Source: Macrostomum lignano (taxonomy: Eukaryota). From it: DNA of 64,000 nt. The notes under the pieces are model-generated. The model saw only the letters and a list, made by a program, of their open reading frames with translations. It searched no databases and was not told the origin of the DNA. The DNA lies in NCBI GenBank assembly GCA_002269645.1, contig NIVC01003992.1, forward strand, positions 1 to 64,000, in the 5' to 3' direction. Positions 1 to 64,000 of the stretch are shown here, piece after piece. The first letter of the stretch is position 1; each line of letters opens with the position of its first letter. Position numbers and translations under genes: made by a program.

Positions 1-9907
<9,907 letters not shown>

Positions 9908-10777
9908 CTCATGCGGCTAAAATTGTAGTTTGTCTCTAATAATTAGTAGGGTGAATATGGCTGGCGGCTCCAAAATGAAACGATGAAGATAGCTATAAGG
10001 AGAGAGGAAAGGATGAAAAATGAAGGAGGACCAAGATGGTTGGGAAGGATTTTCTTTTGGCCTAAATAGTCGGAGGCTGGTTGGGGCTGCGGCTCGGGCA
10101 GATGGTGGGTGACAAAGCGTTCAAAGTCGGGCCATTGCTTGGCGCACACGCTGCGCACACTTGCCTCATCTGCCAGACCCCAGTGCCTTCCCTCATCCCC
10201 AATCCCATCGAGGCTCTCTCTACAGACAAAAGCAACAGGCCCATATAGGCTAAGGCTACAACCCCTTACCACGGACCTCGTTTCCTGCTAGCCCCTGTCC
10301 GCCTTGCCTGAATGCGCAGGAAGGTAACAGAGAAAAGACCGTTGTGGTTCGCCGACCCAGCCCTTCCCCAGGCCCCCACCGCCCATATTGCAGTCTAGTT
10401 CGGATCAATACTGCAGAAGGAAGAGGGTGCGTCAGATGCTGAAATCTGGTATGTACGTCTTGTGGCGTTCTACAAACCAGCGATCTGGAGAGGTAGTTCG
10501 ATTTTTTAATATATCATGAGCTGCGATATTATCAGGTTTCATGGGTTTGTCATAAAATGAAACAAATAGAAGTACATGTTTGTCTCTGTTTCCTTTTATT
10601 TTTTACTTTGGTTCGTCATCTTTATTGACTTTAATATTAGTCCCCGAACATCCAGACATTGCATTTAGAGCTCCATTCGATCGCCAACTCCGCAACGCTG
10701 CATTGATGCCCAGACAACGGATATTCCTGTTGGAAAGGGGCTGTACGCTTCACCAGCCGAACTTTAATAGCTAGATG

Positions 10778-12442
10778 TACATGTACAAACTTTTGTGCTC
10801 ATGATATACAAACTGGTGTTCATCTTTATGTCGTTTTTGTCTTGCTTTAAAAAACTACATTACATGTAGGACCCTGTAGAGATTGATAGTACGACTTAAT
10901 CTGTTAAAATCTTTAGCATGTTAAAGAGATGATGGTTGTGACAACCGGCAAGGCACACTGTAATGCAGCAAAATATATTTTGGACCTACATGTAGCAGTA
11001 TACGAGCTCATGCTATTTGGTCGCTGCAGTAGTTTCTTCTCGTTAGATTTAGCTAGTAGTAATAGCATATCTAGCTGCATGACAATTAAAGGCCTAATTG
11101 ACTCCTAATTTCTACTTTATGAGATATCAGACTTTCAGCATCAGCACTAATTTGATGGCACGTCCCCTATTACTGCCAGTAGAAATAGAAATTTCTTCTT
11201 CCCTTTTTATTATCGGATCTTTTCAATATATTTACCTTTCCTCTCTCCTATCTTCGCTTCTTCCTATCCTTTGTCTCCCCTACTAATTATCTTCGCTACT
11301 TTTATGTTTTTCTTCTTTTTCATCGGGATTGTATACCAGCATACTTTTTTCGGATCATGATCATATAAATCACCAGATTGTCAAGGTATTAGACGGACAC
11401 CTGGCATGCATGCCTGCGGGTATACAGGTTCCTGATGGTCTGGGAGAATTTCTCATTTTTTGTCAATCACATAAGAATTTGGCACGTGTGACGATATATT
11501 TTGACAGCTGTGACCTTCGCCCCTACACTAAAAGTACATGTATATTCGTTTTAATCCTACAATCATCTCGCGGATTTGGCAAAATCACCTCTCCTCTTCA
11601 TCCCCGATCTAATGCATATTTCATGTTAATTTTGGACTTGAAATTGCTAAAACTCATAAATAAATTTATATAAATAAAATTGGATGATTTATGGCCGCAC
11701 CTATATCGCTTTTTGAGGATTCCCCAGGGACCTGTAGGATCTCTCGGCTTTTCAGGTCGTGGTAGCTAAATGCTTCAGCCGATCAGAAAATTAGACAGGG
11801 CGTTTAAACAAATCGGCTCAGCCAATCAAATCGATGTGTTCTAATTGTAACAAATCCCAACCCAAGCTACGAGCATAATTGGTTCCAAACAGTATTCAGT
11901 CAACCAACCATTTTGAATCAGAATTCAAGTCAGTCATGTACTTTATTGCTAACTTAGGCATCAAAGCGGCTTATATATCTACATGTATGTAAGCTAGAAC
12001 CACCAGCTACATGTAAGGGTCTCAGAGCTAGGGCTAATATATTAGTTTTTACTCACATTTTATGGCCAGAATCAATCGCATGCATAGGAATTTGATAATG
12101 TAGTACATATATGTGTATATTTCCCGAACCTATAGTCTTGCAGCCTAGCAACAAGAAGAACCCCTCTGCAAAAATATGCTATCCAGTCCGAGTACCGTCC
12201 CTTTTTCGGCTGACTTCGAGATTCAACTAAAAGACACCAGTTGGCACATCAGTTCAGAGCCTCTCCTTGAGTCGTGGTAACCCGATTTGAGAGAGAGCCG
12301 AGCGGCAGGTTTGGTGAGCCAGTTTTTGCATGAGTTGGTGGCCAGCTGATTAGCTTAATCTACGGATTAGCTATTTTTGCCTTTAAAATTCTCCTGCTTG
12401 TCTCTCGCTGTATACTTTCTTAGGTAATAGGAGCTACATGTA
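10778..12442. promoter_or_regulatory. Divergent intergenic region with seven TACATGTA palindromes and a CCAAT box
   Basis: TACATGTA at 10778, 10861, 10987, 11535, 11980, 12008, 12435; AGCCAATCA at 11820. Lies between the 5' ends of laminin (-) and the bHLH gene (+). Regulatory function is inferred only. Confidence 0.35.
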
Positions 12443-14303
12443 GCTCATGTTCGGCACATCTAAATTATGATATATTCAGATTTGCATATGTGCAAGCCGC
12501 GCCTAAGACACATAAAAAGACAGTGGCCTTGTCCGATAAATCGTGATCAACTTGCTAACGACTCTTAATTTTATACTTTTTTATTTTTAACGCAAGTTAC
12601 TGCTTTACTATTAATTAAATTTTTTTAATAATTATCAAAGAAATTTTATTCTCAGAAGTTGCATTTTTTGTTTTGATTAAACTATAGATAAAATGTTTCA
12701 AAGTCAAAAACTTCCAATTGCAGGAATTCGTAAAAGCTGTGTGAGAGAGAGTATTGAGAATGCGAGCGACATTTTTGCATCACGTCACGTTTGACATGTA
12801 CAGTTTGTAACTTAGAGTGGGAGAACCACGTATATAAGTTCGTGTATTTTTCATAGGATCTATTTCACCTTTTTTGAAGGCCGTAGAGGTTGTCCTGTCC
12901 CAAGAGTAATTGTGGAATCGAAGCAGTGCATTATCTTAATCTTATCAATGCCGAAAATTAATAAAATCTGCTAAAGTTCCTTATTTTATTTTGCTTGCAA
13001 TTTACTATAGGCCCAGATAGGCTCTCTAGTAGGCCTACTAAAGATCTAGGCCTAATCCATTTTATATCATATTTATTTATTTGAATTTATTCAGATATAT
13101 CTCATGTGCCATCCCATCTGCCATGTCCATGGCGGCAAACTGTTATTGTTTAAGATCGAACTTTTTTCGAAATTTATGATGACTAAAACCTATATTAGTT
13201 CATATTGAAAACATTATATCATTTTTGGCAGTCTTTTAGTTTTGTCCATTTGATTATTTTTCAACTGGCAACTATTGTAGCTTTAATTTAATTAACATTT
13301 TAACAAATGTTGTAAACCTTTAAGTTAAAAGGCAAAACTTATTATATTATATTTATTATTTAACTTTTTTATTTTATTATATTATAAAATAATAAAAGAT
13401 AAAAGGCAGACTTTTATCTACTATAGACATAGTTGTAGACATGGATTTTATGCTTCTTAAACTATTATATAATTAACTTGACATTGGTAAAAGTTGGCAT
13501 GACTAAGCTTGGCACAAAATCAAATTAAAAATATCTATCTCGATTATTTATGCTTTTTACCTCATCACTAGCTTGATATATAACTTGGTATAAAATCAAA
13601 TTAAATGTTCAGAACTAGAAAATCATTCATTTTTATTGCCTTTTTCATAATGAAATTAATATTTTTTTATATTTAATCATTCGCAATATATTTGATACTT
13701 AGTGGGCTAATTTAGCAATTTAACTATTTGGCTATTGAAAAAAATAAACTTTGCAATCAGTCAATCTATAGTCCAGTTTGTTGTTTATATAAGTTCAAAC
13801 AAACTATTGTAATCATTTTTAGGTATAATTATAAGATTCTAGTTATATACAAGTAAAATAGTACCAATTTTGCATACAAGTAATAGCTTTATTTGTACTA
13901 GAAATTCATACATGCGCAACACTTGGCCGATCTAGCTGACTGGCAAGGGCCCAGCCATGATAAGTTGAAAAAATATACACCCAAAATAGATATAAAAACT
14001 AATTAGATGATGAGGCATTTAGCCTTGATAAAAGAGTTATAGTTACTCCTGCTGTTTACCCAAAAGTTTTTTAGGAAGTTGCAGGGCTGGTGTAATTCAG
14101 GGGGTTGCGCATGGATGTCTAGCATAGTAGTAAATGTTTTATGATGATATAATATCTAATTAGATAATGCAGCATATAATATAAAAGCTATATTTATAAA
14201 CAAGCAATCATATTTTCAATTTATTGCATGCAATATGGTTAATACTACAAGACACTGACAGCTGATTCCATTTTTTGAGAACTTCTTTGAGCTTGCACTT
14301 TTC

Positions 14304-17300
14304 ATGGACACTGGCAATGGAGAGGACAGCATGTCCTTTCTGCTTGATCTAATATCCTCAGACGCTGGCAATGTGCAGCAGCATCAGGATGAGCCAATGA
14401 TGGATGCAGCATCTGGCGCTGGTCATTTGCAGCAGCACCAAAGCACCGCGCTTGAAGACATTGAGCCGTCTTATGAGTTGTTCCAATTCCCCACTTCTGT
14501 AGCCAATGACAGCAATGGCACTGCTACTTCCGCTAGCATACTGTGGCAACAGCTCACCATGCCGCAACCGCAGGAGCCTTCACTGACATCTAACACCAGC
14601 AACTCGGCCTTCCAACAGTACCGCAGTCACTCCAGCTGCTCAAGCTACTCAAACTTCTCCAGCTCGGTGCCATCCGTAGCCTCAACTCCTTCGCTACTGA
14701 GCGGCTTCAGCACTCCGGCGCACCCGCGGGAATGGACAGCCCGCCCGACTGTCTATGGCGCCTCCTCCGCCGCCTTGCGCGCCGACGCCACAGCCGCCGC
14801 CGCCGTTCCAGTCGATCCTGACGAGCGCAGGCGGCGCTACGCTGACGTGAACAGTCTGTCCCGACAGGAGTTGTTCGACACACTCAATCGTCGCCTGAGG
14901 CGGGTTGGCAGTTCCAGCGGCGGTGGCTTCGGCGACGGCGTCTCGTCGCCTTCGGACACGTCGGAGTCGCCGCGATGGCAGCAGCAGCATCATCATCACA
15001 GCGGCGGCAGTGGCGGTGCAACATCGTCCAGCTCGTCAGCTGCCGGCTTCTCCGTTGGCGGCGCTGCCTCAGGCGCTGCGGCAGCCGTTTCCGTCGCCGA
15101 CAATCCCGACGTTGTTGACCTGTCCGCCGCTGTCGGCGTCGGCGTCCACCTGAAAGACGAGCCAGCGACGCCGCCCTCAACGCCGTCGCGGCTGCCGCGT
15201 CACCAGCGAGAGCCGCATAAAAAGGCTGAGAAGAAACGCGTTGAAAAAATTCGTCAGAGACTCGACCAGCTGCGTGAGCTGTGCGGCATCGGCGGCGGCG
15301 GCGGCGGGGGCGCAGCTGATCGGTCAGAAGCGAAACTGCTGACTCGAGTGCTGGGCTGCATTCGGGAGCTTCAGTTGGCTAACAGGCGATCCGCTGATGA
15401 AGCTAATGCGCTTCAGGTAACTGAACTCGTAATAACTTGAGTGCTCTCACTTTGAATATCTCTTACTTTGAGAGATTAGATTCCTACATTCATATCTTGT
15501 TACTGTTCAGTAGGCAGTCTGTTATAAAGTGTTTATCGACCTGAGTCATTGAACTCTGGGTGTGTTTTTCGGCGTGGCTCATTAAACTCGGAGTGTGTTT
15601 ATCTGCTTCACTCGTTAAACTCGGAGTGTGTTTATCGGCCTGACTCATTAAACTCTAAATGTGTGTTTATCGGCCTGACTCATTAAACTCGGAGTGTGTT
15701 TATCTGCTTGACTCGTTAAACTCGGAGTGTGTTTATCGGCCTGACTCATTAAACTCTAAATGTGTGTTTATCGGCCTGACTCATTAAACTCGGAGTGTGT
15801 TTATCTGCTTGACTCGTTAAACTCTGAGTGTGTTTATCGGCCTGACTCATTAAACTCTGAGTGTGTTTATCGGCCTGACTCATTAAACTCGGAGTGTGTT
15901 TATCGGATTTGCGCATCAAATTTGGAGTGTGTTTATCGGCCTCTGTCGTTAAACTCGGAGTGTGTTTATCTGCTCGACTCATTAAACTCAGAGTGTGTTT
16001 ATCGGCTTTCCGCATTTAACTTGGAGTGTGTTTATCTGCTTCACTCGTTAAACTCGGAGTGTGTTTAGCGACAATCAAATCTGTCTAATGCAGCATATCA
16101 AAATCTCTACAGCTTAATCCGCCCCTCCCCAGGCTCGTCTTTCGGAGCTCGAATCCGAGCAGAAGACCCTTCTCGAAGCCCTTGACGACGAGGCCGCTGC
16201 GGATCATAAAGTTGACGCGGATGGCGACTCCGCTATTGAAGACTTCAGCGGCGTCAAGTTTGAATCGGGCGATGAGGCTGGCACACCGTCCGAGGACTGC
16301 GAGATGACTTCGGAGACTACCATTACTCACGACTGCAGGTAATCTTGCGGATTGGGGTAACAGGTGTTCTAATGGCTTTTTCTTGAAACTTTTTAAAAGC
16401 CATTATTTCGCACTTGCCCTTTGACATCCTGTCCTCAAGTCCCTTTGACATCCTGTCCTCATGTCCCTTTGACATCCTGTCCTCAAGTCCCTTTGACATC
16501 CTGTCCTCAAGTCCCTTTGACATCCTGTCCTCATGTCCCTTTGACATCCTGTCCTCATGTCCCTTTGACATCCTGTCATCAAGTCCCTTTGACATCCTGT
16601 CCTCAAGTCCCTTTGACATCCTGTCCTCAAGTCCCTTTGACATCCTGTCCTCAAGTCCCTTTGACATCCTGTCATCAAGTCCCTTTGACATCCTGTCATC
16701 ATGTCCCTTTGACATCCTGTCCTCAAGTCCCTTTGACATCCTGTCCTCATGTCCCTTTGGCATCCTGTCCTCATGTCCCTTTGACATCCTGTCCTCAAGT
16801 CCCTTTGACATCCTGTCCTCAAGTCCCTGTGACATCCTGTCCTTTGGGTCCATTTTACTTAAACTTCCCTGAAAGTGTATTGTTTGAGGTCGAAGTGAAC
16901 CTAAAATTTATTTAAGATTTATTAAGTTTGTCGTAAAAATTGCACATCAGACAAGGTCTGCGCTTTCAAGTGGTTCTACAACAGCGACAGCATCAGCTTC
17001 TTTATCAAAAGCTTCATCAACAGTCTCAGTCTGAGTCGGACAGTCTTTCAGCTGGCCTTGAGGCTTACTCGCGCGACCGCCTGACCTCGGGTGACCCCGG
17101 CGCAGTGCTGTTTCACCGCCTAATCGGGGGTCTGCTTGTTGATAGTTTTCGTCGAGCAGTTTTAGGCGCAGACTGCAATGAAGCTAACGGTGCCGCGGTT
17201 GCTAATGGCAACGGCGGCGACGCCGGTTTAGACTCGGTAGAATTTCGAGAAAAATTTCAGCGCTGGCTGTCTACTCTGACCGCCAGTCGGCTCAGGCGGG

Positions 17301-17344
17301 ATCTTAACCAGCGGCTGAACGAGGTGGCTGCCGATTTTGTGTAG
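14304..17344 (+). CDS. Mlx/Mondo-like bHLH-leucine zipper transcription factor, 3 coding exons, about 570 aa
   Basis: Exons 14304-15416 (CAG|gtaact, phase 0), 16133-16338 (ccctccccag|GCT ... AG|gtaatc, phase 2), 16951-17344 (catcag|A ... TAG). bHLH: HKKAEKKRVEKIRQRLDQL-loop-SEAKLLTRVLGCIREL. Splicing to exon 2 gives a heptad zipper ALQARLSELESEQKTLLEAL. The C-terminal VLFHRLIGGLLVDSFRRAV...FREKFQRWL...LRRDLNQRL resembles the Mlx/Mondo DCD pattern. Family call is by eye. Confidence 0.78.
15530..16068. repeat. 33-bp minisatellite in bHLH intron 1
   Basis: Unit CTCATTAAACTCGGAGTGTGTTTATCGGCCTGA, about 16 diverged copies. Confidence 0.93.
16417..16845. repeat. 24-bp minisatellite in bHLH intron 2
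   Basis: Unit CCCTTTGACATCCTGTCCTCAAGT, about 18 copies. Confidence 0.96.
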
Positions 17345-17691
17345 GCTAGAGAGTTTATACTCTTTTTTTCTGCGCTTGTATCATACGAGAACTTTTTAAA
17401 AGAATCATTAAATAGCTACTATATAAGTAAGCTTTTTCGGTCATCACGAGCATTTTTTACATTGATTTGAAATTTTGTCATTATTTATCAATATAGCTTT
17501 ACTATACGCGTTACTTTTTTTTCGAAATCGTGTTTCTTGATATTGATTTTTTGGCTTTCATTTCATCAGTCATTCGTCATCTTTTCCTTTTCGAGTTCAA
17601 TAATGGGCATTAGTTCTGAAAAGTTCCGGCTTAAGATAATCATTCTTAATTCTATTTTCCAGGGGTTAGAAAAATAATTTAGAAAAACTTC

Positions 17692-17940
17692 CCAATCAAC
17701 TCCTTCCCCAATGTACACACTCCAATCAACCTTTTTCTCCAGAGTACATACCCCAATCAACTTCTTCCCCCAATGTACGCATCCCAATTAACTCCCCCCT
17801 AATGTACACACCCCAATCAACCCTTCCCTCAATGTTCGCTCTCCAATCAACTCCTTCCCCCAATGTACACACCCTAATCAACCCCCCAATGTACACACAC
17901 CCGATGAACCCCTTCCCCCATTATACGCACCCCAATCACA
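17692..17940. repeat. Degenerate ~30-bp minisatellite
   Basis: About 8 copies of CCAATCAACTCCTTCCCCAATGTACACAC-like units. Confidence 0.8.
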
Positions 17941-18438
17941 ATCAAACAATTTTTCTATTTCGCACTCAGAAGCCGAATTACGAATTAGCGAGATTTCCCA
18001 CAGGTTTTGTTTAATATAAACATTGTCTGTAGTACTTGTAAATAATACGAGCGTATCTATTTTCATAGTAACTATAGCAAGTCATTTGGACAGTTTTTGT
18101 TTGATTTTTAAATTAGCTTTGCAATCAAATTAAGGAAAAACTTTTATTTTTGAGTGAAAACTTTTCTTCATTAAGTTTTTGCAAAGTTTCTGCTGTTGGC
18201 TTCGGCTTCCTTGTTGTTTTTGTATTTTGTATTAACTAACTGCCTTCTTTCAAGCTTTTGATTATACAGCAAATTTATCCACGACTGAGTTGGCAAGTGT
18301 TGCTTGAGTCGGAGAGATAATACATTTATTTGCCTGACAACTTACACAAATAGAAACTATACTACACCTTACTATTGAGCCATTCTTGTTCTTGTTACAA
18401 TCTCAGTGCATGGTCGGTTCAGATCTTGAAAGCTGGGT

Positions 18439-19203
18439 CTGAAGATGAGCAATGAGTTCTGGATTGAGAATCGGAATCTCCCTTCTAAAGATGAGCATTG
18501 AGTTGTGGATTGAGAATCGGAATCTCCTAAAGATGAGCATTGAGTTGTGGATTGAGAATCGGAATCTCCTAAAGATGAGCATTGAGTTGTGGATTGAGAA
18601 TTGGAATCTCCTAAAGATGAGCATTGAGTTGTGGATTGAGAATCGGAATTTCCCTTCTAAAGATGAGCATTGAGTTGTGGATTGAGAATCGGAATTTCCC
18701 TTCTAAAGATGAGCATTGAGTTGTGGATTGAGAATCGGAATCTCCCTTCTAAAGATGAGCATTGAGTTGTGGATTGAGAATCGGAATCTCCCTTCTAAAG
18801 ATGAGCATTGAGTTCTGGATTGAGAATCGGAATCTCCCTTCTAAAGATGAGCAATGAGTTCTGGATTGAGAATCGGAATCTCCCTTCTAAAGATGAGCAT
18901 TGAGTTCTGGATTGAGAATTGGAATCTCCCTTCTAAAGATGAGCAATGAGTTCTGGATTGAGAATCGGAATCTCCCTTCTAAAGATGAGCATTGAGTTCT
19001 GGATTGAGAATTGGAATCTCCCTTCTAAAGATGAGTATTGAGTTGTGGATTGAGAATCGGAATCTCCCTTCTAAAGATGAGCATTGAGTTCTGGATTGAG
19101 AATCGGAATCTCCCTTCTAAAGATGAGCATTGAGTTCTGGATTGAGAATCGGAATCTCCTAAAGATGAGCACTGAGTTGTGGATTAAGAATCGGAATCTC
19201 CCT
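18439..19203. repeat. 46/42-bp minisatellite
   Basis: Unit CTAAAGATGAGCATTGAGTTCTGGATTGAGAATCGGAATCTCCCTT, with 42-bp variants. Confidence 0.96.
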
Positions 19204-20798
19204 TTTTATCAAAACTGCAGGAGTAATCTGATGAAATAGGGCTATTGTGTATTGTACGTTGATTGATATGCTATTTTCAATTGATAGAGAATAAATTTAG
19301 TATTGTGCGGGCTAGGAAAAAAGCGATTTGGTAACTCTCCGCTGGACGAATGCGTTCACGCACGCTGCTGCAAGTAGCTGACACTAACAAGTAGCGGTTC
19401 GACAGCGAAGAAAGATTTGATGGAGACTGGGCTAGGCTAAATTTGCAGCTATTTGGTCAGCGAAAGCATTCCAGCTATGCTGCCATCCATCTTCAGTGCA
19501 CGCCTGCTAGGCTTTAGGCACTTCGGCTGCTATGCCGGTCTGCATGGTCGGGGCGCACGACTTCGGGCCTGTAAGCTGCAGTCTAACTTGACCCCGGCTG
19601 ACCCACAAAGCCCAAGCCTTTCGCCGACTTTGGGCATAAACAGCTACTCCCCCCTTTCAAGCAGATGCGCAGTTTAGCGTCCGATTCCTTGCGCCGAATG
19701 CCGGATATAATACCTGGGGGAGGGGCCCATTACGCACCGGCTGGTGTAATTGTTGGCCTGCTTGGGGAAATAAGGAGAACGGAACAGCGGAAGAAAGAAC
19801 ATGACGAACCGTCGGCAACAAATTCGTCTCTGTACAGATTTTTTCTCGCACTTTCAAGTTTCCTCTGAAATTGCTGCAACGTTTTTTGCCTCTGGTCTGG
19901 CTCTTCCATATCTGAAAATTCTGACCAATTCTTTTAGTAAGCATTTTAATCTTAACGGTTTTACCCATTGGCAATTTAAGTTGAGGGTCGACCGCTACAC
20001 TTGCGAATCGTGAAACTTTGTTGTTTTTCGCTGCAAAATGCATTAGCAATATTCCTACTAATATGGGAAACCTTTAAGACCTTCAGCATGATGAGAAGCT
20101 TTAAAATAAGGAGTCATTCTGTTAGTGATTTTCATAAGACAGTCAAATATGCATACACAAACAAATAGCTTGATTGATTTTACGCAATTCAAACGAGAAA
20201 TCTTTAAGGTCTGTACTTACAGTTTGTTTTGGCCTTTATCGGGACTCTAAAATGATTTTATCAAACAGAATAAATCATAATAGTTGTTCTAGCCAAAGGC
20301 AACTCCTCCCTTTGAGGCTGCAATCTTCAGCGCAATCCTGTTTGTGGTAGGTCCTCAGCACAGGCGGGAGCAGAAAAAGGATAAACAAAAGAAACAAAAA
20401 CGACAGAGAGGCGATCTGCATGGGCTGGACGGGGAGAGAAATTCGATCCTGAAAAAAGAGGAAAATGCCCATTCCCGCTTCCCCTATCCGATGGCTTACG
20501 GTTGCAGAGCAATTATCTGTGGCCTTGACGCCACCAAGGCCTACAGAGTCCTGTCAGGAATTCCACCCTTGTTTAACACGTCATGATTGACGCTTTTGGA
20601 AAACCGTATTCCTAGCGACAGTACCTATACGTCTTAAGTGCACCTATGTTGCTGCGAAAGCACTAATTTTGCTTGTTAAGTACCAACCCCTGTAATGCTT
20701 GAAACCTTTTTACTCTAGAAAGTTTTAGGCGTTGTTTGCCCTTTAGCGGTGTTGTCTTTGTGGTCGTGGACAATAAACTTATGAACAGGTTTTAGCTA

Positions 20799-21110
20799 TA
20801 ATTAATAATAATAATTGATTACACCTGCCCTAATGGGCAGATGTGCAACGGACAGCTCAGCCGCAGCTATTGCGCGGCGCATCTGAAGGCTGCGTACGGC
20901 TGTTCAGCCCAAGGACTGGGGGGTCGCCACACACACCCTCAATTACCCCAGCTAATGCTGGCACCCACCCATTTTACAGCTGGGTGAACTGAAGCAATGC
21001 AGAGTTAAGTGGTCTTTCTCAAGGACACAAATTGTTCCGAGTGGGTCGAGAATCGAACCCCCGACCTTTCAGTCGTGAAGCCGACGCTCTAATCACTAGG
21101 CTACAACCCC
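20799..21110 (-). mobile_element. CORE-like tRNA-derived SINE (about 312 bp) with 9-bp TSD
   Basis: Head GGGGTTGTAGCCTAGTGATTAG...GAAAGGTCGGGGGTTCGATT (A and B boxes, tRNA-Val-like). Central TGTGTCCTTGAGAAAGACCACTTAACTCTG...CAGTTCACCCAGCTGTAAAATGGG resembles the MIR CORE domain. 3' hairpin CTGCCC-ATTA-GGGCAG (20825-20840), (ATT)n tail, and TSD TTTTAGCTA at 20790-20798 and 21111-21119. Confidence 0.88.
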
Positions 21111-22112
21111 TTTTAGCTAGCTCATATCCAACCTAGCATGCTAACTTCCGGCGGCCGGATGGCCAGCAACACTGACACACCATCAGTTCATGAACATGGG
21201 CCTGTTCTGCTAAAATTTCTGCCGAATTTGTCTATGACAAAATCTGAATCAGCGCTGTGCAGTATGACATAGTTTTCAAAATTTTTCCTCAACAAACTTG
21301 TGACTGCACCTTGAAGGAAACGCACACTTGCCTAACACGGAATTCAAATGTCCAGAAGTGGAGATAGTCAGAATTTGGCGCTCTATCTTAGGCTACAGCG
21401 GGAATAAAGTTTTAAATTTATAGCACAGTATTGCTTATCAACCACAGACACTTTTCTTTCATCTTTTCGGTAAGCACTAACAAGACTCTTGTATCAAACC
21501 TTTGGCCAAGCTCTTGATTCAATCCTGACTCCGTTGAATTAGTATTTTTTGGACCTGTCTGCTTGGTCTCATCAAAGCCTGTAATCAGAGCTGCACAGCT
21601 CAGGCCCCTATCTGCTGAGCTTCTACACTTCCTGTGAGACTGTCGAGACTGTCGACTCCATCAAAGGGAAGAAATTGCGTTGTGTAGAGGCAGTAGTGGC
21701 ATGGTAGCACACATGATGAAGTGGAGGCTTTGATCTTGTAGGCCTACTGGTTATGTATAAAAAGTCGCTTGATGAATACCTCAATAACCTTCACTATGCA
21801 TAGATGTGCTGCTTGTAATGTTCTCCGAGAGACGTACTGGTATGTCCTAGTGATGAGTCGAAAAAGTCAACCAATTAATCCTAATGACCATACATGTGAG
21901 CTTTTTACTACTTTCTAATCTAACTATTAATGCTTTTCCCAGCGAAGCAGATTCACAGTTAAAATTAATTTCAGAAGAATCTAGTATAAAACCGAATATT
22001 AATGTCGACGACGCGACCCTCTGTCGTCATCGCGCCCTGTCCCGTCCAAGCGACCTGTTGCGCCGGCGGGGACTCCAGCCGGCAGGTCACTTCATCCTGC
22101 TGCTGACGTGGC

Positions 22113-23578
22113 CACACAACTTATACAGAATGCTCAGTCAGCGTTTTTTTAGAATAAAACTGAGTAGAAATAGATGCGCGCTCACACTACTTTGTCGATG
22201 AAGAGGAATGAGTAGCCATAGACTATAGCTGTGACTTGCGTTAAAACTGCTATGCGATAGTCGATTTTGCAGTACAAAAGGCACTAACTCAAGGTATCAT
22301 ATCTTTTTATGTATCATACTGTTTTAAATGGTTTAAATGTACGTTTTTTATTCAAATGATGCAAGTATACATGCTCATAAAAGGAAAACATACTTTGATA
22401 AAGTCCGTCATAAGAACAATGTAGGCAATGCAATACAAGAATTATTCATTGTTTAGCAATTTGACGATCATTATTCACATTTTTAATGCAGAACAATCCA
22501 CTACTACAAACAATGCATTGTCTGTAGGATCGTCAAACAGAAAAACAATGCAAAGAATCAGCGGTCGCAGCACGTGACAACGATTTGTCTATGGCTCGCG
22601 CCTACCGGCGCTCGCCAGACAATCGTTATCACGCACTGGGACCGCTGATTATTTATCCATTATTCCGGTTTTCTTTTAGCAGGCGAACCAAAGTTGCTCT
22701 CGGGACGGGTTTCCTTCCCTTTGGCTAATCATGCCGCTCACTTGCAGTCTCGGCAAAACCAGAAACATCGTTTTCGTTTTGTACTTTACCACTTACGCGA
22801 GTTTGATGCAGAGATGCTGGAGAATCAGTTCTCTGCTTTGGAAGCGGCCGATGTATTTGCTTTGTTACGGCTTGCTTGTAGAGCTTTAGCGTAGAAATTG
22901 CATTCCAAGCAAGTCGACTGTGAGCCTCGTGACGATTTTTCGGACACATGTACATGTGGTCCTCGAAGTCATGACTGCATACAACTGCATTCGCCCATTT
23001 GTGCTCGAACAGCTTCTTGCCTATAAGGTCAGCTCGGAATATCCGGCGAGCCCAATCTTCACACCTGTAATGTTAATTATATCAGTCGCAGTTGCTAAAT
23101 GTAGATAAAGGTACGAAGGCTTCTACAGAAAGAATGACGAAGTTGGTCATTTCGCAATCTGCAACTCACCGATCACGGTCTGATGGAAACCTGTGGAATC
23201 GTGTTCCAGGTGGACATTCAAAAGCGTAGTTTGGGCAGCCGTAGGCTGCGCACTGTGTCCGTGATTTTGCAGATGGCATAAAGCAATTAGCTTCTCAGCA
23301 TTTTGCTTAGCAAAAATTCTTCTTCCTCTCTTAATACTCAAAGCCACGCAGTCCAAAGCACGGATTTTGTATTATCTAGACGGGTAACTTTGTTGAGACT
23401 CTCGCAACATACTAAGCCTTCGCCTCATAGGCGCTCGCGGAAACCCCGAGGTTTTGGCCATAGACAAACCTATGGCTACTCATTCCTCTTCATTGACAAA
23501 GTAGTGTGAGCGCGCATCTATTTCTACTCAGTTCTATTCTAAAAAAACGCTGACTGAGCATTCTGTGTAAGTTCTGTG
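22113..23578 (-). mobile_element. Non-autonomous P-superfamily (THAP) DNA transposon, 1466 bp
   Basis: 109-bp terminal inverted repeats at 22113-22221 and 23470-23578 with 4 mismatches; termini CACAC/CACAG; exact 8-bp TSD GACGTGGC at 22105-22112 and 23579-23586; internal spliced THAP ORF; too short to encode a transposase. Confidence 0.9.
22725..23279 (-). CDS. THAP zinc-finger DNA-binding domain protein, truncated transposase N-terminus, inside the transposon
   Basis: Exon 23279-23170 MPSAKSRTQCAAYGCPNYAFECPPGTRFHRFPSDRDR (CG|gtgagt). Exon from 23064 (ttacag|G) CEDWARRIFRADLIGKKLFEHKWANAVVCSHDFEDHMYMCPKNRHEAHSRLAWNAISTL. THAP signature C-x4-C, FxFP, W, VCS..F and an AVPT-like box. The second exon ends either at a GTAAGT donor (22796) or reads on to TAG at 22725. 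Confidence 0.85.
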
Positions 23579-24451
23579 GACGTGGCCTTAACCATCAAGG
23601 TCTGGCAAAGTCTACGTTCGCGCCCAAGCCCTGTGACGCTGTTCTCATTCTGAGACTTCCTACAGCGTATCTTGTGGCGGTTTTATATCTAAACTAGATT
23701 CTAACAGAACTTTGTGATTTACTTACCGGACTCGGCTGCAGGGGGTTCCGGCATCGGGATACAGCGAGCCCTAGCGACCGCGGGCAGCTGATGTCGCGTA
23801 GGGAGATCCGGTGGTGCCGGCGTCCGCAGCGCGGTCCTCCTCCAGAGAGGGAGCGGACGAGCTGGCAGAGATTCTCGGGCCTGAAAATGTCTGAAGGGTC
23901 CAAGTTTTCCCCCAACTGGGTGAGCCTGTCCTGAGTAAATTAGGTCCTGAGTAGAGACATCGATAAAGTGCTCCGCATTCTCAACACCGAAGCGGCAGAA
24001 TTTTATTCCCTGGAGGTAGCGATGCCTTACAATAGGACCCAAGTTTTTTGCATTTGTAAAGCGCATCAGATCAACAGACTTTCTTTGCACCCTAGCAAGA
24101 TAATGCAGCCCCCCACGTAGTTATCGTACAAATATACACACACACACACTGACCATCTGTTGATTTCACCTCTATATCAATCGCTCATATCGCATGTATA
24201 CCGCGCTCTTATCGAGCTGTTCTTATTTAGTCTGTGCACCAAAGCTGTCCCGTTAAGCCACGCCAGGTGCAGGGAAAAGGAGAGAAGAAGAGCACCTGTC
24301 AATCACACTGGCGCCCCGCCTATGATATCAGAGAGTCATCCCAGCAGCTAGAAGCTACTGTACAGTATAGCGAGCGATTCAGGTGGCTAAAAAGATGGCG
24401 ACGGCCTTATCTTTGTCTCTCTCTCTTTCTCGCTCTCTTTTTAAGGGCGGA

Positions 24452-24490
<39 letters not shown>

Positions 24491-24814
24491 GGTTCCGGCT
24501 TCATCGAGCCCGCAGTCGACCAACGATAGTCCCTAATACTCGCAATAATGTGAATGTCACTAGTACGTTCGTTAAATACCCAAGGTGTCAGTCATGTGTG
24601 CTTGGGGCTGAAGAGTAAAGGAATCGCATAAATTTCAAGTGGAGGATGTACAAATTTAATGCTTGAGAACTGAATAAATAGCTAAAAAAGGAATACACAA
24701 AGATCATAACAGAATCAGTAACAAAAAATTGAAACCCTGAAAGCAGTTTACAAAGCGCGAAAACAGAGGGAGATTAAAGAGAAAAATCTGAATAATCGAG
24801 AGAGACACAGAAGC

Positions 24815-25735
24815 GGGTAGAGTCACAGAGACGCGAGGAGAGTCACAGAGACGCATGGAAAGAGTCACAGAGACGCGGGGAGAGTCACAGAGACGCGAGG
24901 AGAGTCACAGAGATGCGAGGAGAGTCACAGAGATGCGAGGAGAGTTACAGAGATGCGAGGAGAATCACAGAGACGCGAGGATAATCACAGAGACGCGAGG
25001 AGAGTCACAGAGACGCGAGGAGAGTCACAGAGACGCGAGGAGAGTCACAGAGACGCGAGGAGAGTCACAGAGACGCGAAAAGGGTCACAGAGACGCGAAG
25101 AGAGTCACAGAGACGCCTGGAAAGAGTCACAGAGACGCGAGGAGAGTCACAGAGACGCGAGGAGAGTCACAGAGACGCGAGGAGAGTCACAGAGACGCGA
25201 GGAGAGTCACAGAGATGCGAGTAGAGTCACATTGACGCCGGGGAGAGTCACAGAGACGCGGGGAGAGTCACAGAGACGCGAGGAGAGTCACAGAGACGCC
25301 TGGAAAGAGTCACAGAGACGCGGGGAGAGTCACAGAGATGCGAGTAGAGTCACAGAGACGCCGGGGAGAGTCACAGAGACGCATGGAAAGAGTCACAGAG
25401 ATGCGGGGAGAGACACAGAGACGCGGGGAGAGTCACAGAGATGCGGGGAGAGACACAGAGACGCGGGGAGAGTCACAGAGACGCGAGGAGAGTCACAGAG
25501 ACGCGAGGAGAGTCACAGAGATGCGAGGAGAGTCACAGAGATGCGAGGAGAGTCACAGAGACGCGAGGAGAGTCACAGAGACGCGAGGAGAGTCACAGAG
25601 ATGCGAGTAGAGTCACAGAGACGCGGGGAGAGTCACAGAGATGCGGGGAGAGACACAGAGACGCGGGGAGAGTCACAGAGATGCGGGGAGAGACACAGAG
25701 ACGCCGGGGAGAGTCACAGAGACGCGAGGGGAGAC
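24815..25735. repeat. 20/21-bp purine-rich minisatellite
   Basis: Unit GAGAGTCACAGAGACGCGAG with variants, about 45 copies. Confidence 0.95.
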
Positions 25736-27299
25736 AACGACAGAGCAGGCACATGGCAGCAGACGTGGGAAGGAATGCGTGCGGCGTGTACCCCACTCTG
25801 ACCTCGGATTGGGTCGCCCAGGGACACGCACGCCACGCCCGCCCCTCTAGTCACCGCATGGGGGGAGTGAAACACCAAATAGAAAGCGGACCCTCTGCAC
25901 TCCGCAGTTTCCGCGGAGGCAGCTCCGTCTGCGCCATCCCAGCAGCCAACCGGCAGAACTGCAGCAGCTCCCCAACCCCTGCACATCCGCAGTTCTCGAG
26001 CGCCCACGCAATTCGCCTCGGGCCGGACGGCCTCGTATAAATCGGCGTCTCTTTCATAGGCTGGTAGCTTCCTAAAGCCTAATTCGTGTTTTAAACCTAC
26101 CTGGCGATCAAGCCTTTTTGAAAGTATTTCTTGTCCAATGGTTTTGAGGATCAATCGAGGTGAGTATTGTAGGCAGCTAGCTATAAGAAAGTTCAACTTT
26201 TTATAATCTCTCATCCCAAAACCCAGATCCAAAAAGAAGAAATTATCGCGAGAAGCTGGAGGGGCACCATTTTCAGACAGAGCTTTAGTAGGCAAAAAGA
26301 CGAGAAGAAACCTGGAAGCTTTCTACAAGTTTATAAATGTTTACAAGAAAAGAGACGGTGCATGGATGCATCTAGATAAGCCAGTTTTTTCAGCTTGTAT
26401 TTATTATTTGCAAACTAAGTTCCATAAGCAGTTTGAAGAGAGCCGCCGCCTTAATCATGCTGAACAGAGAGAGGAAGTGAGGCTAAGGCCGATCGTTCAC
26501 GCTGCCCACTAGGCTTGCATCAAGGCAATTTCCAGGAATGCGCACTAACACCACGCTTAGCGGTATCCTGTGCATCCGCCGGAGTGGGCAGAGGGAGAGA
26601 GAGAGGAGACACAAAATGCGGCAGCTGGGATGTGAAATTCGCCAGAAAAATATATTTTGGGGTTTTGCCGGACTGCTTCTGATAAACAGAGCCATACATT
26701 GGCCATCGCTTAAACCCAATTTTGCTGCTGCAATTCCGCATTCCGAATGTTTCTCTCCTAGTTGCTAGCGGCAATTAATTTGAATTCAACCTCAATGCGG
26801 ACGACAAGCAATAAATTGTTTATTAGAAGGAAAAATAGCGTATTTCTGTTGGTTATAATACTGTAGATGGGTAAAATCATTGTATATAGTTTATGAGCGT
26901 AAAAATGCGCATATTCTTACCCCTAAGACTTTACACCTGCCTTTATAGCTTGGGTTGCTCCTACACCTGTACTCCTACTGACGGAAGGTGACAAGATTCA
27001 CTGTGCCGTTTTGTAATAAGGTGGTTGGGATTAAGTTACTTTTGAGCTTGCTCTAGTGTTCATTGAGCCCGATTCATCAACTCACTCGTCATTCCTACGT
27101 AGCGAAGCCACGTTTCTACAGCGACTAGAATTTCTTCATAGTTTTCCATATGTCTACATCTTTGATGACGGCTAATTCGCTAAAAGTACATTTGGCTTGA
27201 CTTTATCAAGTCCGTACTAATGTTCTTAACTTGGCTGATTGTCAATTGGAGCTTATTTTGCTTCTCATTGCTGTGGCTTAGTTATAAATTAGTTTTTTT

Positions 27300-27508
27300 A
27301 TATCCCGGATGTACAGTTCTCTATCCCGGATGTACAGTTCTCTATCCCGGATGTACAGTTCTCTATCCCGGATGTACAGTTCTCTATCCCGGATGTACAG
27401 TTCTCTATCCCGGATGTACAGTTCTCTATCCCGGATAGACAATTCTCTACCCCGGATGTACAGTTCTCTAACCCCGGATGGACAATTCTCTACCCCGGAT
27501 GTACAGTT
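27300..27508. repeat. 21-bp minisatellite
   Basis: Unit TATCCCGGATGTACAGTTCTC, about 10 copies. Confidence 0.95.
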
Positions 27509-28204
27509 CTGCACGTACTATCAATGTAGTTCTTTTAGTTCTTTGCGTACTCTGAATGTACACTATATAGTTCTCCATCCCGAACGTAAAGCGCTCAGTT
27601 TTTCATCCTGTTTAAAACAATGCGTCACTCTCAACTCTATCAAATTAGAAAAAGCCATTTTCAGCCTCATTCCTGAAATCAGCATCAGAGCAGGAACCAT
27701 GCGGCATACAGTTTTAATATTCACTAAATCGGTTTCGGATGACTGCGTTTCCACACGCGTTGATTTTCGCTTTTAATCAGATTGTATCGCAGCAAAACCA
27801 GCTGCCTCAGCGTCCCTGCAGTTGGCATTGATTCCCTATCAGCGGTGTAGCTGGTTTGAAGGAAATCGAGGAGAGACATTGTAGCTAACAGTGATCTCAA
27901 AAAAGCGGGGCGCATGACCGGTCACCCAGACAGAACGCGGAACCCACGCGAGCATGCTGCACAGGCAGAGAGAGAAATCGACAAAAGGGGCAGTGATAAT
28001 ATAAAAATAAAAATTGTTGCTTTCTGATCAATACAGCCAGGGAGACACAGAGCCAGAACCCGGAGTGCTGAATCTTTGACTCAAAATCGGTGTAGAATCA
28101 GAAAAAAACTTAGATCGGGACTAGCTCATAAGTATTGGTTGGATTGCTTAGAATGTAAATGATCTTTCTCTGAGACTACGCAGAATCTTTTTAGGCTGGA
28201 AAGT

Positions 28205-28805
28205 TGTAGCCAGGTTCTGGTTCCATGCAGATCTCCATGATCTTGTCAAGCCAGGTTCTGGTTCTAGATCTCCATGATCTTGTCGAGCTAGGTTCTGATT
28301 CCAGATCTCCATGATCTAGTCAAGCTAGTTTCTTGTTCTAGATCTCCATGATCTTGTCGAGCCAGGTTCTTGTTCCAGATCTCCATGATCTAGTCAAGCT
28401 AGGTTCTGATTCCAGATCTCCATGATCTAGTCAAGCTAGTTTCTTGTTCCAGATCTCCATGATCTAGTCAAGCTAGGTTCTGATTCCAGATCTCCATGAT
28501 CTAGTCAAGCTAGTTTCTTGTTCTAGATCTCCATGATCTAGTCAAGCTAGTTTCTTGTTCCAGATCTCCATGATCTAGTCAAGCTAGGTTCTGATTCCAG
28601 ATCTCCATGATCTAGTCAAGCTAGTTTCTTGTTCCAGATCTCCATGATCTAGTCAAGCTAGGTTCTGATTCCAGATCTCCATGATCTAGTCAAGCTAGGT
28701 TCTGATTCCAGATCTCCATGATCTGGTCAAGCTAGGTTCTTGTTCCAGATCTCCATGATCTAGTCGAGCCAGCTTCTGGTTCCAGATCTCCATGATGTAG
28801 TCGAG
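28205..28805. repeat. 37-bp minisatellite
   Basis: Unit AGATCTCCATGATCTAGTCAAGCTAGGTTCTGATTCC, about 16 copies. Confidence 0.95.
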
Positions 28806-30249
28806 TTAGGGAAATCGAGCTAGAGAAAGGTAATGAATTGAGGAGTCGAGACCGCAAGTCCTTTGTTGCGGCTGCTGTGCCTTTGTAAAATAAGGAGGCA
28901 AGCCTTTGAAGCTAAAATATCCATAACCCCTAGAGCCATAACTCAACGGAAAGAGTGAAGTGGAAAGCTAAGGGACAGAAACAGAACACATGGGAGTCTT
29001 CAAACCAGGAAAAATTGCACTTTAGCTCAAGGAGTTCCTAACTAAGACTGACTGAAACTTGCCTGAGCAGGGGGAAATTTTGCTGTTTTTTCCAATTCCA
29101 ATTCATTCGAGTCGAGACAGAAAATCTTCTTCGCGATACATTCGAGTTCCCAGTTGCGTCGTAAAACTAGTGGATGCGTACGCTCGATGGCAGCCGCAAA
29201 TCCCGGGACAGACCGGCAGACCAGACTTGAGCCGGAGCATCTTCTGTGGGCCCGGCCCTCCCATAGTGAAATAATGGGAAGAAAGAAAGAGAAAGGCTTA
29301 TCCCGTTAATCCTTAATTAATTTGCTTGACATGCACGAGTAAGACGGCCCCCAGGTTCCGAGACCCGTCAGTCTGGGAGGGGATCGAGCCACAATTGTCG
29401 GGCACCCCGTCTCTCTCTCTGCCTCTACCTGAATCTCTTCTTCTTTCCAACGGTCATGTTTTCTCCGTTCAATGTCGTCCTAATCTGTAGCCGACTCAGC
29501 TAGGGAGAGACTGCACTTTACCCGCGAAGCTCGGATCCCGGAAGGTATATCAATGTCTTTCGTTTCAGATGAACTAGAACGGGCTCGCTTTATAGGCTAA
29601 TGTCAGCATGACATGCCACTGAGAATCAATCAGAAGTCTTTTACAGAACAGAGCAATCACGACATTCTTTTTCCAACCTAATTAGTCACTAGCCATATTT
29701 TTTTCTGCATTAGAGTCTGTCTAGCTACTTAAGACTCTGCTCTTCAGCATACAAACTCACAAGGTAGACATTGCCTGTGTTTGCCCAAAACCCTTTCCCC
29801 TCTTATTTGGTGAATCACGATGAGACGCTACTCAGCCGAGTTTTCAGTCTTCAACTCTCGGGATATGAGCTCGAGGATGACAGAGGGGGAAGCAGGGAAG
29901 GGGGGACGCGCAAAAAACACGCAGACTCCGAGAAAAGATGCGGCCATGTCAGGGCCCGAGTAGCTGGGCGGGCAGGAAGGGATGGGACAGAAATGGCACG
30001 GGGAATATTGCAGATTAGGACCCGCGGCTTATCGCGTGAGGTAGCCGAGTCTCCGGGGCTGATTATTGCAAACGAAACTCGACGGGTCTGGGGGAGAGAA
30101 GAACAGAGGCGAACGAGTCGACTGTTTCAAGACCCTCTGCTCTGTCTCTTCGTCTGCTGCCCCATCTGACCATTGCCACAGATGCGTCTCCCAGACCTTG
30201 CGTAACGGTGATGGGTGACCGTGGCAAAGCTATTCTAGCTTCTGTTTGC

Positions 30250-30568
<319 letters not shown>

Positions 30569-31071
30569 AGTGCGAGCCCATTGATGACTGTCCCGCGCAT
30601 CACATACTACTAGCGGATCGCAGCACCTCAGCCCCATTGGATTCCTGCTGACTGTTCGCTGCCACCTTCCCCCTGACTGGCGTTTCAGGGGCTGGCCTGG
30701 CCAATCGTTTTTCTTCTCCTTGCTCAAATCCTGTTCCAATCGCATTGGAGACTTTGAGCAGACACACACTGACGGTGACGGGGGAACCGAGAGCCGTAGG
30801 GAAGGGAAGCAGTGGGAAGCCTGCCCAGATTTCAAGTATGGGAGACGGTTGCTACTTAGTCTGCTACTCTGGGAAGGGGCGGTGGATGTTGCACAGTTGC
30901 TGACTTTGTTCCTGTTGTATTCCCACTCAGCCCCAGAGATTATAGATGCAATGCTGGCCTGAATCTCAATCATGCCAGATGCTCCTCTTTGTATTGCATT
31001 CAGCTACAGACTTACTGACGGACTGATTTTGTTCCGACTCGAGAGCGACCGCGTTTTACAGTGCTGCTGCG

Positions 31072-31105
<34 letters not shown>

Positions 31106-31236
31106 CGGCAGGGGAGCAAAGCTGACCGAAGTTGGAATTGAGACGATATGATGATGCTCCGCTGTTGCGGTGCGAGTTACTGTTGAGGCCAGGACAAGCT
31201 CTCGGTGAGAACTCGGGTCGCATTGTCTGGAGCTGT

Positions 31237-32452
31237 CAGTGGACAATATCGATAGGATTTCAGTGGACAATGTCTATAGGGTATCAGTGGCCAATTTCTA
31301 TGTGATATCAGTGGACAATGTCCATGGGATATCTTGGCCATCAGTGGACAATGTCTATGGGATATCAGTGGCCAATTTCTATGTGATATCAGTGGCCAAT
31401 ATCGATAGGATATCAGTAGACAATGTCTATAGGATGTCAGTGGACAATGTCGAGGGATATCAGTGGACAATGTCTATAGGATATCAGTGGACAATGTCTA
31501 TAGGATATCAGTGACCAATGTCTATAGGATGTCAGTGGACAATGTCTATGGGATAGCAGTGGACAATGTCTATAGGATGTCAGTGGACAATGTCTATGGG
31601 ATAGCAGTGGACAATGTCTTTAGTATATCAGTGGACAATGTCTATGGGATATCAGTGGACAATGTCTATAGGATATCAGTGGACAATGTCTATAGGATAT
31701 CAGTGGCCAATGTCTATAGGATGTCAGTGGACAATGTCTATGGGATAGCAGTAAACAATGTCTATAGGACATCAGTGGACAATGTCTTTAGTATATCAGT
31801 GGACAATGTCTAGGGGATATCAGTGGAAACAATGTCTATAGGATATCAGTGAAAACAATGTCTATAGGATATCAGTGGAAACAATGTCTATAGGATATCA
31901 GTGGACAATATCTATAGGATATCAGTAGACAATGTCTTTAGTATATCAGTGGACAATGTCTATGGATATCAGTGCACAATGTCTATAGGATATCAGTGGA
32001 CAATGTCTATGGGATATCAGTAGACAATGTCTTTAGGATATCAGTGAACAATGTCTATGGGATAGCAGTGGACAATGTCTATAGGATATCAGTGAACAAT
32101 GTCTATGGGATAGCAGTGGACAATGTCTATAGGATGTCAGTGGACAATGTCTATAGGATATCAGTGGACAATATCTATAGGATATCAGTAGACAATGTCT
32201 TTAGTATATCAGTGGACAATGTCTAGGGGATATCAGTAGACAATGTCTTTAGGATATCAGTGAACAATGTCTATGGGATAGCAGTGGACAATGTCTATAG
32301 GATATCAGTGGACAATGTCTATAGGATATCAGTGGACAATGTCTATAGGATATCAGTGGACAATGTCTATAGGATATCAGTAGAGAATGTCTTAAGTATA
32401 TCAGTAGACAGTGTCTTTAGGATATCAGTGGACAATGTCTATCAGTGGACAA
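31237..32452. repeat. 24-bp minisatellite
   Basis: Unit GGATATCAGTGGACAATGTCTATA, about 50 copies. Confidence 0.96.
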
Positions 32453-33084
32453 TATGGAGAAGTTAAAAAGCATTAAATTAAGAAAAAAATAGAAAGAACT
32501 TTTTATAGGGCCTAGAATTTATTCGGCAGATTTTTCGAATCTCAAATATGCCATTATATAATATAGTACCACCACTGCCTATTGTACCTACTAATTTCAA
32601 TTAGATTAACTAGAACCAGGGCTCCCAGCCCGCATAGGACAGGCATCGCGTTGCCTTACACACCAGAGCTGTAATGTATTCATGGGCTCAAATGAGATTG
32701 CCGATCAGGCTTAGGGACAGGGGCAGAGGGAGAGATGAAAAATGCTACGAACGGCCGGCCTGTCTGCAGCAGAAATAAAACGAGAAGCAAGGGGGTCTGA
32801 CATTGGTGCCTCGGGCTTGAGCAGGGAGAGAGGGGGCAGAGAAAGGGGAGAGCGGATGTGTCAAGTCGTGGGGGCGTCCATTAAGCACTGGAGGGAGCGC
32901 AGGAGCGTTTTGGCTCATTGTTGGATCTCCTGCTCTGTGTGTTCCTCCCTTTCGCCAGTCATGGCTGTAAAAGCAGCAGATTTTGAGTGCTTTCTCATTA
33001 ATCTCCCGGCTCCTTGGGCTCGTTTTTGTCTAATTCGTCTCTTCCTTAGCGTGAGAATTCCCAGAAAGTCTCTGAAAGCCTCAT

Positions 33085-33280
33085 GGAAATCTTACAGTAA
33101 GCCACAAAGAAAATCTCAGAAATATTACGGGAAGTCTCTTAGGAAATCTCAGAAATCTTACGGGAAGTCTCACAGGAAATCTCAGAAATCTTACAGTAAG
33201 CCTCACAGGAAATCTCAGAAATCTTACGGGAAGTTTCACAGGAAATCCCACGGAAAAATCTACAAGAAATCTCATTGAGA
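33085..33280. repeat. 33-bp minisatellite
   Basis: Unit AATCTCAGAAATCTTACGGGAAGTCTCACAGGA, about 5-6 diverged copies. Confidence 0.85.
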
Positions 33281-34679
33281 ATCTCACAGTTTTCTATTCT
33301 GTAGCCGCGGAAATTTTCCTGACATTTTGCTGCATTCTCTGCTGTGTCAAAAACACAGGCGACCCTCATGGCTGATTTGTTAATTAAAGACCCAGTGCCA
33401 ATTGTCTTCTTGCAATAACCATCGCTGTAACAATGGAGAAAGGCTACTGCTTCCTGTCTGCCCAGCAACCAAGCGGGGGGGACCGATTGAAGTGCAGCAT
33501 AAATATTCACACCCCTCGGTAAAGCCGCGGCGGTGCTTATATTCAAGGGATAAAAAATATAGACACGGGAAAAAGATAGACAGCTAGCTAGAATTGAAGC
33601 AAATTGTAAGCGACTGACTGCTTGGCTCCGAGATTGCCGGGGAGACTGGCGCGCTCTCTCTCTCTCCCTCTCCCTCTCTCTCTCTCTCTAATCAAAACCG
33701 GGCACAACTCCGGCCCCGCGCAGCTGCTCTCGTGAGCCGCGCGGGTCGCCCAGGACTTAATGAGATTCGAGAAGTTCGGCAGCCCTACCCCACTGACCAG
33801 GCATGGGACGCTGGGTGCCCCCCGTCCCCCTCGGGGGGGGGGGGGGTCCCGCCCGTGTTGAGCGAAGTTGATGATGATGGATTAAGTAAAGCGGCTTTGT
33901 TTCCCCCCGGAGGGCCAGCCCCGCAAAATCCCATTCTCTCTGCTCCCATCTCTCCTTGTGGGGGCAACTTCCTCTGTCCCAAACTCTCCACTTGAATTTC
34001 GCTCATTCATAAGCTGGCAAAGGTCCGCAGTGGGGCACAGGCATCTTCCGTAATCTGACGGGCTCAGATAATTCTTTTATAAGCCGTCGCCTTTCCTGAG
34101 CCAGAAATAAATAAATAAAAGTCTGCTAAGTCGTCTATTGTTCATAAATAAATGTCAAAGTATTAGTTGCTTTTAATATCCACCTCCGTAGCTTCACACT
34201 CAGAAAAAAAGATTTAAACTCGAATCGAATCTTTAATCATGTCTCCAAGCATGATACGCTTGCATAGGCGCGGGTTGATCCAGGCGCAGGATCTGCAGCA
34301 GTCGCCGGCCATCCATCAGAAGCACGCCGGGCAGCCGATCGTAAATCTAATGAGGATGTTCCCCGGCTCTCAGAGAATCTTCTTTCGGTGGGGTGTCGTC
34401 TCACTCTCTCTTTTCTACTCCCCACCGAAAGGGATGAATGCTGTTCTCACTGACTGAGCTGAGAGCTGCAAGCATGACGTGGATCCTCCTGCATTCCCAA
34501 TTCGGGTACTTGGGGAGGACCCAGCGCTTTGTGGACGCAGGATCCTAATGCAATCAGTGTCACCGCTGCGACTCCTATAGCTCTCTCTCCGCTAATCTCT
34601 CATTTTATCTTCAATACACAGTCTTTTTCCACTTATTTCTCACACGCTTTCACACCTCTACTGTCTCTTTCTCTCATAC

Positions 34680-35915
<1,236 letters not shown>

Positions 35916-36411
35916 AGCTAAGACACCACAGTCCCCAGACTCCACAGGGGTTTCCCACAGGGAAGCAAGAGGCGGCAGACTTGAGTGTGCCGCAAAATTG
36001 ATGCCACGATCGCTGCACCCAATCCATTGCAGACTGTCGCATCCCAAGCAGGGAGTACTTGGACTCAAAAAACCGCCCCTGGGGGTGAGTAGGCCGGTAT
36101 AGCTGGGACTTTCTCCCAGCCTACAATAATCCTAGTGGCAGCCGCTGGCCCAGTGGAATAATGATCAGCTGCAGTATCAGAACCCCTCGATATCAGGGAT
36201 AAGTGAGGCAATGGGGTCCGTCAACCCCTTCTCCAACTCCGGACCCCAGTGCAAGCCGCTGCAAGTAATGGGGTATGCAAATTTTCCATGGGTATTCATT
36301 CCCTTGCCATCATTTTTGCGGACAATTTTTGTGTCAGAGCGAAAGCTCCGACTGAATGATTCTTCCATAATGTCTGACTTGCAAGTCAATGAATTATGGA
36401 GGCTTCTGCTG

Positions 36412-37135
36412 TTGAGAATTGTAAGGGCTGTGTGTCTCACTATGAGATTGTAGGGGCTGTGTGTCTCACCATGAGATTGTAGGGGCTGTGTTTCTCACTA
36501 TGAGATTGTAGGGGCTGTGTGTCTCACTATGAGATTGTAGGGGCTGTGTGTCTCACTATGAGATTGTAGGGGCTGTGTGTCTCACTATGAGATTGTAGGG
36601 GCTGTGTGTCTCACTATGAGATTGTAGGGGCTGTGTGTCTCACCATGAGATTGTAGGGGCTGTGTGTCTCACTATGAGATTGTAGTGGCTGTGTGTCTCA
36701 CTATGAGATTGTAGGGGCTGTGTGTCTCACTATGAGATTGTAGGGGCTGTGTGTCTCACTATGAGATTGTAGGGGCTGTGTGTCTCACTATGAGATTGTA
36801 GGGGCTGTGTGTCTCACCATGAGATTGTAGGGGCTGTGTGTCTCACTATGAGATTGTAGGGCTGTGTGTCTCACTATGAGATTGTAGGGGCTGTGTGTCT
36901 CACTATGAGATTGTAGGGGCTGTGTGTCTCACTATGAGATTGTAGGGGCTGTGTGTCTCACTATGAGATTGTAGGGGGTGTGTGTCTCACTATGAGATTG
37001 TAGGGGCTGTGTGTCTCACTATGAGATTGTAGGGGCTGTGTGTCTCACTATGAAATTGTAGGGGGTCTGTGTCTCACTATGAGATTGTAGGGGCTGTGTG
37101 TCTCACTATGAGATTGTAGAGGCTTTGTGTCTCAC
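36412..37135. repeat. 29-bp minisatellite
   Basis: Unit GGGGCTGTGTGTCTCACTATGAGATTGTA, about 25 copies. Confidence 0.97.
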
Positions 37136-37639
37136 TTCGAGAAAGGGGGTGTTTTCTCCCAAAGCAGATTTTTGTGAGCACTAATTGTCCTCCAGTCAGA
37201 TGCAGCATCAATCGGTAGGTCACGTGCTCCAGTCAGACTCAGACAGCACGCACTGCTCCAATCCTGTCTGCTCAGCTCAGCCCTTCACACTCTTGGCTCC
37301 TTTCTTCTTTGGCAGAAACTGTCATTTGAAAAAGTTTACCGCAATTGGCTGCAGTGCCTGCCTGGAACTTCTGCTGCTTGTTCTCTTTCAACCCCCCCCC
37401 TCCCTAAAGGCACAGGCTTGGGCGGTTCTCTGGGAGGGTTGAATTTCAGCACACAATGGGACCAACTGAGCACTGTGATTAGAAGTCTGACAGGCCTCAC
37501 TGCTTAGGTAAGTCTGTCTGGGACCAGCGCAAAAAGAAATTTGAAAAATGTATATTTAGCGTCGCAAGATGATTGATTGAAAGGTTGGGGAGAATTTCTT
37601 TCAATCAAAAAGAAGTGCGAGAGGAACTACAGCTGAAGA

Positions 37640-39086
37640 AAGTGTCCATTCCTCATCGCGTATGAGTGTCTCAAGAGTGGGAAGTGTCCATTCCTCATCG
37701 CGTAGAGTGTCTCAAAAGTGGAAAGTGTCCATTCCTCATCGCGTATGAGTGTCTCAAGAGTGGGAAGTGTCCATTCCTCATCGCGTAGAGTGTCTCAAAA
37801 GTGGAAAGTGTCCATTCCTCATCGCGTATGAGTGTCTCAAGAGTGGGAAGTGTCCATTCCTCACCGCGTATGAGTGTCTTAACAGTGGGAAGTATCCATT
37901 CCTCATCGCGTATGAGTGTCTCAACAGTGGGAAGTATCCATTCCTCACCGCGTATGAGTGTCTCAACAGTGGGAAGTGTCCATTCCTCATCGCTTATGAG
38001 TGTCTCAACAGTGGGAAGTGTCCATTCCACATCGCGTATGAGTGTCTCAACAGTGGTAAGTGTCCATTCCTCATCTCTTATGAGTGTCTCAACAGTGGGA
38101 AGTATCCATTCCTCATCGCGTAGAGTGTCTCAAGAGTGGTAAGTGTCCATTCCTCATCTCTTATGAGTGTCTCAACAGTGGGAAGTATCCATTCCTCATC
38201 GCGTAGAGTGTCTCAAGAGTGGTAAGTGTCCATTCCTCATCGCGTATGAGTGTCTCAACAGTGGGAAGTGTCCATTCCTCATCGCGTATGAGTGTCTCTA
38301 CAGTGGGAAGTGTCCATTCCTCACCGCGTATGAGTGTCTCAACAGTGGGAAGTGTCCATTCCTCATCGCGTATGAGTGTCTCAACAGTGGGAAGTGTCCA
38401 TTCCTCATCGCTTATGAGTGTCTCAACAGTGGGAAGTGTCCATTCCTCATCGCGTATGAGTGTCTCAACAGTGGTAAGTGTCCATTCCTCATCTCTTATG
38501 AGTGTCTCAACAGTGGGAAGTGTCCATTCCTCATCGCGTATGAGTGTCTCTACAGTGGGAAGTGTCCATTCCTCACCGCGTATGAGTGTCTCAACAGTGG
38601 GAAGTGTCCATTCCTCATCGCGTATGAGTGTCTCAACAGTGGGAAGTGTCCATTCCTCATCGCTTATGAGTGTCTCAACAGTGGGAAGTGTCCATTCCAC
38701 ATCGCGTATGAGTGTCTCAACAGTGGTAAGTGTCCATTCCTCATCTCTTATGAGTGTCTCAACAGTGGGAAGTATCCATTCCTCATCGCGTATGAGTGTC
38801 TCAAGAGTGGGAAGTGTCCATTCCTCATCGCGTATGAGTGTCTCAACAGTGGGAAGTGTCCGTTCCTCACCGCGTATGAGTGTCTCAACAGTGGGAAGTA
38901 TCCATTCCTCATCGCGTATGAGTGTCTCAAGAGTGGGAAGTGTCCATTCCTCATCGCGTATGAGTGTCTCAACAGTGGGAAGTGTCCGTTCCTCACCGCG
39001 TATGAGTGTCTCAACAGTGGGAAGTGTCCGTTCCTCACCGCGTACGAGTGTCTCAAGAGTGGGAAGTGTCCGTTCCTCGCCGCGTA
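37640..39086. repeat. 42-bp minisatellite
   Basis: Unit GAGTGTCTCAACAGTGGGAAGTGTCCATTCCTCATCGCGTAT, about 34 copies. Confidence 0.97.
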
Positions 39087-39914
39087 TTCTCTTCTTCAAT
39101 CTCAGTTAGTTATTCTTGAATGCAGTCATGAGACTCAGTTGCAGCTACCTAGATCTCGATACGAACGCTCCTAGCCGTGACAAACCGTGCTCATTAATAA
39201 TTAATTAGGTGCATATGGCCGGTCCGCATACAGAAGAGAAAGCCGAGGCCACTGATTTCCGAGTATGATCTGGTCTATCAAGCTTCCAGCAATCTCATTA
39301 TCACCTGACAAGAAGGCAGTGAAAAAGGCCCATATGGCCTCAGTCATTTGATATTGCCTAGCAACAATATCCAGCATGCTCAAGGTAGCGGACGCCACTT
39401 CATTCATATTCTATATCTTTGCGTGATCTGTTTAGCTTGTCACTTCCCTGTCTGATAACCCCTATCCTCAGGGCAAATCCCGCACAATCCACACCCGCAT
39501 TGGTTTGCCATGGCAACCGTCGGTTATGCCGGATTTCTGGCGGTAGTTACAGCTATGGAAAATTTATAGCTATGGAGAAGCGAGAGTTATAATTTGGACA
39601 AACACGATGGCTCTGAGTTCTGAGAGTAGAGTGTAAAGTGGCCTCGCACTGTATACTCATGAATTTCTGTTTGTACCTGAATGTGATTGAGTTGAGGAGC
39701 AAAGCTGAAAGCAGTGGCATTGGTGGCTGCTGGCTCACCAGGAGTGGATTTGCTAGTTTGAGCAGCAGCCTACTCAGTGCGAGTCTGGCCTCCATGAGAG
39801 TAATTAATCTGATGCTCGCAGAGTGGATTAAGTGGGCACGCCTTGATTCAACTCAGTTCCTCGACCAGTTCTAGCTCATCGAGGTTGCTTTGAGGTAGAC
39901 ACTTCAGAGTGGCT

Positions 39915-41386
39915 CTTAGGTAGCTTCACCAGAGTAACCTATTGAGGTAGCTTCACCAGAGTAACCTATTGAGGTAGCTTCACCAGAGTAACCTATTGAG
40001 GTAGCTTCACCAGAGTAACCTATTGAGGTAGCTTCACTAGAGTAACCTATTGAGGTAGCTTCATCAGAGTAACCTATTGAGGTAGCTTCACCAGAGTAAC
40101 CTATTGAGGTAGCTTCACCAGAGTAACCTATTGAGGTAGCTTCACCAGAGTAACCTATTGAGGTAGCTTCACCAGAGTAACCTATTGAGGTAGCTTCACT
40201 AGAGTAATCTATTGAGGTAGCTTCACCAGAGTAACCTATTGAGGTAGCTTCATCAGAGTAACCTATTCAGGTAGCTTCACCAGAGTAACCTATTGAGGTA
40301 GCTTCACTAGAGTAATCTATTGAGGTAGCTTCACCAGAGTAACCTATTGAGGTAGCTTCACTAGAGTAACCTATTGAGGTAGCTTCACCAGAGTAACCTA
40401 TTAAGGTAGCTTCACTAGAGTAACCTATTGAGGTAGCTTCACCAGAGTAATCTATTGAGGTAGCTTCATCAGAGTAACCTATTGAGGTAGCTTCACCAGA
40501 GTAATCTATTGAGGTAGCTTCACTAGAGTAACCTATTGAGGTAGCTTCATCAGAGTAACCCATTGAGGTAACTTCATCAGAGTAACCCATTGAGGTAGCT
40601 TCACCAGAGTAACCTATTAAGGTAGCTTCACTAGAGTAATCTATTGAGGTAGCTTCACTAGAGTAATCTATTGAGGTAGCTTCACCAGAGTAATCTATTG
40701 AGGTAGCTTCACCAGAGTAACCTATTGAGGTAGCTTCATCAGAGTAACCTATTGAGGTAGCTTCACCAGAGTAACCTATTGAGGTAGCTTCACCAGAGTA
40801 ACCTATTGAGGTAACTTTACCAGAGTAACCTATTGAGGTAGCTTCACCAGAGTAATCTATTGAGGTAGCTTCACTAGAGTAATCTATTGAGGTAGCTTCA
40901 CCAGAGTAACCTATTGAGGTAGCTTCATAAGAGTAACCCATTGAGGTAACTTCACCAGAGTAACCTATTAAGGTAGCTTCACTAGAGTAATCTATTGAGG
41001 TAGCTTCACTAGAGTAATCTATTGAGGTAGCTTCACCAGAGTAACCTATTGAGGTAGCTTCACCAGAGTAACCTATTGAGGTAGCTTCACCAGAGTAACC
41101 TATTGAGGTAGCTTCACCAGAGTAACCTATTGAGGTAGCTTCACTAGAGTAATCTATTGAGGTAGCTTCACCAGAGTAACCTATTGAGGTAGCTTCACCA
41201 GAGTAACCTATTGAGGTAGCTTCATCAGAGTAACCCATTGAGGTAGCTTCACCAGAGTAACCTATTGAGGTAACTTCACCAGAGTAACCTACTGAGGTAG
41301 CTTCACCAGAGTAACCTATTCAGGTAGCTTCACCAGAGTAACCTATTGAGGTAGCTTCACCAGAGTAACCTATTGAGGTAACTTCA
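39915..41386. repeat. 27-bp minisatellite
   Basis: Unit GAGGTAGCTTCACCAGAGTAACCTATT, about 54 copies. Confidence 0.97.
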
Positions 41387-41774
41387 GAAGCCCTCCGTGA
41401 ACTAAGCCATTATGTTCATCATATGACCTGAAGAGACGCGCTCCATCCGCAATGCCGCGAACGCTAATGAATATTAATTTAGTTGCTGCATTGCTCGCCA
41501 CAGTTTGACACAATAGGAAATCTTCTGATTTATTATTTAATTACTGCTATTTTTTACTCAATTAGGCGGCCGCTTGTGTCTGCCCAGCCCTGGAAACTGG
41601 CTTCATCATTTATCGTTGAGTAAATGTTTCATTTGGCTTATTTGACAGTTGAAAATAGCCCAGGGCAGCAGTACTCTTATGAGCTGTACTGTCCGTAATT
41701 TAAAAGCAATTTGGAGTCCACGTGCACAAGCGAGTAATTCGTGGATGGATGAAAGATAATTTTAAACTGTTTTA

Positions 41775-43588
41775 TGGGACCCAGACTCTAGCTTTGACTA
41801 CCTAGACCCCCAGAGTCTAGCGCCACCTAGACCCCCAGAGTCTAGCGCCACCTAGACCCCCAGAGTCTAGCGCCACCTAGACCCCCAGAGTCTAGCGCTA
41901 TCTAGACCCCCAGAGTCTAGCGCTTAATTAGACCACCAGAGTCTAGCGCTTAATTAGACCACCAGAGTCTAGCGCTATCTAGACCCCCAGAGTCTAGCGC
42001 CACCTAGATCCCCAGAGTCTAGCGCTATCTAGACCCCCAGAGTCTAGCGCTTAATTAGACCACCAGACTCTAGCGCTATCTAGACCCCCAGAGTCTAGCG
42101 CTATCTAGACCCCCAGAGTCTAGCGCCACCTAGATCCCCAGAGTCTAGCGCTATCTAGACCCCCAGAGTCTAGCGCTTAATTAGACCACCAGAGTCTAGC
42201 GCTTAATTAGACCCCCAGAGTCTAGCGCTATCTAGACCCCCAGAGTTTAGCGCCACCTAGATCCCCAGAGTCTAGCGCTATCTAGACCCCCAGAGTCTAG
42301 CGCTTAATTAGACCACCAGAGTCTAGCGCTTAATTAGACCACCAGAGTCTAGCGCTATCTAGACCCCCAGAGTCTAGCGCTTAATTAGACCCCCAGAGTC
42401 TAGCGCTATCTAGACCCCCAGAGTCTAGCGCCACCTAGATCCCCAGAGTCTAGCGCTATCTAGACCCCCAGAGTCTAGCGCTTAATTAGACCCCCAGAGT
42501 CTAGCGCTTAATTAGACCACCAGAGTCTAGCGCTTAATTAGACCCCCAGAGTCTAGCGCTTAATTAGACCACCAGAGTCTAGCGCTTAATTAGACCACCA
42601 GAGTCTAGCGCTATCTAGACCCCCAGAGTCTAGCGCCACCTAGATCCCCAGAGTCTAGCGCTATCTAGACCCCCAGAGTCTAGCGCTTAATTAGACCACC
42701 AGAGTCTAGCGCTTTATTAGACCACCAGAGTCTAGCGCTATCTAGACCCCCAGAGTCTAGCGCTTAATTAGACCCCCAGAGTCTAGCGCTATCTAGACCC
42801 CCAGAGTCTAGCGCTTAATTAGACCACCAGACTCTAGCGCTATCTAGACCCCCAGAGTCTAGCGCCACCTAGATCCCCAGAGTCTAGCGCTATCTAGACC
42901 CCCAGAGTCTAGCGCTTAATTAGACCCTCAGAGTTTAGCGCTTAATTAGACCACCAGAGTCTAGCGCTTAATTAGACCCCCAGAGTCTAGCGCTTAATTA
43001 GACCACCAGAGTCTAGCGCTTAATTAGACCCCCAGAGTCTAGCGCTTAATTAGACCACCAGAGTCTAGCGCTTAATTAGACCACCAGAGTCTAGCGCTAT
43101 CTAGACCCCCAGAGTCTAGCGCCACCTAGATTCCCAGAGTCTAGCGCTATCTAGACCCCCAGAGTCTAGCGCTATCTAGACCCCCAGAGTCTAGCGCTTG
43201 ATTAGACCACCAGAGTCTAGCGCTTAATTAGACCACCAGAGTCTAGCGCTTAATTAGAACCCCAGAGTCTAGCGCTTAATTAGACCACCAGAGTCTAGCG
43301 CTTAATTAGACCACCAGAGTCTAGCGCTTAATTAGACCACCAGAGTCTAGCGCTTAATTAGACCACCAGAGTCTAGCGCTATCTAGACCCCCAGAGTCTA
43401 GCGCCACCTAGATTCCCAGAGTCTAGCGCTATCTAGACCCCCAGAGTCTAGCGCTATCTAGACCCCCAGAGTCTAGCGCTTGATTAGACCACCAGAGTCT
43501 AGCGCTTAATTAGACCACCAGAGTCTAGCGCTTAATTAGACCACCAGAGTCTAGCGCTATCTAGACCCCCAGAGTCTAGCGCTTAATT
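41775..43588. repeat. 25/26-bp minisatellite with interspersed variants
   Basis: Units TAGACCCCCAGAGTCTAGCGCTATC, TAGACCACCAGAGTCTAGCGCTTAAT and a ...GCGCCACC variant, about 70 copies. Confidence 0.97.
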
Positions 43589-44329
43589 GGCACCGAGTCT
43601 GGCGCAAACTAGGCGTCATAGTCTAGCCTCAAAAATGACGGAAGCAACTAGCTCCTGTAAAAGTACAACTCATTAAGCATCTGAAATGCAATAATAAGAG
43701 CTACTCAAAGCCAGCAACTCGGTTTATAGTAAAAAGGATTTATTGGGCTCATGGAATTGAGAACCCGATTCAGCCAGGCGGGAAAAAACAATATATCACT
43801 GCGCGAGATCCGCAGTGATTTTCTCTTTCTCTCTTCCTACGCGTCCAGCTATCTCTGTTCGACATCAATGGGGGATTTGGCGGAGGCGGATAAATTTCTG
43901 GATGAGATTTAACTATCCGTTTTCACAATGGCTTTTCAATAATTTCTCGTCGTTCCTGTTGTTAGTAGAGTATAACGGTTTTGACTATCTAAAAATAGTC
44001 AGTAAATTTTCTGTCAACCGGTTATGCTGCGGTGACTCAATTCTCATTGGATCGGTCTGGCGTGGATTGAACTGTTGCTTCCATTCCGGCTTCATCAGCC
44101 ACCCACCCCAGTCTCCAAGCTCAGCTGCCAACCCAAATTGTCTGGCAGCAGAAACCGGTTCCTCCAGAGAAATATTTGTCAAAATTTTCTACTGTTTAGA
44201 TAATTCTGCTTCATGATGGCGTCTGGCAAAGTCCTCTTCTTGAGCAGAAACCATAACAGACAATAGTCTCGTTAAAAACTCTGACTCAAGTGTATTATGC
44301 CTAGCTTATGAAGCCACAGGTAGCAGAGG

Positions 44330-44910
44330 TACAGAATCCCAAACTCATGCTGCTGAGCAGTACAGAATCCCAAACTCATGCTGCTGAGCAGTACAGAATC
44401 CCAAACTCATGCTGCTGATCGGTACAGAATCCCAAACTCATGCTGCTGAGCAGTACAGAATCTCAAACTCATGCTGCTGAGCAGTACAGAATCCCAAACT
44501 CATGCTGCTGATCGGTACAGAATCTCAAACTCATGCTGCTGAGCAGTACAGAATCCCAAACTCATGCTGCTGATCAGTACAGAATCCCAAACTCATGCTG
44601 CTGATCGGTACAGAATCCCAAACTCATGCTGCTGAGCAGTACAGAATCCCAAACTCATGCTGCTGAGCAGTACAGAATCCCAAACTCATGCTGCTGAGCA
44701 GTACAGAATCCCAAACTCATGCTGCTGATCGGTACAGAATCCCAAACTCATGCTGCTGAGCGATACAGAATCTCAAACTCATGCTGCTGAGCAGTACAGA
44801 ATCCCAAACTCATGCTGCTGATCGGTACAGAATCTCAAACTCATGCTGCTGAGCAGTACAGAATCCCAAACTCATGCTGCTGATCGGTACAGAATCTCAA
44901 ACTCATGCTG
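44330..44910. repeat. 31-bp minisatellite
   Basis: Unit CAGTACAGAATCCCAAACTCATGCTGCTGAG, about 18 copies. Confidence 0.97.
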
Positions 44911-46335
44911 TCGCACGGCACATAAGTTAAGCCATATCAGTTGGTGATCCAGTAACGTGTGAAGAGGCCGCAAGTGGCGTCCTGTTGCTCGTCGTGGTAT
45001 CCTGATGAAGCTCCTAGTCCTGGACCTGGATCTCCATTTTTTCTCAAAAGCCACAAATTAATTTGACTGAGCAGCGCGGAGTCAAACTTAGGTAATTGGC
45101 TTTAACCTCTGATAAGTTATTGACTTTTGCTAGAATTTTTATCTTATGCAAAGATATTTCTAGAAAAACTTGCTTTGAATCTTTTCAAGCCTTCAAGTTC
45201 AAATCGTCTGCAGTCGGGCTATTTGTTCTCAACCAGTTGTACTTTATAAACGATCGTTTCTTAGCTCGCATAAGAAACAAAATAATCCACTGCAGTATCG
45301 CACTAATGGTATTAAGAAACGCGCAGCCCCCAGCAGCCTTGAGTTAGATGTGTATGTTGCTGCGTCTGCTTGCTTGCTACTGGAAGCAGCCGGTCTGCCT
45401 CCCACCTCACCCCCTCCAAACTGAATGTCCAGACTGGCACATCAGCTGCCCTCCCGGTTTCCAGCCTCAGCGGGGAGAAGGCTGCATCCAGACCAGTTCC
45501 TCACAGCGATTCCACGGCGTTCTAGAACTAGAAGTCTCGCTAGGTGCATGAAGCACTCATTGACGAAGAAATTGATCACGACAAAAGACGGTTTAAAATT
45601 TGACATTTTTTGCAACTCAATCATGATTCAGCTATGTGAATTCAAGGCCTCAAATTAGGATGCATCTCTAGTTTGTTTCTATGCCGGTCTCCAGATGCTG
45701 GATCTAGTGCTCCGTGGCTGCAGCACCCGTTACCAAATTCTCCAAGTGCGATCCGCGCAGTCGCAGCAGTGGCCGCAAGGACTGTGGGGGGAGACGAGAG
45801 TAAATGGATGGGGCGCTGTGGCTCATTGCTTATGAATTATTTAGTAGCAACCCTAGTAGCTAGAGCCGCACTGTTCCCTATCCGACGCTGTTGGGGGGGG
45901 GGGTAAAAATGGTCGCCGAAGCACGACTTTGGTAGCTATGCGGGCCGCGGCTGTCCTGTTGGTTACAGAAATTGCACTGAGAGACAGCTGGTGTGAGAGA
46001 ACTACGGGATCTGAGCAGGATGGGCGCTTGTTCTTACAGCAGCATGTATACTTTTATTATATTACTAAACCTTCACTTTCCCACTGTCTAAGTGCGACAG
46101 TTGGACTCGCGGGGTGTGCTCGATGTGCATATTTCCTACTTAAGTCCGTTATATACTTTGTGCTTGCGGTTTTCGGAGCCTAGAGAGCACTGGAAAGCAA
46201 TGAAGGCAAGAGACAGGGGACGGAGAGCATTGGAGGGGATGCAAGTCTTCCTCAAGGTTGCGTGCCGTCCCCTAAGAGTCCTCCGCTTGCTTGGGCAGCA
46301 GCGACACGGGACATCTCGTATTGATTTCATGGAAA

Positions 46336-46337
<2 letters not shown>

Positions 46338-46405
<68 letters not shown>
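46338..46405. repeat. (CA)n microsatellite
   Basis: Direct inspection; another short (CA)n lies at about 24454-24488. Confidence 0.97.
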
Positions 46406-46406
<1 letters not shown>

Positions 46407-47505
46407 AAAGCATTCTGCGGCCCCGTGTAGGCCTTCAGTGAGAGAAAGAACGGAATGAGGAGAACTGAGTTTTGGGGGGAGGGGTCCAGACTCAAAGCAG
46501 AGAAGCCTCTTGCGAATCTCCTCACGCTACGGGGGGTATTGGCATTGGGTGGTCGGAGCGGAGGCGCCTCATCGCCCCGTTCATTCCTTTCCCTTTTCCC
46601 TCCTCGCTCTCCCCCCCTCTCTCGGATGTCCCCCCGGTAGAATGCAGAGGATTTCCCTTTATTTCTCTCCCAAAGCTTTCATGCATCGCAGTCCTCGCTC
46701 GATTTACCCCCTGCTCTTCATTTCTTGGGCCATTTTTTTTCCACTTTAGCTTTCCGCCATCTTATGCGGTTAGTTGCTACCCCTGCCGAGTGCACCTGGA
46801 TAACCTACTCGTACTTCTCACAAATCTGGAGCTTTCACAGTGCTAATCTGGTTTTCTCAACTTCAAGAAACGATAATTATGTTACATTATTATTGACTGG
46901 GCAGATCGCAGCCTCATTGGGCTAAAGGGTGGGCAGAGCACGACATCTAGTGACATGCCTGACGATTAGAAAGTCAGGGCTGCTGTACACCCCTTGTGAG
47001 CGTGTGTGTGAGTTTGCTGTCAATGTACTCCTAATGAATTCCAACCAGCCTATTGATGTGCCAATAGGCCAGTTTACGACCAGCTCAAGCTCAAGCCGTC
47101 TCCTCGGCATAGGAACAATTTTTTTACACAATTCCGCCAATTATTTCCCGACGCCTTGTTGGGCTCAGCCGGCGTCATGGCCAAAGTATGCACGGCTAAT
47201 AGCCAGAACCATAGCAGCGGAGAAGTTGGACTTCGCGCTGGGTTAGGGAAGTGACAGGGAGAGAGCGAGAGGATGCAAGGGGGACTGTCGGCTGTGGTCG
47301 GCGTGGCGGTAGGGTGACAGCATTTTATTATACGTTGGGGTGGGGTAGAGAGCCAGGGGACCTCCAAATTGGAGCTTGGGCATTTCGGGGATTGTTAAGC
47401 GGCTTGATGGTGGTGGTAGAACAGAAGGCTCATGAGAGAAACAGAGGCGGGAAGAGAGGAGAGTGAGGGCAGGAGAAGATGGGGAGAAGGTGCGCGCAGT
47501 GAGCA

Positions 47506-64000
<16,495 letters not shown>

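What the first reader, a model, noticed from the sequence alone, without database searches (positions are those of the whole stretch)
22105..23586. Miniature P-superfamily transposon retaining only a spliced THAP gene: KP-like repressor candidate
Seen: 8-bp TSD GACGTGGC, 109-bp TIRs (4 mismatches), CACAG-type terminus, 1466 bp in total, and a two-exon THAP ORF with canonical splice sites and its own stop, but no catalytic region. Established: P elements make 8-bp TSDs and carry an N-terminal THAP domain, and the internally deleted Drosophila KP element encodes a THAP-containing repressor of transposition. Inference: an independent KP-like derivative in a non-insect animal, which could encode a self-regulating repressor or be raw material for a domesticated THAP factor. 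Neither exon is properly captured by the ORF track.
Basis: partly seen in the sequence, partly recalled or inferred. Interest (0 to 1): 0.78.

Follow-up and report, generated by a model that had tools for sequence, protein, structure and literature searches.

The report
Decaying deletion copy of P-type transposon
This is a 1.5-kb non-autonomous P-type DNA transposon in the flatworm Macrostomum lignano that keeps only the DNA-binding front end of its lost transposase gene, and that remnant is damaged, so it is an ordinary decaying transposon copy and not a likely self-made repressor.

Summary
An 8-bp target-site duplication (GACGTGGC) flanks a 1,466-bp element (22113-23578) with 109-nt terminal inverted repeats (4 mismatches). 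A two-exon minus-strand ORF encodes a 149-aa THAP protein (Pfam E=1.8e-10).

The window is Macrostomum lignano contig NIVC01003992.1. P-superfamily origin is well supported. The nearest relative that keeps more of the gene (L002) shares the terminal motif and the exact intron position and phase. Its ORF runs on into a P-type RNase H domain. Related elements also show 8-bp duplications.

The KP-like repressor idea is not supported for this copy:
- The "own stop" is a premature nonsense codon. Homology to the parental ORF continues in frame for 23 codons past it and ends just as the coiled-coil region begins.
- Two of the eight signature THAP residues are lost: the zinc-ligand His is Asp69 and the AVPTIF Pro is Ser94.
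- The only second copy found sits at the same site in a paralogous contig, so it arose by duplication, not transposition.
- The two copies differ by 3 nonsynonymous and 1 synonymous change, and the coding part is no better conserved than the non-coding part.
- No gene model covers it.

Genome-wide copy number, a same-subfamily autonomous parent and transcription could not be tested.

The parts
22105..22112 (.). Left copy of the 8-bp target-site duplication GACGTGGC
   Evidence: Identical to 23579-23586. The same duplication is present at the paralogous locus L017.
22113..22221 (+). Left terminal inverted repeat, 109 nt, starting CACACAACTTATACAGAATGCTCAGTCAGCG. This is the 3' end of the element relative to the gene.
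   Evidence: Four mismatches to the right arm. Position 22117 is C here but G (CACAG) in paralog L017. The terminal ~30 nt are homologous to the ends of L001, L002 and L003. Contains GCCATAGAC at 22215-22223.
22222..22446 (.). AT-rich interior of unknown origin (37% GC). Presumed 3' untranslated or subterminal DNA of the parent. AATAAA lies on the minus strand at about 22352.
   Evidence: No protein or DNA similarity to any relative in hand.
22447..22654 (.). Two adjacent imperfect ~100-bp palindromes (22447-22550 and 22552-22654). They directly abut the point where homology to the parental ORF ends. The second carries an inverted GCCATAGACAAA motif at 22584-22595.
   Evidence: I2-I4. DNA fold -59.8 kcal/mol, z = -12; 12-nt inverted match to 23457-23468. 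Origin unexplained; candidates are filler from abortive gap repair or parental 3' subterminal repeats.
22656..22724 (-). Post-stop remnant of the parental transposase ORF. It has 23 in-frame codons (PKGRKPVPRATLVRLLKENRNNG) followed by TAA at 22655-22653. Homology ends here, so this is the inferred deletion breakpoint.
   Evidence: tblastn of P0004 runs through the stop to 22656; the GR[KR]...L..KLK.E motif aligns with L002, L003 and P0008.
22725..23064 (-). Exon 2 of the THAP ORF (aa 37-149) plus the TAG stop at 22727-22725. Holds C66-S-H68-D69-F70, with D69 at 22968-22970 where relatives have His. Also holds S94 at 22893-22895 where relatives have Pro.
   Evidence: The four differences from paralog L017 are one synonymous change (A63) plus R87Q, L111P and H148D.
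23065..23169 (-). Intron, 105 nt, GTGAGT...TTACAG, phase 2
   Evidence: The same position and phase are seen in L002 (72-nt intron) and L003.
23170..23279 (-). Exon 1 of the THAP ORF (ATG at 23279; aa 1-36 plus 2 nt). Holds C10, C15 and P32.
   Evidence: Identical in paralog L017. 74% DNA identity to L002 exon 1.
23280..23469 (-). 5' untranslated or subterminal region between the right TIR and the ATG. GCCATAGACAAA lies at 23457-23468.
   Evidence: The GCCATAGAC motif recurs about 110-200 bp from the 5' end in L001, L002 and L004. It is a candidate transposase-binding or promoter element; this is inference only.
23470..23578 (-). Right terminal inverted repeat, 109 nt, ending ...CTGTG. Its reverse complement starts CACAGAACTTACACAGAATGCTCAGTCAGCG.
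23579..23586 (.). Right copy of the 8-bp target-site duplication GACGTGGC

Best explanation
The element is a non-autonomous P-superfamily DNA transposon of Macrostomum lignano.

Inferred origin: it derives from an autonomous P-like element whose gene encodes THAP, a linker, a coiled coil and an RNase H domain with a GTP-binding insertion. An internal deletion removed everything downstream of about codon 172.

Shown: what remains is both 109-nt TIRs, the 5' leader, THAP exon 1, the intron, and the first part of exon 2.

Inferred from P-element biology: it could move only if a related P-type transposase, supplied in trans, bound its subterminal sites and cut and pasted it. That process makes the 8-bp duplication seen here.

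Shown: the insertion predates a segmental or homeolog duplication, because an almost identical copy sits at the same site on a second contig.

Shown (lesions) and inferred (their effect): the THAP reading frame is a decaying remnant and not a working gene. It carries a nonsense codon before the dimerisation region. It has lost the zinc-ligand His and the invariant AVPTIF Pro. It has changed since the duplication at the same rate and in the same pattern as non-coding DNA.
For: - Structure: TSD, TIRs and size are confirmed and are far beyond chance.
- THAP domain: Pfam E=1.8e-10.
- Species and locus: window 4265-27344 is 100% identical to M. lignano NIVC01003992.1. The host bHLH ORF is 98% identical to a M. 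lignano protein.
- P-type relatives: all close THAP relatives are M. lignano proteins or unnamed contigs. P0004/L002 is 47% identical over 140 aa and carries PF21787 TNP-like_RNaseH_N at E=1.6e-20. P0120 is 62% identical to P0004 and adds PF21788, the GTP-binding insertion domain. More distant full-length hits have the whole P architecture.
- Shared termini: CACAGAA..CAGAATG(C/G) in the window, L001, L002 and L003.
- Shared intron position and phase.
- Further 8-bp TSDs in the family: GTTGCAAG in L001 and GTCTTTGC in L002.
- Premature stop: homology continues in frame after the TAG.
- Signature residues: D69 where 122/123 have H; S94 where 88/92 have P. PMC3479173 and PMC3698922 list these among the eight conserved THAP residues, and PMC3479173 reports that single mutations of them abrogate DNA binding.
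- Paralogous copy: L017 has the same insertion at 99.1% identity. Exon 2 shows 3 nonsynonymous and 1 synonymous difference. Divergence is 0.89% in the CDS, 0.69% in element non-coding DNA and 1.65% in the flanks.
- Annotation: no gene is called on the element at either locus.
Against: - No autonomous parent with the same TIRs, or with more than 90% identity, was found. The nearest element with a catalytic part is only about 50% identical in protein and comes from an unidentified sample (SRR31628394). The 'deletion derivative' step is therefore inferred from a cousin, not from the parent.
- Apart from the critical lesions the copy is only lightly mutated. It has 2 private changes at clade-invariant THAP columns, no more than its relatives.
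- His68 sits next to the lost ligand and might substitute for it.
- With 3 nonsynonymous and 1 synonymous change, moderate constraint cannot be statistically excluded.
- The element is less diverged between paralogs than its flanks (0.75% against 1.65%, borderline). This is unexplained.
- Transcription and genome-wide copy number were not testable.
Confidence: 0.8

Rival explanations
1. KP-like type II repressor. The 149-aa THAP-only protein is expressed from the deleted element, occupies transposase-binding sites in the family's ends, and damps transposition.
For: - An intact ATG, canonical splice sites and a full-length Pfam THAP match.
- Six of the eight signature residues are kept.
- Exon 1 is identical between the paralogs.
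- Small non-autonomous P elements can encode repressors such as the 207-aa KP protein (PMC7776569).
- A conserved subterminal motif, GCCATAGAC, could be a binding site.
Against: - The zinc-ligand His is Asp and the AVPTIF Pro is Ser. C2CH mutations abolish site-specific binding of KP (bioRxiv 10.1101/2020.10.06.328815), and the equivalent mutations abolish DNA binding in THAP1 (PMC3479173).
- The stop lies before the Leu-rich coiled coil that KP uses to dimerise, and the rest of that region is deleted.
- Only two copies were found, at homeologous sites.
- Substitutions are 3 nonsynonymous to 1 synonymous, and the CDS is not better conserved than non-coding DNA.
- No gene model covers it.
Confidence: 0.07
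2. A THAP host gene in the course of domestication, in which the transposon-derived ORF is being co-opted as a cellular DNA-binding factor.
For: - The insertion is retained at both paralogous loci.
- THAP domains have been domesticated repeatedly from P elements (PMC3698922).
Against: - Both TIRs and the TSD are intact. It is still a transposon, not an immobilised gene.
- Signature residues are lost.
- No sign of purifying selection.
- No annotated gene.
- Retention at two paralogous loci is what a neutral insertion that predates a duplication would show anyway.
Confidence: 0.03
3. A member of another superfamily: hAT (also 8-bp TSD), Kolobok (also THAP-bearing), or a Mutator-like element with long TIRs.
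For: - An 8-bp TSD is shared with hAT.
- THAP domains also occur in Kolobok transposases (PMC6004289 title and context).
- Long TIRs are typical of MULEs.
- The direct repeat can be read as 9 nt.
Against: - The nearest relatives with catalytic domains match only the P-type Pfam families PF21787, PF21788, PF21789 and PF12017.
- The TSD is not TTAA.
- Reading the repeat as 9 nt breaks the terminal inverted symmetry.
- Family members L001 and L002 show unambiguous 8-bp TSDs.
Confidence: 0.02
4. Not a simple deletion derivative. Instead, a chimeric or rearranged element in which the 3' half (22222-22654, with its two hairpins) was acquired from elsewhere. Sources could be a nested mini-insertion or filler DNA. 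The long TIR may have formed by copying one end onto the other.
For: - The interior 22222-22654 matches nothing in any relative.
- Two strong palindromes lie exactly at the homology breakpoint.
- The 109-nt TIR is much longer than the ~27-34-nt TIR of L001.
Against: - No 3' end of any autonomous relative is available for comparison, so the lack of a match is uninformative.
- No TSDs flank the hairpins.
- This reading is compatible with the best explanation and does not exclude it.
Confidence: 0.08

Closest known systems
Internally deleted non-autonomous P elements of Drosophila melanogaster (0.5-2.8 kb), including KP
   Same: - Both ends are kept and an 8-bp TSD is made.
- The interior of the transposase gene is lost.
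- The N-terminal THAP coding part is retained because it lies next to the 5' end.
- Movement depends on transposase supplied in trans (PMC7776569).
   Different: - KP keeps the first 199 aa, including an intact C2CH THAP and the Leu-rich coiled coil. It is amplified in natural populations.
- This copy stops at aa 149, before the coiled coil.
- It has lost the zinc-ligand His and the AVPTIF Pro.
- It was found only as two homeologous copies.
- Its TIRs are 109 nt, against 31 nt in the Drosophila P element.
- The intron position is unrelated to the Drosophila introns.
Zebrafish Pdre / THAP9-like P elements with internally deleted copies
   Same: A P-type element outside insects with 8-bp TSDs and internally deleted copies (PMC7776569, PMC10983969).
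   Different: - Pdre has 13-bp TIRs and 12-bp internal inverted repeats. Here the TIRs are 109 nt with a CACAG terminus.
- Different phylum (Platyhelminthes).
- No full-length copy of this subfamily is in hand.
Galileo / 1360 (P superfamily elements with long TIRs) and the BuT5 MITE-P element partnership
   Same: - Long TIRs occur within the P superfamily.
- Short non-coding or barely coding derivatives are mobilised by a P-type master element (PMC3698922).
   Different: - Galileo and 1360 make 7-bp TSDs and are intronless.
- BuT5 has no coding capacity.
- This element makes 8-bp TSDs and retains a spliced THAP remnant.
Related Macrostomum lignano short element at L001/L019 (gene models Mlig030330.g1/g2)
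   Same: - The same clade: homologous termini (CACAGAATACACCAGAATGCTCA) and an 8-bp TSD (GTTGCAAG).
- A THAP exon 2 with 49% aa identity.
- About 1.0 kb long and also truncated before the catalytic domain.
- Also present as a homeologous pair.
   Different: - It lacks THAP exon 1 entirely.
- It keeps more of the coiled-coil region.
- Its TIRs are short (~27-34 nt).
- It is annotated as a partial gene.

Membership tests
P superfamily of DNA transposons (non-autonomous member) | 8-bp target-site duplication | tested here: met
   GACGTGGC on both sides. Relatives show GTTGCAAG (L001/L019) and GTCTTTGC (L002). The P element makes 8-bp TSDs (PMC3698922, PMC7776569).
P superfamily of DNA transposons (non-autonomous member) | Terminal inverted repeats whose ends are homologous to those of elements encoding a P-type transposase | tested here: met
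   109-nt TIRs. The terminal ~25-30 nt align with the 5' ends of L002 and L003, whose ORFs carry PF21787.
P superfamily of DNA transposons (non-autonomous member) | Coding remnant homologous to a P-type transposase: N-terminal THAP followed, in relatives, by an RNase H domain with a GTP-binding insertion | tested here: met
   THAP at E=1.8e-10. 47% identity over 140 aa to P0004, which continues into TNP-like_RNaseH_N. P0120 adds TNP-like_GBD. The intron position is identical.
P superfamily of DNA transposons (non-autonomous member) | Own catalytic domain (autonomy) | tested here: not met
   tblastn with six P-type transposases finds only the THAP part in the element and in the whole window. 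The element is therefore non-autonomous. This does not affect superfamily assignment.
P superfamily of DNA transposons (non-autonomous member) | A same-subfamily autonomous parent exists in the same genome | not testable with these tools
   No tool searches the M. lignano genome by DNA. Protein searches returned no M. lignano protein with a catalytic domain in this clade.
KP-type (type II) P-element repressor | Intact C2CH THAP DNA-binding domain | tested here: not met
   D69 replaces the His ligand, where 122/123 relatives have H. S94 replaces the invariant Pro, where 88/92 have P. These residues are required for DNA binding (PMC3479173; bioRxiv 10.1101/2020.10.06.328815).
KP-type (type II) P-element repressor | Coiled-coil / leucine-rich dimerisation region retained in the ORF | tested here: not met
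   The TAG at 22727-22725 precedes the region. Only about 20 codons of it survive, after the stop, and the rest is deleted.
KP-type (type II) P-element repressor | Expressed | not testable with these tools
   No RNA data are available. No gene is called on the element at either locus in the NCBI annotation, which is weak negative evidence.
KP-type (type II) P-element repressor | Amplified and/or selectively maintained | tested here: inconclusive
   One copy in the window. One more at the same site on a paralogous contig. 3 nonsynonymous to 1 synonymous; CDS 0.89% against non-coding 0.69%. The genome-wide count is not available.
hAT superfamily | BED zinc finger / hAT dimerisation domain in the transposase; 8-bp TSD | tested here: not met
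   The 8-bp TSD is met, but the encoded domain is THAP and relatives carry only P-type catalytic Pfam families.
Kolobok superfamily | TTAA target-site duplication (THAP may be present) | tested here: not met
   The TSD is the 8-bp GACGTGGC, not TTAA.
Domesticated THAP gene | Immobilised (TIRs lost) and under purifying selection | tested here: not met
   Both TIRs and the TSD are intact. There is no excess of synonymous change and signature residues are lost.

The most novel reading that the evidence does not exclude
Despite the lost canonical His, the neighbouring His68 (C-X1-H spacing) could complete a non-canonical zinc site. The 149-aa monomeric THAP protein would then be expressed in the germline or in neoblasts. 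It would compete with a still-active Macrostomum P-like transposase for GCCATAGAC-type subterminal sites. That would make it an independently evolved, coiled-coil-less KP analogue in a flatworm.
Probability: 0.05. Interest if true: 0.5.

Novelty: new member of a known kind. Interest (0 to 1): 0.18.

Why it matters
In itself it matters little. Internally deleted P-type elements that keep the 5' THAP coding part are the expected by-product of P-element biology, and P-like elements are already known well outside insects.

There are two modest points of value:
- It documents a diversified clade of P-like elements in Macrostomum lignano, a regeneration and transgenesis model. The clade has defined ends (CACAGAA...CAGAATGCTCA), 8-bp TSDs, a conserved intron and a candidate subterminal binding motif. 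That is useful for repeat annotation. If an active autonomous copy exists, it might also serve as a transposon tool.
- It is a worked example of why an intact-looking spliced THAP ORF inside a deletion derivative should not be read as a repressor without checking the eight signature residues and the dimerisation region.

Tried and rejected
- Exact-protein look-ups of P0001 and of the 76-aa exon-2 ORF found nothing on record.
- A metagenome scan with the TIR pattern CACAGAANNNANNCAGAATGCTCA returned 12 loci. All are chance bacterial matches with no THAP, transposase or TIR similarity.
- A genome-contig scan with a P-transposase alignment gave 25 pattern hits, none confirmed.
- A genome-contig scan with a gapped TIR pattern gave 37 hits against about 35 expected by chance, none related.
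- Rfam found no RNA family in the window.
- I looked for a second related element near window 6514, where GCCATAGAC also occurs. No family termini were found, so I treat it as chance.
- I looked for remnants of the transposase C-terminus in 22222-22655 and for similarity to L001's 3' region. There were none.
- A word-index protein search with P0004 returned only 3 proteins and missed known relatives. Its silence about M. lignano autonomous copies is therefore uninformative.
- A literature search for P elements in Macrostomum found no paper.
- hAT, Kolobok, MULE and a host gene with chance inverted repeats were considered and rejected. The reasons are given under the rivals and the membership tests.
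Full report
**1. Observation**

- GACGTGGC occurs at 22105-22112 and 23579-23586.
- Between the two copies lies a 1,466-bp element (22113-23578). Its ends form a 109-nt inverted repeat with four mismatches.
- The 31-nt terminal sequence occurs nowhere else in the 64-kb window, with 0 expected by chance.
- A regex for an 8-mer, then CACA[GC]...[GC]TGTG, then the same 8-mer picked out only genuine family elements in about 150 kb of Macrostomum and related DNA.

On the minus strand there is a two-exon ORF.
- The ATG is at 23279 and opens a 110-nt exon.
- A 105-nt GTGAGT...TTACAG intron follows (23169-23065).
- The second exon ends at a TAG at 22727-22725.
- The product is 149 aa and matches Pfam THAP over the whole profile at E=1.8e-10.
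- The nearest solved structures are the THAP2 and THAP1 THAP domains.

**2. Where the window comes from**

A 378-aa ORF at 14304-15440 with half a bHLH domain is 98% identical to a Macrostomum lignano protein. The contig that encodes a cluster-mate of that protein is 100% identical to window 4265-27344, at the same coordinates. The window is therefore M. lignano assembly GCA_002269645.1, contig NIVC01003992.1, positions 1-64000. The region is packed with minisatellites.

**3. Superfamily**

All close THAP relatives are M. lignano proteins or unnamed environmental or Logan contigs. The informative relative is P0004, on the 1,788-nt contig L002.
- L002 begins exactly at an element end (cCACAGAATATACAACAGAATGG...).
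- Its first exon is 110 nt, the same length as in the window.
- Its intron (72 nt) sits at the same codon and phase as in the window (...R|CEDW).
- Its ORF then runs uninterrupted through the THAP domain, a linker and a Leu/Lys-rich coiled-coil-like stretch into Pfam TNP-like_RNaseH_N at E=1.6e-20.

Other relatives agree.
- L003, a second contig, has the same end motif, the same intron site and the same catalytic domain.
- P0120 is 62% identical to P0004 and adds the P-specific GTP-binding insertion domain.
- More distant full-length hits (834-907 aa) show the complete P architecture of THAP, HTH, RNaseH_N, GBD and RNaseH_C.
- A ~1.0-kb relative in M. lignano (L001) has the homologous termini and an unambiguous 8-bp TSD, GTTGCAAG.

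An 8-bp TSD together with THAP and this catalytic domain defines the P element family (PMC3698922, PMC7776569). hAT is excluded by its different zinc finger and catalytic domain. Kolobok is excluded because its TSD is TTAA.

**4. What the ORF really is**

tblastn of P0004 against the window does not stop at the TAG. It continues in the same frame for 23 more codons. Window PKGRKPVPRATLVRLLKENRNNG aligns with CGRKPTPPVAMIRKLKAEQRENA, down to 22656, where a TAA follows and all homology ends. The motif GR[KR]...L..KLK.E aligns in four family members. Three things follow:
- The deletion breakpoint lies at about 22655.
- What would have been the dimerisation region is either behind the stop or deleted.

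I aligned the 117 THAP hits of the exhaustive search to the window protein. The window departs from two nearly invariant columns.
- Position 69 is Asp where 122 of 123 sequences have the His of the C2CH zinc signature. The window reads C-S-H-D-F and relatives read C-S-Q/L/H-H-F.
- Position 94 is Ser where 88 of 92 have the Pro of the C-terminal AVPTIF motif.
- The few other exceptions at these columns are misaligned or degenerate sequences.

These are two of the eight conserved THAP residues (PMC3698922). In THAP1, single mutations of the CCCH ligands or of the four invariant residues abolish DNA binding (PMC3479173). C2CH mutations abolish site-specific binding of the KP repressor, which also dimerises through the leucine-rich region that this copy lacks (bioRxiv 10.1101/2020.10.06.328815).

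**5. A second copy and the test for selection**

A paralogous contig of the same assembly, L017 (NIVC01001069.1), is colinear with window 10650-27815 at about 97-98% identity. It carries the same element at the same site with the same TSD. The insertion therefore predates that duplication, or haplotype split.

The two element copies differ at 12 positions.
- One difference restores CACAG at the left end in L017.
- Four differences fall in exon 2: one synonymous, plus R87Q, L111P and H148D.
- The stop, D69 and S94 are shared by both copies.

Divergence is 0.89% in the CDS, 0.69% in the rest of the element and 1.65% in the flanks. The coding part is no better conserved than non-coding DNA, and the ratio of 3 nonsynonymous to 1 synonymous matches the neutral expectation. 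The numbers are small, so moderate constraint cannot be excluded statistically.

The related short element L001 also has only a homeologous twin with the same TSD. No gene is annotated on the element at either locus.

**6. Mechanism**

Shown:
- the element has the ends and the TSD of a P-type transposon;
- it carries no catalytic domain.

Inferred from P-element biology (PMC7776569):
- it arose by internal deletion of an autonomous copy;
- it could be moved only by a related transposase supplied in trans;
- that transposase would bind subterminal sites.

A candidate binding site is GCCATAGAC.
- It occurs three times in the element: 22215 (+), 23457 (+) and 22587 (-).
- It also occurs about 110-200 bp from the 5' end in L001, L002 and L004.
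- This is a lead, not a demonstrated site.

The present-day ORF most likely does nothing. I put the probability that it acts as a KP-like competitor at about 0.05-0.07.

**7. Loose ends**

- Two strong ~100-bp palindromes (22447-22550 and 22552-22654; DNA fold z = -12) sit exactly at the breakpoint. They may be repair filler or parental 3' subterminal repeats. I could not decide, because no 3' end of an autonomous relative is available.
- The element is less diverged between paralogs than its flanks. The difference is borderline and unexplained.
- Genome-wide copy number, a same-subfamily parent and transcription could not be tested. The collection scans that were available returned only chance hits.

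**8. Verdict**

This is a real, cleanly bounded, non-autonomous P-superfamily element in a flatworm. It is a new member of a known kind. The repressor or domestication interpretation is not supported for this copy. Interest is low.

Noticed in passing
L002 378-418 (Logan contig SRR31628394_1802338): Inside the 5' leader of a P-like element there is a 25-bp perfect palindrome, CACAGAATATAC-A-GTATATTCTGTG. It consists of 12 nt of each family terminus and is flanked by an 8-bp direct repeat, GTCTTTGC. This looks like a P-type excision footprint or an 'ends-only' remnant of a nested insertion. It fits the 17-nt staggered cleavage of P transposase (PMC7776569) and suggests recent activity of the family in that organism.
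   Followed up: partly
L017 19354-20818 (M. lignano NIVC01001069.1), colinear with window 10650-27815: A paralogous or homeologous copy of about 17 kb of the window, at about 97-98% identity, carries the same element and the same TSD. This fits the recently duplicated M. lignano genome. The element is about half as diverged as its flanks (0.75% against 1.65%).
   Followed up: yes
L001 9762-10781 and L019 4765-5798 (M. lignano NIVC01001600.1 / NIVC01000695.1): A ~1.0-kb related P-like deletion derivative with TSD GTTGCAAG and short TIRs. It lacks THAP exon 1 but keeps part of the coiled-coil region. It is annotated as partial genes Mlig030330.g1/g2. The two copies are homeologous duplicates, not separate insertions.
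   Followed up: yes
window 22215-22223, 22587-22595, 23457-23465; L001 9910; L002 197; L004 208: The 9-mer GCCATAGAC recurs in subterminal positions of four related elements. Three of its five occurrences in the 64-kb window lie inside the 1.5-kb element. Its reverse complement, GTCTATGGCA, in L001 and L002 resembles the TxxGGCA core bound by THAP1. It is a candidate transposase-binding site.
   Followed up: partly
window 22447-22654: Two adjacent ~100-bp imperfect palindromes lie at the exact point where homology to the transposase ORF ends (DNA fold -59.8 kcal/mol, z = -12). Their origin is unexplained.
   Followed up: partly
window 4900-5700, 15529-16843, 18438-19204, 24800-25733, 27301-59073 (many arrays): There are about 25 distinct micro- and minisatellite arrays (periods 4-127 nt, up to 1.8 kb each) across the window. 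Most long 'ORFs' there are repeat artefacts. An inverted pair of GATA/CTAT arrays lies at 53034-53744 and 54732-55104.
   Followed up: no
window 14304-15440 (+): First exon of a host gene with half a bHLH domain (Pfam HLH E=2.6e-4). It is 98% identical to M. lignano BOX15_Mlig028484g1 and 100% identical to the locus of Mlig021082g1. The element lies about 7 kb downstream of this exon.
   Followed up: partly
L004 (GCA_036350755.1 JAZBNS010000480.1, 'Kangiellaceae bacterium' MAG); L003 (JGI 3300040801): A protein deposited as bacterial (MEE4247030.1) is a fragment of a P-type transposase (RNaseH_N + GBD) that is 62% identical to the Macrostomum-clade element. The contig is most likely animal DNA mis-binned into a MAG. 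L003 carries a frameshift just after the CEDW motif.
   Followed up: partly
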